Assembly: GCA_963799845.1 (NCBI GenBank)
Contig: CAWCYI010000004.1
Location: forward strand, 1,600,001-1,664,000
Source of the DNA: an uncultured Nitrososphaerota archaeon
GTDB lineage: Archaea > Thermoproteota > Nitrososphaeria > Nitrososphaerales > CADDZS01
DNA: 64,000 bases
Reading direction: 5' to 3'
This document shows positions 1 to 64,000 of the stretch, piece after piece. Each line of letters starts with the position of its first letter. Position 1 is the stretch's first letter. The position numbers and the translations under genes were made by a program. The notes beneath the pieces are model-generated. The model had not been told where the DNA came from and made no database searches. It saw nothing but the letters and a program-made list of their open reading frames with translations.

Positions 1-688
1 ATGCCTTGCAGAACTCCTCGGGACCTATGTGCTCGTCACGGTCGGTCCCGGTTCCGTGATAGTCGCTTCTCTTTTTCCAAGCCTGGGCACAATAGACTCT
101 TTGCTGTTTGTCGCGTCGGCATTCGGCACTACAGTCGGGTTGATGATTTTGCTCCTCGGAAGACACTCCGGAGCTGTGATAAATCCCGCGATCACGTTCG
201 GCGCAACGGTTGCCAGGATTCTCAATTCGAAATATTTTGTTCCCTATCTGTTCTTTCAAGCTGTGGGAGGATTACTCGCAGGCCTTACGTTGAAAGAGTT
301 ATTCTCTTCGACAAATACCTCGACTTTCTTGGGTTCCACGAGACTCGCAAATGGAATCACTCCTATCTTAGGAATCGTACTTGAAGCAGCTGGGACATTT
401 GTCCTGGCACTGTCTGCTTTGATTGCATCCACCCGTCTGAAGAAGCCCGTATACCAGGGAGTTATGGTGGGTTCAACGCTTTTTATCTTGATCCTCCTTA
501 TCGGCCCACTTACCGGCGCCGGGTTCAATCCGGCGAGAAGCCTCGGGCCGTCAGTTGCATCCGGCTATTACGAAAATCTAGGAATTTATATCGCGGGGCC
601 GATACTGGGAGCGATGTTGGCTGGGCTTTTGTTCAGGGCAATGAAAAGCAATGTCAAGAAATCAACAAATATTATTTGTCTGTGTTGA
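1..688 (+). CDS. MIP/aquaporin-family channel, probably an arsenite channel (5'-truncated by window edge)
   Basis: Two NPA boxes (GAVINPAIT, GAGFNPARS); frame is open upstream of 29 (CLAELLGTYVLV, the MIP helix-1 motif); adjacent to arsC and arsM. Confidence 0.93.
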   Translation, partial: CLAELLGTYVLVTVGPGSVIVASLFPSLGTIDSLLFVASAFGTTVGLMILLLGRHSGAVINPAITFGATVARILNSKYFVPYLFFQAVGGLLAGLTLKELFSSTNTSTFLGSTRLANGITPILGIVLEAAGTFVLALSALIASTRLKKPVYQGVMVGSTLFILILLIGPLTGAGFNPARSLGPSVASGYYENLGIYIAGPILGAMLAGLLFRAMKSNVKKSTNIICLC

Positions 689-1067
689 AAACGCCGGGAG
701 GAGCCAGATGGCTCAGGCTTTCGCAAAGAAGTACGGTTTGAACTCTTTTAGCGCGGGAACCATGCCTTCAGAGAAGGTCAACGATACCGTCGTCATGGCG
801 ATGAAGGAAAAGGGAATTGACCTAACATCAAACAAACCCAAACTCCTCACGACCGAAATGATCAACCAGGCTACCCTCGTGATTACTATGGGCTGTTCCG
901 TCGCTGATGTCTGCCCAAAGCCGATGCTTGCTCAAATGCAGAAAAAGTTGATCGACTGGGAACTGGAAGATCCCAAGGGAAAGCCCATAGAGAAAGTGAG
1001 TCAGATCAGGGATGACATCGAGAGAAAAGTCAAAGAACTGGCTGGGAAAGAGGCTTTCTCGCCTTGA
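651..1067 (+). CDS. arsC: Arsenate reductase, LMW-PTP/thioredoxin type
   Basis: P-loop CVENAGRS, ITMGC..DVCP, WELEDP. Confidence 0.9.
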   Translation: MSRNQQILFVCVENAGRSQMAQAFAKKYGLNSFSAGTMPSEKVNDTVVMAMKEKGIDLTSNKPKLLTTEMINQATLVITMGCSVADVCPKPMLAQMQKKLIDWELEDPKGKPIEKVSQIRDDIERKVKELAGKEAFSP

Positions 1068-1806
1068 TGTGGCTGCTGAAAGTCTTGAACGCATACTCGT
1101 GCGAATCGGAGTTTTCTCGTACGCTGGAATCCTGAAGCGCTTCAATCTGAACATCCGAAAATCCGGCGGAAGTTAGAAGATCTCTGTACTTTGCGGTTGA
1201 AATCGCGCCGCTGACGCAGGCAGACCAGGAATCCATGTTTGCCCTGGCAGTATCCGGAATTTCTTCATCCACCGTAATGTCAGCTACTGCAAGAATTCCG
1301 TTTGGCTTCAACACCCTGAAGACTTCCTCGAACACCCTTCTCTTGTCAGGCGAGAGATTGATCACGCAGTTTGAGACGACATAATCGATGCTGTTAGATT
1401 GAATCGGGAGATTTTCGATCTCGCCCAGTCTAAATTCCACGTTCCTGTATTTTCCTCCATACTTTCCGGCAGTCTCCCGCGCGCGCAAGATCATTTCGGG
1501 AGTTGCGTCAACCCCAATCGCCCTTCCCGATTCACCAACAAGCTGGGATGCCCTAAACACATCTATCCCCCCGCCGCTACCCAGGTCCAGCACCGTGTCT
1601 CCTTCCTTTGGATTTATGAGAAGCAGTGGAGATCCGCACCCGGCATTTATCGACACTGCCTCAGCTGGAATACTCTCTCCAATCGAGATTAACTGCGAAC
1701 CGCCGCAACAACCATCATCGCCACAAGTGGAATCATCGGACATCGCCAATCTGCCATATCTTTCTCTGACTGCCTTCCTCACGTCCAGTTCAGAATTATC
1801 CGGCAT
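1030..1806 (-). CDS. arsM: Arsenite S-adenosylmethionine methyltransferase
   Basis: SAM motif VLDLGSGGG; conserved Cys in AGCGSP, SNCVINL, WSACVSGA; N-terminal CGDDGCC. Confidence 0.92.
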   Translation of the reverse strand: MPDNSELDVRKAVRERYGRLAMSDDSTCGDDGCCGGSQLISIGESIPAEAVSINAGCGSPLLLINPKEGDTVLDLGSGGGIDVFRASQLVGESGRAIGVDATPEMILRARETAGKYGGKYRNVEFRLGEIENLPIQSNSIDYVVSNCVINLSPDKRRVFEEVFRVLKPNGILAVADITVDEEIPDTARANMDSWSACVSGAISTAKYRDLLTSAGFSDVQIEALQDSSVRENSDSHEYAFKTFSSHIKARKPLSQPVL

Positions 1807-1837
1807 TTTCTACACCTAACTAACGCGAACAGGGCTC

Positions 1838-2071
1838 TTATTGACTACCAGAAAATCCCGCGTATTTGCCGTCTTTCAATTTCTCGATGACTCGATGCAC
1901 TGCGAGCCTTCGCAGAATCCGGGATAGCACCTCCTGATGCAGCTCCGAATTGCGCTTCAGCTCGGAAAAAGAAACTGGCGTTGAATTTGTGCAAATATCA
2001 TTGCAGACTTCGTATTCCCTGTCAGTCAGCTCGACGCAATTTCCGGTAATTGAGTTGCAGCAAAATGGCAT
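1838..2071 (-). CDS. Small winged-helix DNA-binding protein with Cys-rich N-terminus
   Basis: wHTH-like SFSELKRNSELHQEVLSRILRRL; 5 Cys (CC at residues 4-5); directly upstream of arsM on the same strand. Confidence 0.7.
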   Translation of the reverse strand: MPFCCNSITGNCVELTDREYEVCNDICTNSTPVSFSELKRNSELHQEVLSRILRRLAVHRVIEKLKDGKYAGFSGSQ

Positions 2072-2375
2072 TGAACTTACTCGGTGCTGACTGATATTTA
2101 TTGACTACATTAATGATCTTCCAGAGGCTGATAGGGCGCTTGGCTGGCCAGATTCTCCCAGTTCTCTCCGCAATTCTGTCAAAACCGCCTTCAAGAATCG
2201 AGTTATTTTCTTGCAAGATCTTTGGCAGTTTTTAAAACTAGTTCCCTTTGATTCTTAAACGAAGGAGCGATTAACATGCGTCTGGTTTCTAAAAATTACT
2301 CGGTAGCATGATTTAGTCTTATGAGACGATTTTGCAAAAGATGCAAACCCTGCCTACTCTCACGTGGGAAGTCGA

Positions 2376-2404
2376 AAGGGGGAGATAACTTGAATCTCCC
2401 TCTT
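2376..2404. terminator. Intergenic hairpin, possible terminator
   Basis: AAGGGGGAGAT-N7-ATCTCCCTCTT, 11-bp stem just past the stop of 2422..3912. Confidence 0.35.
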
Positions 2405-2421
2405 ACCTTACGAGTCTCCTA

Positions 2422-3912
2422 TTAGGAAGATGAGAAGTATATCTGCGAGTTTGCAGTTGAGGAAGGCTGATACTGCCAACAGGCGAATGCGGCGGAGCCG
2501 AAGCTCATTACCCAGCCCGTCGAAACATCATTGGCGTTTGCCGCAGTTCCCGTTGGATTGTTCGAGATATTAATCCCTGGCGCCGCTACAAAACTGGAAC
2601 CGTTGTTGGTGCTGTACGAAGCATAAGTTACCCAGTGGCCGTTTGAGACTTCCCTTCCCCAGATTGCGAAAACGTCGTTGCCCGCTGATGCTACGTTCAA
2701 TGATGTGCCGATGTCTGTCGAAGTACCGCTGATGGCTATCGGGCTTCCGAAAGTAGTGGCTTGATTATTCGAGACGTAGACATAGTTCTGCGCTGAGCCG
2801 CTGGCCGGGTGAACTGTCACCGTGATGTAAACATTGTTACCCCAAGCAGCTATCTTTGGCCCCCACGTGTCCGTCAGTGTTTTACTTAGTTCTGTCGCCG
2901 CACTGAATGTGGCGCCAGAGTCCCTGCTTACCACGTATTGAACCATGCTCGCACTAGTCTTCGTCTCCCAGGCGGCGTACACATTGTTGCCCCACGCTGC
3001 TATCCATGACTCGGACATCGTCACTGGCAGGCCGCCGGGGTTACCGGAGTTTCCTGGTATGGTTCTATCTGACCACGTCAGACCATTGTTGTTACTAACA
3101 ACGAGTCCCTGGTTCGAGATGCCGTAAGCGTTCGAACCCCACGCCGCAAGCTGCGGCTCGTGGAATAAACCGTAGTTGAACGTTGGATACCAACTTACGC
3201 CCGCGTTGCTGCTGCCCTCCACGTATGATAAGCTGCCGCATGCTTCAGCTACGTAGACATCATTCCCCCACGATGCGATGACGGGCGTTAGACACTGAAG
3301 CGATGCCTCGCCGTCAATGTCCTTGGGTGTGCTGAACGTTGCACCATAATTGGTGCTGACAGTGAAGAATATTTGCTGAACGGCACCGACGTTTTGGGTC
3401 CACGCGACATACACGTTCGAACCGTTTGCAGAAATTACAGGATATTGTCGACCACCCGTACCCGAACTGATTTTGAGCGATGGAGAGGCTAGCGGGGGAC
3501 TCCAACTCCCACTGGTGCCATTATCGGAGCCTGCCCTAAAGAATATGCCTCCCTTTCCTTCGGTCCAAACTACGTACACGTGACTTCCCACATTGGCGTC
3601 CATGGGCTCTATCGCGCTTCCCTTATCGTTACTCAAATTAAATGCAGATGAAAAGACAGGAGCGGCAATAGCTGAAACAGACGACGAGGCATATGCCGAT
3701 CCAAGAAATAAGAGGGACAAAACGAGAAAAAGTGATGCCAAACTTGCCGATAGTGGGGCTGAAAATCGTGGTTCCATATGTTTCACTTGTACTAACCGCA
3801 ACATTTTCTCTTTTCTCATCCATTGACTTTCATCGGACAACTTTAGCGGTAAAGAACCGGACATAACTTTTGATATCCCGTCTCGACCGACAAATGAGCT
3901 CGTATTTATCAT
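2422..3912 (-). CDS. Exported Asp-box/BNR-repeat beta-propeller protein (sialidase-like fold); true start probably ~3777
   Basis: Signal/TM segment then repeated SxN/DxGxTF/W boxes (STNYGATFS, SNNNGLTWS, SRDSGATFS, STNNGSSFV). Confidence 0.8.
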   Translation of the reverse strand: MINTSSFVGRDGISKVMSGSLPLKLSDESQWMRKEKMLRLVQVKHMEPRFSAPLSASLASLFLVLSLLFLGSAYASSSVSAIAAPVFSSAFNLSNDKGSAIEPMDANVGSHVYVVWTEGKGGIFFRAGSDNGTSGSWSPPLASPSLKISSGTGGRQYPVISANGSNVYVAWTQNVGAVQQIFFTVSTNYGATFSTPKDIDGEASLQCLTPVIASWGNDVYVAEACGSLSYVEGSSNAGVSWYPTFNYGLFHEPQLAAWGSNAYGISNQGLVVSNNNGLTWSDRTIPGNSGNPGGLPVTMSESWIAAWGNNVYAAWETKTSASMVQYVVSRDSGATFSAATELSKTLTDTWGPKIAAWGNNVYITVTVHPASGSAQNYVYVSNNQATTFGSPIAISGTSTDIGTSLNVASAGNDVFAIWGREVSNGHWVTYASYSTNNGSSFVAAPGINISNNPTGTAANANDVSTGWVMSFGSAAFACWQYQPSSTANSQIYFSSS

Positions 3913-4074
3913 GGCCTATCGAAATACGATACTTATCTAGATCAACCGTCACCGGATCCTAGTCGTGGTTTATTGCCAAGGCATCTCCAACGCAAGAGAA
4001 AAAAGATCTAGCCGCCTTCAAAGGATGTGGACTGTTCTCTTCTGCATCTCTTCATCTATACCTCGATCCATATC

Positions 4075-4425
4075 TCACTTTGGAAGAGAATCACCGGGAA
4101 AACTTCGTGTTGGATGAATTTCGTAGACGAAGATGCCAGCTTTCACGCCCAGGTCATCGTCGTATATCCTTCTTGTCTCCTCCAGATCCGTCGCGAAAAC
4201 GCCGACACCGCTTACGTCGCTCTCGTCCCTGATGGCGCAAATCACGCAGAGTTTCCCGTCTCTGCGCAGCTCAAAGTTCCTGCGACCGTGCTCGCGGACG
4301 ATTTTGTCCATGCCAGGCTCGCTAAACTTGGCAGTCTTGTGCAAAATCATGACAGTGAACGGCCTGGTCTTCCCCAGCATTTCCTGCATGTAGGCGTCGG
4401 TGATTGGCTGAGGTGTAGCGGACAA
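4075..4425 (-). CDS. YciI-like dimeric alpha/beta-barrel protein
   Basis: Pattern EH....L...GKL..., GVFAT..EE......DD.GVKAG.F.YEIHP. Confidence 0.65.
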   Translation of the reverse strand: MSATPQPITDAYMQEMLGKTRPFTVMILHKTAKFSEPGMDKIVREHGRRNFELRRDGKLCVICAIRDESDVSGVGVFATDLEETRRIYDDDLGVKAGIFVYEIHPTRSFPGDSLPK

Positions 4426-4441
4426 GTTGTTTGAAACGCTC

Positions 4442-4843
4442 CTAAGCCAGTTGCGAGAACTCCCCCATGATGATTGGGTGCTCGGTTGTCAACTGCGAAA
4501 GTTCTCCCCACAGAGGCCCAGCTTCTGCATCATTCCCAATTTCAGCGACGATTCTCGCGAATTCACTCGCGTCTTGGTAGGAATCCACTTCGATCCAGAC
4601 TTCTTCGTCCGCCGTTGTGCCCAGAGGTTTCTCGAAGCTGGAGAATCCCTCAAAGACGTTTGTCTTACCCAACTGGTAGATTCTCGATCCCAGCATTCCG
4701 TGCCTCTTGTATATCCTGCGCAGTTTTTCTTGCAGGTCCAGCAAGGCTTTGTGATTTCTCTTCGATATTCTGTACACGAAGATCTGCGAGTAGGTGCCGC
4801 TTTCTATTTTCTCGTTCTTCAATCCTGTGCTTGATTGAGTCAT
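4442..4843 (-). CDS. DUF1428-like / antibiotic-biosynthesis-monooxygenase-fold protein
   Basis: Family-like pattern (FVYRI.K.N......., EEVWIEVDSY, IIMGEF); divergent from the HxlR regulator. Confidence 0.55.
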   Translation of the reverse strand: MTQSSTGLKNEKIESGTYSQIFVYRISKRNHKALLDLQEKLRRIYKRHGMLGSRIYQLGKTNVFEGFSSFEKPLGTTADEEVWIEVDSYQDASEFARIVAEIGNDAEAGPLWGELSQLTTEHPIIMGEFSQLA

Positions 4844-4875
4844 GGTCCCCAGTATACAAATGATATTAGTTAAAT

Positions 4876-5340
4876 ATGGAAGGAACCAAAAGTATAGCGG
4901 TATTTAATTTGGACGATCTTGAATCGCGGGATGAAGAACCGCCTCTCCTTCCGTCGGTCAAATTCCAGAACTGTCCAATAAGGACAAGCCTCGGGGTGCT
5001 GGGAAAGAAATGGACGCTCCTCGTACTCCGAGACATTGCTTTTCTGAAGATTCAGAGGTTCAACCAGATTCTGCGTTCGCTACCGGGACTGACCCCGAGG
5101 GTCCTTATTATGAGACTCAACGAGCTCGAAGAGACGGGACTAATCGAGCCTGTAATCATCCAACGCAGACCCAAATTGGTGCGCTGGGTTCTGACGCAAA
5201 AGGGGAAAGACACCGTTCCAATCCTCATGAGCTTTATCTCTTACGGTGTGAAGTGGTATCCGGATGTCGTGTTTGAGGATAAGCAGGCGCGCACTGTGAA
5301 GGAACTATTCCCAAAGATGCCCTCGATCAAGATCAATTGA
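4876..5340 (+). CDS. HxlR-family winged-helix transcriptional regulator
   Basis: CPI..SL.VLGKKWTLLVLRD, RFNQI, L.ELEE.GL. Confidence 0.9.
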   Translation: MEGTKSIAVFNLDDLESRDEEPPLLPSVKFQNCPIRTSLGVLGKKWTLLVLRDIAFLKIQRFNQILRSLPGLTPRVLIMRLNELEETGLIEPVIIQRRPKLVRWVLTQKGKDTVPILMSFISYGVKWYPDVVFEDKQARTVKELFPKMPSIKIN

Positions 5341-5401
5341 ATGAGTTCGAAGAAGAGTTCGTAGCTTCAGGATCTAACAATTACGATCCAGTATTGTTGC
5401 A

Positions 5402-6679
5402 TCAAGTCTTCGGTACTCTTGCACTTCGAGTTAATCTGAGTCTCAAAAATCTGAGTGAAAGGCCGACAATCAATGTCGCGATCCCGATCGCCAGTTCTAT
5501 TGGTGCCAAGGAAAAAGCGAGTGCGAGGCAGCCGATCAATCCTGCCACCGATAGCGCTTGGGGAAATGTCCTTTGATCTTTTTTCAAGCGGAGTGCAGAT
5601 AGGTTGGCGATAGTGTAGTATAGCAGCGTCCCGAAGCTGGAAATAGCGACCGCACCTGCAAATGGAGCAAACGCTGCGACTATTATCGCAACCACTCCGA
5701 CAAGAAGAACGCTCCGCCACGGATTCTGATCTGCGCCCAGCTTTGAGAAATTCCTGGGCAGATCGCTCTGCCTGCTCATTGCAAATGCCACACGGGAAAC
5801 GCCTAACAGGTCGGACAACCCCTCGTTGAAAGTCGTGAGCAGCGCTCCGGCAGCGATTATCACGATACCGATTCCGCTACCAACGGCAATCATGGTGGCT
5901 TCAAGTGGAGAGGTCGACTTGGCGAGAGCCGGCGCACCCAAGACTCCCAGGGCAGTTATTGCGACAAGGATGTAGAGTGTAGTCGCCGTTCCGAGTGCCG
6001 CGACCGTGGCCCGCGGGATAGTGTATCTCGGATTATGAACTTCCTCGACGAGAGTCGCAATTCGGCTGTACCCGGTATATGCAAAGAAGAGTAGTGCAGT
6101 CGCGCGCAAAATACCTCTGATACCATAAGGCGCGAAAGGCGATAGATTGGAAGAAAGGTGTGTCTGCGGTAGTCCGATGACGACAAACGCCAGGAGCGAT
6201 AGAATCGAAAGGATCACAACGACGTCAGTGATGCGAACCGAGCGACGGATTCCCGCTGCGTTGATCGAGGTCATGACGAGCGCCGCGATGACTGCCGCCA
6301 CCCGCGCCGGAACAATCCCCCAGACCGCATTCACGTAACCTCCGAATGCCAGAGCAATCACTCCTGGCCCTACGGTATTTGCGACCAGGAACATCCAGCC
6401 GGCGCTGTATCCCCACCATTCGCCGAGCAGTCTCCTCCCAAATTCGTACGTTCCGCCTGTTCTGGGAAGTACCGCTGCCATCTGGGCGGATGAAATAGCA
6501 TTGCAGAATGCCACGAATGCTGCAATCACCAGTGAAATCAAAAGGGCAGGCCCAGCGATCCCGGCAGCCGGAGCAATCACGGCGAAAATCCCCGCGCCAA
6601 GGATGGCTGCAAGGCCGGTTGCAATTGCATCAAAAAAATTGAGCTGGGGCTTGAGAACGGGCTCCTTATTTTCCCCCAT
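5402..6679 (-). CDS. APC-superfamily amino acid permease
   Basis: About 12 TM segments; ILGAGIF, GGTY, FFAYTGY motifs. Confidence 0.92.
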   Translation of the reverse strand: MGENKEPVLKPQLNFFDAIATGLAAILGAGIFAVIAPAAGIAGPALLISLVIAAFVAFCNAISSAQMAAVLPRTGGTYEFGRRLLGEWWGYSAGWMFLVANTVGPGVIALAFGGYVNAVWGIVPARVAAVIAALVMTSINAAGIRRSVRITDVVVILSILSLLAFVVIGLPQTHLSSNLSPFAPYGIRGILRATALLFFAYTGYSRIATLVEEVHNPRYTIPRATVAALGTATTLYILVAITALGVLGAPALAKSTSPLEATMIAVGSGIGIVIIAAGALLTTFNEGLSDLLGVSRVAFAMSRQSDLPRNFSKLGADQNPWRSVLLVGVVAIIVAAFAPFAGAVAISSFGTLLYYTIANLSALRLKKDQRTFPQALSVAGLIGCLALAFSLAPIELAIGIATLIVGLSLRFLRLRLTRSARVPKT

Positions 6680-6724
6680 GGCCTGTCCAGCAGGCTTGCC
6701 GATTGAAACTAAAAGATATCGTTC

Positions 6725-7156
6725 TTACGGACGTTTGCGATAACTTGGGATGACCTGTTCTTCGAGCAGCCTGTCAATATAGCTGCTTTCGCCCGAACGC
6801 TTGGGATTGGAATATTGGTTCACAAGAATTCCAGAAAATACCGTTCCCGGCAAAACTACTGCTAGGGATTTTGGAAACTTCAATATCCGTCTAATCAGGC
6901 GAGAGACGAAATTCAGCTTTGACAAGTCAACTACTTTCATTGGAATGCCGGAAGAATGAGCAAACCTTTCAGCATGCTCGAGTACCAATTTTTGAATTTC
7001 ATCAAGTCGATCTTCAAACTGTATTGAGCTTCTCGAAGATTTCACAAATCCAACAATCGACGGAGAATAATATTCCAAGAGGACGGCTCGACTGGGTACT
7101 TTCCTCGATTTGATGTAGACCTTTATGAAATCTTTAGATTTGCTCATTTTTTCCAC
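6725..7156 (-). CDS. Hypothetical protein
   Basis: 143-aa ORF filling the gap, divergent from the Bat-type regulator. Confidence 0.55.
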   Translation of the reverse strand: MEKMSKSKDFIKVYIKSRKVPSRAVLLEYYSPSIVGFVKSSRSSIQFEDRLDEIQKLVLEHAERFAHSSGIPMKVVDLSKLNFVSRLIRRILKFPKSLAVVLPGTVFSGILVNQYSNPKRSGESSYIDRLLEEQVIPSYRKRP

Positions 7157-7312
7157 TAGAACCCAACGTGAACTTCTTTCACACTAGTCTTTTGCGCCGT
7201 CTTATGTCGGCGAAATCAAGTCAATCTAATGACAAATCTCTGTCCAGCGTACGCCGATATCAGTGATATATACTGAAAATCGGAATCAAAACATAACCAA
7301 GGGATTGATTCC

Positions 7313-8073
7313 GTGACTCTTTACGAAATCGCCTTCAAACTGCAGCATGACTGCCCCTACAATGATCTGAGCAGGAAGTTGCCGGAGATTACCTTCGCGC
7401 ACTGGTGCAACCGCGAAAGAGACGTCATAGAGATCTCGTGCGAAGATGAGGATCTCGCTGCATTTGAGGAGTTGCAAAAGGATCTACGGAGCCTTGAGCG
7501 TTCGCTCTCCGTCAAGATTATGGGAAAGTCCTTCGGCATCCGGAGCGCTCAACTCGTCACTGGGAGCTGTCACTGCAACGAGATAAGAAAGAGCGTCTCG
7601 CCCGCCATTGAAAGGCACAACTGCCTCCGGATGGAACCGCTTCTATACAAACACGGATGGGAGTGGTACCGAATCATTGTGTTCAAGCAGCGAGACATCA
7701 AGGAACTCTTTGAAGAGCTCGAAGGTTTCACGAATTTTCAGATAATTTCGAGGAGAACAATCGAGGAGACCACGTCAAAGAGTCATTCGTTCTTTCGCCG
7801 GGGAGTATATTGGGGCAGCTCACGAAAAAGCAATCATACGCTCTAATTACCGCGCTTTCTCGCGGATACTACGAGATTCCGAAGAAAGTTTCGACGGACG
7901 AAATTACAAAGAGCCTGGATCTTCCTCGCACGACATTTGAAGAGCACCTGCGAAAGGCGGAGAGCAAGGTTATGAAGGCCCTTGCCCCACTTCTGGAACT
8001 TGCGAGCTTCAACGATTTTTCGAGAGCAAATCCAAAGAAGTTAGAAATGTTCATTCCGGAATTGACAGAGTAA
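7313..8073 (+). CDS. Bacterio-opsin activator (Bat/HTH_10) family regulator, frameshifted near 7800
   Basis: N-terminal HDCPY domain plus C-terminal LTKKQ..AL..A...GYYEIPKKVS...I...L....TFEEHLRKAE in a second frame. Confidence 0.85.
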
Positions 8074-8141
8074 TCCAAAGCCCGTCTTAAGACGGCAGTA
8101 TACGTATCCCTAGAGGATCGCAAGAATACCTCAGAACGAAT

Positions 8142-8357
8142 ATGGAGACAATTCAAAAAATGGGACCGCCACCGCTCACCAAATCCCAGGAAGAGCTGCT
8201 GCAAATTGTGATGAATTCACGTTCGGTCTCCGTTTCTGAATTCCCGGATAGAGTTGAAGACATGCGGGAGCTGATTGCAAAGGGATGTGTCAAGCTAAGG
8301 ATAGTCGCTTATACATGGGGTGTGGACTATGAATTGATCCCAAATCTTAGGATGTAG
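8142..8357 (+). CDS. Small hypothetical protein (possibly wHTH)
   Basis: 71-aa ORF with ATG. Confidence 0.5.
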   Translation: METIQKMGPPPLTKSQEELLQIVMNSRSVSVSEFPDRVEDMRELIAKGCVKLRIVAYTWGVDYELIPNLRM

Positions 8358-8512
8358 CTTTAAGGAATTTGAAATATTCTTTCCTATATCAGAGATCTTC
8401 ATTTTCATCTTGTGATGAATCGATAGGTTTGGACTGATCTCGACCTCTAGACGACAAATTCCAACGAAATGCTTTAACGAAAGCTAATCCGTTGATACCC
8501 CGCGAGTAATTC

Positions 8513-8750
8513 TTGACCGCCAAAGCATTCTTGCTGATCAGTGCTGAGCTGAGGACGTGAAAGAGATGTCGTTATGGAGTTGCAATCGATCCAAAACGTA
8601 CGGGAGGTGCACGTAACCTATGGAGTCTACGATGTCATTGCGAAAGTAGAGGCCGAAAGCCCGCAAAAGCTCAAGGACACAATTACCAACCAAATTAGGT
8701 CATTGGAGTACATCAAATCGACCCTTACAATGGTAGTCGTGGAAGAATGA
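8513..8750 (+). CDS. Stand-alone Lrp/AsnC ligand-binding (RAM) domain protein, +1 indel near 8552; absent from the ORF track
   Basis: Manual translation: MTAKAFLLISAEL/GRERDVVMELQSIQNVREVHVTYGVYDVIAKVEAESPQKLKDTITNQIRSLEYIKSTLTMVVVEE. Confidence 0.85.
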
Positions 8751-8897
8751 TTGTTAACCCCTAAGTAGGTTCTAGTTTAGTGATGTAAGGGGAATCGATT
8801 CTAATGCCAAGTCTATTTTAACGATGCCACCAACCTACACGTCGATTTGCAATAGAGATATGGAAGCAAGTTCGAGAATCAACCAGACCTAATGTAA

Positions 8898-9299
8898 ATG
8901 AGCAGCACAGACTCGACAAGCCTCTACATTGCTATTATCGCTTTATTGATAGGAGTCCTAGGACTGCCTCCGCTTTACAAAGAGATGTTCGACCGCAGGA
9001 AGGAACGAAATAAAGTCACTTTTACATTTGAGAAATTCATGGAAAATGGTGACACTTTCCTCCGTGTGCATAACCCCGACAAACTGATCAGGCACCTGAT
9101 CATATTTTGCGATGGGACACCATGTCTACCCAAAGATAACCCATCTAAATCAGGAAGATTTGACATTCAGATTGTTGTTGGAGGCGGAGCAAATTTCGCA
9201 CTGCCTAATTATTTCAACTCTCAATCAAAAATAGTTGTAAAAGACGGCGACAAAAAACTAGAGGAGTTTATTTTCAAGAATATTCCAGAAGCACGGTAA
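8898..9299 (+). CDS. Hypothetical protein with an N-terminal TM helix
   Basis: Hydrophobic LYIAIIALLIGVLGL; AT-rich. Confidence 0.6.
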   Translation: MSSTDSTSLYIAIIALLIGVLGLPPLYKEMFDRRKERNKVTFTFEKFMENGDTFLRVHNPDKLIRHLIIFCDGTPCLPKDNPSKSGRFDIQIVVGGGANFALPNYFNSQSKIVVKDGDKKLEEFIFKNIPEAR

Positions 9300-9303
9300 A
9301 ATC

Positions 9304-9507
9304 ATGGCTACAAAAAAGAAGACTGAAGAAGGTATCAGGATTCAACATTGGGATTTAATTAACTCACAATTAGGGATGCTTTGATTAATGCCAACGTCTC
9401 CGAGAACGGACTTGCAGAAAATGATTTAGGAAATCGAAGATAATTTTCAAAACGAATTCATGTCAAGTTTTGAATCGGGTAATCTGGTTGAAAAGACAAA
9501 GACTTGA
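9304..9507 (+). pseudogene. Possible decayed small ORF
   Basis: ATG 4 nt after the previous stop; 68-codon frame with two internal stops. Confidence 0.25.
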
Positions 9508-9560
9508 GAGCTTAATGGATATCCGTTTAGGGCTTAGTTAATTCATTGAGGTACAAAAGC

Positions 9561-10550
9561 ATGGCAGATGCAGTTATTGAGGATAAAGAAGTAACATGGA
9601 AAGTTCTTGATATTCCTGTATACGGAACCATAACGGCGCCAGCAGACAAAGAAGCGCGTTCAGCAGTCATCTTAGTAGCGGGTAGCGGTCCAACCGACAG
9701 GAACTGGTGCTCGCCTCTCTTGCCGGGAACAAACGGAAGCGCCAAATTATTGGCTGAAGCACTCGCAAGTCAAGGGTTTGTTACGTTGCGTTACGATAAA
9801 CTTGCCTCTGGCCCGCACGTCAAAGAGAACTTGTCCAAATTTGCTGGCAAACTCAGCATGCAAACCCACATGGACGAACTAGCAGGTGCAGTCAAAACGG
9901 TAGTTTCTGAAAAGTACGTCAACAAGGATAGTCTTTTTGCCCTAACCAACAGCGAAGGCGCAATTCACGCCGTAAATTACCAACTGCAGGCAAATGGTAA
10001 CCGCTTCAAAGGACTGGTACTGACTGGAGCTCCTGGAAGAGCGATTGGTGAACTGAGTCGCAGCCAAATCTTCAACCAAGCCAAGTCTCTATCAAACGCA
10101 GAAATCCTCATGAAACATTACGATGAAGCCATCGCAGAGTTTCTAGCCAGTGAACCAATAGTCATGGACTCATCTCTTCCCGAAGCCATAAGGCCGTTGC
10201 TGCGAAGCTTGGAGAATCCAACAAACCTACCGTTTAGCAGGGAATTGTGGAATTACAGTCTCCCAGAATACATCACAAAAGTTAACGAGCCTATGCTCGT
10301 GGTAATCGGCAAAAAGGACCTCCAAATTGACTGGAAAATAGATGGAGGGGCGTTGGAAAATGCAACCGCCCGAAAAACTACAGTGACGTTTGCCTATCCA
10401 GAAAACGCCAATCACGTCCTGAAGCATGAAGAAATGCCTGTTGAAAAACTCACTGCCGAATATGTCGGTTCGCATTATAATGCGCCAGACGCAGAACTTG
10501 ACAAAGAAGCCGCGAATGCCATCTTTAACTGGCTGACGAGTCAATCATGA
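9561..10550 (+). CDS. Alpha/beta hydrolase (serine aminopeptidase S33 / DUF3887-associated type)
   Basis: GSGPTDR, RYDK, nucleophile elbow TNSEG, KKDLQ, NHVLK. Confidence 0.85.
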   Translation: MADAVIEDKEVTWKVLDIPVYGTITAPADKEARSAVILVAGSGPTDRNWCSPLLPGTNGSAKLLAEALASQGFVTLRYDKLASGPHVKENLSKFAGKLSMQTHMDELAGAVKTVVSEKYVNKDSLFALTNSEGAIHAVNYQLQANGNRFKGLVLTGAPGRAIGELSRSQIFNQAKSLSNAEILMKHYDEAIAEFLASEPIVMDSSLPEAIRPLLRSLENPTNLPFSRELWNYSLPEYITKVNEPMLVVIGKKDLQIDWKIDGGALENATARKTTVTFAYPENANHVLKHEEMPVEKLTAEYVGSHYNAPDAELDKEAANAIFNWLTSQS

Positions 10551-10565
10551 AACGAATAAGCTACG

Positions 10566-10979
10566 TCACAATTCCTTTCCATGTTTTAGCAGAGTCCTGT
10601 CCATTTCATAACCCATTTTCTCAAAGAATTTCAGAGAACGATCATTCGACGCGTAAACCAGGGCGTTTACTTTCACGACCCCCTTTCTCTTCATCCTCCT
10701 CTCAACTTCTTTGACGAGCTTCGTCGCTACTCCAGATCTTTGATGGGAAGGGATAACTCCGAGATGATGTATCCAGCCTCTGCGGCCATCCCATCCGCCT
10801 AAAAGAGTACCGATTATTTTTCCATCACTATCCTCGGCAACAAGGAAGAGTTCAGGGTCTCGCCTGATCTTCATCCTTATATCGTCCCTGTCGTCGCCGA
10901 GAGTTTTCCTCAATCCGCTTTGCTTCCACACCGAGACTACCTCATCATAATCTTTAATGGAAAAATTTCTGATCTTCAA
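10566..10979 (-). CDS. GNAT acetyltransferase (YpeA-like)
   Basis: GWDGRRGW, HQRSGVA motif A, N..SLKFFEKMGY. Confidence 0.9.
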   Translation of the reverse strand: MKIRNFSIKDYDEVVSVWKQSGLRKTLGDDRDDIRMKIRRDPELFLVAEDSDGKIIGTLLGGWDGRRGWIHHLGVIPSHQRSGVATKLVKEVERRMKRKGVVKVNALVYASNDRSLKFFEKMGYEMDRTLLKHGKEL

Positions 10980-11041
10980 TTGACTTTCTAGAGAATGAGT
11001 TTATTTCGGGTCTGCTTTGCTCAGTTCGCGAAGGACAAAAA

Positions 11042-11974
11042 CTACTGAGAGGTAATTGCCGCCATCATCACGTGCTGAATCTTCAATGCCTCCTGTATAA
11101 TGATGGTCTTTATTGGTTCCTCGAACGCGCTTTTTGCCCAAACTATCATTACGATCTGGTACGTTAAGCTCCCCACGTCGACCGTCTCCACGTTCGATTT
11201 TTCAGAGTCGATTATGTCATACTTTTTCATCGATTCCAAGAATTTGGACTTGAAGATGTTGAAGTCCAGCCTCTTGTCGAGATCCATCCTCGCCCTAACT
11301 GTACGGAGATCAATCTTGGTGTGGTTGATCGCCATCGAGCCGATCACCACTGAATTCGAGAATACAGCTGGGGTGCCATCGTCCAGCGTCATTTTCATAT
11401 AAAAAACGCCGATGTCCCTGACAACTCCCGTAAAGCCGTTGATCATACTCTCGCGATTGTAAGTCCCGCCCATCAAGCTGTACGATGCCGTTGCGAGAGT
11501 TATCCTGTCCCCAATCTCGAAGGGCCTCGCAGCCAGTAAAGAAAGGCCGGCAAAGATGTTCCCGAGCACCTGTTGGGCAGCGAGTCCCAGGACGATTCCC
11601 GCAAAACCCGCACTTACAAGTACTCCAGTAAGGTTGAGTCCGTAGAGCGAAGAGATGATTGCTACGACAACTATCGCAGCGATAATGTAAAACAGATTCT
11701 TGATTCCGTGAGTCTTGGTGATTCCAATGGTCGGTTCGACTAATTTCTCCAGAATCGCCGTGAAGATCCTCACCCAGGCATAGCCGGCGATCACGACGAT
11801 GACGGCGTATAGTGGAAACAGATACGATGATGGGATGTACTCCTTGTTTCCCATGAAGTTAACGATTAAAGCAGTCGCTACGGCAAACGCGACAACCACT
11901 GCAAAGCCGGTGAGTTCCATTCGAATGGATTTCTTTGGTGCGCTCAACTTGTGAATAGTTTGAAAAGAGCTCAT
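11042..11974 (-). CDS. mscS: Small-conductance mechanosensitive channel
   Basis: GIVLGLAAQQVLGNIFAG, PFEIGDRI. Confidence 0.88.
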   Translation of the reverse strand: MSSFQTIHKLSAPKKSIRMELTGFAVVVAFAVATALIVNFMGNKEYIPSSYLFPLYAVIVVIAGYAWVRIFTAILEKLVEPTIGITKTHGIKNLFYIIAAIVVVAIISSLYGLNLTGVLVSAGFAGIVLGLAAQQVLGNIFAGLSLLAARPFEIGDRITLATASYSLMGGTYNRESMINGFTGVVRDIGVFYMKMTLDDGTPAVFSNSVVIGSMAINHTKIDLRTVRARMDLDKRLDFNIFKSKFLESMKKYDIIDSEKSNVETVDVGSLTYQIVMIVWAKSAFEEPIKTIIIQEALKIQHVMMAAITSQ

Positions 11975-12084
11975 AAAAAATATGATGCAAAAAATCCCCA
12001 GCTATATCGTGCTCCTTCTCGGTGCTGGCCTAGTCTCTGAGCAAAACTAATTTTAGAGGGGGATGTCACTCGAGTTACATTCCG

Positions 12085-13047
12085 ATGACCACAAACTCAG
12101 GAGCGTCTAATTCTCCACAGATCATCCCACAGCCCGTTGCTGCTCCGCTGACGCGCGCCGCGATCTTTCTGGTGGTAATGATAAAACTAGGTGACGAAAA
12201 CCGTGCGGCCGTGCGATCGTTGTGCAAGGATCTCGCCGGGCTCTTGCGGGCTGTGGGATTTCGCGATCTTGGAGGAAGCCTTTCCTGCGTGATGGGGTTT
12301 GGGTCCAACGCATGGGACCAATTATTTGGAGAGCCCCGACCTGCAGAATTACACGTTTTCCGGGAATTTCAAAGTGGAACTCGTTATGCCGTCTCCACGC
12401 CGGGCGACTTGCTTTTTCACATCCGCGCACAACACATGGATCTTTGCTTTGAGCTGGCGACTCAGATCATGGCTCGGCTCGGTGGCGCAGTTTCGCCCCA
12501 GGACGAGGTGCATGGCTTCCGATATTTTGACAGCCGCGATCTCATGGGCTTCGTAGATGGAACTGAGAATCCCAAAGATCAGGCAGCGATTGACGCTACT
12601 ATCGTAGGCGAGGAGGATGCCAGCTTTGCCGGCGGAAGCTACGTAATAGTGCAGAAGTATCTGCACGATCTTACCGCGTGGAATGCACTATCGACTGAAG
12701 CGCAAGAACGAGTCATCGGCCGCAAGAAGCTGTCTGACATTGAGCTGGACGACGCGGTCAAGCCAACCTCGGCGCACAGTGCTCTAACCACAATCAAAAA
12801 GGACGGCAAAGAAATCAAGATCCTCCGCGATAACATGCCCTTCGGTAACGTTGCCGTGGGTGATTTCGGCACTTACTTCATCGGTTACGCTCGCTCGCCC
12901 GGTACCACCGAACAAATGATAGAGAACATGTTCGTTGGCCGTCCGCCCGGCAACTACGATCGCATCTTGGATTATAGCCACGCAGTCACGGGCAATCTTT
13001 TTTTCGTTCCATCGGCAACATTCTTGGAAAAAGTGAATGGCGACTAG
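12085..13047 (+). CDS. Dye-decolorizing peroxidase (DyP, class B/P)
   Basis: GFVDGTEN, proximal His (SAH), ILRDNMPF, YVIVQKY. Confidence 0.95.
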   Translation: MTTNSGASNSPQIIPQPVAAPLTRAAIFLVVMIKLGDENRAAVRSLCKDLAGLLRAVGFRDLGGSLSCVMGFGSNAWDQLFGEPRPAELHVFREFQSGTRYAVSTPGDLLFHIRAQHMDLCFELATQIMARLGGAVSPQDEVHGFRYFDSRDLMGFVDGTENPKDQAAIDATIVGEEDASFAGGSYVIVQKYLHDLTAWNALSTEAQERVIGRKKLSDIELDDAVKPTSAHSALTTIKKDGKEIKILRDNMPFGNVAVGDFGTYFIGYARSPGTTEQMIENMFVGRPPGNYDRILDYSHAVTGNLFFVPSATFLEKVNGD

Positions 13048-13049
13048 GA

Positions 13050-13508
13050 TTATTTTGCAAGTCTGATCGGTACAAATTTCCATTTGATCTTCGGCGGCCG
13101 GACCGACGAACAAAGTGGTCCTCCCCTTTCATCCGTCAGACCAAGAACTCCTTCCAACACCAAGCCCTTCGAAATTGCGCACTTCACAGCATCAGGGTCA
13201 AGCGCTGACAAGTGAAGCTTTGCACGGCGAAACATTTCGAAGCTACCCTTAGTCCTGACCTCGCCCCAGCTCAGATAGAGGAACCTCTCTCCTTTTTTCC
13301 CGTGAACGAAGGGGCCTCGGTAATCTATATCTTCCGAATTCACCACATCTATCTTGAACTCGAATACCACTTCATTGGAATCACCCTGCACCGGATCGAC
13401 GACCTCTGTTTTGTCTTGCATCCCGACATACACGGGCTTTCGCTCCGCAAATCTAAGACCCGGTAAGTGATTACCAATGATCCGGACATTCAATTCTGAT
13501 TTATCCAA
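13050..13508 (-). CDS. DUF5990-like protein
   Basis: GPFVHG..GERFLYLSW, FRRAKL, GGP.CSSVRPP.I.W. Confidence 0.75.
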   Translation of the reverse strand: MDKSELNVRIIGNHLPGLRFAERKPVYVGMQDKTEVVDPVQGDSNEVVFEFKIDVVNSEDIDYRGPFVHGKKGERFLYLSWGEVRTKGSFEMFRRAKLHLSALDPDAVKCAISKGLVLEGVLGLTDERGGPLCSSVRPPKIKWKFVPIRLAK

Positions 13509-13664
13509 ATGCGATACCTCACCACCATGAAGAATGATTATCTGAAAAAACTAATTGGTGAGGAGTGTTCGATTCCTACATATCTTTAGCCTTCTACGGG
13601 AGGCGAATCAGGTAGCAATTTTAAGTCTTGGAAGAGTGCTTTCGACGAGGTGCAATAGACGGCA

Positions 13665-15293
13665 GTGCGATCTGGGGGAATCAAACCACAACGGCTCTGG
13701 GACATCTTGGAAAACGCTGCTTCTTCCCACGGGGATCGCATCGCAATTATCGAGCCGCGAGAAGACAAATCACCCGTCAGTATCAGTTACTCGGACCTCC
13801 TCTCCAAATCTAAGAGTCTCGCGCAGGGGCTCGCGTCTTTTGGTGTCAAAGGAGGTTCGCGGGTTGGGTGTTTTCTTTACAATGGCGCGGAGTTTGTCGA
13901 ACTCTGGTTTGCCGTGTCACTGCTCGGCGGAATCCTCGTACCTTTCAACACCGCCCTGAAAGGACTCTTGTTGGAGTATCAGATCAACGATAGTGAGATC
14001 TCGTTGTTGTTCGTTGATGCGAGGCTGAGCGGTTCAGTCCAAAATATCGGAACGAATACGATTCTTAGGAAGTTGATCTGGGTTGAGAAAGGAATCACGC
14101 AGCCGGGTACCTTCCACCGGACCGACTCAACATCATTTTCCGAGCTCCTTATTCATGGGGAAATCAGCCCCGCGCAGTTCGAACCAAATTTGTTGGATGA
14201 CATCCTGACCATCCTCTACACTTCGGGGACGACGGGAGATCCGAAAGGCGTCACTTTATCCCACAGGGCCTACTTGAATAGAACGAAAGAGATCTCAGAT
14301 CTTTTTGGGGCGCTCGACGGGGACATTTTCTTTAACGCACTCCCTTTGTTTCACACGTCGGGCCAGGTGATGACAACTCTTCCGGCCATCTGGAACTCGG
14401 GAACAGTGATAATTGAAGAATGGTTTCACGCCAGCAGGTATTGGAAGGATGCCGCTGCATTTGATGCAAAGTACTCTTTCCTCCTCATGACGATGATCAA
14501 CGTGCTGTTGAAGAGAAAGGAGGAATTTGTCCCCAACAAGCTGAAGCTCATGCTTTGCGGAGGGGCGACCGCCGAGATGTGGTCGGACTTTGAAAGAGCA
14601 TTTTCGATCAGGCTGTTCGAGGGGTACGGGATGACGGAAACCTGCGGGGTCGCTATATTCAATTCCAGGAAGGATTTTCGATCGGGCTCGATCGGGAAAC
14701 CTCTTCCCAGCGTGGACGTCGCAATTGAAGGCGAAGAAGATCATGAGTCGAAAAAACCAGATCTGAGGGGAGAAATCCTACTGCGCCCCATCATTCCAGG
14801 CACCATGATGATAGAGTACCTGAAGAAAAAAGAAGAAACGAGGAACGCCTGGAGAAACGGGTGGCTGCACACTGGAGACCTAGGTTACTTTGATCAAGAT
14901 GGGTTTGTTTATTTCATAGAAAGAAAGAAAGACATCATCAGGAGAAAGGGAGAAAACATCTCGCCCAGCGACATAGAGAAAGTGGTATCGACCCATGACA
15001 ATGTGTTGGAGTCAAGCGCTGTTGGAATAACCTCCGATCTTGGTGAGGAGGAGATAGCTCTCTTTCTCGTCGTGAGAGAAAAGTTTTCGGATATTGCTCC
15101 CTTTTTGAAGTGGCTCGATTCGCAGCTTCCCTATTACATGATGCCTTCAAAATTGAATTTCGTCGAGTCTCTTCCAAAGACGGCAAACTTCAAGATCCAG
15201 AGGAATCGGCTGCGCGAGGGCAGAATTCCGATAATCTTCAGCGTGGATGTTGCAAAAACAGGTTTCAAGGCAACGAAACCACTCGGACAGTAA
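13665..15293 (+). CDS. AMP-dependent acyl-CoA ligase (CaiC / crotonobetaine-carnitine ligase-like)
   Basis: YTSGTTGDPKG, YGMTE, TGDLG, RKKDIIRRKGENIS. Confidence 0.93.
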   Translation: MRSGGIKPQRLWDILENAASSHGDRIAIIEPREDKSPVSISYSDLLSKSKSLAQGLASFGVKGGSRVGCFLYNGAEFVELWFAVSLLGGILVPFNTALKGLLLEYQINDSEISLLFVDARLSGSVQNIGTNTILRKLIWVEKGITQPGTFHRTDSTSFSELLIHGEISPAQFEPNLLDDILTILYTSGTTGDPKGVTLSHRAYLNRTKEISDLFGALDGDIFFNALPLFHTSGQVMTTLPAIWNSGTVIIEEWFHASRYWKDAAAFDAKYSFLLMTMINVLLKRKEEFVPNKLKLMLCGGATAEMWSDFERAFSIRLFEGYGMTETCGVAIFNSRKDFRSGSIGKPLPSVDVAIEGEEDHESKKPDLRGEILLRPIIPGTMMIEYLKKKEETRNAWRNGWLHTGDLGYFDQDGFVYFIERKKDIIRRKGENISPSDIEKVVSTHDNVLESSAVGITSDLGEEEIALFLVVREKFSDIAPFLKWLDSQLPYYMMPSKLNFVESLPKTANFKIQRNRLREGRIPIIFSVDVAKTGFKATKPLGQ

Positions 15294-15328
15294 GTTAAGA
15301 TTGCCAAAAGCAGATCTTCGGTGAACCA

Positions 15329-16325
15329 TTGAATCAAGAATTGCTCATGGTCGAGGGGATAAGAATCGTCTTTCCCTCCAAAAAGGGCGAACTTGTAGTC
15401 TGTTGATAACATTGACCTAGATGTTGGAAAAGCTCAGACCGTCGGATTGGTTGGGGAATCCGGCTCCGGGAAGACGATCACAGGAAGGGCTGTCCTCAAC
15501 CTCGTTCCCAGTCCGGGCCAGATTAGGAATGGAAAAGTGATGTTCAAAGGAAGAAATTTACTCGAGCTCGGGCCCGATGAAATGCGACAAATCCGGGGCA
15601 AGGAGATCACTGCTGTCCAGCAAGATCCCTTGTCCGCACTGAATCCAGCATTCAAGGTCGAAACGCAGATGACCGACATTTTGATGCTCCACAAGAACCT
15701 CGACAAGTCTCATGCGGTTTCCGAATCAATAGACATACTTCGCGAGCTGGGAATAAATAATCCCGAGCTGGTCCTCAGGAAATATCCCCACCAGCTGAGC
15801 GGCGGCATGGCGCAAAGGATAATGATAGGAATCGCTTTCTCCTGCGGGCCCTCCCTTGTGATTGCTGACGAGCCAACGACCGCACTCGATGTGATCACAC
15901 AAGCTGGGGTGATTGAGCTCATGAGAAAGTTCCAGAAAAGATTGAATACTTCGATCCTCTTCATCACGCACAATCTGGGTCTCGCAGCAAAAGTCTGCGA
16001 CAAGATCGCCGTAATGTATGCGGGCAAGATAGTAGAGTTTGCCGACGCGGATGAGATTTTTCGTAACCCTAGTCACCCATACACACGAAATCTCCTCGCT
16101 TCAGTCCCCAAGATAACCGACCGCTCTAAAAAAATCCCTTCGATCCAAGGTGGAATGCCAGATCTGACCCATCCGCCAAAGGGATGCCGATTCTATTCGC
16201 GGTGTTCGATAAGGATGGACGCCTGCGCTGCATCCGAAATAAAGTTCGAAGAACTGGGTTCCATAGATAGCCCCCATAGAGCTCTATGCTTGAGGGCGCG
16301 TGAAGTTGGTGAGCTGATAGCTTGA
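15329..16325 (+). CDS. Peptide/nickel ABC transporter ATPase (OppD/DppD-type); +1 indel near 15400
   Basis: GESGSGKT, LSGGMAQR, DEPTT; N-terminal MNQELLMVEG in another frame. Confidence 0.92.
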
Positions 16326-17329
16326 GCGAGGCCCTCGTGGAAGTTCAGGGACTCAAGAAGTACTTCTATGCAAATACGGGAAAATTTCAAGACTTTTTCC
16401 TCAGAAAACGGAACGTGGTCAAGGCCGTAGACGGCGTAGATCTGAAGATTGGAAAAGGTGAATCATTTGGAATAGTCGGCGAAAGCGGTTGTGGTAAGAG
16501 CACGCTGGGCAGGACTGTGCTCAGGTTGTTAGAACCCACGGAAGGGAAAATATTCTTTCAGGGAAAGGAAATCACAAACATTTCCCAGAGCGAGATGCGT
16601 ACATACCGGAAAGACATGCAGCTCGTCCTGCAAAACCCTTACTCGTCGCTCAACCCCAGAAAGCGAGTGAAAGATATCCTGAGCGAGACATTGAAGTTTC
16701 ACGGATTCAGGGACACGACTGAAAAGTCAACGAGTGTCCTCGAGCTAGTCGGTCTGGAACCTGAATTCGGAGAGCGCTACCCTCACGAGATGAGCGGCGG
16801 GCAGCGACAGAGGATAGCGATCGCTAGGGCGATCTGCATCGAGCCTGAGCTTGTCGTGCTGGACGAAGTTACCTCGTCCCTCGATGTCTCCGTGCAGGGA
16901 CAGATAATCAACCTCCTCATTGACCTGAAGGACAAACTGGGTCTTTCGTACCTTTTCATATCACACGACCTTGCGGTCGTAAGGCACATCTGCGATCAAG
17001 TCGGGGTGATGTACCTCGGAAAGATCGTTGAAGAAGCTCCTTCGGATTCAATATTTTCAAAGACTCTGCACCCTTACACCCAGTCGCTGGTCTCCTCAAT
17101 CCCCTCTCCGGAAGTCGATTCCGAGTGGAATCCAACTCTTCCCAAAACGGAGCTTGAAAGCTCTCTCGGCGAAATAACTGGCTGCCGATTCAATCCGAGA
17201 TGCCCTTACGCTTTCGACAAGTGCAAGATCGAAGAACCTGAACTGACAACGAAAGGAGCCGACCATCCGGTATCGTGCCATCTATATACCAGCGGCCGAG
17301 TTCCGCCAATGAAACAGGAAGCGAACTGA
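16322..17329 (+). CDS. Peptide/nickel ABC transporter ATPase (OppF/DppF-type)
   Basis: GESGCGKS, MSGGQRQR, HPYT, C-terminal CRF.PRC. Confidence 0.93.
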   Translation: MSEALVEVQGLKKYFYANTGKFQDFFLRKRNVVKAVDGVDLKIGKGESFGIVGESGCGKSTLGRTVLRLLEPTEGKIFFQGKEITNISQSEMRTYRKDMQLVLQNPYSSLNPRKRVKDILSETLKFHGFRDTTEKSTSVLELVGLEPEFGERYPHEMSGGQRQRIAIARAICIEPELVVLDEVTSSLDVSVQGQIINLLIDLKDKLGLSYLFISHDLAVVRHICDQVGVMYLGKIVEEAPSDSIFSKTLHPYTQSLVSSIPSPEVDSEWNPTLPKTELESSLGEITGCRFNPRCPYAFDKCKIEEPELTTKGADHPVSCHLYTSGRVPPMKQEAN

Positions 17330-17334
17330 ATGCT

Positions 17335-18134
17335 CTAACGATTGAGAAATCCCAGAACTACCTTCGAGAATTCATCGGGCATTTGATCGACCATCGGGAC
17401 CATTCCGCCGGGGATCTCGACCATCTCGCATCCACTGATCCCGTTCACAATCTTCTTCAGATCGGGTAGCTGTACGGATCTTTCGTGCCGCACAGTGCGA
17501 GCGTAGGTGCTTTGATCAACGAAAGTTTCTCGGGAACGGGATACAAGGCAACGACGTGATGTCCCAACTCGATGTTTTCTTTCGCTTTTAGAGCATCTGT
17601 AACAAATCTGGTGAGAAGATCCGATCTATTCTTGGGATAAAAGGCCATCCTGATCTGCCACATTTCGGTCAGGTGCGAGCCGTCCTGTTTCAGTTCGACT
17701 TTATCAACGGGAGGTCTCGTGAGAATTTCGTTTCGGCGTTCTTCATCAACGTACGGGGCGGCAGAGAGTACCAGTTTATTCACACGCTCTGGATGCGAGG
17801 CTGCGATTTCAATTGCGATGACTGCCCCGGTATGATGGCCAACAACGTGAGCCCGCCTTATTCCAAGCGCATCCAGCAATTCAACGGCTGCTGTCCCAAA
17901 ATCCTCGACAGTTGTGTCGTTTGCAAGAGGCCTGTATGAATCTCCATAGCCTACTGTGTCCATTGCAACAACGCGAAAGTGTCTCGCAAATTCCGGTATG
18001 ACGTCCAGGAATTCGTCTGACGATCTTGGAGTCTGGTGCAGCATCAGGACGGCTTCTCCGCGACCAGCGGTCCGATAATGGATCTGGCCCGAAGGAGTGT
18101 CCGCAAAAGCGCGTTTTATTTCTACATGCGGCAT
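17335..18134 (-). CDS. Alpha/beta hydrolase fold protein with atypical elbow GHHTG; indel near 17460
   Basis: LHQTP, DTVGYGDS, GHHTG; continuation DLKKIVNGISGCEMVEIPGGMVPMVDQMPDEFSKVVLGFLNR to 17335. Confidence 0.85.
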
Positions 18135-18190
18135 TTTGATTCACCCGTTATAGCCCAACTATTAAGCTGATTTTAAGCGGGAGCCAAACA

Positions 18191-19105
18191 CTACCGCACA
18201 GTCTGAAGTCTCGGATCAAGCTGTTCCCTAATCCCGTCGCCAAAAAGATTCAGACCGACAATCACAGTCGCAACTACGACGAGTGTGATGAGTACAGGCC
18301 AGGGATCAAACTGCAGGTAAGGCAGCCCCTCTGCGATCATCGCTCCCCAGGAGACAACGCTGGTGGGAATCCCGATCCCCACAAAACTCAGCAACACCTC
18401 AACATAAATTGCGATGCTGATCTCAAGTGTTACGAGAACGGTAATGAGCGGCACCGTATTTGGCAGGACTTCGGATCTAATTATCTTGAATTTGCTGTAA
18501 CCGACCGATTCGGCTGCTGTGATGAAATCTTTTTCCCTTATGTTGAAAACTTCTCCGCGCACGACGCGAGCAAATCTCGTCCAGTCCACCACGACTATCG
18601 CGAGTATAACGTTGTTAATCGAGCTACCCAGGATCAGAATTAGAGCAATCGCGAGCAAAACGGGTGGTATCGACATCCACATGTCGACGACTCTCATCAC
18701 GACCGCGTCCAGGCGGCCCCTGAAGTATCCAGAAATGAGGCCTATGGGGGTTCCGATCAGGGCGACGAAAAACGCGCTTATAAGACCGATGTATGCCGCA
18801 ATCTGAAAGCCGTAAAGCAATCGGCTATAAATGTCCCTGCCCAGGCTATCCGTACCCAACGGATGGGCGCTTTGTCCGCCAGCCCATATTGGCAGCTTGT
18901 AGCTGTTCGTGAGATCTTGATGACTGGGATTCGTGCTTGCCAAAAGTGGACCGATGAGCGCCATGATCAATAATACCACCAGAACTATAAAGCCAAACGT
19001 AGTTCTCTTGTTACCTCTGATGAGCCCCAATAGGAAATCGAGTCTTGGAGTCGCCTTGTTTCGAGGCTTTTCCTTGCTCATTTCTTGCGCATCCGATTCC
19101 ATCAA
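18191..19105 (-). CDS. Peptide/nickel ABC transporter permease (OppC/DppC-type)
   Basis: HPLGTDSLGRD, EAA-like FITAAESVG, GDGIREQLDPR. Confidence 0.93.
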   Translation of the reverse strand: MMESDAQEMSKEKPRNKATPRLDFLLGLIRGNKRTTFGFIVLVVLLIMALIGPLLASTNPSHQDLTNSYKLPIWAGGQSAHPLGTDSLGRDIYSRLLYGFQIAAYIGLISAFFVALIGTPIGLISGYFRGRLDAVVMRVVDMWMSIPPVLLAIALILILGSSINNVILAIVVVDWTRFARVVRGEVFNIREKDFITAAESVGYSKFKIIRSEVLPNTVPLITVLVTLEISIAIYVEVLLSFVGIGIPTSVVSWGAMIAEGLPYLQFDPWPVLITLVVVATVIVGLNLFGDGIREQLDPRLQTVR

Positions 19106-19130
19106 ATTATGTCCAGCTCTCCTTCACAAA

Positions 19131-20138
19131 TTAACTTCCGTAACGGATCTTCGGATTGAAGTAAGAGTATAGCAAATCTACCACAAGATTGACAATAACG
19201 ACGACGAGCGCGTAAAACATCACCACCGCCTGGACCAGCGGAAGATCTTTGTAGGAGATCGCCGTGAATATCATGCTGCCCAATCCAGGCCATCCGAAGA
19301 TCAACTCGATAACAATGCTTCCTCCCATCAGAAAGGTGAACTGGACGCCGAGAATAGTCAGCGCCGGTATCATCGCGTTCTTTAGGGCACGTACGTAGAC
19401 GATATACGCTTCGCTCAGGCCCTTCATACGATCGGTCACGATATAGTCTTCATGCAGGACGTCGATCATACTAGATCTGACAGTCCTCTGAATGATCGCG
19501 GTCAGAACGAGGGCAAGGGCGAGAGCGGGGAGGATGAGGTGTTGAAGAACCGAGAAGAGAGCAGGAAGATTTCCGGTGATGATGCTATCAATTATCAGAT
19601 AACCCGTCACCTGATGCAAGTTGATGAATGGATCAATCTCGCCAGAAACCGGGAGGATCCGGAGATATGCCCCAAAAACCAGAATGAAAATTAGCCCCCA
19701 GACAAAATCGGGGATACCAAAAGCGAGGTACGAGAAAGATCTGGCAACGGTGTCTGATTTCGAGTTTTCCCTGAGAGCGGATAACACTCCTATTCCGACC
19801 CCAAGAATTAGGGCAATGACCACGGCTGAGATTACGAGCTCGATAGTCGCGGGAAGCTTTTCCAAGATTACATTCACGACCGGTTGGTTGTAGTACAGGG
19901 AAGTGCCGAAATTTCCCGACAGAACATCCTTGAGCCAGATGAAGTACTGTTGATAAAGCGGCAGATTTTCCCCGAGAGCTATTCTTTCAGCTTGTATCTG
20001 AGCCTGCGTCGCTCCGACCCCGACCATAAGCAGGGCAGGATCGCCCGGCATTACCCTGAAGAGAACGAAACCGATGATCGAGACGCCGAACAGGGGGAAG
20101 ATGCTGAACAGGATCCGCTTCAGGATATAGGTCAGCAT
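19131..20138 (-). CDS. Peptide/nickel ABC transporter permease (OppB/DppB-type)
   Basis: PGDPA, LPATIEL, E.IFGWPGLG, DLLY..FNPKIR. Confidence 0.93.
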   Translation of the reverse strand: MLTYILKRILFSIFPLFGVSIIGFVLFRVMPGDPALLMVGVGATQAQIQAERIALGENLPLYQQYFIWLKDVLSGNFGTSLYYNQPVVNVILEKLPATIELVISAVVIALILGVGIGVLSALRENSKSDTVARSFSYLAFGIPDFVWGLIFILVFGAYLRILPVSGEIDPFINLHQVTGYLIIDSIITGNLPALFSVLQHLILPALALALVLTAIIQRTVRSSMIDVLHEDYIVTDRMKGLSEAYIVYVRALKNAMIPALTILGVQFTFLMGGSIVIELIFGWPGLGSMIFTAISYKDLPLVQAVVMFYALVVVIVNLVVDLLYSYFNPKIRYGS

Positions 20139-20234
20139 CTTCGGTCACTTAGGCAGCAGATCAGCTCTTTCAGAGAGGTTTAGCCTCCATCCTTCCACTG
20201 CAGAATTTTTTGGAAAGAGGAAAGCCCCTTGATA

Positions 20235-21911
20235 TCAGGACCAGGACATGCTGTATGGCCTCATCCAGCCCTGCGGCCACGGAGTGAAATTGAGAGTGCT
20301 CTTCTGTATGATCGGAACGTATTCCTGATAGAGCGGTATCAACATACCGTTGGTTACGGCCCATTCGGCTGCCGCCTTTCCAGCAGCATAGCGTGTGGGG
20401 TTGTCCGGGGAAGTGAAAACGGGCGCTAGCATCTGATTTGCGGTCGCCATCAAGCCGGTGACATCGGTCGCTTTGGACGCGGTCAGCCCTGCCCACATTG
20501 AGAAGGGACTGCTCGGCGACATGATATAGCCAATGTCATCCTCGGGATCTCCCGTGGAATTCGACCAGTCGTTAAACAACAAAGCTGCTTGGGTACCCAT
20601 ATCCCTGTAATCAAAGTACTGAGCCTGTGTCATCGTAGTCAATTCCACGTTGATTGCATTCGTGTTTTCCCACATTTGCTGGCACGCCTGAGCGATGTTG
20701 TAATCTCCGGATATTGCGCCGTTCGTAGTGTAGACGGGTAGTGTTAATTTATTGCCCGAGTTGTAACCAGCGGCGGATAGCAGGGACTGGGCTTGACTCA
20801 GGTTAAACGGGGTGGAAAAGTTCGGATCCCAAGATTGGTATCCAGGTTCTTCTGGAAGATAGTCGATTTCACCAATTCCTCCTAGAACGTTTGTAACCAG
20901 ACTATTCCTGTCCAGTGCCAAGTTCAGGGCTTGTCTCACTCCCGCATTAGAGAACGCGGGGAAGTAAGGAGAGACAAAAAAGCATGCGACTGCGGAGACC
21001 GATCCAGTTTGGCCCAGTAGTCCGTTCGTCGTTGAAAGCTGCTTGTAAACAGAGGTGTCGATCGATTGCGTAATGTCTGAAGTTCCCGATTGAACTTCCG
21101 AAGCCCTTGAAGAGGGATCAGTAATCTCCTTAAAAACTGCGTTGGGTATCGGCGCTACCCCTTGCCAGTAGTTGTCAAACGCCTGCAATTTTAGAATCCC
21201 GTTTTGATGGCTGACGAACTTGTAAGGGCCACAAGATATTGGATTTGCGGCAAATCCGTCGGCGCCCTGCGCTGTGTAGTAAGCTTTCGGAATTATGAAG
21301 GCGTCCAGAAAACCGAACCAGACCGGAAATCCTGGATCGAATCTGGAGAGCTGCAACGTCAGTGAAGTGCTGCTGTTGACCGTGAAATTCGAAATGATAT
21401 TCCAAACTCCTGCATAAGCGAAGCCAGAAGTGGCTGCGGTCTGCATTGAAAACGCGATGTCATCCGCAGTCAGGTCAGTCCCATCGTGAAAGGTCACTCC
21501 GCTCCTCACAGTCAGGTTGAGGACCGGATTGGAGGACGGATTGGGACCCCACGACCAAGCTGAAACAACACCCGGCTGGAAATTCAGGTTTCGGTCTTGG
21601 AGCTCGTATCTCTCGTAAATCGCGTCGAGGGGTGATTCCTGGATGCCGTTGTTATTCAACCGATACGGATGTAAGTCGGTGATTTGATAAGGCCACGCAA
21701 TCGTAACTGTGTCTGGCTTGCTTGAGGACTTTGAGCTCAAGTAATAGTAGGCTCCTCCGCCTACCGCAGCAACCACGACAACACCTGCCACAGCATACTT
21801 TAGGAAACCTCTTCGAGAAACTTTCATTTTCGGCTGAGCCGCCGGAGCATTAGGATCGGTAGTTGGACTTTCAGGATTTGGAGGATTTGGATTTGGATTT
21901 GGAGTCGACAA
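20235..21911 (-). CDS. Peptide/nickel ABC substrate-binding protein (family 5) with Tat signal/anchor
   Basis: SRRGFLK twin-Arg plus TM helix; FHDGT.LTADD, GPYK, VRQAL..ALDR. Confidence 0.92.
   Translation of the reverse strand: MSTPNPNPNPPNPESPTTDPNAPAAQPKMKVSRRGFLKYAVAGVVVVAAVGGGAYYYLSSKSSSKPDTVTIAWPYQITDLHPYRLNNNGIQESPLDAIYERYELQDRNLNFQPGVVSAWSWGPNPSSNPVLNLTVRSGVTFHDGTDLTADDIAFSMQTAATSGFAYAGVWNIISNFTVNSSTSLTLQLSRFDPGFPVWFGFLDAFIIPKAYYTAQGADGFAANPISCGPYKFVSHQNGILKLQAFDNYWQGVAPIPNAVFKEITDPSSRASEVQSGTSDITQSIDTSVYKQLSTTNGLLGQTGSVSAVACFFVSPYFPAFSNAGVRQALNLALDRNSLVTNVLGGIGEIDYLPEEPGYQSWDPNFSTPFNLSQAQSLLSAAGYNSGNKLTLPVYTTNGAISGDYNIAQACQQMWENTNAINVELTTMTQAQYFDYRDMGTQAALLFNDWSNSTGDPEDDIGYIMSPSSPFSMWAGLTASKATDVTGLMATANQMLAPVFTSPDNPTRYAAGKAAAEWAVTNGMLIPLYQEYVPIIQKSTLNFTPWPQGWMRPYSMSWS
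21874..21903. repeat. Hexamer microsatellite encoding Pro-Asn repeats
   Basis: (GGATTT)n, giving PNPNPNPPNP at the N-terminus of the binding protein. Confidence 0.7.
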
Positions 21912-22096
21912 ACTAGTCTCCGCAAAATTGACGCGTCTATTTATCCTTTACAGTGAATTTGGCGCTTTATTCAATTCACAAGTTCAAAAACGAGGCATTT
22001 TTTGTACCAAATAATTCGAAAAAATGTCGGACATTTGGTCGATGAAACAATTTCACGCCGTCAATTCTTTTAACTTGAAATCGAGTTCGCCTCCCC

Positions 22097-23659
22097 ATGG
22101 ATGAAACTTACACCGTCAAGCGACCTCTTGTCAAGATCCGAAGACCCTCGCCGGAAAAATTGAGGGAGCTGGGCAGACAGCATTCGATGAACTTGAGCGA
22201 TGAAGAAGTTGAAGGAATCTCGCTCATTTGTGACGACATGCTAAAAGCTGTGGATCAGCTTGACAGGATCTCAGAGCCGGCAAAACAAGCCAAATATTTG
22301 GAAAGAGATCCGGGTCGAAGGCCCCACCTTGGGGAGGATCCGTTCAACGTTTTCATAACAAAATGTCACGTGAAAGGATCAGACTCTGGACTTCTGCTGG
22401 GAAAGAAGATAGGGCTCAAAGATAACATCTCGCTTAGAGGAGTACCGATGACCAACGCCTCTCGGCTTGGTGAACACTACATTCCAAACGTTGACGCTAC
22501 GGTTGTAACGAAGCTTCTGGATGCTGGGGGCGTGATAGTTGGAAAACTGAACATGGACGACTTTTCGTTCTCTGGAACTTCCGAGACCAGTTTTTTTGGG
22601 GCAGTCAGGAACCCCCTGAACCCCGAATACAGCCCTGGCGGGTCATCTTCGGCGTCGGGAGCAGCCGTCGCCGCAAATGAGGTAGATATTGCGCTAGGAG
22701 TTGATCAAGGCGGGAGTGCACGGACTCCGGCATCCTGTTGCGGGGTAGTTTCGATAAAACCAACGCACGGACTCGTGTCAAGTTACGGACTCGCGTACAT
22801 GGATTATACGATCGATCACATCTGTCCCATCGCGAGAACAGTTGAGGAGGTTGCGATGGCGCTCCAAGTGATGGCGGGTTTCGATCCAAAAGATCCCGAG
22901 TGGGTCAGATCGGAGGTACGTGCGGAAAACTACTACGATTTGCTCCTGAAATCCGATCTTAAGATCGACGGACTCCGAGTTGGCGTCATTAGGGAAACGC
23001 TGGCGTGGGATGGAGCTGATCCCGAGATTTTGGAATGTTTCGGCGTCGCTACGCAAAAATTGGAGGAGTTAGGCGCAAAGTGCTCAGAAGTCTCGATCCC
23101 GTCAATAGAAATAACGCCAGCCATCAGGATCGCTACCCTGGTTCACGCTACTGATGCGATGATAGATTCCTGCGGTGAAGGGTACTGGCATGGGGGTGAA
23201 TACAATCCGGCATGGAATGAATTCCTCGGGCGGGCAAAAAGCACCATGGCGGACTATCTTCCTCCACTGCTCAAGAGCACTCTGATTCTAGGCAGGTATC
23301 TGCGTACAGAGTTTTACAGCACGTATCATTCGAAGGCGATGAACCTCAAAAACGTGCTAGACTCGGAGGTCGAGAACGCCTTTGGAAAATTCGACGTCCT
23401 GGCCTGCCCAACCAATATCGTGAAGCCGCCCCGCCTCAAGGATAAGATCGAGTTTGCCGAGATAAATCGGAGGGGCTTCATGCTATCAAGCAACACGCAA
23501 CCGTTCAACATGACCGGAAATCCAGCGATCACCTTACCGTGCGGAATGAGGGGAGGACTGCCCGTCGCGCTTCAACTTGTGGCTAAGCACTGGAACGAAT
23601 CACTGCTGTTCAAGGTGGCGCGAGCTTTCGAAAAGAACTTTGACTGGAAAACGCTGTGA
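22097..23659 (+). CDS. Amidase-signature family amidase (paralog 1)
   Basis: KDN, PGGSSSASG, DQGGSAR (Ser-cisSer-Lys triad). Confidence 0.95.
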   Translation: MDETYTVKRPLVKIRRPSPEKLRELGRQHSMNLSDEEVEGISLICDDMLKAVDQLDRISEPAKQAKYLERDPGRRPHLGEDPFNVFITKCHVKGSDSGLLLGKKIGLKDNISLRGVPMTNASRLGEHYIPNVDATVVTKLLDAGGVIVGKLNMDDFSFSGTSETSFFGAVRNPLNPEYSPGGSSSASGAAVAANEVDIALGVDQGGSARTPASCCGVVSIKPTHGLVSSYGLAYMDYTIDHICPIARTVEEVAMALQVMAGFDPKDPEWVRSEVRAENYYDLLLKSDLKIDGLRVGVIRETLAWDGADPEILECFGVATQKLEELGAKCSEVSIPSIEITPAIRIATLVHATDAMIDSCGEGYWHGGEYNPAWNEFLGRAKSTMADYLPPLLKSTLILGRYLRTEFYSTYHSKAMNLKNVLDSEVENAFGKFDVLACPTNIVKPPRLKDKIEFAEINRRGFMLSSNTQPFNMTGNPAITLPCGMRGGLPVALQLVAKHWNESLLFKVARAFEKNFDWKTL

Positions 23660-23664
23660 TCGGT

Positions 23665-24606
23665 TCATCCGAGTTTTCCGGCGACGAGACTTTCAATAAA
23701 GGTGGGATCGGTTCCAACAACGGGATATTCGACGCCTAATTTTTCCATAGACTTTAGGCGGTCGATCAACTTGTCCTTGTTACCCACGACTGCCATCGAT
23801 TCCACAATCTCATTTGTTACTCTGTCAAATGAGCCCTTCCTAACTTCTGATGCAATTTTAGGATCAAAGCCCGAATGCTCTAACAGCGTCTCTCCAATGC
23901 CGGGAAAAGAGAGAAATCGTTCTGCAAACGGTCGCGCGATTGACAATCCCTCCGATACATCGGTCGTGGGAACGTATGTGACATTGCACGCGACCTGAAA
24001 GCTCTTCGCTCCCAGCGTGCTCTTGACGAGGTTCATTGCATGGTTTATGTAACCGAGAGACGAAAAATTGGAAAGCGCGATACCGTCTCCGAAATTCGCC
24101 GCGAACTTTATCGCCTTATCTTGAATTCCTGGTATGAAGACTCGAAGGGAGTATTTCTTTTCGCGGATCGAGTTGATCCCGTGAATCTTGAAATACCTTC
24201 CATCAAGGCTCCATTCGTTTCCGGTAGAAACATTTCGTAATATCTTCACGACCTCTTGAAGTCTTTCTAGTGGCCTACTAGAATCGAGGCCGAGCGCGTC
24301 GGATGTTGAGGGCGAACCCGGTCCCACCCCAAGTATGAATCGATCGCCGAGGAGATCGATGCAGCTCAATGCTGCTCCCGCGAGTGCAACAGGATGGCGG
24401 GAGTACTGATTTACCACATCGGTCATGAAACCCATTTCTGGACATCTTTCCGAGAGAGCAGCAATTGTAACAAAAACATCGGGCCCAGAATTCTCCAAGT
24501 CTTCGGAGAGCGCGATACCCCAGAATCCGGCTTTACTCGCCCTTCTCGCGAGGTCTATCATTCTTGAAAAATCAGTCTGACCCCTAAGGCTGAGCAAGGG
24601 CTTCAA
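23665..24606 (-). CDS. LLM-class (probably F420-dependent) oxidoreductase
   Basis: N.YSRHP...A, GDRFILGVGPG, GDG; probable TTG start ~24606. Confidence 0.85.
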   Translation of the reverse strand: MKPLLSLRGQTDFSRMIDLARRASKAGFWGIALSEDLENSGPDVFVTIAALSERCPEMGFMTDVVNQYSRHPVALAGAALSCIDLLGDRFILGVGPGSPSTSDALGLDSSRPLERLQEVVKILRNVSTGNEWSLDGRYFKIHGINSIREKKYSLRVFIPGIQDKAIKFAANFGDGIALSNFSSLGYINHAMNLVKSTLGAKSFQVACNVTYVPTTDVSEGLSIARPFAERFLSFPGIGETLLEHSGFDPKIASEVRKGSFDRVTNEIVESMAVVGNKDKLIDRLKSMEKLGVEYPVVGTDPTFIESLVAGKLG

Positions 24607-24718
24607 GATTGTTTCAATGATTGCAATACACTTGAGGGTATTAGAATATTGATCATTGAAATTGATCATTGCAAATTCTCCGAGAAACCTCATTAATCAG
24701 TGGAACCGGATAAATGGC

Positions 24719-26260
24719 GTGCATCTCATTCGCCCTAAAGGAAAAATTATCCGCCCATCGCTCGAAAAGATCAAGAGTATTGCAAATGAGCTTTACATGA
24801 GTCCCTCAGATCAGGAATTAAACGACATGCTTGATCTGTCCGATGGCTTGTTGAACGAGTTTGACAGGCTCGATGAACTCATAGAACCAGCTCCAGAGAC
24901 CGAGTTTCCGATCCGCGAATCGATCCACAGGCCTTCGAGGGAAGAAGATCCGTATAACTTGTTCATTACAAAGTGCTTGGTGCGCGGCGCAGAAAGCGGT
25001 CCGCTAAAAGGAAAGAAAGTTGGACTGAAAGATAACATCAGCCTGCGCGGAATCCCGATGACCAACGGGTCTAGGGCCTGCCAGGGTTACATCCCGAACG
25101 TCGATGCAACTGTTGCAACCAGATTGCTGAGAGCGGGGGCCGATATTGTGGGAAAATTGAACATGGATGACATGTCGTTTTCGGGGACTTCTGAATCTAG
25201 TTTCTACGGAGCTGTGAGGAATCCAAGGAATCCCGAGTACAGTCCTGGAGGCTCTTCATCTGCTTCTGGTGCCGCAGTTGCAAGTGGAGATATTGATATC
25301 GCAATTGCGGTAGACCAAGCAGGAAGCGCGCGCATGCCGGCCGCCTGGAGCGGAGTGACGAGCATAAAGGCAACGCACGGATTGGTTCCGAGTTTTGGTC
25401 TGACGTACATGGATCAGACAATCGACTTCGTATGTCCGATAACTAGGACAGTGGCTGAGCTCGCGCAAGCGCTCGAAGTAATAGCTGGAGACGATGACAA
25501 GGATCCCCAATGGGTCCGGGGGCCATTGAAGGTGGAGCAGTATACCAAACAACTGAAACGTGACATGAAAGGCTTGAGGGTTGCTCTCGTGAAGGAATCG
25601 ATGGAGTGGAGCGGCAGCGAGCCCGATGTCAGCGATGCGGTGAGAGACTCCCTCGCAAAGATGTCTGGAGTAGGAGCAAGCATAGAAGAGATCTCGATTC
25701 CAATGTTCAAAGATGCTCCCGCAATTTGGGCGGGAATCTTGATTTCCGGCTTTGCGGCGACAATCGAATCAAACGGAGAAGGCTACGGGCACGAAGGTTA
25801 CTATAACACGCACTGGAACGAGTTTTTCGGCAAAGCGAGAAAAACAATGAGCTCCGAGTTCCCTCCGCTCGTGAAGATCTCGCTAATAATTGCGAGGTAT
25901 CTCAGGAACGAATACTTCGGAGTCCACCATTCAAAAGCGCAGAACCTCAGGAGACTGCTTCGAGACGAGATCAACAAACAGTTTGAAAAGTACGATATTC
26001 TCGCGCTGCCGACGACTCCGATGAAGCCGACGAAGTTGAGAGACTCTATTTCATTCAAGGAGATGGCGATGACGGGGACGTTCGTGATAAACAATACCTG
26101 TCCGTTCAACGTCACGGGTAACCCGGCAATCAGCATACCATGTGCGACGCGCCTCGGTCTTCCGGTCGGATTGCAATTCGTATCAAAGCACTTCAACGAA
26201 GCTGTACTTTTCCACGCGGGGTATGCATTCGAACAGTCGTTTGATTGGAGGAAGCTCTAG
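24719..26260 (+). CDS. Amidase-signature family amidase (paralog 2)
   Basis: KDN, PGGSSSASG, DQAGSAR; probable GTG start at 24719. Confidence 0.93.
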   Translation: MHLIRPKGKIIRPSLEKIKSIANELYMSPSDQELNDMLDLSDGLLNEFDRLDELIEPAPETEFPIRESIHRPSREEDPYNLFITKCLVRGAESGPLKGKKVGLKDNISLRGIPMTNGSRACQGYIPNVDATVATRLLRAGADIVGKLNMDDMSFSGTSESSFYGAVRNPRNPEYSPGGSSSASGAAVASGDIDIAIAVDQAGSARMPAAWSGVTSIKATHGLVPSFGLTYMDQTIDFVCPITRTVAELAQALEVIAGDDDKDPQWVRGPLKVEQYTKQLKRDMKGLRVALVKESMEWSGSEPDVSDAVRDSLAKMSGVGASIEEISIPMFKDAPAIWAGILISGFAATIESNGEGYGHEGYYNTHWNEFFGKARKTMSSEFPPLVKISLIIARYLRNEYFGVHHSKAQNLRRLLRDEINKQFEKYDILALPTTPMKPTKLRDSISFKEMAMTGTFVINNTCPFNVTGNPAISIPCATRLGLPVGLQFVSKHFNEAVLFHAGYAFEQSFDWRKL

Positions 26261-26294
26261 ACTGTGCGTCTCTGGAATTCTGTCTTAGTACGGG

Positions 26295-26894
26295 TTGTCT
26301 CCCAGTCCGACGTACAGATCAAGTAAGACGATCGAGTTGACCGTTCAATCGGCATTGCCGGTTACTGAACGTTGGGCCCAGTTCGGACCCCGAAAGAAAT
26401 CTTGGCTGATTAACATTCCCAAAGGAGGAGTCTGCCTCTCAACTTTCATAGTAGCTTCCAAGAATGATTCGATTCTTTTAGGGCTGCCGAGATCTAGGCT
26501 TGAATGGCCAGAGAAGGGAGGAGAACGTTTCTCCGGTGCCGTGGAACTAGAAAAAACTAACACCTGGATTCTCCCCGCGACCCACCTTCTGATCGGAGAA
26601 AATCCTGACGACGCTTCGAAAAGGATTTCGAAAGAGTTCACAGGGCTCAAGGGATTACCAAAATTTGCAATGATACAATCTCACACCCGTCCGGCGAAGA
26701 TCTGGTGGAAACACGTCGGGAATGCGGTTCACTGGGACTTGTGTTTTGTCTACAATCTGGAGATCGACGGAGTACCCAAAAAGCTGAAGCCTTGGTGGAA
26801 AGAAATGAAGATGTTCGGACGAGAGGAAATCCATAATCTTAAGATTGGAAGGGGCCACCGAGACATTTTAAAAGAAGGCGACTATATCGACTAG
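26295..26894 (+). CDS. NUDIX-fold protein with degenerate Nudix box
   Basis: WILPATHLLIGENPDDASKRISKEFTG; HWDLCFVY. Confidence 0.7.
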   Translation: MSPSPTYRSSKTIELTVQSALPVTERWAQFGPRKKSWLINIPKGGVCLSTFIVASKNDSILLGLPRSRLEWPEKGGERFSGAVELEKTNTWILPATHLLIGENPDDASKRISKEFTGLKGLPKFAMIQSHTRPAKIWWKHVGNAVHWDLCFVYNLEIDGVPKKLKPWWKEMKMFGREEIHNLKIGRGHRDILKEGDYID

Positions 26895-26902
26895 CCCTTG
26901 CT

Positions 26903-28432
26903 TTAGAGTTCTCGCCAGTTGAACTGTTGTTCGAAATGCCGCGCTAATTTGAATAGCGTGGCTTCGTCGAGACGTTTTCCGATCAATTGCAAACCAATTG
27001 GAAATCCTCCTCTCATACCACATGGGACCGTTATTGCCGGATGTCCAGTCAAGTTGAACGCCTCAGTATTGTTCAATAACAACACGCCCCTCGTCAAGGA
27101 TTCCGAGAAAGTGATTTTCTCTTTAAGTTTGGGCGGCTTTACTATCATGGTCGGAGTCACGAGGACGTCAACATGCCCAAGCGCTTCGTCTATATCATCT
27201 CTCAGCTTGTTACGAAGATTCTGCGCCATCGAGTGAAACGAGCTGTAATAATCTTCCCTGAGATATCGACCAATTAACATCGAGCCTTTCAACAACGGCG
27301 GATAGAGGTCGGACATCTCCTTCCTAGCCTTTCCGATGTGTTCGTTCCACTCAGGATTGTACCGGCCACCGTTCCAGTAACCACCGCCGCATGAATCAAA
27401 CATCGCATGCGTTGACTGGACGACGATGGTTATCCAGATTGATCCCGAATCTTTGAAAAGCGGAATCGAAATATCTGACGTCCTAACTCCGAGAGTACTC
27501 AACTTTCCAAGAGTTGCAAGAAAAGATTCTTTGATTTCTGGATCGGTCCCTTCCCAAGCCAGGGATTCGCTAATAGCGCCCACTCGTAAATCAGTTGGAA
27601 GGGGACCTGAGGCTTCTTCTCTGTAATCCACAGGAGATGAAAGAGTTGATCTTGACCACTGTGGGTCGTCTTTATCGGGACCGGAAATTACACCAAGAGT
27701 CGTCGCGGTATCATCGACAGTTCTAGCTATCGGGCAAATGTGGTCAAAGGAATGATCCATGTAAGTTAGTCCGAAAGTTGGAACAATCCCCTGAGTTGGT
27801 TTTATAGAAACTACTCCGCAGCAGCACGCCGGAACTCTGCTACTCCCTCCCTGGTCGACCCCGATCGCTATGTCGACCTGCCCGCTTGCGACTGCAGCTC
27901 CAGAACCTGACGAAGAGCCTCCAGGACTGTATTCGGGATTCATCGGGTTACGCACGGGACCAAAAATACTCGTCTCAGATGTTCCCGAGAATGAATAGTT
28001 GTCCATGTTCATCTTTCCAACAATGTCCCCGCCTGCCTCAAGTATGCGCGTCACTATTGTGGCGTCGTAATTCGGGACGAAATCTTTACTCAGGTCTGAC
28101 GCGTTCGTCATTGGAATTCCTCGTACAGCGATATTGTCTTTGATTCCTAGTTTCTTTCCCTTGAGCGGACCTTCGCCTGAGCCACGGATGAAAATTTTTC
28201 TGATAAAGGCATTGTAAGGATCTTCTTTCCGATCCGGCCTGTAGCCAGTCTCTCTCGCTGGATAGTTTGTGCGAGGCAATTTTTCCGTCAGCGAGCCCAC
28301 CACGTTAGCTTCGTGCATCAATTGTTGAAAGAGATCTTCGATTCCGTCCATCTCCTCATCTTTGAGGTGTATGTGTTCGCTGGTCGATAGTTCTTTGATT
28401 TTTTCTTTGCTTGGAACATTCGCGTGGAGCAT
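26903..28432 (-). CDS. Amidase-signature family amidase (paralog 3)
   Basis: KDN, PGGSSSGSG, DQGGSSR. Confidence 0.95.
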   Translation of the reverse strand: MLHANVPSKEKIKELSTSEHIHLKDEEMDGIEDLFQQLMHEANVVGSLTEKLPRTNYPARETGYRPDRKEDPYNAFIRKIFIRGSGEGPLKGKKLGIKDNIAVRGIPMTNASDLSKDFVPNYDATIVTRILEAGGDIVGKMNMDNYSFSGTSETSIFGPVRNPMNPEYSPGGSSSGSGAAVASGQVDIAIGVDQGGSSRVPACCCGVVSIKPTQGIVPTFGLTYMDHSFDHICPIARTVDDTATTLGVISGPDKDDPQWSRSTLSSPVDYREEASGPLPTDLRVGAISESLAWEGTDPEIKESFLATLGKLSTLGVRTSDISIPLFKDSGSIWITIVVQSTHAMFDSCGGGYWNGGRYNPEWNEHIGKARKEMSDLYPPLLKGSMLIGRYLREDYYSSFHSMAQNLRNKLRDDIDEALGHVDVLVTPTMIVKPPKLKEKITFSESLTRGVLLLNNTEAFNLTGHPAITVPCGMRGGFPIGLQLIGKRLDEATLFKLARHFEQQFNWREL

Positions 28433-28515
28433 GTAATCGCTTTGGCGTTATCGAAGATTCATAAACAATTGGACAGCCTACTCGTTAAATAACTGAAAGA
28501 AAGAGCCGCATCCAA

Positions 28516-30531
28516 ATGGCTTCTCTATCTCGGCTCATGGAACCAATCGAGGTAGGGCCTGCCATTTTACGAAATAGGATAATTAGTTCCGCAAATTATT
28601 CGGCTATGGCAGAAAACGGTTTCTTTGGCGAGCGGCTCTCACTGTATCACGCCGAGAAAGCGAAGGGCGGCGTCGCCCTCACGATAACCGAAGAGTTGTC
28701 AGTGCACTTCTCCAGCGATTTTGGGCAACCGAGGAACGTGAGAGCTTACGATAAAGCTGCGACAACCGGATTCAATCTCTTCTCTTCCATGGTGCATGCT
28801 CAAGGAGCTTTAACTGTCGGGCAACTTTGGCACGGTGGAGTGAACCTCGCTAACAGAGATCCGTGGAATCTTAGGATCAATGTCCCACTCTCTGTCAGCC
28901 CGACGTCGAGCACCATGTTTCAGGATGGGACTACCTTTTCAAAAGAGATGACGCTGGAAGACATTTGCGACATACAAAATGGGTACATTGCTTCCGCGAG
29001 AAACCTCATCGAGGGCGGGTTCGATGGAATCGAGATTCACGCAACGCACGGATATCTTCCAAATCAATTTCTTTCACCCCTTTACAATCGAAGGACCGAC
29101 AAGTACGGCGGCTCGAAACAAAACAGGATGAGGTTTCTATCCGAGCTGGTTGAATCACTCGCGGAAGAAACCGCCCACGGGAAACTTCTCGGTATATCGA
29201 TTGTCGGTGACGAATATTTTCCGGGTGGTCTTGGATTGGACGAGACAATTCCAATTATACAAGAGTTGGATGCGACCGGCAAAGTGGATTACTTCATCGT
29301 TACCCCGGGAGGATTCGCTCTCCGATCGAATTTGAACAACCCGCCGATGTATTTTGACTATTCATTATTCAGGAGTACTTTCCCGGCAGTGAAAAAAGTA
29401 TTGAGAAATGCTAAGCTGTTCGCTGTCGGAAGGATCACGAGTCCTGTCCTCGCCGAAGAAATTCTTTCTCGCGGAGAGGCAGATGCCGTCATCATGATGC
29501 GTGCGCAGATCGCCGATCCTCATCTTGCGAACAAGGTGAAGCGAGATCAGCTTGAGGATATAATTCCGTGTGTTGGCTGCAATCAAGCCTGTTACGGCCA
29601 TGTAGTCGGATGGGCAAACCCGATTTCATGTATTCTCAACCCAACTGTCGGAAGAGAGAAGGAATGGGGGGAGGGCACGCTTCAATTGACTGCGAATCCC
29701 AAGAATATTGCAATCGTGGGAGGCGGCCCAGCAGGATGTGAAGCCGCAATAATTGCGTCCAAGCGGGGACACCATGTTACTTTATTCGAGAGGAGTGAAG
29801 CTCTTGGTGGACAGGTCTTGTTGGCTTCTTTCCTCCCGGGAAGATCCGATTTTGTTCTTGCGGTTCAATACTGGAAGAAACAGCTGAAGAAACACAGAGT
29901 AAACATGGTCCTGAACCATGAGGTCACATTGGAGGACATATCAAACAGCAGTTATGATCTTTTGATCATCGCAACAGGATCGAATCCCGACAAGATCGGC
30001 TTTTCTCCGATCTTTACGCTTCGACTAGGCATTCCGGGCGTGGCAGGAAACCCGATCGTAGTGACTCCGGATGAAATTCTACTCGGTTACAAGAATGCTG
30101 GGAGGAGAGTTGTTGTCTACGATGACCAGGGTGATTCAAAGGCTGCTGCGATCTCTGAATTCTTGGCGCAGGATGGGAGAGAGGTCGAGGTAATCTCTAG
30201 GCTTGGCATGCTCGCGCAGTTCTCCGACAATACAACTAGGATAGCTGCCCAATCCCGTGCATTTCAAAAATTTGTGAAATACACTCAGTTCAGCCTTATC
30301 AAAAAAGTCGAAAACAAAACTATCCATGTGACTAACATTTTCAACCAGGCTGACTCGATTCGCGAGAATGTCGACACACTGATACTGGTCACCTGGCGAT
30401 ATCAGGAAAACAAGCTCTACAATGCGCTCAAGCAAATGGGAAAGAAAGTGTTTGCAATCGGAGATTGCGTTTCCCCAAGAACTATCGAAGAAGCTGTATA
30501 CGAAGGCCACAAACTAGGCAGAGAAATTTAG
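28516..30531 (+). CDS. Old Yellow Enzyme / NADH:flavin oxidoreductase with 4Fe-4S and FAD domain (FadH/TMADH architecture)
   Basis: EIHATHGYL..QFLSP, N.RTD.YGGS, CVGCNQAC..C, GGGPAG. Confidence 0.93.
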   Translation: MASLSRLMEPIEVGPAILRNRIISSANYSAMAENGFFGERLSLYHAEKAKGGVALTITEELSVHFSSDFGQPRNVRAYDKAATTGFNLFSSMVHAQGALTVGQLWHGGVNLANRDPWNLRINVPLSVSPTSSTMFQDGTTFSKEMTLEDICDIQNGYIASARNLIEGGFDGIEIHATHGYLPNQFLSPLYNRRTDKYGGSKQNRMRFLSELVESLAEETAHGKLLGISIVGDEYFPGGLGLDETIPIIQELDATGKVDYFIVTPGGFALRSNLNNPPMYFDYSLFRSTFPAVKKVLRNAKLFAVGRITSPVLAEEILSRGEADAVIMMRAQIADPHLANKVKRDQLEDIIPCVGCNQACYGHVVGWANPISCILNPTVGREKEWGEGTLQLTANPKNIAIVGGGPAGCEAAIIASKRGHHVTLFERSEALGGQVLLASFLPGRSDFVLAVQYWKKQLKKHRVNMVLNHEVTLEDISNSSYDLLIIATGSNPDKIGFSPIFTLRLGIPGVAGNPIVVTPDEILLGYKNAGRRVVVYDDQGDSKAAAISEFLAQDGREVEVISRLGMLAQFSDNTTRIAAQSRAFQKFVKYTQFSLIKKVENKTIHVTNIFNQADSIRENVDTLILVTWRYQENKLYNALKQMGKKVFAIGDCVSPRTIEEAVYEGHKLGREI

Positions 30532-30610
30532 GGTTAACAGTCCAGTATGCCGTTTAGCAGAAAATTTCACCAAGCTCTGGCTATGGAGAAGCGCCACGAA
30601 AATAATCTGA

Positions 30611-31393
30611 CTATTCGTAGTACTCTGGAGAATGTTTCAATTTGTTGAACTCACTTTGGTCGTGACCATACAGAAGAGTGCACGTCCGGTGGGTTTTCGC
30701 TTTTGTACTGCGGACGAATTCACCGAGTCTCTCCAGAGATCTCATGTGGGATTTTGCGTCAAGAACTGGACTGCACGGCCACCCGAGGGGGGAAATTGAG
30801 GATTGTCCTGGGAAATTGTCCTTGCTCATGCTGGCATCTCCCGTGACGAGAAATACACCGGATTTCTCGGTCTCGATTGCAACAGACTGATGGCCAGCGG
30901 TGTGGCCCTGAGTGGAAAGGATTGAAACGCCCTTCGCAACCTCGTAATCGCCGTCGATCAACTTCTGAGTTAGACCGACATCAAAACAGGACTTGACGTA
31001 AGTTATCTCGTGAACCTCCGGAACGAGAGCTTCCATCAGTTCCTTTCTCTGAATTATCCAAGTTGCGTTTTTGAAAATTCTGTTGAAGCTGCAGTGATCC
31101 GCGTGGAGATGAGTGTTGATTACAATGTCCACTTCCTCAGGCTTTACTCCGATTCTCGCCAGAGCCCGATCGAGTCTTTGCTCTTCCGTCTGATGGGGAA
31201 CCAGTATCTGTTTTACGAACTCCGGCCAGATTGTAGAATCCATGCCGGTCTCGACGATAATTTTTGCTTCGGGATGATCGATAAAAACGCTCGAGACCTG
31301 CGAGCTGAACGGCTTGCCGATTCCAATCGCGAACGTAACGATGGACTGGTCCTGGACGAACGTACCACCGTCTATGAAATAGACCTTAGTCAT
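30611..31393 (-). CDS. Metallo-beta-lactamase-fold lactonase (AHL lactonase / pyridoxolactonase family)
   Basis: HLHADH, GHTAGH, TGDA, GHD. Confidence 0.9.
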   Translation of the reverse strand: MTKVYFIDGGTFVQDQSIVTFAIGIGKPFSSQVSSVFIDHPEAKIIVETGMDSTIWPEFVKQILVPHQTEEQRLDRALARIGVKPEEVDIVINTHLHADHCSFNRIFKNATWIIQRKELMEALVPEVHEITYVKSCFDVGLTQKLIDGDYEVAKGVSILSTQGHTAGHQSVAIETEKSGVFLVTGDASMSKDNFPGQSSISPLGWPCSPVLDAKSHMRSLERLGEFVRSTKAKTHRTCTLLYGHDQSEFNKLKHSPEYYE

Positions 31394-31473
31394 ATGAACT
31401 TATCACAGAATTCTTCGGATAATTATCTCTTTTCGGACTATATCGACACTAATTTACTTCTGTCTGTTTTAGA

Positions 31474-32490
31474 TTATAGAAATGCTCGGATTACCTCTGT
31501 AAAATTCTTGCCCACTGGGACTACTAGAGGATGCGTTACCCCTGCAGAACGGAATTCTTCAACCCTTCGAAGTACGTCCGATTTCGTCCCAGAAGCTGTT
31601 GTCATCTGGACGATTTGATCAGGGACTAGCTCATTTAGAAGCTCACTCTTTCCACCGTCAACCGCTTTTTTCATTTCCCCAATTGGCAGGTCGAATCCGG
31701 AAGCTTCCATGACCGGCCTCGCACCCGGGTGAATGAAGACCCTCCCCACGAGTTGCTTTGAGATTCTTATCGCCTTACTTCTGTCGGCATCCAAAGATAC
31801 AATTATTCTGGCCGAAAAATCGACGGATCCTTTCTTCCTGCGGTGGCTAGATTCCGACATTTCAATTCTTTTGATTACATCCTTAACATATGGAACAGTG
31901 CAGCAAAGGGTAATGAGAACTCCATCGCAAAGCTGCCCTGCAAGATCCATCATTTTTGGGCCTTGCTGTCCAAGGTAAATTGGAATGTTGTCTTGAATTG
32001 GTTTGAAGTGAAGCTTCACTTTCTCCAACGAATAGAATTCGCCATGAAAGGTGACTGTCTCACCGGATAACAGCAACCGGACGAGCTCAATCATTTCCTT
32101 AATGTGTCCTAAAGGATGGCTGAACTCCTGCCCCGAGAATTCATTTGGAATACCGTGCTCGAGAGAACCGATAACGCCACCAGATCCAAGACCCATGACG
32201 GCTCTTCCTCCAGAAAGCTCGTCAAGCGTCGCGATTGTCATCGCAACAAGACTCGGGTATCGAGTGTAAGGATTTACGACGCCCGTTCCAATTCTGATCT
32301 TTCGTGTAGATTGTGCTATGGCACCCACGATCGAAGGCGCTTCCCGATCGTAATAATGTTCTGGGACAAATACGGAGTAAAATCCGCAATCTTCTGCAAG
32401 TTTCGCGGCAGCTACCATTTCGCTAGCCGAATCAGGGCCTTGAGCAATCACGTAGCTGAGACCAAGAAGCTCCCGGGAAGATTCACTCAT
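31474..32490 (-). CDS. LLM-class (Mer-like, probably F420-dependent) oxidoreductase
   Basis: PEH, GTGVVNPYTR.P, LDELSGGRA..GLG.G, GPKM. Confidence 0.9.
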   Translation of the reverse strand: MSESSRELLGLSYVIAQGPDSASEMVAAAKLAEDCGFYSVFVPEHYYDREAPSIVGAIAQSTRKIRIGTGVVNPYTRYPSLVAMTIATLDELSGGRAVMGLGSGGVIGSLEHGIPNEFSGQEFSHPLGHIKEMIELVRLLLSGETVTFHGEFYSLEKVKLHFKPIQDNIPIYLGQQGPKMMDLAGQLCDGVLITLCCTVPYVKDVIKRIEMSESSHRRKKGSVDFSARIIVSLDADRSKAIRISKQLVGRVFIHPGARPVMEASGFDLPIGEMKKAVDGGKSELLNELVPDQIVQMTTASGTKSDVLRRVEEFRSAGVTHPLVVPVGKNFTEVIRAFL

Positions 32491-32731
32491 TTTCCGAAAC
32501 TTTTCAAGAGTGCCATCAATAATAAATCCACCTACCGGAGCTTGAAAATTTACTGCCTCTGAAACAAGACTGTGGAGGATTGCTATTTGCTCATCTTGGC
32601 CTTCGGGCTTCGTCTAGAACGGCTTTTTTATTCGTTCTGCCAACAATCACGCAAACCTGCCAAGATGCTCTAGAATGCGATTCTCTTTTGCGCTTAGTGC
32701 AGGACGATAAGGTTTTGTAAGTGGGAACTGC

Positions 32732-34099
32732 CTAATCTTGCTTATTGCGTCTCTTCAAAGAAACATATTCATGAATTTGCTTTGCTGCTATCCGTGAATC
32801 TCCTAGAGCTTTCACAACAGTGGCTCTTCCCCCAAAATTTGTAGCATCTCCGCCAGCAAAGACCCCGTCCTTCGAAGTTCGACAAAGCTGATCCACCGCA
32901 ATAGAATTATTTGAATTCAACCTAAGACCCATTCTAGACAACAATCCCACATTAGGAACTTGTCCAACAGCGACGAGGACGATGTCCGCTTCAATGACAA
33001 ATTCTGTGCCCCCAAGGGTTTTCAGACCGGATGTCAATTTCACACATTCGACGCCAATTACACTTCGATCACCGATTATCCGGATTGGCATTGAACTATA
33101 GTAGAAATCTACATTTTCTTCTTCTGCAAATTTTGTTTCAACCGAGTACGCGGGCATTTCAGTCTTAGCTCGTCGGTAAATCAAAGATACTTTTTCGGCT
33201 TGCAGTCTTAGAGCGGTCGAGACGGCATCCATAGCCGTGTCTCCACCTCCAATGACCAGCACTTTCTTTCCTTTGTAGCTAGGAAGCGGCTTGTTTCTAG
33301 ATACTCTATCAATAACATCCTCCACCAATGGTAGTGCAGGGAATACTCCCTCCAGGCCTTCGCCCTCTATTTCCAACTTCTTAGGAATCCTCATTCCAGT
33401 TCCGAGGAAAATTGCATCAAATCCCGAGGAAAAAAGTCCATCGAGATTATCTATATTGTGCTCTGTTAAGAATTTGACTCCAAGTCTCTCAATGCACTGA
33501 ATATCGAATTCTGCAACAGCTGTCGGAAGTCTGGTCGTCATAATCCCAGTTCGAACCAGGCCACCTACTGTTTTCCTCGCTTCGAATACAGTGACTTCAT
33601 ACCCCATCTTCGCTAGATCAGCTGCAACTCCAAGCCCAGCAGGACCGCTTCCAATTATAGCGATTCTACAAGCAGCCTTTTGCATGTCCTGAAATTCTGG
33701 CAGCCCCATTTTTTCAATCTGATAATCAGCCACAAATCTTTGGAGCAATCCGATCGAAACTGGACCGGCTTTCTCGTGCCAGACGCAAGAACCTTCGCAC
33801 AGTATTTCAACTGGGCAAACTCTGGCACAAACATTCGGAAGATTATTTGTGAGACGGATGACCTTGATTGCTCCTTCAAAGTCACACGTTCGTATTCTGT
33901 CAATGAATCTAGGGATGTCTATCTCCGTCGGACAGGCCTTAACACAAGGAGCATCTTGACACAGTACGCATCTTGAAGCTTCTAACACAGCCTCTTGTTG
34001 AGTGTAGCTCTTTGTGATCTCGTCAAAGTTTTTCACTCGGTCTTCAGGAAGAAGAATTTTTTCTTGAGTTCTCCTAAGTTGGATGAGGGAGTCCATCAA
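32732..34099 (-). CDS. GltD/PreT-like NAD(P)H-dependent FAD/Fe-S oxidoreductase subunit
   Basis: RCVLCQDAPCVKACP, CARVCP..LCEGSC, GSGPAG, GGGDTAMD, YRR, FAGGD. Confidence 0.92.
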   Translation of the reverse strand: MMDSLIQLRRTQEKILLPEDRVKNFDEITKSYTQQEAVLEASRCVLCQDAPCVKACPTEIDIPRFIDRIRTCDFEGAIKVIRLTNNLPNVCARVCPVEILCEGSCVWHEKAGPVSIGLLQRFVADYQIEKMGLPEFQDMQKAACRIAIIGSGPAGLGVAADLAKMGYEVTVFEARKTVGGLVRTGIMTTRLPTAVAEFDIQCIERLGVKFLTEHNIDNLDGLFSSGFDAIFLGTGMRIPKKLEIEGEGLEGVFPALPLVEDVIDRVSRNKPLPSYKGKKVLVIGGGDTAMDAVSTALRLQAEKVSLIYRRAKTEMPAYSVETKFAEEENVDFYYSSMPIRIIGDRSVIGVECVKLTSGLKTLGGTEFVIEADIVLVAVGQVPNVGLLSRMGLRLNSNNSIAVDQLCRTSKDGVFAGGDATNFGGRATVVKALGDSRIAAKQIHEYVSLKRRNKQD

Positions 34100-35842
34100 C
34101 GGTCTCTTCTTATCACTTCGAGTCCGAAATCATCCTCAATTGAATAATCAGGTTCCTCGTATGTGAGCTTGACAGGTCTGACGTCAGAATTCATTCGTTC
34201 ATCTTCCATCTTTTGTATGAAGATATTCTTTAGCCAATTCTTGTCGTCCCTATACCGGCTGTCCAGCCTGAAATGCGGTCCTCTACTTTCTTTTCGCATT
34301 TTAGCAGACTTGACTACCATATTACCCAAAGTCATCATGAATATGATCTCAAACGCATATCTCAAAGATCGCGAATCAATTGCCATTAAGTTTGGCAAAG
34401 TTTTTTCACTCATTAAATCTAATCCAGACTGGGCCCTTGCAAGTGATTCTTCGCTACGCAAGATTCCGGCATTTTCCCACATGATCTCTTTCAGCTTCAG
34501 CTTCGCGTCCTGCTGAGGAATTGGATTTGTTTTCTTTTTTAGCAAGCCATCTATTTGCTCTTGTTTTTCCTCGACGTCATCGAAGGTCAAGTTTGGCATT
34601 CCGATTTTTTTTGCCCTTTCCGCCGCGGCCTTGCCGGCTCTCGGACCGAAGACTATTCCATCGGCAAGACCATGTCCACCCAGACGGGAGGCTCCATGAA
34701 CACCTCCTGTGACCATCCCGCAAGCATATAATCCTGGAAGATCAGTTTCGCAGTTCGAGTTGATTTTAACCCCGCCCAAAAATGAGATGCATCCCGGAAA
34801 CACGTGAAGCATTTTCTTCTTAACATCAAACCCTCGCAACAATGCTCTTCTGGTGTAGACAGACGCGATGTCTGCCGACCACTTTTCGTCGGGAACCACA
34901 GTGAGATCAAAGAGGTACAGCGCCTTGGTCGCCCCGTCCTTCGTGCACTTCCATTGCCATCGCCCTGGATACTAGTTCCCGAGTATCGGTCAGATGTTTT
35001 CCATATCGTTTGTGAAATGGGTCGCTTTCTGCTCCAATTCGTCGGAGGTAGTTATCCAAGAAAGGTTCTCCTCGGCTGTTTCTCAGGATGCCATAAAATT
35101 CCGCCTCGCTTTCGTGTCTATCCATCATCGGCAGACCCCTCTCTGCCATTACAAATGGCTCGAACATTACGAACTCCATATCGAGCATCGAAGCTCCGGC
35201 TTCATAAGCTAGAACGTAACCGTCACCAGTAGTGTTAGCAGTAGTATCGTTTCTGAGATACAGCTCTCCGCCTTCGCCAGCAGCCAGTATCGTGGATTTT
35301 GCAGCGAATAAGATCAAATCATCCTCAAAAATATCAATCCCCAACGCTCCAACAACCGCATTTCCATGCTTGACAAGCTGTATTATCATAGTTCCCTCCT
35401 TAGTCATCACACCAGTTTTCTTGGCAGTATCAATTAGGGGCTTCATGAGCCCGTGTCCGTGCGGATAAGGTGTGTAGTGATAGATCTCTCCCACATGCTC
35501 TACTCCGAACTTTTCGAGCTCCATAATTCTCTCAGGAGCGTCAAAGCAAAGGACTTTGGCTAGCTCCTGATCATTCAAGTATTCACCATGAATCAAGGTT
35601 CGGTTGAACGCAACTTTGGGATCTGGAAACTGCCCGGTGTAATACGTCGTGAGTGCGGGAAGCGCTGCCTTAATTCCGCCTCCTGAGAATCTGGAAGCAT
35701 TGTTAAGACCGATTAGAGCCTTGTCTACAACAAGAACGGAGACACCTTCTGCCTGAGCCTCGATCGCGGCCCTCATTCCTCCCACACCGCTTCCGATAAC
35801 CAACACGTCTGTAGGTACTATCCGCAGATTCCTGAAAACCAT
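34096..35842 (-). CDS. SdhA/FrdA/NadB/AprA-superfamily flavoprotein; frameshift near 34905
   Basis: DVLVIGSGVGG, TGDG, DMEFV.FEP, GLYACG..TGGVHGASRLGG, RKESRGPHFR. Confidence 0.9.
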
Positions 35843-35902
35843 GATCTGGAACTTGCGAATGTAAATTCCATATATATCCGTTCTAGGAAATAATTCGACA
35901 AA

Positions 35903-36172
35903 ATGGAAACATTGTCAAATCAACTCCGATTCAATCTAGAGATTCTAGAGTCAAAATGTGTCGGATGCGCTCAATGTGTTGAGGTCTGCCCCATTCCATG
36001 TTACGCAATGGATGAAAAGAGGAGTCGAGCCGTTGTGATCAATGTTGACGGATGTATTGTTTGTCGAAGTTGCGAAGACGTTTGTCCAACAGATGCCGTT
36101 TTTGTCGCGCTAGAGAACCGGGACTGGGCCCGGTTGGAAAAGACTAAACAAACTAGCGCAAAAAGAAATTGA
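35903..36172 (+). CDS. 2x[4Fe-4S] ferredoxin
   Basis: CVGCAQCVEVCP and CIVCRSCEDVCP. Confidence 0.92.
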   Translation: METLSNQLRFNLEILESKCVGCAQCVEVCPIPCYAMDEKRSRAVVINVDGCIVCRSCEDVCPTDAVFVALENRDWARLEKTKQTSAKRN

Positions 36173-36402
36173 TTGTGATTGTAGAAAAGAAGAAAGATGA
36201 ACGTGAAGCCAATGAGAAGCTTGGTGATAGGGTTTTTCGAAAATATGTAGAAGCTAACCAACTGTTCTATTTCTTCTATCCCTCTCTAAAGAGCATATTT
36301 GCTTCAATGGAGAAATCTCCAAAGCTTGAAGTGAATATATATAGTACAATCAATAACATAGCCGAAATACCAAACCCCCAACCACGAATTTCAGAGTTTT
36401 AG
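36169..36402 (+). CDS. Hypothetical protein
   Basis: 77-aa ORF overlapping the ferredoxin stop (TTGA coupling). Confidence 0.3.
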   Translation: MIVIVEKKKDEREANEKLGDRVFRKYVEANQLFYFFYPSLKSIFASMEKSPKLEVNIYSTINNIAEIPNPQPRISEF

Positions 36403-36493
36403 TCTTCAATAATTATTGGTGTTTTACTAAAAAAGATCAGAAACAACAACCAAGAAATAATCTATTAATCAGACAAACTAAATCCCAACCGCC

Positions 36494-36751
36494 ATGAAAT
36501 ACCGTATCGACGCTAATCCAAAATATCAAAGGTTATGAGGCCATCATTTACAGAGACATTCCGGAATCAGAACAATCGAAAAGCACAACAATTGGAATGA
36601 GAAAATTATTTTCAATAGAGAACGCTTATCTCAAAATCAAAGAAGAAATAAAAGACCAAAGTGCCTTTCAGATTCATCGAATCGAAGAAGTACCAGCCCA
36701 AGAAGTGACCTGCGTCCAAATTAGGTTAACAGTCCCAAGCTCAGGTCGATA
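36494..36751 (+). CDS. Small hypothetical protein with probable indel near 36510
   Basis: MKYRI/TLIQNIKGYEAIIYRDIPESEQ...VPSSGR; AT-rich. Confidence 0.35.
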
Positions 36752-36855
36752 GCCTCTCGTGAATTCTTGATCGCTTCCAAGCCAGCTCCCCTTTTGCTGG
36801 AAATATGTGCTGTGCTTTCGAGCAGTCTTTCGACCGACGAACAGTTTTGATCTGC

Positions 36856-38028
36856 TCAGATTATCCCATGTCTGCGAAGCTCTTCAATTTGGTTGTCATT
36901 GTAACCGATCTTGTGAAGAACCTCTTCCGTGTGCTGGCCTAGGGTCGGAGGACCCTTGCTCTCTTTTCCAGAAAAGTTAAGTGATCTAAGAGGACTATTT
37001 ACGGCTAGAAATTTTCCAACGCCGGAATAGCTTGTCTCGGTGATCGTTTCTCTGAGAGTTAGGGAGGGATCATTCATTATCATATCGATGGTATTTACCG
37101 GCGCGCAGGGTATCCCCGCCAAAACCAATTTTTCCAAAAGCAACTCCCGTTCCCAGCTCTCTGTTACCTTTTCTATTATCGCAGCCAATTCTTTCATGTT
37201 GCGCACCCGAGCCGCATTTGTAGAATATCTATCCTCTCCAGCAAGCCCAGATAAGCCTAGAATCTGGCATAATTTCTTCCAGAATTCGTCATTTGATGCG
37301 CCTATGAAGACATAAGTTTCATTTCTAGTTTTGAACACCTGATAAGGCGCAAGAGCTGGCCATTCATTTCCCATCCTGATAGGAACTTTGCCTGTTATCG
37401 AACAGTAAGCGACCCAGTAATTCACAAGGCTCAGGGCAGAGTCAAATAGTGAGATGTCTATAAATCGCCCTTCTCCACTTTTCTCTCTTTCAAATAAAGC
37501 AAGTAATATCCCGCTGAGTGCATAAACACCTGCAGTCAGATCGACGATTGAAGTTCCCACCCGCATTGGTGGTCTATCCGGATCTCCCGTTATAGTCATC
37601 AAACCGGACATCGCCTGCAAAGCAGCATCCCAAGCTGGGCGATCTCTGTTTGAAGTGTCCTTTCCAAAACCGGAAATGGAGCAATAGATTATCCGGGGAT
37701 TTACTCTTCTAAGCTCGCTATAGCCGAGGCTGAGTTTTTCCATGAGGCCTGGGGCAAAGTTTTCTACGAAGATATCGCTTTCCCCTGCCAGTTTCAACAG
37801 AATTTCTTTGCCTCTCTCTGTTTTCAGGTTGAGTGTTACACTTTTCTTATTCCTGTTTTCAGTGACGAATACAGCACTCCCGAAGAATGGATACGTTCGT
37901 GAAGTGTCTCCGCCTTCAGGATTCTCTATTTTGATGACTTCAGCACCAAGACTAGCGAGAAGCTCGGTGGCCCAAGGCCCAGCAATCTGGTGAGTTACAT
38001 CGAGACACTTTATTCCATTGAGGCTCAT
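36856..38028 (-). CDS. Family III CoA-transferase (CaiB/BbsF/Frc)
   Basis: AGP, LGAEVIKIE.P.GGD, NRNKKSV, ENFAPG, ISGFG, D.ALQAMSG, PTLGQHT. Confidence 0.95.
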   Translation of the reverse strand: MSLNGIKCLDVTHQIAGPWATELLASLGAEVIKIENPEGGDTSRTYPFFGSAVFVTENRNKKSVTLNLKTERGKEILLKLAGESDIFVENFAPGLMEKLSLGYSELRRVNPRIIYCSISGFGKDTSNRDRPAWDAALQAMSGLMTITGDPDRPPMRVGTSIVDLTAGVYALSGILLALFEREKSGEGRFIDISLFDSALSLVNYWVAYCSITGKVPIRMGNEWPALAPYQVFKTRNETYVFIGASNDEFWKKLCQILGLSGLAGEDRYSTNAARVRNMKELAAIIEKVTESWERELLLEKLVLAGIPCAPVNTIDMIMNDPSLTLRETITETSYSGVGKFLAVNSPLRSLNFSGKESKGPPTLGQHTEEVLHKIGYNDNQIEELRRHGII

Positions 38029-38181
38029 GTTTTCATGTCGGCAAGTTTCCTAGAATTATAGTTTGAGCATTTACCTGATCGTGGTTCCCATTAGAACGGG
38101 GATTTTGAACCGAGTTATCCCAATCTCGCCAGCAATTTTGGCAAGCAATGATCTCAGCCTTAAATAAGAAAACTCGAAAAA

Positions 38182-39240
38182 ATGCAAACTGTTGACTCGC
38201 TAGCTTTGAAGTTCGGAATCAGTCTCATGGGTGTTTACGACACTCCAAACTACCTTGATGATACGACCCGTTTTGTCAAATTCATCGAGCAGAAGGGGTT
38301 TGATCAGGTTTGGGTCGGAGATTCCCAGCTAATCCACAGAGACGCCTACACAGAACTCGCACGGTGGGCTATGAACACGAATCGAATCAAGATAGGCCCA
38401 CTTGTAACAAATCCTGCGACAAGGCATCCTTCGGTGACAGCTTCCGCGATCTGTTCCATCGACGAGATATCAAACGGAAGAGCTCTTCTGGCAATCGGGA
38501 CCGGCGAAACTGCAGTGAGGAGAGTAGGTATCAAGACGAGACCGGTCCACGAGCTTGAAAGCGCTATCAATACTATACGAACGCTTTGCTTAGGGCAGGA
38601 GGTGGATTTTGGAGGAACCTCGATGGGGATTCGATGGAATAAAGGAAGGAATATTCCGATCTACGTAACGGGAAGTGGTCCTAAGGTTCTGAAGCTTGCA
38701 GGAAGAGTTGGCGACGGTGCAATAATCAATACCGGCGCAACTGAAGAAACTGTGAAATTCAGCATTGAGAAAGTAAAACAAGGACTCAGCGAGGCAAATC
38801 GAAATCCAAAGGATGTCGAAATTGCCCTGTTCCTGTTCGCTTCGGTAGCAGACGACAGACGACTAGCAATCGAGGAAGCAAAGCCGTTCGCCACGTGGTT
38901 CTTTGTGAACTTACCCAATCACCCTTCAGTTGCAAGTGAGCGACTATCTCCCAACGCCAGGGAAGCTTTCGAAGAATACCGCAAGCACTACTACAAGTAC
39001 GACGAAGAAGTCAGTCATCACGCGCCACGCTGGGATAACGCTTCTTCAAATGCTTCTTTCTTGGACGATGAAATCGTGAGAAAGTTTACTCTTGCTGGAA
39101 ATCCGGAAGATGCCATTCATCAATTGAAAGAACTCGAGAGGCTGGGAATAGAATCTTACATTTTTCGAGTCGGCTATTCCGAAAATTTCGAGAGGCAATT
39201 GCAGCTAATTGCAGAACACATCATTCCGCAATTTCGATGA
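38182..39240 (+). CDS. LLM-class (Mer-like) oxidoreductase
   Basis: WVGDSQL, VTNPATRHP, GRA.LAIGTG, GPKVL.LAG.VGDG. Confidence 0.9.
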   Translation: MQTVDSLALKFGISLMGVYDTPNYLDDTTRFVKFIEQKGFDQVWVGDSQLIHRDAYTELARWAMNTNRIKIGPLVTNPATRHPSVTASAICSIDEISNGRALLAIGTGETAVRRVGIKTRPVHELESAINTIRTLCLGQEVDFGGTSMGIRWNKGRNIPIYVTGSGPKVLKLAGRVGDGAIINTGATEETVKFSIEKVKQGLSEANRNPKDVEIALFLFASVADDRRLAIEEAKPFATWFFVNLPNHPSVASERLSPNAREAFEEYRKHYYKYDEEVSHHAPRWDNASSNASFLDDEIVRKFTLAGNPEDAIHQLKELERLGIESYIFRVGYSENFERQLQLIAEHIIPQFR

Positions 39241-39283
39241 TGGCCATAAATGCTGCGGCCTCAACGACTGTATTATCTCTTCC

Positions 39284-40061
39284 TCAATTGTGGTGTTGGC
39301 TTCCCTTGTCAGGTTTCAGGTCCATCTTGAGCGCATAAATCGAGTTCACTACAGCCTTTTCGAAAAATCTACGGGCATAGTCCTTAGTCGCCCCGTGAGG
39401 GTCACCACCTGCTCCGGTGTCTGTAAAGTCTTCCCAGTATCTTGCCCCCCACCAGCTTCTGGTGATCTTTAATGGCTTAAGGTGCGGCACTCTCAACCTT
39501 TCACGCCTCACCAAATCCGGTCTAACTTGAGAAAGCAGAGCTGTTTCTGAGTCGCCCGCATGATTCACTCGCATCGGCGCGAGTTTCTCTGCGATACCGG
39601 ATTTCTTCGGATAAGTCGCCATAAGATGACCAGTTTAGGAGGTGGGTTTGAAGCTCGACATCTCTCTCGATACGGTCAGCGGCCAACTGCAAGACCGGAT
39701 TGTTGCCACCGTGGGCGTTGATTATGAGAAATCTTCTCGCACCATGTCTCTTCAGTGACCGAGCTATGTCGAGAAGCACGCTCTCAAGCGTGTGAGGATG
39801 AAGCGTAATTGTCCCTGGGAAGTTTTGGTGCTCCTCGGAATATCCCAGCCACAGTGTGGGTAAAAGAATAATTTTGATACCTTTTGTTTCCGCTTCTTCG
39901 ACTAATCTCTTAGCAAAATATTCGCCGACTATGGAATCTGTGAGTAGCGGAAGGTGAGGCGCGTGTTGCTCGATGGATCCTGTGACAAGTGCTACGAAAT
40001 CGGATTTCTTGTACGTCCTATTCGCTTCCTCCCAAGTCATCTCCCCAGGTAAGTATTGCAA
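39284..40061 (-). CDS. Creatininase/creatinine amidohydrolase family; frameshift near 39600
   Basis: GSIEQHAPHLPL.TD, EH..FPGT, NAHGGN, HAG..ET, GDP. Confidence 0.9.
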
Positions 40062-40138
40062 CGAATTTGGGCAACCGGACTCGAAACATGTATGCTATTC
40101 GGTTTAGAAATCAGAGTCTCAAGTTAAAGACTCTACGA

Positions 40139-40836
40139 TCAAGAAGAAAGTAACCTTCCGAACCCCTGCACCTTTGCAGTCGACTTCATCTTTTTGAGGC
40201 AAGCCCACATGGCCGCTTGGTTACTCGTGATCACAGTTACGCCGAGTTTCTTTTCAAGATCTGATATGATTTCAACGACCCTAATGCCGGCGCAACTTAT
40301 GAAGAGTCCATCCGAGTTTTCTGCAAAATTATCCAAAGAATAATCGTACCAGAATGATGGTTTTCTCAGGGCTTGTTCGAACGGATCGGTTATGTTCGCC
40401 CCTAAACTCTTGATCACTTCTATACCGTTGTCCCTAAGATACTTGACCTCCATTTCTGTAATCATCTTTGGATATGCCGTGACGAGAGAGATCTTTTCAC
40501 TCCAAGATGTTCGAGTGCCATCAGCACTCCCGTAGCAGTCGTCATTGAAGGGATGCCAGTTTTTGCTTCCATCTTGTCTATGAGCTTCTTGTCATATCCA
40601 TGGCCTCTGACGAGGCTCCCAGTCGTGCAGTTGAATAATATGAGGTCCACGCCGGCCTGTGATAGGAGATCTGCGGCATCTTCGAGATGGTTTTCCATCT
40701 CGAGAAGCTGGGATATCTCTTCACTTGTGAAACTTATCCGCGTGACGTGAACTTCGACACCTTCGGGGGCGAGCTTTTCAAATTCCTTCTCGCTTCGACC
40801 TGCCGCGGGATAAATCATTCCGATTCTTAGTGTCAT
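40139..40836 (-). CDS. Maleate isomerase / arylmalonate decarboxylase (Asp/Glu racemase superfamily); frameshift near 40490
   Basis: Two catalytic Cys (NCTTGS, ISCAG), VITSNQA. Confidence 0.88.
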
Positions 40837-40851
40837 CCTATGAGCCGACCG

Positions 40852-41259
40852 TTACTTCGATATTTGTTGGTTTTGCGCTTCTTTCTCTTCTTCTTTGGAA
40901 ATAGCGTACATGGAGTTAGGTCCGACCACCGCTAGGATAACCAGTGAAACGTTCAACAGATTTTGGACGAAATGTTTCTTGTTTGGCGGAACATATGCTA
41001 GAGAACCCTCACCAATTTCACGTACTTCCGAGCCAATGCCGATTCTTGCCTTGCCTTTTACAATAAAATAAGCGTGATCCCATGGATGGAAGTGTTCCTC
41101 GGCATATCCTCCCGGCTCAATCACGCTGTAAGTGATTTTGTAATTCGTTGACGGCGGAGTGTCGAGTAGAATTTTAGATTCCGAAAAGCCGACATGATCT
41201 GAATTGGGAACATAACTGGGTGCCGATTGCAATTCCCTGAATAGTTCCATTTTTCCCAA
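40852..41259 (-). CDS. Cupin-domain protein
   Basis: HFHPWDH, VPPNKKH. Confidence 0.85.
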   Translation of the reverse strand: MGKMELFRELQSAPSYVPNSDHVGFSESKILLDTPPSTNYKITYSVIEPGGYAEEHFHPWDHAYFIVKGKARIGIGSEVREIGEGSLAYVPPNKKHFVQNLLNVSLVILAVVGPNSMYAISKEEEKEAQNQQISK

Positions 41260-41329
41260 GTTCGCTTGATTTTTATTCCACTATGAATTTTTCGATGACC
41301 TTGTCTACCTCATTTTCAGTCAAGAGAAT

Positions 41330-42370
41330 TTACTTAATTCTTATTTCTCTCCCCGTTTCTAGAGATTTATATGCCGATTCTACAAGCTGATTCACGGCTT
41401 TCGCATCTTCACCGCAGGTCACTGGAGTACGGTCGTAATTGATGCTATTTACAAGGTCATCAATCATGTTCCAGACAGCTATACCTTCATATCTTCCCGA
41501 AAGTTCTGTTTCGACAAGATCTCTACCAACATTCGGTTCTTCTCCTGTGGTTATGGAAAGAGCTTTTTTCTGTATTAGGATCTTTATTTCTCCCCTTGAT
41601 CCCACGATTTTCAGGATGAGATCGTCAGTCCTTCCAGAACTCGGTCTGCAGTAGCTCCCATCTATCGTAGCGACAGCCCCATTTGGGTACGTCACTAGCA
41701 GATCAAAGTTGTCCTCGACCTCGAATGAATTAGATAGGTTCTTCGCCCTAATTGCATAGACTGAGGACGGTCGGTGTCCAACGTACCACTGTGAGAGATC
41801 AGCTATGTGAACCGAGTGCTCGAGGAGTGAACCTCTTCCGCCGGTTGCTTTGGAACTCGCAAGCCACGGAGACAAAATCTTGACAGATCCAATGTCCACA
41901 CGATTTTCTCCTTCTAGAAATTTTACATCTCCGATCCTATTGGCTCGCACGACCTTCATTGCCTCGAGCGCCTCTGGAGTGTATCTGGACAAATAACCAA
42001 CCTGCAGCTTGACACCGGAACTGTCGCAGGCTCTGATTATCTCTTCGGATTCTCGCGGGTTGATTCCCAGAGGCTTGTCGCAAAGTACATGTTTGTGGGA
42101 TTTCGCAAGTTCGATAGCTAGCCACTTTTTCGACGCATTTTCGCTTGTCACTACCCCAACATCCAAGCTTTGCTCATTCAGAAAATCTTCGAGATCGGAG
42201 TAGACAGGCAGATGAAAATTCTTCCCAAACTCAGTCGCAAGCTTCTCATCGGAATCATAGATCCCGATTAATCTGCCCAGCGGGTGGCGCTTTATTGCCG
42301 AGGCGAAGGAACGGGAGTGGTGATGGGCGACACCAAAAATGCCAAAATTCAGCTTTCTCGTTAGGATCAA
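41330..42370 (-). CDS. Gfo/Idh/MocA NAD(P)-dependent oxidoreductase
   Basis: KHVLCDKPL, GY.SRY, G.LLEHSVH. Confidence 0.9.
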   Translation of the reverse strand: MILTRKLNFGIFGVAHHHSRSFASAIKRHPLGRLIGIYDSDEKLATEFGKNFHLPVYSDLEDFLNEQSLDVGVVTSENASKKWLAIELAKSHKHVLCDKPLGINPRESEEIIRACDSSGVKLQVGYLSRYTPEALEAMKVVRANRIGDVKFLEGENRVDIGSVKILSPWLASSKATGGRGSLLEHSVHIADLSQWYVGHRPSSVYAIRAKNLSNSFEVEDNFDLLVTYPNGAVATIDGSYCRPSSGRTDDLILKIVGSRGEIKILIQKKALSITTGEEPNVGRDLVETELSGRYEGIAVWNMIDDLVNSINYDRTPVTCGEDAKAVNQLVESAYKSLETGREIRIK

Positions 42371-42379
42371 CCCAATAGG

Positions 42380-43303
42380 TCAAATAGAAACTGGTTTTTC
42401 TTCCTTAGAAGAATCTTCAATCGCCTCGGCGAGCCTGTAGGTGGAAAGATCCACCGATCCAGCACTGTCTCCATTTAGAAAATCGGAAAACATCCGGGAT
42501 AGTACCTCCAGTGAAGAAGCCGAGATCATTGTATCGGAGTATTCAACATTCCTCGGCAATTCCAACGTTTTGCTTTCGTTGAACGAAATCATCCCATCCG
42601 TTCCATTAATCGAGAATTCGAGCTTACCTTCCTTTGCAGAATGTCCCGCGATCAGCTGACAACTGGAACCGTTCTCAAAGGTAAGGAGAGCCACGTAGAA
42701 ATTAGAATAATTAGTTTCTATCTTTTTAGCGAAGACCTTCTCTACTTTTGGGCGGCCGAGCAATATTTCGGCACAGCTAATTCCGTTCAGCAGACCCTGG
42801 AAAAGCGAAAAATCAGACAGGCCCACATTTTCATGGCCTAGGGTTTCAAGTCTTAGTATCCTCGGAGACCCAATTCTCCCATTGGAAATCAGATTTACTG
42901 CCTTGGAAATGAGTGGGTGATATTTCATTGGATCAAGTACGCTTAACCGCGCATTCCCAGTCTTCGCTGTCAATTCCTTCATAATTCGTTGTGCTGTTTC
43001 ATATTTGTTGGAAACTGCACCACTGACAATAGTCGTACTTCCCAACCGAAGGGATTGATCTATCAAATGCTCCCTTTCGGGAAAGCTTGTACTACAGATG
43101 TCAAGACAGACTCCATCATGCAAGCCTAGTGGTACTTTTTCTGGGGGAACACTCTTCGCGGCCGCCCCAACCAGCTTCCATGCTCTAACATGACGCCTGC
43201 TCTGGATCGGATTGCCTACGACGAGAACGCGGCTAAATTCTAATCCTTTCCGCTCTGAGACATCCTCCCTTATCATTGAAAGAGACCTGTGAATCGTCCA
43301 CAT
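42380..43303 (-). CDS. Degenerate Gfo/Idh/MocA-like protein
   Basis: Y.P....A..LI..GRIG.P and C-terminal fold elements present; E/DKP motif and canonical nucleotide-binding loop absent. Confidence 0.6.
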   Translation of the reverse strand: MWTIHRSLSMIREDVSERKGLEFSRVLVVGNPIQSRRHVRAWKLVGAAAKSVPPEKVPLGLHDGVCLDICSTSFPEREHLIDQSLRLGSTTIVSGAVSNKYETAQRIMKELTAKTGNARLSVLDPMKYHPLISKAVNLISNGRIGSPRILRLETLGHENVGLSDFSLFQGLLNGISCAEILLGRPKVEKVFAKKIETNYSNFYVALLTFENGSSCQLIAGHSAKEGKLEFSINGTDGMISFNESKTLELPRNVEYSDTMISASSLEVLSRMFSDFLNGDSAGSVDLSTYRLAEAIEDSSKEEKPVSI

Positions 43304-43428
43304 TCACTGGCCGTTAGATAAACGATTTTACCCGGGTTACGTTTTCTTGAGGGAACCAATGACGATGTCCAATTCTTTAAGTAGGGAAACTTCGGCAGGC
43401 GATAGACTGTCGCCCGATCAAGGGATTT

Positions 43429-44503
43429 TTGGATCACAGTTCTATGCCAAAAGGGAGAAGACCTCATACAAATTTGCCACGAAAGAGGACTGGATTCGCA
43501 ATTGTAGGACTTGCATCTCACCACTCTGAATTTATCGCCCTCGCTCTTCAGAGTCTCCCGGAAACCTTCCTTGTTGGTGCCTATGATGAAGACACGAGAC
43601 GAGCTAGGAAGTTTTGTGGAAAATTTAACACGAAATATTTCAGTGACCTCGATGTCTTGCTACGCGATCCCGATGTTGAAATCGGCGTCGTGACAGGTGA
43701 GAATTCGCGCAAGGGGGATCTCTCAATCGCAATCGCTCGAGCTCAAAAGCATGTGTTGTGTGACAAGCCACTCGGAATCAGTGCGCGCGAATCTAGAGAT
43801 ATTATCAACAGCTGCAGAAAGGCCCGCGTGCGCCTTCAAGTAGGCTATGTATCTAGATATGTGGAAGAAGTTCAGCGAGCAAGGCGCTTTACAATGTCAC
43901 ACAAGTTAGGCAAAGTGAGATTCACTAATGTCGAAAATAGAGTCGACAGTGGCCTCGTGAAGCAACTGTCTCCTTGGCTAATGAAAAAGGGACTGGCGGG
44001 TGGAGGTGCACTCCTCGAGCACTCGGTTCACGCGATCGATTTAGCTTTATGGTTCAACGAAAGTCCACCTCGCTCGGTCTTTGCAGTTTCCGCCAAGAAC
44101 TTGGATAATGCTTACGACCTCGAGGACAACTTCGCGATCTTGATACAATTCCAGAATGAGTCGATAGCTCTTATTGACGGGAGCTGACAGCCGGCCGAGC
44201 TCTGGAAGACGTGGTGACTTGGTCTTCAAGATCCAGGGTAGTCTGGCTCAACTTGATTTTTCGGTGGCAAACCCTGAATTGAGGGAATATCGAGGCGAAG
44301 AACCACAGATAGAAACGAAGTATTATCAGAGCCGGGGCGCGTCAAGCGAAGAGGCGTCTGGCGTAAGAATGATAGAAGATCTGCTCCGATCGGTGAGAAC
44401 AGGTTCGGAACCCCTGACAAACGGAGGTGTTGGAGAAAGGGTGAATCTCATCGTTGACGCAAGCTACAGATCTCTCGCAACTGGCGCCGAAATTCAATTG
44501 TGA
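43429..44503 (+). CDS. Gfo/Idh/MocA oxidoreductase, paralog of 41330..42370; frameshift near 44185
   Basis: KHVLCDKPL, ENRVD, GGALLEHSVH, DGS/RPSSGR shared with the paralog. Confidence 0.88.
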
Positions 44504-44526
44504 CCACTCGACTGTAAGTTGGATCT

Positions 44527-45381
44527 TTGATCGGGCTAGAGAAATCAATGCAAAACCAGAAAAAAACTCAAATCGCGACGACGGTTGACTGCCACGTTCA
44601 CGTTTGGCCAGATTCACTTGTCCAACGAAACTTGGAAACCATAAAAAACAAGTCCGGCATTTCTCCTGCTTTTGACGGAAGCATTTCGTCCCTTCACGAA
44701 TCAATGGGACGGTCTGGCATGACGATTTCAATCGTGAACAACTTGGTTTTGCGAGCTGATCTTGTGAAGAAAGCAAACGACTGGACTGCATTGACAGTTT
44801 CAAGAAGTCGTGACTTGGTTGGCATGGGGTGGGTAATTGCGGGCTTACCCGAATCTGTCGAGGAAGCGCGGAGATGTATTTCAGAGTTGAATTTCAAGGG
44901 AGTCAAAATGCATCATTCGCACTCGAAGATCTTTCCGGACGATTCCAAAAACTATCCGATTTACGAGAAGCTTTCGGAGCTTGGGGTGCCTGTGCTGTTC
45001 CACTGTGGAAAGAATCCATATACGAACAGTTCAGAAGTGCAATTCTCTGCTCCTTGGAGGTTTCGACAGGTCTTGTCATCGTTCAACAAGTTGAAGGTAG
45101 TCATGGGACATCTTGCAGGATTTGAAGACTATCCTGAAGAAGCTCTTGACTTGCTTACAAGTTTCAGTAATGCATCGACAGATACTGCGATTGAGTTTAC
45201 AACGAAAGTCGATGTTAAAGAAATAGTTAAGCTGGTAGGGGTCGACAAAATTCTTTTCGGCTCGGATTATCCCATACGTGATCCATCTACATTGCTTTCT
45301 TGGCTTAATTCGTCATTGCCGGAATCCGATGTCGGTTCTATATTGAGCGATAATCCTCGGAAACTGTTTGCAATAGCATAA
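44527..45381 (+). CDS. Amidohydrolase_2 family metal-dependent hydrolase
   Basis: DCHVH, GVKMH, FHCG, GHLAG, FGSDYP. Confidence 0.9.
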   Translation: MIGLEKSMQNQKKTQIATTVDCHVHVWPDSLVQRNLETIKNKSGISPAFDGSISSLHESMGRSGMTISIVNNLVLRADLVKKANDWTALTVSRSRDLVGMGWVIAGLPESVEEARRCISELNFKGVKMHHSHSKIFPDDSKNYPIYEKLSELGVPVLFHCGKNPYTNSSEVQFSAPWRFRQVLSSFNKLKVVMGHLAGFEDYPEEALDLLTSFSNASTDTAIEFTTKVDVKEIVKLVGVDKILFGSDYPIRDPSTLLSWLNSSLPESDVGSILSDNPRKLFAIA

Positions 45382-45402
45382 ATCTTTGGAACTGAGTTTT
45401 CT

Positions 45403-47473
45403 TTGAGTCAATTTAGGTTGGGATTTGACATCGGCGGAACTTTCACAGATCTTATAGCGATAAGGGAAGACACGGGAGAGATAACGGTAGTAAAATGCCC
45501 TACCACTCCCGACGACCCATCGCGTGGTGTAATAAGCGGATTGTCTTCTCTGTTTGAATCACTGAGTATCTCGGGAGGTGATTTGAGTATTGCAGTACAC
45601 TCTACAACGCTTGTTACGAACACAGTGATCGAACGAAAAGGGGCGAAGACAGCACTCCTGACCACTAAGGGATTCAAGGATGTTCTCGAGATCGGCAGGG
45701 AAAATAGGATCACGGTCTACGACATTTTCGAAGAAAAGCTCAAGCCGCTGATCCCGAGACGTATGCGAAAGGAAGTCAACGAGCGAGTTCTCTACGATGG
45801 AACTATTTCCAGAAAACTGGATCCGACTCAGATCGAAAATCTCAGCTAAGAATCTCAAAGCAAATTCTGTGGAATCTATCGCGATTTCTCTACTTCATTC
45901 TTACGCGAATCCGAAAAATGAGAAAGTCGTCAGGCAGATCGTTTCAAAAATCGTGCCGAATGTCAAGATCTCTATTTCTTCAGATATACTGCCCGAGTGG
46001 CGGGAGTACGAGCGAACTTCTACGACGGTGATAAATGCATACACTCAACCCCGAACTGCAAATTACATGCGAGTAATAGAATCTACCCTCAGGAGGCTTG
46101 GTTTCGCCGGGCGACTTTTCATAATGCAGTCTTCCGGCGGGCTTTCGACCGTCGATGCGGCATCAACTTTTCCAGTGAGGATAATCGAATCAGGCCCGGC
46201 TGCAGGGGCGCTAGCCGCGACTTACCTCGGGACGCTTGCAGAGACGCAAAACATGATTTCGTTTGACATGGGCGGAACTACCGCTAAATGTTGTCTGATA
46301 ATTCGCGGTGAGCCGAGAGTCACGAATGATTTCGAAGTTGCAGGCTACATGTACCTCAAGGGAAGTGGTTATCCGGTTCGGATCCCGACAATTGATCTTT
46401 TGGAAATCGGGGCAGGAGGAGGGAGCGTAGCACATTTTGAGCACGGCCTTCTAAAAGTTGGCCCCGAAAGCGCGGGTGCGGTTCCAGGGCCTGCATGCTA
46501 TCCCAATGGCGGATCAGAGCCGACAGTGACTGATGCCGATCTTGCCATGGGACTTCTAAATCCGGATTATTTCCTTGGCGGCGAAATAAGATTGGACAAA
46601 TCGAGATCTAAAGCGGTCATCGAAGAAAAAATTGCTTCAAAGCTGGGAGTGAGTGTAGAGGAGGCTGCGATGGGTATTCACGAGGTAGTCAACGCAAACA
46701 TGTCAAGAGCAATGAGAATTATCTCCGTTGAAAGAGGGCAAGATCCCGCGCTCCTTTCAATTGTGGCTTTTGGCGGGGCGGGTCCAGTTCACTCCACTAG
46801 ACTTGCACATCTTTTAAAGATCCGGAAGACGATAGTCCCACTCGCAGCTGGCGCAACCTCGGCTCTGGGACTTTTGGTTGCAGACATGAAATTTGATTTT
46901 GTTCGAACCCTGTTAGTCAGGTTGGACGAGGTTGAGGGGAAGAAAATTAGGGATCTCTATGATTCGATGAAAACAGAAGCTGACAAGATGCTTTCTGAAA
47001 CTCAGTACGGCCGTCGATACCTAAGAGCAGTGGATGTGAGATACGCGGGTCAGGCCTTCGAGCTTTCAGTACCTTTCGGAGAAGGATTCGATAACTACGA
47101 TTTGATCGAGTTGAAGAAAAAGTTCTCGGAACTATATCGCGCGAGATACGGATATACGAGTGACGATCCGATTGAGTGCGTAAACTGGAGACTGGTTGCC
47201 ATCGGAGAGGTGCCCAAAGTTTCGCTGGAGAAGAGGAACAACCGAGAAGCGGGCACTCACGATCCTCAACTCGCGATAAAGGGAAAAAGGGATGTGTGGT
47301 TCCCAGAATCGAATGGATCTGTGAAAGCAACGATCTACGACAGGTACAAATTGGTTGAAGGAAATTCCTTCGATGGACCCGCGATCATTGAAGAAAAAGA
47401 ATCCACATGTGTAATTTTGCCGGGTCAAAAGGTGATCGTAGATGCTTATTCGAACTTGGTAATCGAATCCTGA
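45403..47473 (+). CDS. hyuA: Hydantoinase/oxoprolinase subunit A (ATP-dependent); frameshift near 45845
   Basis: [46 protein letters not shown]. Confidence 0.9.
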
Positions 47474-47480
47474 TCAGCCA

Positions 47481-49242
47481 TATGCCGTCCAACAATTTTG
47501 ATCCAATTAGGCTAGAAATCTTGTGGAGCGGCTTAAGCTCCATCGCGGAAGAAATGGGAGTGACGTTAAAGAAAACAGCGTACTCGGAAATGGTCAGGGA
47601 AGCGAATGATTTCTCCTGTGCGCTGTTCGATTACGAGGGGAATATGATCGCCCAGACCGATTATATTGGAAGTCCAGGGCATCTGGGCTCAGTTCGCGAT
47701 GCCGTCAAGATAATGTTGCGTGAGTTTCCCACAGAGACATTGAAACCAGGGGACAGTCTGATTACAAACGATCCGTATCTCGTGGCGGGGCATCTCCCAG
47801 ACATCGCGATCGCAACGCCAATTTTCTTGGGTGGTGACTTGCTGGGTTTTGCTCTAAACATAACTCACCACACTGACATCGGGGGAAAGGTTGCAGGCGG
47901 CCATCTGGCCGATTCTAGGCAGATATTCGAAGAGGGGCTGAGGATACCAATTTCGAAGCTGCGTTCGGAAGGAAATCCGAATCGGGATCTAATCAGATTC
48001 ATCGAAAGTAATGTCAGAGTTCCTTACAAAGAGATCGGCGATTTTAACGCTCAGCTATCATCTAACTTTGTAGCAGCCAAGAGGCTCGAAGAGTTCACGA
48101 AGGACTTCCGACTTGGTCTGAAAGAATTTCACTCGCTCTCACAACAAGTTATTCAGACTGCGGAGGCTGCTATGAGATCGAGCATTTCAGAATTCAAAGA
48201 AGGAGAGTATCATTCGAGCGAATTGATGGAGTCCTTTGACGGCGATGGGAGTATCGAATTGAAGCTCAAGATTCGTGTCAAGGGATCCAGGCTTGAAGCA
48301 GACTACACCGGAACCGGTGCCCAAAGTCCCAACGGGATGAATTCTCCTCGTAACTACACCTTTGCCTACACTTCTCACGCCGTCAAGTGCATCACGAACC
48401 CAAGGATCCCGATGAACGAGGGCGTCATGAAAACGGTTGAAATGACAGTTCCCGAGGGCACAATACTCAACCCAAAGTTTCCCGCCGCAGTTGGCGGAAG
48501 GCACCTGGTAAACTGGAGAGTAAATTCATTGGTTTTCAGGGCTCTCTCAAGAGCAGCTCCAGGAAAAGTGATCGCTCCAAGCGGTGGAACAGGGAGCAAC
48601 ATGCCACAGTTTTCCGGAATAGATGCGCGCTCCGGAAAGCCATTTGTGCAGATAGTAAATCACTCGGGAGGACTCGGGGGCCGCCCTAACAAAGACGGCA
48701 TACACTGCTACCCTTTTCCAGCGAGAGCGGAGAACACTCCGATTGAGATTGTCGAGACTGTAGCTCCGATTATTATCGAAAAACTAGAGCTTGCAAGGGA
48801 TTCAGCTGGAGCCGGAAGGTTCAGGGGCGGTTGTGGCCTTGAAATGGATGTCCGGATATCAAATCCAGGCGGCGTGGTCCTTTTGAATATCTCAGGACGA
48901 GACATCTATCCTGCTCAGGGGTTATTTGGTGGAAAAGAGGGGAGCAAGTCCGAGATTCTCATACTGAGAAAATCGGGAGGGAGAAAGCGTCTCCATCCGA
49001 GAAAGATTGTCAATCTCGAGGACGGGACTGTAGTGCGATTCAAACTTCCGGGTGGAGGAGGTTATGGAAATCCAGCAGAACGAGAATTGAAGATGGTTCT
49101 GGAGGACGTAGAAGATGGGATTGTCTCCCAGGAGAGGGCGAGATCGATATACAAGATCGATGCAAGAAGAAAAGGAAGGCGATCATTACCCCTTGATTTC
49201 TCCCAGCACCGGGTTCGAAAAAAAACTAGCCAGCTTCCATGA
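47481..49242 (+). CDS. hyuB: Hydantoinase B / oxoprolinase subunit B
   Basis: NDPY..AGHLPD, HH.DIGG, EEGLRIP, GAGRFRGG, GGGGYG.P. Confidence 0.92.
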
Positions 49243-50385
49243 ATCCAATTCCGTGAAGCATTGGAAGATAATTTTTCAGAGAATCAGCATCTTTTCCGAT
49301 TGCTTGGAATGCCCTGAATAGCAGCTCACTATTCTCGATTACCATACTGCTGAACCGTCTTGCCTCTTTTTCATATTGCCCGAGAACTTGCTCACTGAAC
49401 GGATCACTCGAACCTCTCGATATCACTTTTCCGAATACTGAAATGTCGTTAAAGACCATCGACATTCCCTGTCCGAGCATCGGGTGGGTGGTGTGGGCAG
49501 CATCTCCGATCAGAATTACGCCTCTTCTCCAAAACTCATTCGCCTGACGCCGGATGACGCGGTAAAAGATACCAACATCCCGAACTCTCAAATCATTTAC
49601 ATATGGCACCCTCATTCGCAGTTTATCGTTGATTTGGTCCTTGTCCATTGGAATCCATTCTTTCAACTGTTCCGTGGACAGCTCGACCGCTGCTCGCATT
49701 CGATTATTCGGCATCGAAAATAGACCCACAAAACCTTCAGGACTCAGGCAGTGCTGCCCACCCTTGAAGCCAGATGACTTGTCAAGGATTACCATCTGAT
49801 AGCCGACATTGTAATCTACCATGTCAACAGCAATTCCCAGCTGACTCCGGAGAGAAGAGGAACCGCCATCCGCGACGACAATCAGATCACCCGTCAATTC
49901 GTATTCGCTCGAACCTTTATTGTATCTCACCAATTTTCTGTCATCCGCTGTGTCGACTATGCTCCGAGCTTCGGCACCATAAATTACCTCGAAATTCGTA
50001 TCTCTTAGGGCATCGTGGAGCGATCTAACAAATTGAGTGTGCGGCAAATACATCTGGGGAAAGTTTCTCGCCAGGATATCGTATTCTATCACTCCTATCA
50101 AACCCTTCTTTGAATGCCACACTTCCTCCAAAGGCTTGCGAACTACTACCGGTCCCTTTGCATTGACATTGTCAATTACCCCAATTTCATTGAGGATTTT
50201 AACAACCTCCGGACGTATCGCTTCACCACGCTTGACGTTTCCAAGGTTTTCTTCAGAGCTTTTCTCCAGGACGGTGACCGAGAGCCTCTTCTGAGATCCG
50301 TGCTAGGGAGCAAGCTAGACCCGCGCCCGCAACTCCACCACCACAGATAACCACCTTCTTCATTTTCCTTCCTTGTCTTCGACAA
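49226..50385 (-). CDS. FAD-dependent monooxygenase (UbiH/PHBH family); two or more indels in the 5' part
   Basis: GGGVAG in a shifted frame near 50340, VADGG.S, IGDAAH..HP..GQG. Confidence 0.85.
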
Positions 50386-50416
50386 TATTAGTCTCGCGCA
50401 TGTTTATATTTGAAGC

Positions 50417-50797
50417 ATGGCAGTCTCAACCCTCAGCTTGACCCAAATTGTGCACGTGAAGCCTAAAGCATCTGACAGAAAAGGAAAGGAGATGGCCACT
50501 TATTTCGCCATAGACAAATCAGCTGGATCCAATAATATGGCAGTAAAATATGATGTGATTCCACCAAAAACAAAAACAGACACGCACGCCGAGGCTCATC
50601 CCACAGATGCGATCATATGCATGATTTCGGGCGAATTGACTTTCTACGTCACAGCTCCCGTGAAGAAAACTTTCAAAATTCGTGCTGGAGACTTTGTTTT
50701 CGTGCCGGCTGGTGAAACTCACTACGCGGAGAATTTCTCTAGAACGAAAGCCGCCGAAGCAATCGTATGCATTCCCAGTTCAGGCTTCGTAAACTAA
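50417..50797 (+). CDS. Cupin-domain protein
   Basis: EAHP.DA, GDFVFVPAGETH...N. Confidence 0.8.
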   Translation: MAVSTLSLTQIVHVKPKASDRKGKEMATYFAIDKSAGSNNMAVKYDVIPPKTKTDTHAEAHPTDAIICMISGELTFYVTAPVKKTFKIRAGDFVFVPAGETHYAENFSRTKAAEAIVCIPSSGFVN

Positions 50798-51324
50798 ATC
50801 GCATTAGTGAAAAAGCAGCGTGAGATTTCACGCAAGTTCTCTGTCTCTTGTTTGTCTTCTGTACCTGCAGACCTACTTCACTTTCTAAAGCCATTGTTTT
50901 ACTCTATTGATTTATTATGCCATTTTCGTCCTTTTCTACACGGGGGCGCAATTGTGCGTACCGAAGAGCTCGTTTCAAGCTCTTCTGGCAATTTCTTTTG
51001 CTATTGTTTAGTTATGAAGACATTGCTGGCTTTTTACAGTAAAATTACGGTAATAATGACCGATGTCGGTCGCACTGGGGGTAGTCTTGTACCCGCGTAC
51101 CTCAACCCAGAATGATCGGACGCCCTGATATTTCTAAAATCAAGTAACAGCATGCCAAAGAGATGGCAGACTAATCTGTCTTTGGTGCTCATGAATAAAA
51201 AATTCGGTTTCCATTATTCTTCAAACGAATCGAGCTCGGACACAAATTCCAGCTTTCGTGCAAAAATGTTAAACTCTCGCCGCTTTTCTTGAAACACCCG
51301 AAACTTGTTTTCAAGTGAGAATCC

Positions 51325-52461
51325 ATGATCGCGGGCATCCCGAAAGAAACCGCGAGCGGGGAAAAGCGCGTCGCAATCACGCCGGACGCGATCTCCAAAC
51401 TCAAGGATTTTTCAATCCTCGTCGAGCACTCTGCCGGCGAAGCTGCAAACCTCCCCGACTCTGCCTACTCGGAAAAGGGCGCAGCGATAGCTCCCGATTC
51501 AGCATCGCTGTATTCCCAGGCAGACATCGTGTTCAAGGTGCAGCCCCCCAACCCTTCGGAGGCTGGCCAGATGAAAGAGGGCTCGACGCTCATCTCGTTT
51601 CTTTATCCGCTTGCAAACCTCGAATCAATCCGGAAGTTAGCCGCGCGCAAGGTCACAGCCTTTGCGATGGAACTTATTCCCAGAATCAGCAGGGCGCAGT
51701 CAATGGACGCGCTCTCCTCGCAGGCTAACGTCTCAGGCTACAAGGCCGTCCTGATCGCAGCCGATTCCCTGCCCAAGCTCTTCCCGATGATGATGACAGC
51801 CGCCGGCACCATCCCGCCCGCGAAGGTCTTCGTCATGGGAGCGGGTGTCGCGGGTCTGCAGGCGATAGCGACCGCGCGAAGGCTCGGCGCCCTCGTCGAG
51901 GCTTACGACGTCCGCCCCGTCGTGAAAGAACAGATAATGAGCCTCGGGGCAAAATTCGTCGAGGTCGCCGTCGAAGCAAAGGACGCGCAGACCCCCGGCG
52001 GGTATGCGAAAGCCCAGTCTGAAGATTTTTACAAAAAGCAGCAGGAGCTGCTCGCCGATCACGCCGGGATGTCGGACGTGATTATCACGACCGCGCTCGT
52101 GCCGGGACAGAAAGCTCCGATCCTTGTCTCGGAGGACGCGGTAAAGAGGATGCGCGCGGGCTCTGTGATCGTCGACCTCGCGGCGGAGCAGGGAGGCAAC
52201 TGTGCTCTAACTGATCCGGGAAAAACTGTCGTCAAGTACGGCGTGACGATCCACGGCCCCTTCAACTTACCGTCCTCCATGGCCCCACAGTCAAGCCAGC
52301 TCTACGCTCGCAACATAACTTCGTTTGTCTCCGCGATTTTCAAACAGGGCGCGATTGGAATCGACATGAAGGACGACCTGATCAAGGGACCGCTCGTGAT
52401 AAACGGCGGCGAGGTCGTGCACGAGCCGACGAAGAACGCGCTCGCGAAAGGAGGCCATTGA
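51325..52461 (+). CDS. pntA: NAD(P) transhydrogenase subunit alpha, domain I (PntAA)
   Basis: E.RVA.TP, PRISRAQSMDALSS, GAGVAG, GGYAK, GGNC. Confidence 0.96.
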   Translation: MIAGIPKETASGEKRVAITPDAISKLKDFSILVEHSAGEAANLPDSAYSEKGAAIAPDSASLYSQADIVFKVQPPNPSEAGQMKEGSTLISFLYPLANLESIRKLAARKVTAFAMELIPRISRAQSMDALSSQANVSGYKAVLIAADSLPKLFPMMMTAAGTIPPAKVFVMGAGVAGLQAIATARRLGALVEAYDVRPVVKEQIMSLGAKFVEVAVEAKDAQTPGGYAKAQSEDFYKKQQELLADHAGMSDVIITTALVPGQKAPILVSEDAVKRMRAGSVIVDLAAEQGGNCALTDPGKTVVKYGVTIHGPFNLPSSMAPQSSQLYARNITSFVSAIFKQGAIGIDMKDDLIKGPLVINGGEVVHEPTKNALAKGGH

Positions 52462-52464
52462 AAA

Positions 52465-52800
52465 TTGGCGACGGACGCGGCGCAGGCAGATCTGGCGGTC
52501 AACCTGCTCGTCTTCATCCTCGCGACCTTCCTCGGCGTCGAGCTCGTCCGGCACGTCTCGCGGTTGTTGCACACACCGCTCATGGCGCTCACAAACGCGA
52601 TTTCTTCGGTGTCGATAGTCGCAGGGCTCATCGTACTCTCCGAGCCGAAGGACGACTTTGTCCTGTTGCTCGTCAGCGTCGCGATCGCACTCGCCGCGAC
52701 TAACATCGTGAGCGGCTTTATGATCACCGGACGGATCCTCAGGATGTTCCGCCGCCGCGATCCCAGGGAAGCAAAGAAGGGAGAACCAGCGACCAAATGA
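52465..52800 (+). CDS. pntA: NAD(P) transhydrogenase subunit alpha, membrane part (PntAB)
   Basis: LHTPLM..TNAIS, N.VSGF.IT.R.L.MF. Confidence 0.93.
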   Translation: MATDAAQADLAVNLLVFILATFLGVELVRHVSRLLHTPLMALTNAISSVSIVAGLIVLSEPKDDFVLLLVSVAIALAATNIVSGFMITGRILRMFRRRDPREAKKGEPATK

Positions 52801-54182
52801 ACGACGTCCTCGTCTCGTACCTCTACATAATTTCCATCATTCTCTTCATCCTCTCTCTGCGGTGGATGAGCGAGGTCAAGACTTCGGAGAGAGGAAACTG
52901 GTCGGCTGTGTTCGGCCTCGCTATTGCGATCATCGGTACTCTACTCGCGTATTCAATCCAGCGAACCGACCTGCTCGCGGCAGGTTTTGCGATAGGAGCT
53001 ATCGTCGGATCGCCGATCGCTCTAAGACTTCCGATGACCGCGGTCCCGCAGAGGACTGCAATGTCCCACGCGTTTGGCTCGATGGCCGTCGCGCTGATCG
53101 GTGCATCCGAATATTACAACCGCGCGCCGAACATCGACGCGTTCACCCTTTCCGTCCTTTCTGCAGAAATGATTCTCGGATTTCTCACGTTTACAGGCAG
53201 CTGCGTTGCCTTCGCGAAACTCCAGGGACTTATCCCCGGCAATCCGCTGATCTATCCGGGCCGCGTCATCGTTAGTCTATCAACACTGGGGATCGCGATA
53301 GCCCTTGGTGTATTTTTCGTGATAAATCCAGGTGATTCTTTCATACTTCCGATCATGGCTGCGTTCGCGCTCGCGTTCGGCTTCCTACTGGTTATGGCGA
53401 TCGGCGGTGCCGACATGCCGACCGTGATCGCGATCTTGAACGCATACGCAGGGATGTCTGCGGCGGCTCTGGGTTTTGTCCTCGACAACAAGGTCCTCAT
53501 CGTCGCGGGCTCGCTCGACGGCTCCTCCGGTTTCATTCTCGCTGTCATCATGAGCCAGGCGATGAACCGCTCATTCCTCAACGTGCTTTTCGGCGGGGTC
53601 GGCGCGAAGATTGCAAAGGGCGAGGAACCCAAGACGGGGCAGAGCGCGCGCACGGTTCAGGGTTTTACGGCGGAAGACGTCGCGACGATCCTCGACAACG
53701 CGCGGACTGTAGTATTCGTCCCAGGTTATGGCATGGCGGTTTCACAGGGGCAGTACGTCGTGAAGGAGCTCGCGGATGTCCTACAATCGCGAGGTATTGA
53801 TGTCAAGTACGCAATTCATCCAGTCGCTGGAAGGATGCCGGGCCACATGAACGTCCTCCTCGCCGAGGCGCAGGTGCCGTATGAGCAGCTCTGGGAGATG
53901 GACAAGATCAACCCACTGTTTCCCGAGACCGATGTCGCGATCGTCGTGGGAGCAAACGACGTCACAAACCCAGCCGCGCGGACGAAGGCTGACTCGCCAC
54001 TCTTCGGCATGCCCATTCTCGATGTTGACAAGGCAAAGACCGTCGTGTTCATCAAGCGCTCGATGAACCCCGGCTTTTCCGGCATGGACAACGAACTCTT
54101 CTACCTCCCAAATACGATGATGGTGTTCGGCGACGCAAAGAAAGTACTCACCGACCTCCTTTCAGCTGTGAAAAAGAGTTAG
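52797..54182 (+). CDS. pntB: NAD(P) transhydrogenase subunit beta
   Basis: IGGADMP, PGYGMAV, HPVAGRMPGHMNVLLAEA, GANDV, KRSM. Confidence 0.97.
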   Translation: MNDVLVSYLYIISIILFILSLRWMSEVKTSERGNWSAVFGLAIAIIGTLLAYSIQRTDLLAAGFAIGAIVGSPIALRLPMTAVPQRTAMSHAFGSMAVALIGASEYYNRAPNIDAFTLSVLSAEMILGFLTFTGSCVAFAKLQGLIPGNPLIYPGRVIVSLSTLGIAIALGVFFVINPGDSFILPIMAAFALAFGFLLVMAIGGADMPTVIAILNAYAGMSAAALGFVLDNKVLIVAGSLDGSSGFILAVIMSQAMNRSFLNVLFGGVGAKIAKGEEPKTGQSARTVQGFTAEDVATILDNARTVVFVPGYGMAVSQGQYVVKELADVLQSRGIDVKYAIHPVAGRMPGHMNVLLAEAQVPYEQLWEMDKINPLFPETDVAIVVGANDVTNPAARTKADSPLFGMPILDVDKAKTVVFIKRSMNPGFSGMDNELFYLPNTMMVFGDAKKVLTDLLSAVKKS

Positions 54183-54194
54183 GGTTCAGAAAAA

Positions 54195-54215
54195 TCCATC
54201 CAAAAAACGGATGGA
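54195..54215. terminator. Hairpin between convergent genes
   Basis: TCCATCC-N7-GGATGGA just after the pntB stop. Confidence 0.35.
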
Positions 54216-54245
54216 ATGATGTTCGCGCTGCATTAGTCCAAAGTC

Positions 54246-54485
54246 TTAGTCGTTAATGTGTATACTGCCAATCCGAAAAAATAATCCGACTATTACTAGC
54301 ACGATCCCCGATATGCCTGTGTCACTTATTACTAACTGTCCTTCAGAGTTTGTAAACCCCGGAGAATAACCGTACAAAATAATCCCGGTGAATACCGAGA
54401 CCGCACTAATTACGAATACAATCATTATTTCGATTCCATTAGCCATACCCCCGGATTGAAAATGCTCGGCTATAAACCCGTACAA
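54246..54485 (-). CDS. Small 2-TM hypothetical membrane protein
   Basis: Two hydrophobic segments. Confidence 0.45.
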   Translation of the reverse strand: MYGFIAEHFQSGGMANGIEIMIVFVISAVSVFTGIILYGYSPGFTNSEGQLVISDTGISGIVLVIVGLFFRIGSIHIND

Positions 54486-54550
54486 GTCGTATGAGAGCCC
54501 GATTCTCGCAATACTTTATACGGAAGAATTCGGCGGATAGATTTCGTCCG

Positions 54551-55129
54551 ATGCCTTATTGCCAGTACTGCGGTACCCAGATTGTTCAGCCGGATGCAAA
54601 GTTTTGCCCGAGCTGCGGGAAACCTATCGGGCTAGCGACTACACCTACGCCGAAACAGGAAACATTTTTTTCGCATCCGGGAGTTGCAGGGATGTCGAGC
54701 AATCCGGCGCCAAGCGTCCATCAAAACCTTGACTCTCGCGCAATTTTTTTCCCCGACGAGCGAATCGCATGGGAGAAAGATTTCAGGGAAGGATTGATCC
54801 ACAAGCACGTCGAGAGAGCTTACATCATCACGAACCGCCGCGTGATTGCGCTTGATATGGTTCAGGGCAGGGTCATGGTGTCGATCCCGATCAGGGACAC
54901 AGATCTGGTTGTGATGGACCGGCACAGTAGCGGAACATCGGTCGGCGGCGGAACGTACCACGAAGGGATGACAAGCTCATTCAGAACGAACACCTCGAAG
55001 AGTGTCGGCACGATTATTTTCATGACGAACGGCGTGGAGCGGATTAAGCTGGGAGGGATCGGCGATCCCGATGGAGTGAAGAACCTCTTCAATTCAATAA
55101 AGCGCGAAGTGCTCCAGAACGAAAGGTAA
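54551..55129 (+). CDS. Zinc-ribbon plus bacterial PH-like domain protein
   Basis: MPYCQYCG..AKFCPSCG; YIITNRRVI. Confidence 0.8.
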   Translation: MPYCQYCGTQIVQPDAKFCPSCGKPIGLATTPTPKQETFFSHPGVAGMSSNPAPSVHQNLDSRAIFFPDERIAWEKDFREGLIHKHVERAYIITNRRVIALDMVQGRVMVSIPIRDTDLVVMDRHSSGTSVGGGTYHEGMTSSFRTNTSKSVGTIIFMTNGVERIKLGGIGDPDGVKNLFNSIKREVLQNER

Positions 55130-55134
55130 CGACT

Positions 55135-56227
55135 TTAGCCCCGCATCCTCTTTCCATCGGGGTCGTAGTACCTGAGCGGTACTATCTTTGCCGTTCGATC
55201 GTCTATCGTGACCTCGCTTCCGTTTTTCGCGTACTCGCTCTTGAGCCATGCCCACGCGAGATTTTTTCCCACCGTCAAACCCCTGAACGCGTACACGGTC
55301 TCCCCTGCAATCTCGCCTCCTGCTCTAACTGGCCGTTTCTCGTGTAACAATGAATCTCCCTCCACTTCAAGCGCTACGAGCTTTTTCCGGCCCCTTTTCC
55401 TTGATTTCTAGGAGAGCTTCCCTTCCGATGAAATCTCGCTTGTCAAACGAAACCCATCGTTCCAGCCCGCACTCGAAGGGATTATTCTCGGAGGTCACTT
55501 CGTACCCGTAGAAGATGTAGCCCTTTTCGAACCGCAGCGAGTCCAGCGCGTCGAAGCCGTACGGGAGCGCTCCATACTTTTTTCCTGCCTCGAAGATAAC
55601 GTTCCAGGCATCGACGGTGTCTTCGGCACCGAAGTAGCACTCGTAACCCAGCTCGCCGGAAAATCCCACGCGCGCGATCAACGCGGAGACGCCGCCGAGC
55701 TTGCCGGTTGAAAAGTGGAAGAATTTTAGAGCGCTGACGTTTCCGTCGTACAGCTCCTGCAACAGCTCCCTCGATCTGGGGCCCTGCACGGAGATCATGC
55801 CGAGGCTTGGGCTGATGTCGGTCAGATAGATGTCCCGATCCTCGACGTGATCCTGGAGCCACTTCAGAGTCTTGTACCTCATGATAGAGGATGTAACGAT
55901 CCGAAAGTGATCTTCTGAAATCCTCCACACAGTCAGGTCGTCCATTATTCCGCCCCGCTCGTTGCACAGCGTCGTGTACATCAGCTGGCTGTCCGAGAGT
56001 TTGCTCGCGTCGTTTGCCGCGAGTCTCTGGAGGTATTCCAGCGCGTCCCTTCCATTGACGTCGATCCTTCCCATCAGCGAGGTGTCCATCATCCCCACTC
56101 TTTCCCTCACGGCCCGATGCTCTTCCTCGACGCTCCTGTAATGAGCCGGCATTCGATAACCTGCCGAAGTCGTCAACATCTCAGCGCCGAGAGTGACGTG
56201 GACGCCGTAGAGAGGAGTGAATTTCAT
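55135..56227 (-). CDS. GcvT-family aminomethyltransferase / folate-binding protein; frameshift near 55375
   Basis: TPLY..H, EEH.AVRE, D.S.MG, QGP.S, GFSGELGYE, LRFEKG, YDP.G.R.RG. Confidence 0.9.
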
Positions 56228-56289
56228 GCATGGAGATTTTTGTCGGGAACTATGTAAGAGTTCATCCGGTACCAGAAGGAGTTGTGTTC

Positions 56290-56496
56290 CTAACTTTTGG
56301 TATTCCTTACATGCTGCTTTCGCCGCTCATGCAGGGAATAACCCCGGCCGCTTCGTTCGTTCTCGCGAGAGCAGAATTTCTTGACGGATTTCAGATCGCT
56401 CTAATCATACTTGCGATAATCAATTCGGCTGCTATTATTCCATCTTTGGTGAGAGGGAAGACGGCAAGTGTTGAGATGAAAGCTGAATCTGTATAA
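56290..56496 (+). pseudogene. C-terminal remnant resembling a DHA2 MFS transporter
   Basis: FLDGFQIALIILAIINSAAIIPSLVRG resembles the last TM helix of 14-TM MFS proteins; no N-terminal part. Confidence 0.5.
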
Positions 56497-56564
56497 TAAT
56501 TCGTTGGCCTCGTTTCAAAGCATATAAAACGGCTTCAGGGAAGCCCGTCCTGAGACCACCTGTA

Positions 56565-57842
56565 TTGGCGTCCGATTTTCTGGCAAACAACCTGTTCGTT
56601 CTGATAGCTGCACTCCTTGTCTTCACGATGACCGGATCAGTCGGTCTGCTAGAGGTCGGCGAGCTCGGCGAGGAGTTTTCTCACGTCAGCCTGCTGAAGG
56701 TCATGCTCATAACTGGAATCGGATTTTTCGTTATGGCAATCGTCGGATTCAACACGGCCTTTGCGCCGACGGTCGGCGGGATAATTGGGGCGCCGCTCTA
56801 CGGGCCGGGGTTTTTGCTCGGGGGCGCGTCGAATGCCACGGCCGTGTTTTGGTCGATGACATCGCAGTACTTTGGAACCGGACTTTCGCTCGGGACGTAC
56901 TTTTTCTTCGAGACGGCGTTCGCAACGGTGACGCTGGCCCTTGTTGGAGTGGTGGTGTTGAAGAAGGTGAAGCTTGAAGCGTTCGCGATATTTGCGGTTG
57001 TTTATTTTCTCATCATCTGGAACCTGCCGGCTGCGTGGATTTGGAACCCCACGGGATGGCTTTACCAGCTTGGGATGAGGGATTTCGCCGGAGGACTCGT
57101 CGTGCACGGAGCGGCGGGTGCGGCTGGGCTCGGGATACTCGTGCAGCTGTGGATGGAAGAAAAGAAGGCCGGGTTGAAGCAGAGCGCGGTCGTTCCGATC
57201 AATGTCAGTCCCAACTGGCTCACGCTGTCAATCGTTCTGCTCTGGATGGGGTGGTTCGGGTTCAATCCGGGAAGCGTACTCGCGTTCGACTCTTCGACGA
57301 TCACGGTTGTCCTCACTACTTTTCTCTGCGCGGCTTCGAGCTTCTTGTCGCTGATGCTCGTTACCTACTGGAAGACGCGCGAAAATCCGGGATTGATCAA
57401 TATGTCAAACGGCGTCTTGATGGGTTTGATCGTGATAACTCCGATTGCTGGGTTTGTCAGCCCGGCGAGCGCGATCCTGCTTGGAATTATTTCGGCGCCC
57501 ATCTATTACGGAGCGGAAGTGTGGTTTGCGAAGAGAAAGTGGTTTTCCGATCCGGTTGGGCTGATGCCTGGACATCTCACCGGTGGGCTGTTTGGAGTTT
57601 TGACGATTGGATTTTTCTCGCAGAACGTGTTTTCATCGGCTTCGGGAAACCCGACGATCCCGGACGGGATATTGTTTGGAGGCGGGACGGCAGCTCTTGA
57701 CCAGCTTGGGATCGAAGCTTTTGGCATTATAGTCGTGGTCGCATTTGTCTTCGTTGTGTCGCTGGTGACGATGAAGATCGTGAGCACAGCTCTCAGAGGA
57801 ATACTCGTCGCGCCGAAGGTCTCGAAGAAAGTTGAAGGATGA
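56565..57842 (+). CDS. amt: Ammonium transporter
   Basis: FFETAFA, WIW...GW, DFAGGLVVH, LWMGWFGFN.GS, second His in PGHLTGG. Confidence 0.96.
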   Translation: MASDFLANNLFVLIAALLVFTMTGSVGLLEVGELGEEFSHVSLLKVMLITGIGFFVMAIVGFNTAFAPTVGGIIGAPLYGPGFLLGGASNATAVFWSMTSQYFGTGLSLGTYFFFETAFATVTLALVGVVVLKKVKLEAFAIFAVVYFLIIWNLPAAWIWNPTGWLYQLGMRDFAGGLVVHGAAGAAGLGILVQLWMEEKKAGLKQSAVVPINVSPNWLTLSIVLLWMGWFGFNPGSVLAFDSSTITVVLTTFLCAASSFLSLMLVTYWKTRENPGLINMSNGVLMGLIVITPIAGFVSPASAILLGIISAPIYYGAEVWFAKRKWFSDPVGLMPGHLTGGLFGVLTIGFFSQNVFSSASGNPTIPDGILFGGGTAALDQLGIEAFGIIVVVAFVFVVSLVTMKIVSTALRGILVAPKVSKKVEG

Positions 57843-57876
57843 GCTAAAATATTGAACGTGTGCGAGATATCTGCAT

Positions 57877-58323
57877 ATGGAATTTTGTTCAAGCTGCGGG
57901 CGAGTGGTTCAGCCTGATCTCCCTTACTGCCCGTACTGCGGCGCGAGTTTGAGAAACTCGAGCTACTCCTCCCGCCAGCCGTACCAGACTGTGGGGACCT
58001 ATTACAAACGACAGGGGAAGAAGCCTTGGGTCGCGGCGGGGCTGGCCCTTGTACTGGGACTTTTTGGGCTGTGGGGAATAGGGCATCTCTACGCGGGAAA
58101 GTTTGCGCGGGGTATCGGGCTCCTTTTTACTGGACTCGTTATCGGGGGACTATTCTGGTTCAGCGTTATACTCACGGTCATCCTCGTCGGATACGTGGGG
58201 ATCGTGCTATTCGGGCTGTTCTTTGTGGGCGGATGGCTCTGGCAGGCGTTTGATGCGTACAATGCCGCGCACGAGTATAACGAACTACATGCGACGGTGT
58301 TCCAGAGAAATAATTTCTTTTGA
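57877..58323 (+). CDS. Zinc-ribbon plus TM2-domain membrane protein
   Basis: CSSCG..YCPYCG; K.PWVAA.L...GIGHLY.G. Confidence 0.85.
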   Translation: MEFCSSCGRVVQPDLPYCPYCGASLRNSSYSSRQPYQTVGTYYKRQGKKPWVAAGLALVLGLFGLWGIGHLYAGKFARGIGLLFTGLVIGGLFWFSVILTVILVGYVGIVLFGLFFVGGWLWQAFDAYNAAHEYNELHATVFQRNNFF

Positions 58324-58376
58324 GTTACAAACTACAGCTTGTTTTGAGCTCTGATTGAGTGACCGATAGCTGAAAC

Positions 58377-58685
58377 AAAAAAGGTGCCCCCTCCACACCG
58401 ACGGCGACACACGCCGTCGAACGCACCCTAAATTGCTCCCTAACCTGACCTAATACGCCACTAAGGAGTTCAACCCTTACCTTTTTCCTTTTTGCACGCC
58501 AGTGCAAAGTGACGGCACCTACGGTGCCAAGTGACATTCATACGCCTAAAATACCGACACTACCGGCACTTTTTGTTGAAGTGCTTACGGCAATTGGCGA
58601 CACACGCCAACTGTTAGGGGTTGCCTTCGGCAATCTAGAGTTTGCGAGACGTGTGAGTGTCTTAGACCAGCAATATTGTTGCGCC
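58377..58685 (-). ncRNA. Unknown ~310-nt highly structured element (ncRNA or ssDNA fold)
   Basis: Seven or more hairpins plus long-range helices; G-U/T pairs only on the minus strand; ends GCACC-TTTTTT. Confidence 0.6.
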
Positions 58686-58697
58686 ACATGCTCGGTC

Positions 58698-59090
58698 ATT
58701 GGATTCTCGTAACGCGCTCCAAGGACATCACCTTTGCCCAGAAAGGCTCGCAGACTCTTCTACCTGTATCAAAATTATTTTCTTGATTCGTTCCTTTGCA
58801 AGCATGTCCTCAAATTGGGAAATTATCTTACGTCCATAACCGTGTCTCCTATAAGGCTCGAATACTTCCAATGAGCGCAATTGTATTATCTGCTCATTGA
58901 GTTTGCCAAAGACGCCATTGCCTTGCACCAGCTTGGTTTAATTTTTAGCGACAAGTTCGAGCAGCATTATCTTACTTTCTGCCTTAATTCCATCCTTCTA
59001 TCGATCTCGCAAACCCTGTCATATTGGATAGGATATCTTTGATGGGAATAATTTGGCCTTTCATCGAAAACTATTTTCTTAGATTTTAGT
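58698..59090 (-). pseudogene. Decayed GNAT acetyltransferase
   Basis: LRSLEVFEPYRRHGYGRKII (motif A), then FWAK in a shifted frame; upstream part has stops. Confidence 0.65.
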
Positions 59091-59199
59091 CAAATCCAAC
59101 AAATGACCCTCTAGAACACCGATTTCGGAGTCTCAGAAATTAGATAGACTTGAAAAAATGACTAATCTGTCTTAAATGATCAAAAAATACATTAGGAAC

Positions 59200-59298
59200 A
59201 TATAGGTGCTTTACTCCTGTTCTGAAAGTAGTGCTGCATGATGAGGTATCAGTTGGCAACAGACTCGAAATTAATCGTCCGTTGCCGTCAATGAACTA
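59200..59298 (-). pseudogene. cas1: cas1 remnant, continuation beyond the IS630
   Basis: FIDGNGRLISSLLP in frame with the N-terminal part after IS removal, then HHAALLSEQ in a shifted frame; homology lost beyond ~59200. Confidence 0.7.
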
Positions 59299-60423
59299 AC
59301 CTGGCCGACATAAATTATTAGACTGAAAGGGCCACAGACCTAGACATTCTCATTTTTGGCCAACTTCCCTTCCTATCTCAGGTTGTATGTCTCGATTACA
59401 GGCACCGAAGGAGATTGTTGAAGAGGCTTATAGAGAGGAGAGGGACGCAAACGTAAGCAAGAGGATATTCCTCGTTCTGAAGGTCAAGTACGAGGGTGTC
59501 CCGGCGTCGCACGTAGCAAGGGAAGTTCACCGGCACAAATCATGGACGACACCGTGGCTTAGACGTTTCGAGAAAGATGGGCTAGAAGGACTCAAGACGA
59601 TGGAAAGGAGCGGGAGACCTCCGAAGCTCGATCACAACAAGTTCATTGCGGTGAAGAGGAAGGTCGTGAAGAACGAATGCGGCTGGACCGTGAAGGAGGT
59701 CAGGGAGATGATCCGCAAGGAAGCAGACGTGGCATACACTGAGAGACACATCTACAGGTTGATGCAGAAGTGGGGAGTGAGAGCAATTGTCCCTGACAAG
59801 AGGTTACTTCACAAGGCTTCCCTCGAAGAGAGGCTCGAATTTAAAAAAGGACCGCAAGACTCCTCAGGAATATCCCGGAAGGCTTCACCGTAGCATCCGA
59901 AGACGAATCAATCTTCGTCCAGAACATAGAAACCAAAAGGGTGTGGGCGGTCAAAGGGATTCGACCGATTCGGATTGTGTCAGGCTCGCACGGCAACACC
60001 GTGGTGTTTGGAGCGATCAGCCTGGACGGGACACAAATCTTCAGGCAGTACGAGAAATTCAATGGCGAGACATTCCTCGACTACCTGAAGAAGGTGCACA
60101 GGAAGTTTGGATCACTCTATCTCTTCCTTGACAAAGCAAGGCAACACCACAAAACCAGGATCGTAACTGATTATTTGGGTAAGAACAGGAAGACTCTCAG
60201 AGTCAGATGGATCCCGACAGCTTCGCCAGAGTTCAACATGATGGAGGAGTGTTGGCGCGAGGGTGAGAAGGATTCTCTCAAGGCTTCCAACCTTTCCGAC
60301 GTCATTGAAAGAACTGAAATCAATCCTGGCAGAATACTATCGAACGCGAAGGTTTTGCTCGCATCTTGACATGAAGAAATTCCTTCTGACCAACAGGTGT
60401 CTATGAACTTATGTCGGCCAGGT
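59299..60423 (+). mobile_element. IS630-family insertion sequence (1125 bp)
   Basis: 25-bp TIRs ACCTGGCCGACATAA(a/g)TT..TAGAC (22/25 match) at 59299-59323 and 60399-60423; TA duplicated on both sides. Confidence 0.95.
59387..60406 (+). CDS. IS630 transposase (HTH OrfA + DDE OrfB via -1 frameshift at TTTAAAAAAG 59840-59849; extra indel near 60270)
   Basis: SGRPPKL HTH region; catalytic D (EDES), D (FLDKA), E (MMEECW); stop lies inside the right TIR. Confidence 0.9.
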
Positions 60424-60638
60424 TAAACAGAAACCTTGTGCACCGCCAACCAATTAATGGCGGACATTGTAATTGAACCAAAACCTCTCGGACAGATTAT
60501 CGTGTCATAGGTCATCTTTCCTATCGGAAAGATTCCGGCGGTTTCTCTTTTTGAAGAAAAGTTGTGCGTGGTTTCTACCACTAGGTTTGTGTCTTGAACC
60601 TTGATGAATGCACTCTCGTCTAAAATTAGCGGATTCAT
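60424..60638 (-). pseudogene. cas1: Solo/casposase-like Cas1 N-terminal domain, interrupted by IS630
   Basis: MNPLIL....IKV....LVV...YDTII..G.GSITMSAINWL..HKVSV matches the Cas1 N-terminal beta domain; continues as FIDGNG across the IS. Confidence 0.78.
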
Positions 60639-60656
60639 TCTACGTTATGTAGGCGG

Positions 60657-60671
60657 GGAGAATATATCTCC
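60657..60671. promoter_or_regulatory. Palindromic, possibly bidirectional TATA promoter/operator
   Basis: GGAGA-ATATA-TCTCC about 25 nt from the cas1 ATG (minus) and about 25 nt from the start of the plus-strand structured element. Confidence 0.5.
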
Positions 60672-60689
60672 TTTCGGCCTCTCTTTTTC

Positions 60690-60843
60690 TGCCGTGTCCG
60701 AGGGGGGTGGGTGGTGCCTAGGTGAGTTAGTTAGTGCCTAACAGCAGCTATGGCAATAGCAGAACCTGCTAAACACTAAGACAACCGCCCTAAGTGTGAC
60801 GCGTCCTCGGTCGCCAAAGCGAACCTGAAGGCATGATGTTTTT
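60690..60843 (+). ncRNA. Unknown ~150-nt structured element divergent from cas1
   Basis: Nested stems CCGAGG/CCTCGG, GGGTGGT/ACCGCCC, TTAGTG/CACTAA, AGCAG/CTGCT, GCTAT/ATAGC, TCGC/GCGA; ends in a T-tract. Confidence 0.5.
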
Positions 60844-60844
60844 G

Positions 60845-63800
60845 CTACTCTTGATTCCATGGCATTACCATCTTGAAGACTTCGACTTCGGTACTTACGT
60901 TCCTCAGTGACTTCAATCCCAAACTTTGAAGCGGCAAGTCGAACTTGTTTTGTAGATGATCGTAAACCTGACGAGTAAGGCAGACTCCACCATGTTCGGC
61001 AAGTGACTCGATCCTTGATGCCACGTTGACGGCATCTCCTGATATGTCTCCATCTTCAGATTCTACGACATCCCCAACGTGAACCCCTACTCTTAATTGG
61101 ATTCTTTGATCTTCAGACAATGAGATGTTGAATTCTCTCGTTGCTCTCTGAATGTCGTAAGCACATCTGGTTGCCTCTAGAGCGCTTGGAAACTCTACGA
61201 GGAAACCATCTCCAATTGTTTTGATTTCCCTGCCATTGTGTCTTTTGAAAATTGGTCTTAGTAATTTCCTTTGTTCACTCACCAGAGCGAGCGAGAGTGT
61301 TTCGTTTTGCTGCCCTAAGGCAGTGAAACCTACCATATCTGTGAACATAATCGCCGCCAATTTTCGTTCGATACTTTTCACTTCGACGTTTTGAGGTTCA
61401 AATTCGTAAGATCTGTACTTTCCTAGTTCGTCAACAAAGAGTATTCTAGGTTTGAGTTCAAAGTTCCCTTTGTTTTTTGCAACGAAGTTAAGAAAGATTT
61501 CGTGAGCCTTGAGGTAATCCAGTCTCTTCCCCTTGAGATCAACTGCGATAGAGTTTCCGCCTTCGAGAAAATAATGTTCATTATTTTCGCCTTCCGCCTC
61601 AAAAGCGTTAGAAGGAGCAATGTTATCTAGTTTCATAAGTAATGCAGGAGTCTTGCCAACATTTGCAATGTCAATGCCTAGTTTAATGGAAGAACCAACA
61701 TTGGTAGATTTTGTGGAAAGAGAAATGTTCCCCGTAAGATTCGCAACTTCGAACCTTTCGAGTCCAACTGCTTGGTCGCGAGTGAAATTGACGGGACTAG
61801 CAGAAACTGTTGGACTCTGAGAAAGTGCCTCCATTGGAGTGATTAAGAGTTCTCTGTTTTCTCTCGCAGTTTTGAGATGCTTCAAAACTTCTGTCCTCTT
61901 CTTCTCATAACCAATGTCTCCGTATCTTCTGGCTGACAACTCAAGGTGCTTTTCGGCTAGATGATACATCTGTGTTTTCTTCTGAGGATCAATTTCTCGC
62001 TCTGCTCCCGCAAGATATGCTAAAGCATCGAAGAGTGCCTCAGTTGCTCTTGTCCAATCCGACGCTATTTCAAAGCCTGCTTCTTCGTAGTATCTTGATG
62101 CTACACCTAGTTTGGTTTTGATCTCAGAATACAGACTAACATCGCTTGATTTCTTGAACCTTGTGCCTGCCTCAAAAGCTTCGCAGATAGAGGAATTAGC
62201 AAGGCACGACAGGACAAAACTTTGCTTCATGATATTCTCCTTCGCTTTCAGAAAAATCTCTGAGGCTTTATGATAGATTTCTGACGAAGACTTGACCTCC
62301 GCTTCCTTCATTGCTGCCCAAGCATCGCAAGAGAGTGCTAGAGCATCAAGTTCCATCCTGTCTTCTTCGCTTGCATCTTTTTCTAGTTGCCTCAGAGTTT
62401 CAGATGCTGAGCGATATCTCGTCATACTTTGTTTTACCTCGCCATTTTTGTCGAGAACTCTTGCTTCGTCAAGTTCTTTTCTTGCTAGGCAGTATTTGCC
62501 TCTAGATTCAGAGAGCTTCGCCCATTCCTTTAGTTCACTTTCTTGTGGAGGAGAGAGCTTTGCAAGACTCAATGCTTCTTGCTTGGCTTGCTCGAACAAC
62601 CCGTAAGCTTCTCCGAACGAAGATGATGCCTCAGTGTTGCTTTCCTTTCTGCTGAATCCTTCTGCTCCTTCCATCTTTGAAAATGCAAGGTAATGCTTGG
62701 TTAATTGTCTGAAGGTCTCAGTTTTATCTAAAATGCCCGCTGCTTCTATGAGTCTCTCGGAAGCAGATTCGTATTTTTCATCGCTATGAAGAATCCTTGC
62801 CTCTTCTATTTTTGACCACGCTTGCATGTACAGAGAAAGGTCAGCGAATGATTTCTTTAGGCTCTTTTGATTTGCCGACGCTTTCAGGTACTCCTCCGAT
62901 GCCTTGACGAATGCATTGGATGACTTGGAATACTCTTGGATAGAGTCGTAGAGCTTCGCGGTGTTCCAGGCGATTGGAGCTGAGGTACGCTAGTAGATTA
63001 GCCTGGGAGTAATAGTTTGACGCTTCATCATACGCCTTGATTGCCTCAATGCAGTCGTCCCTTCGCTGGGAGAGATTGTAGAGCTTTGTCAAAGTGTTGC
63101 CTAGAGATTCGCATGCTCTTCCTACATTCTGAAGATACACCGTTGATATTGGCAAACTGTTCAATGCTTTTGCCTTGATATCCTTGGATTTTTTCAAATC
63201 CGACACGCTCTGCTTCAGAAGAGTTTCTTTTTCCTGCTGGCTCGTCTTTTCCTCTGCAAGTTTAGCCTCGACAAGAGCATGCATTGAGTAGAGCACGCCC
63301 GTATTCCAAGAATCTGACCCAGCCAAGGTTTCAAATCTTTCCAGCTGTCTCGAAGTCAAGTCAGCCGCCTCCGAAAGCAGTCTTTCTCTCTCGCCTTTTG
63401 AGCTCATCAACTCTGCTTTCAGAAGCAGGGCTTGTCCAAGATACGGTCCCACGAAACCTAAGGAGTAAAGGGATTGGAATTCTAAGCCCGTTCTTCCGAA
63501 CTCTATCGCCTTGTCAAGATATTGCATTTTTTCAGAAATGGTGGTCGAATCTATCGACAACAAATTTAGTACCCGCGAGCAAAATGAGTAAGATTCTTCG
63601 AGGTCGCCTGTGCGCAGTACTTTGAGACGCTCTATCGCCCTCAAGAGAGCTTCAGTCGATTTTTCAAGCATCACTTTCCTTTCCTCGGCAACGTCCAAAG
63701 AATGAGAAGCCCAGTGGAGACTGTAGCCCAAGTAGTGGTACTGTTTGCCGAGGAGGTTGGTGTCCCTTATCTTCTCTGATTCTGCAAGAGCTTTTCCAAG

Positions 63801-64000
63801 AAAGCAGCTCCTCCAATCCAGTCGCCTCTGAAGTCGATAGCCATGCGTCCGGCTGTTTCATAACCGAGCGATTTGAGCAAAGATTCATTGGTCTTGTCTG
63901 CTAGCTCGCTTATGGCACCAGTCACGAAAGGAACGAGTTCTTCTTCGATTTGTTTTCGCTCGCTTGAATCAATGAAAATTTCCGGAGCCCATCCAAGGAA
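60845..64000 (-). CDS. Large TPR-like/helical + Ig-like + class III adenylate cyclase protein (5' end beyond window; several indels)
   Basis: AAIMFTDMVGFT, IKTIGDG, LRVGVHVGD, DISGDAVNVASRIE; upstream ORFs 62841..63731 and beyond are continuous helical repeats. Confidence 0.88.

Follow-up and report, generated by a model that had tools for sequence, protein, structure and literature searches.

Between positions 58377 and 60843 of the window (the whole 64,000-nt stretch of archaeal DNA that was analysed), remnants of a cas1 gene and of a GNAT acetyltransferase gene lie on the minus strand, accompanied by a nested IS630-family insertion and followed on the right by a nucleotidyl cyclase gene (Table 1). 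A preliminary description had read this piece as a new Cas1-linked system of about 1.35 kb, with cas1 placed between two structured elements that are related, permuted and point outwards, acting either as ends of a mobile unit or as encoded RNAs. Here, we refer to these as element 1, on the left, and element 2, on the right.

Table 1. Features of the cas1 locus and its surroundings, in window coordinates unless indicated otherwise.
Feature	Position	Strand	Basis or remark
Left half of an interrupted, dispersed ~160-nt hairpin repeat, the insertion target	58341..58376	+	Alignment to uninterrupted members
14-bp target duplication, left copy	58363..58376	+	Same 14-mer at L005 10448-10461
Whole unit	58377 to window-equivalent 67447		C4:1658377-1667447; right end beyond the window
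TIR-L, left terminal inverted repeat, 212 bp	58377..58588		blastn and folding; most of element 1
Subterminal region	58589..58670		Remainder of element 1; additional short hairpins; GGCGACACACGCC occurs here a second time
GNAT acetyltransferase remnant, 66-codon ORF	58728..58928	-	Pfam Acetyltransf_1, E 2.7e-5, profile positions 54-102 of 116 only
Second cas1 piece, ~21 codons past the IS junction	59234..59296	-	Profile alignment through the junction to position 90
IS630-family insertion splitting cas1, TA duplication included	59297..60425	+	HTH_32/HTH_33 and DDE_3 ORFs
Cas1 (casposase) N-terminal domain, 71 codons	60426..60638	-	Protein and profile matches
Near-palindromic TATA-like box, ~29 nt upstream of the cas1 ATG	60655..60668		Read from sequence
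Element 2, spacer between the cyclase stop (60845) and the putative cas1 promoter	60690..60843		Chance-level likeness, no excess folding
TPR-like/class III nucleotidyl cyclase gene (cargo), three ORFs of 660, 296 and 271 aa	60845..64000, runs on past the window	-	Guanylate_cyc, E 2.7e-19

A blastn search revealed that the left end of this piece is one arm of a long inverted repeat, the partner of which lies at C4:1667447-1667236 (window-equivalent 67236-67447) and is 99.5% identical over 212 nt. The two arms agree at 211 of 212 positions; counted from the tip, 207 nt match without exception before the single mismatch at 58584. The genome contains no third copy detectable by blastn. TIR-L holds several short GC hairpins, and element 1 folds more strongly than its shuffled versions (z -2.9 as RNA, -3.35 as DNA). 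Its inner part, the subterminal region, is not common to the right end, and the hairpins found there may serve as protein-binding sites. A direct repeat, D9, occurs at 58403-58415 and at 58596-58608. The proposed 1.35-kb unit bracketed by elements 1 and 2 thus dissolves, since the counterpart of element 1 is the inverted arm found 9 kb further on, past the end of the window.

The two elements do show the features that had suggested their kinship: all eight instances of the shared motifs are in place, and T-runs stand at the ends of both. However, the likeness does not exceed chance. The best local alignment between the elements scored 17, compared to 17.1 +/- 2.3 for shuffled sequences, 274 of 500 of which reached the same value, and the numbers of shared 8-mers (3 against 0.99 expected, a count reached by 121 of 1000 shuffles) and 7-mers (8 against 3.56, reached by 69 of 1000) were likewise within the range of shuffles. 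Folding of element 2 is no stronger than in shuffles (plus strand, z +0.11; minus strand, z -0.92), blastn detects it only once in the genome, and Rfam has no match to it. In addition, the region upstream of the homologous cas1 remnant of one congener (G004) aligned poorly to element 2, a comparison made by inspection, without score or shuffle control. For the whole window, Rfam returned no match at the gathering threshold and, at E<=10 on 58000-61200, six matches at chance level. The notion of structured ends therefore holds for element 1, a real end with a folding z of about -3, but not for element 2, which is neither an end nor unusually folded. Even for element 1, being structured does not set it apart from simple casposon repeats, given that the founding paper already lists casposon TIRs that range from 25 to 602 nt in length and in some cases contain internal palindromes, together with a median TSD of 15 nt (PMC4046053). 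A divergent transcript starting near 60690 is conceivable, because the near-palindromic TATA box sits between cas1 and element 2, yet against the near-perfect partner repeat 9 kb away and its matching 14-bp duplication (see below), a new two-element system appears very improbable.

What, then, is element 2? The TATA-like box on its left may be the promoter of a leaderless cas1 transcript, its distance from the ATG agreeing with the usual archaeal promoter spacing. Read on the plus strand, the same box would lie ~25-30 nt upstream of 60690 and a T5 run at 60839-60843 would close the segment, so that element 2 might act on its own, for example as a non-coding RNA of ~150 nt unrelated to any transposon end. 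The lack of excess folding, of an Rfam match and of any copy or conserved counterpart in our searches argues against such an RNA, which we consider unlikely. A further candidate, element 2 as former coding sequence of the cyclase, was dropped because paralogous cyclases stop at the same place.

The target-site duplication that the preliminary description had proposed to look for is present: an identical 14-bp direct repeat flanks both tips of the 9,071-bp unit, the right copy (L005 10448-10461) being a perfect duplicate that adjoins the outer tip of the right repeat. Moreover, the left flank 58341..58376 and the right flank L005 10448-10590 align unbroken to intact members of a dispersed hairpin-repeat family, such as C4:983563-983700. 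This family accounts for 32 blastn HSPs in the genome and gave no Rfam match at the five loci that were searched. In the aligned uninterrupted paralogues, the 14-mer occurs only once, and the breakpoint falls within the loop of the predicted hairpin. Because both tips abut the same 14-mer and the flanks together rebuild one copy of the hairpin repeat, we read the unit as a 9,071-bp insertion with a 14-bp target duplication. In the mechanism that we infer, a casposase, that is, a Cas1-family integrase, would bind both inverted ends, and the 3'-OH groups of the ends would attack both strands of the target at positions staggered by 14 bp. Repair of the gaps would then double this segment. The site of attack would here be the apical loop of a ~70-nt hairpin module within the dispersed repeat.

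Soil-metagenome contigs, obtained from four DNA runs of one study, span both junctions of the unit; they may originate from the same sample as the genome and hence do not count as independent. In one of these contigs, the right flank with its repeat is continuous with the left interior, for which reason recombination between the arms may occur. One loose contig end (X3), at L005 10452, is unlike the left flank and was taken for a paralogous copy of the repeat. We saw no allele with an empty site, a single congener (G004) being usable and no metagenome contig skipping the element. The Amt gene upstream has a close orthologue in G004 only (84%), and synteny with G004 stops inside the last gene before the insertion. 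The left flank of the unit contains a gene for a TM2 protein and the right flank a GNAT gene. IS630 is highly active in this genome (18 HSPs), and recombination between the arms may occur, as in the contig linking right flank and left interior. Both points would favour an origin of the 212-bp arms by local inversion and duplication or by another rearrangement, perhaps driven by IS630, in which case they would not be transposon ends. Such an event would leave unexplained why an identical 14-mer stands outside both arms and why a member of the repeat family was split so exactly that its halves rejoin in register, and the 14-mer is not duplicated in the aligned uninterrupted family members. Accordingly, we give a rearrangement very little credence and retain the insertion of a mobile unit.

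To the right of the IS630 junction, the 71-codon ORF retrieved six proteins at E<=1e-3 among 1.84 billion representatives, namely itself, two repeat proteins, and P0003, P0005 and P0006, the latter three being Pfam Cas_Cas1 proteins (1.2e-14 to 1e-43). After cutting out the IS by coordinates and placing an X at the stop, the rejoined peptide matched positions 1-90 of a 373-position casposase profile with 44.9 bits, and the search gave no match past position 90. The HMM comparison envisaged in the preliminary description thus bore out its Cas1 assignment, although the Pfam Cas1 model was silent at this locus both in a six-frame genome search and when the 71-aa piece was submitted to hmmscan. 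With the same piece, neither NCBIfam nor the PDB sequences returned a match, and tblastn with five full-length Cas1 proteins matched the N-terminal piece alone in the unit. The probable identity as cas1 is therefore drawn from an N-terminal match of 71-90 residues. Further Cas1-like residues seen by eye in another frame, beyond profile position 90, found no support in the profile search and were dropped. The best full-length relatives of the remnant are casposases with a C-terminal HTH: the protein of an element in the related genome G063 (37.5%), G004:C124 (389 aa; 39%) and cas1b (35%). This HTH, a mark of family 2 casposases, is seen in the nearest full-length relatives P0006, the G063 protein and cas1a, while the C-terminus has been lost in the present copy. 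The four catalytic residues of Cas1 (E, H, D, D/E) are not found in the unit, and the catalytic domain is absent. Removal of the IS leaves an in-frame TAG at the junction, where G004 and P0003 have a tyrosine; G004, which belongs to the same genus, carries the homologous FIDGNGR..SSLLPT stretch. According to these data, the casposase gene is dead, with the N-terminal domain alone recognisable, split by IS630, interrupted by a stop codon and deprived of its catalytic and HTH parts.

The IS630 copy and the GNAT remnant were both found where the preliminary description had put them. The nested insertion shows the hallmarks of its family, a DDE_3 transposase with an N-terminal HTH, short inverted ends and a TA duplication, and its 27-nt inverted arms (59297-59323 and 60399-60425) each begin with TA. 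It is one of many copies, as reflected by 18 blastn HSPs in the genome, many of them 100% identical when translated (tblastx); this copy carries one extra base near 60273-60274 compared to its sister copies and the metagenome contigs. On the other side, the cas1 remnant is fused to the truncated GNAT gene, and this fusion suggests an internal deletion. The cargo comprises the cyclase gene and a hemerythrin-domain gene. Cyclase-domain paralogues occur at roughly 20 or more places of the genome by tblastx, an estimate and not a formal count, and the four frames of genome G009 that contain homologues of the 271-aa piece range from 592 to 1,126 aa, three of them exceeding 1,090 aa. In the cyclase region, metagenome contigs and assembly differ by 1-nt indels at L005 5984 and 6791. 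The cyclase belongs to a large gene family of the host, which as cargo is unusual among described casposons. A defence-system role of the cyclase was rejected, the likeness to Pycsar cyclases being weak (PADLOC, 4.6e-7) and a partner missing.

We scanned the unit for further mobility genes among ORFs of at least 60 aa. Eight ORFs of the unit and the IS630 pair contained no other transposase or integrase domain, so that, apart from the nested IS630, the Cas1 remnant is the sole recombinase-like gene. The scanned ORFs also held no HNH nuclease or HTH family, IS630 HTH excepted, and a tblastx comparison, aimed at decayed casposon genes, with G004:C124 and with the genome's three further Cas1 loci matched only IS630 and the Cas1 N-terminus. 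A six-frame genome search for PolB (PF00136 and PF03175) gave no match inside C4:1658377-1667447, and no ORF of the unit is polymerase-like. Because PolB is absent, this copy is unable to move or copy itself on its own. Across the genome, which is 86.7% complete, no Cas2 exceeded the cut-off (best E 0.02) and a crude k-mer scan detected no CRISPR-like array. In agreement with the preliminary description, the locus thus has no cas2, array or polB, and the combination of cas1, cas2 and array that makes up a CRISPR-Cas adaptation module is not found here.

The same genome harbours other, better preserved casposases. cas1a (388 aa) matched chain 6OPM over its full length at 6.8e-46, as compared to 1.9e-17 for the best CRISPR Cas1, the code 6OPM appearing in the paper on the M. 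mazei casposase structure (PMC6977970). tblastn found no match between cas1a and the window Cas1 fragment. Matches to this intact casposase were present in 54 of 301 genomes sampled from the order of the host. One casposase of the same genome lies 2.5 kb downstream of a protein-primed PolB match, and another belongs to a 5.17-kb unit (C4:233599-238771) with perfect 127-bp inverted ends, a 13-bp duplication and no PolB. In G063, a 10-kb PolB-less unit is bounded by 132-bp repeats, and its 16-bp duplication overlaps a tRNA-Leu gene at the 3' end; the unit contains ParA, a methylase/Vsr module and a casposase with HTH. In both units, casposases of the same clade are the sole recombinase. A profile search of genome contigs with a three-protein casposase alignment returned nine loci, all of them distant bacterial Cas1, and viral contigs yielded none.

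These sister units bear on the question of whether the window unit was moved by a casposase at all. The absent Cas1 catalytic domain, the host-like cargo and the missing PolB could also be expected of a transposon from another superfamily that has lost its own transposase or receives it in trans, the cas1 remnant being a passenger or a relic of the neighbourhood. Against this, no other transposase or integrase domain came up in the scanned ORFs, 14 bp is the stagger of casposases (PMC6977970), and the two further long-ended units with 13-16-bp duplications have same-clade casposases as their only recombinase, making another superfamily improbable. Because the catalytic part of Cas1 is absent, the tie between casposase activity and these particular ends is one that we infer. 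Taken together, we assign a probability of about 80% to the reading that the piece 58377-60843 is the left 2.5 kb of a decayed, 9,071-bp casposon-type transposon. The earlier idea of a remnant of a Cas1-linked mobile element is thereby upheld through the inverted ends, the 14-bp duplication and the Cas1 remnant. The unit is a decayed casposon derivative and, although without a polymerase gene, of a known kind, because one of the two "structured elements" is a genuine terminal repeat, the other being plain spacer DNA.

Family 2 casposons have an HNH nuclease and two conserved HTH proteins as core genes, and those of M. mazei insert at tRNA-Leu or at a conserved intergenic site with a CGCA motif and end in a 31-bp repeat. 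Compared to this family (M. mazei casposons at tRNA-Leu; AciBoo-C1 of Aciduliprofundum boonei), the window unit is alike in its Cas1-family gene as the sole recombinase, its TIRs (212 bp), its 14-bp duplication, its HTH-bearing relatives, its nested IS and a target next to or within hairpin-forming sequence. In contrast, its scanned ORFs include no PolB, HNH nuclease or conserved HTH genes, its integrase is reduced to ~90 residues without catalytic residues, and its cargo is a host-like TPR-cyclase gene with a hemerythrin-domain gene. Its repeat is 212 bp and not 31 bp, and its target is a dispersed repeat and not a tRNA 3' end: tRNA scans found no tRNA in the window or in L005-L008, the target is no ef-2 gene either, and the CGCA motif of the M. 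mazei targets is missing from the 14-bp duplication. The tRNA site is found again in the G063 unit.

Family 1 casposons, described from Thaumarchaeota (for example NitAR1-C1), carry pPolB and usually insert in ef-2. The likeness to this family consists of the casposase near a protein-primed PolB in the same genome, of the cas1a-like matches in the order of the host and of the hemerythrin-domain gene, whereas the HTH-less casposase, pPolB and ef-2 target do not apply to the window element. Genes with a hemerythrin domain belong to the families often met in integrated elements of Thaumarchaeota (PMC6563490), and casposases of family 1 are described as being without HTH (PMC8464041). As to duplications, the casposase of M. 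mazei makes 14 bp and that of A. boonei 14-15 bp (PMC6977970); the A. boonei enzyme recognises the T-psi-C arm palindrome, as stated in a 2023 review (PMC9939771). IS elements nested in casposons are likewise on record (PMC4046053).

Casposons are known to lose core genes by decay and to leave ends behind, as in MetBur-C1 to C3 and the solo TIRs of M. mazei (PMC4779613). The relics of Methanococcoides burtonii resemble the window unit in the decay of core genes, but are without TIRs and TSDs, whereas the window unit keeps near-perfect ends and a duplication and its integrase gene is the decayed part. Intact ends and a duplication without a working transposase are typical of trans-mobilised, non-autonomous DNA transposons (MITE-like elements or deletion derivatives), yet with 9 kb and cargo the window unit is far larger than a MITE. 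In the portions of the literature covered by our search, no description of a non-autonomous casposon was found. That a near-perfect repeat stands next to an integrase gene in advanced decay requires an additional assumption, and the near-identity of the ends suggests that the unit was inserted recently, possibly with help in trans, or that recombination between the arms has homogenised them. An autonomous partner with the same ends was found neither in this genome nor in 12 genomes of the family. As the 212-bp repeat itself was not found in these 12 other genomes, mobility has to be judged from a single copy.

By definition, casposons include PolB and are self-synthesising (PMC4046053). The only new angle offered by the locus is the possible existence of a lineage for which this does not hold. 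The literature searched contained no paper on casposons lacking PolB, and titles and abstracts revealed none linked with ParA, a plasmid or an integrase. A PolB-less reading fits three units that have both inverted ends and a target duplication: the 9.07-kb window unit, the 5.17-kb unit of the same genome and the 10-kb unit of G063. We therefore put forward, as a tentative idea with the odds against it, that the order may harbour a casposase-mobilised lineage that never had PolB, in which the casposase integrates plasmid-like or cargo-bearing units and not self-synthesising transposons. In such a lineage, the window copy would be a non-autonomous member moved in trans, as its near-perfect ends lie beside a dead integrase gene.

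The proposed "new system" is half of a larger element, the other end of which lies outside the window, and a single decayed copy adds little. With the loop of a hairpin repeat, the insertion does add a target that is neither tRNA nor ef-2, on which it could be tested whether casposases read palindromic targets. Casposons, combining Cas1 with PolB and self-synthesis, have been proposed as the source from which the CRISPR adaptation module evolved. If the pattern of same-clade casposases, inverted ends, 13-16-bp duplications and no polymerase holds, the casposase would be a stand-alone integration module serving different replicons, and this, if true, would be nearer to the state that is assumed for Cas1 before its recruitment.

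Downstream of the window, we identified a second copy of the left end of the cas1 locus. A blastn search of the same genome revealed that 58377-58588 has an inverted copy, 99.5% identical, at C4:1667447-1667236 (window-equivalent 67236-67447, 3.2 kb past the window's end, the window itself being C4:1600001-1664000), the two inverted ends agreeing without a mismatch for 207 nt inward of each tip. An identical 14-mer, CCGATAGCTGAAAC, flanks each tip on its outer side (58363-58376, and 10448-10461 of L005, the C4 stretch running past the window's end). Joined, the left and right flanks make up a single member of a dispersed ~160-nt repeat, for which we obtained 32 blastn HSPs in the genome (601-nt query over one copy, with matches within ~160 nt of the query). 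In uninterrupted members, for example C4:983563-983700, the repeat is continuous across the junction and the 14-mer segment occurs once; judged by their sequence, such members constitute a paralogous "empty site". From the inverted ends, the 14-mer at both tips and the uninterrupted paralogues, we infer that a unit of 9,071 bp was inserted here with a 14-bp target duplication. For the first repeat module, the predicted fold is an imperfect hairpin of ~70 nt with the break in its apical loop; this model comes from four aligned sequences that show little covariation. A GC palindrome and a TATA-like box close the second module. The repeat has no Rfam match, candidates being a MITE, a small-RNA gene or a mobile promoter. 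A second copy of the unit's ends was present neither in the same genome nor in the family's 12 other genomes, and searches of relatives and metagenome contigs returned no orthologous empty site.

These ends bear directly on the preliminary description, which saw in the locus a new system, with the cas1 remnant bracketed by two related structured elements (element 1, 58377-58670 region; element 2, 60690-60843). Re-reading the sequence recovered all eight of its motif instances exactly as written. Its details are accurate, whereas its frame is wrong: element 1 has its partner beyond the window's end, and element 2 is a spacer. The likeness between element 1 (minus strand) and element 2 (plus strand) does not exceed that of shuffled sequence, the best local alignment scoring 17 as compared to 17.1 +/- 2.3 for dinucleotide shuffles (equalled or beaten in 274 of 500). 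The elements have three 8-mers in common (0.99 expected; reached in 121/1000 shuffles) and eight 7-mers (3.56 expected; 69/1000). Element 1 folded more strongly than its shuffles (z -2.9 as RNA, -3.35 as DNA), an excess originating from several short GC hairpins; element 2 showed no such excess over its shuffles (z +0.11 and -0.92) and had no further copy in the genome by blastn. That element 2 is the decayed end of the cyclase gene was ruled out by comparison with paralogous cyclases. Neither a tRNA scan nor an Rfam search returned a hit in the window. Element 1 is a transposon end, and the structured bracketing on which the new system was founded dissolves. The further proposal of a remnant of a Cas1-linked mobile element was right, the Cas1 remnant residing within a unit with inverted ends and a 14-bp duplication.

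Features of the cas1 locus, its insertion site and related loci
Feature	Position	Strand	Size	Basis or details
Zinc-ribbon/TM2-like gene	end at 58323			sequence and ORF list
Non-coding stretch	58324-58727			sequence and ORF list
GNAT remnant	58728-58928	minus	66 codons	Acetyltransf_1, E 2.7e-5
Stretch without clean frame	between GNAT remnant and IS630		~370 nt	ORF list
IS630-family element	59297-60425			HTH and DDE_3 ORFs; 27-nt inverted arms, TA at start of each
Cas1 ORF	60426-60638	minus	71 codons	ORF list
Spacer	between 71-codon ORF and cyclase stop		206 nt	ORF list
Cyclase gene	stop at 60845		660 codons	ORF list
Dispersed repeat copies	window 58341-58376 + L005 10448-10590; C4:983543-983706; C4:575099-575260; C6:1509016-1509084			
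711-aa ORF and casposase (cas1a) locus	C4:199133-203844 (L007 3133-7844)			protein-primed PolB match PF03175, 1.7e-10; 388-aa casposase with C-terminal HTH
cas1b unit	C4:233599-238771 (L006 2599-7771)		5,173 bp	perfect 127-bp inverted ends; 13-bp direct repeat CCCACCATTTTTA
Unit in same-order genome G063	G063:C1, L084 5353-15365		10,013 bp	132-bp inverted ends; 16-bp duplication
Database protein P0003			174 aa	Pfam Cas_Cas1, 1.2e-14
Database protein P0005			334 aa	Pfam Cas_Cas1, 3.3e-39
Database protein P0006			373 aa	Pfam Cas_Cas1, 1e-43

The 71-residue Cas1 piece alone had no match in Pfam, NCBIfam or PDB sequence searches, and the Pfam Cas1 model, run against all six frames of the genome, did not detect the locus. 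When 1.84 billion representative proteins were searched in full with HMMER, six matched at E<=1e-3, namely the query itself, two repeat proteins (PAN, HYR domains) and three Pfam Cas_Cas1 proteins (P0003, P0005, P0006), whose alignments with the piece all start at residue 1. For the rejoined peptide, the IS was cut out by coordinates and the stop read as X; a 373-position profile of three full-length relatives matched it over positions 1-90 (44.9 bits), with no match past position 90. Based on the three Cas_Cas1 proteins and this profile match, the Cas1 assignment of the peptide holds at the sequence level. The surviving part of cas1 is the N-terminal domain only, and searches with full-length Cas1 proteins and casposase loci detected the catalytic domain nowhere in the unit. 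The remnant's nearest full-length relatives are casposases (Cas1-family integrases of casposons) with a C-terminal HTH: the G063 protein (37.5%), G004:C124 from a same-genus genome (39%) and the host's own cas1b (35%). It groups with these and not with cas1a, the host's intact casposase gene. Once the IS and one TA are taken out, the reading frame contains a TAG, at a place where the G004 homologue and P0003 carry Tyr. In-frame TAGs were also seen in several casposase matches across the order (G063, G219, G279, G120, G272, G214); together with the window copy, these are probably pseudogenes. A truncated GNAT gene directly adjoins the cas1 remnant, an arrangement suggestive of an internal deletion by which other genes could also have gone.

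Besides the Cas1 and GNAT remnants, the unit's scanned ORFs comprise cyclase pieces of 660, 296 and 271 aa, a hemerythrin-domain protein and small unknown ORFs. The cyclase pieces (window 60845-64000 and L005 5841-7582) probably form one TPR-cyclase gene of ~1,230 aa, since metagenome contigs and the assembly disagree by 1-nt indels at L005 5984 and 6791, and homologues of the 271-aa ORF in the comparison genome G009 belong to frames 592 to 1,126 aa long, with three of the four exceeding 1,090 aa. Indel errors may occur elsewhere in the assembly too. Parts of the stretch were found in five public DNA runs from two studies, with no RNA run among the public runs listed. Both junctions are covered by contigs from four soil runs of a single study, and no contig skips the element; these runs are possibly the genome's own source, hence not independent. 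In one contig of metagenome run X2, the right flank and repeat continue into the left interior, read on the opposite strand (L005 1584 / 10241; window 58584 / 67241), which may reflect an inverted isomer, the interior having flipped through recombination of the two 212-bp arms, or an assembly artefact. The nested IS630, which has one extra base near 60273-60274, is found at 17 further places in the genome, many copies being 100% identical in translation, and copies also adjoin both other casposase loci (C4:206690-207821 and C6:1750143 to contig end). Another small repeated sequence of ~420 nt within the element (L005 8558-8980, window-equivalent 65558-65980) has a copy at C4:2015671-2016118, roughly 90% at the translated level.

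The element's kind is known. One casposon paper describes end repeats of 25-602 nt, some with internal palindromes, duplications of 1-27 nt (median 15) and a C-terminal HTH on the casposase as family 2 hallmark (PMC4046053), and another a target stagger of 14 bp for the M. mazei and 14-15 bp for the A. boonei casposase (PMC6977970). Aside from the Cas1 remnant and the nested IS630, the unit's scanned ORFs include no recombinase. Along its whole length, the intact cas1a protein (388 aa) matches PDB chain 6OPM (6.8e-46; best CRISPR Cas1 1.9e-17), a code appearing in the M. mazei casposase structure paper. The host is archaeal, and its genome (86.7% complete) revealed no Cas2 over the cut-off and, in a crude scan, no CRISPR array. 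Among 301 genomes sampled from the host's order, cas1a-like matches were obtained in 54, a tally that takes in the unpublished genomes G001 and G270, neither of which underlies any particular conclusion. Fitting poorly are the dead integrase with almost perfect ends, and the cargo cyclase, a member of a large host gene family. Whereas PolB is a defining feature of casposons, six-frame profile searches detected none in the unit, and we therefore describe it as a casposon derivative, not as a member in good standing.

Regarding the other casposase units, cas1a is preceded 2.5 kb upstream by a protein-primed PolB match and thus has an ordinary casposon layout; the ends of its unit (C4:199133-203844) were not found. 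A protein-primed PolB beside an HTH-bearing casposase mixes family 1 and family 2 hallmarks. The cas1b unit encodes a 328-aa casposase, with the C-terminal HTH in another frame, a TrmB-like wHTH protein and eight ORFs without confident family match (two weak, sub-threshold matches); none of its ten scanned ORFs is a polymerase. The G063 unit contains a cas1b-like casposase with HTH and one in-frame TAG, as well as a C5 methylase, a Vsr nuclease and a ParA-like ATPase, with no PolB in or near it. Its duplication extends into the final bases of a tRNA-Leu gene (L084 15377-15462) and, read from the tRNA side, starts with CGCA, matching the M. mazei casposon target in both the tRNA-Leu 3' end and the CGCA. 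The literature searched contained no description of PolB-less or non-autonomous casposons. A PolB-less casposase lineage is supported, not established, and the one angle worth following up is that PolB is missing from this unit and from two better-preserved relatives.
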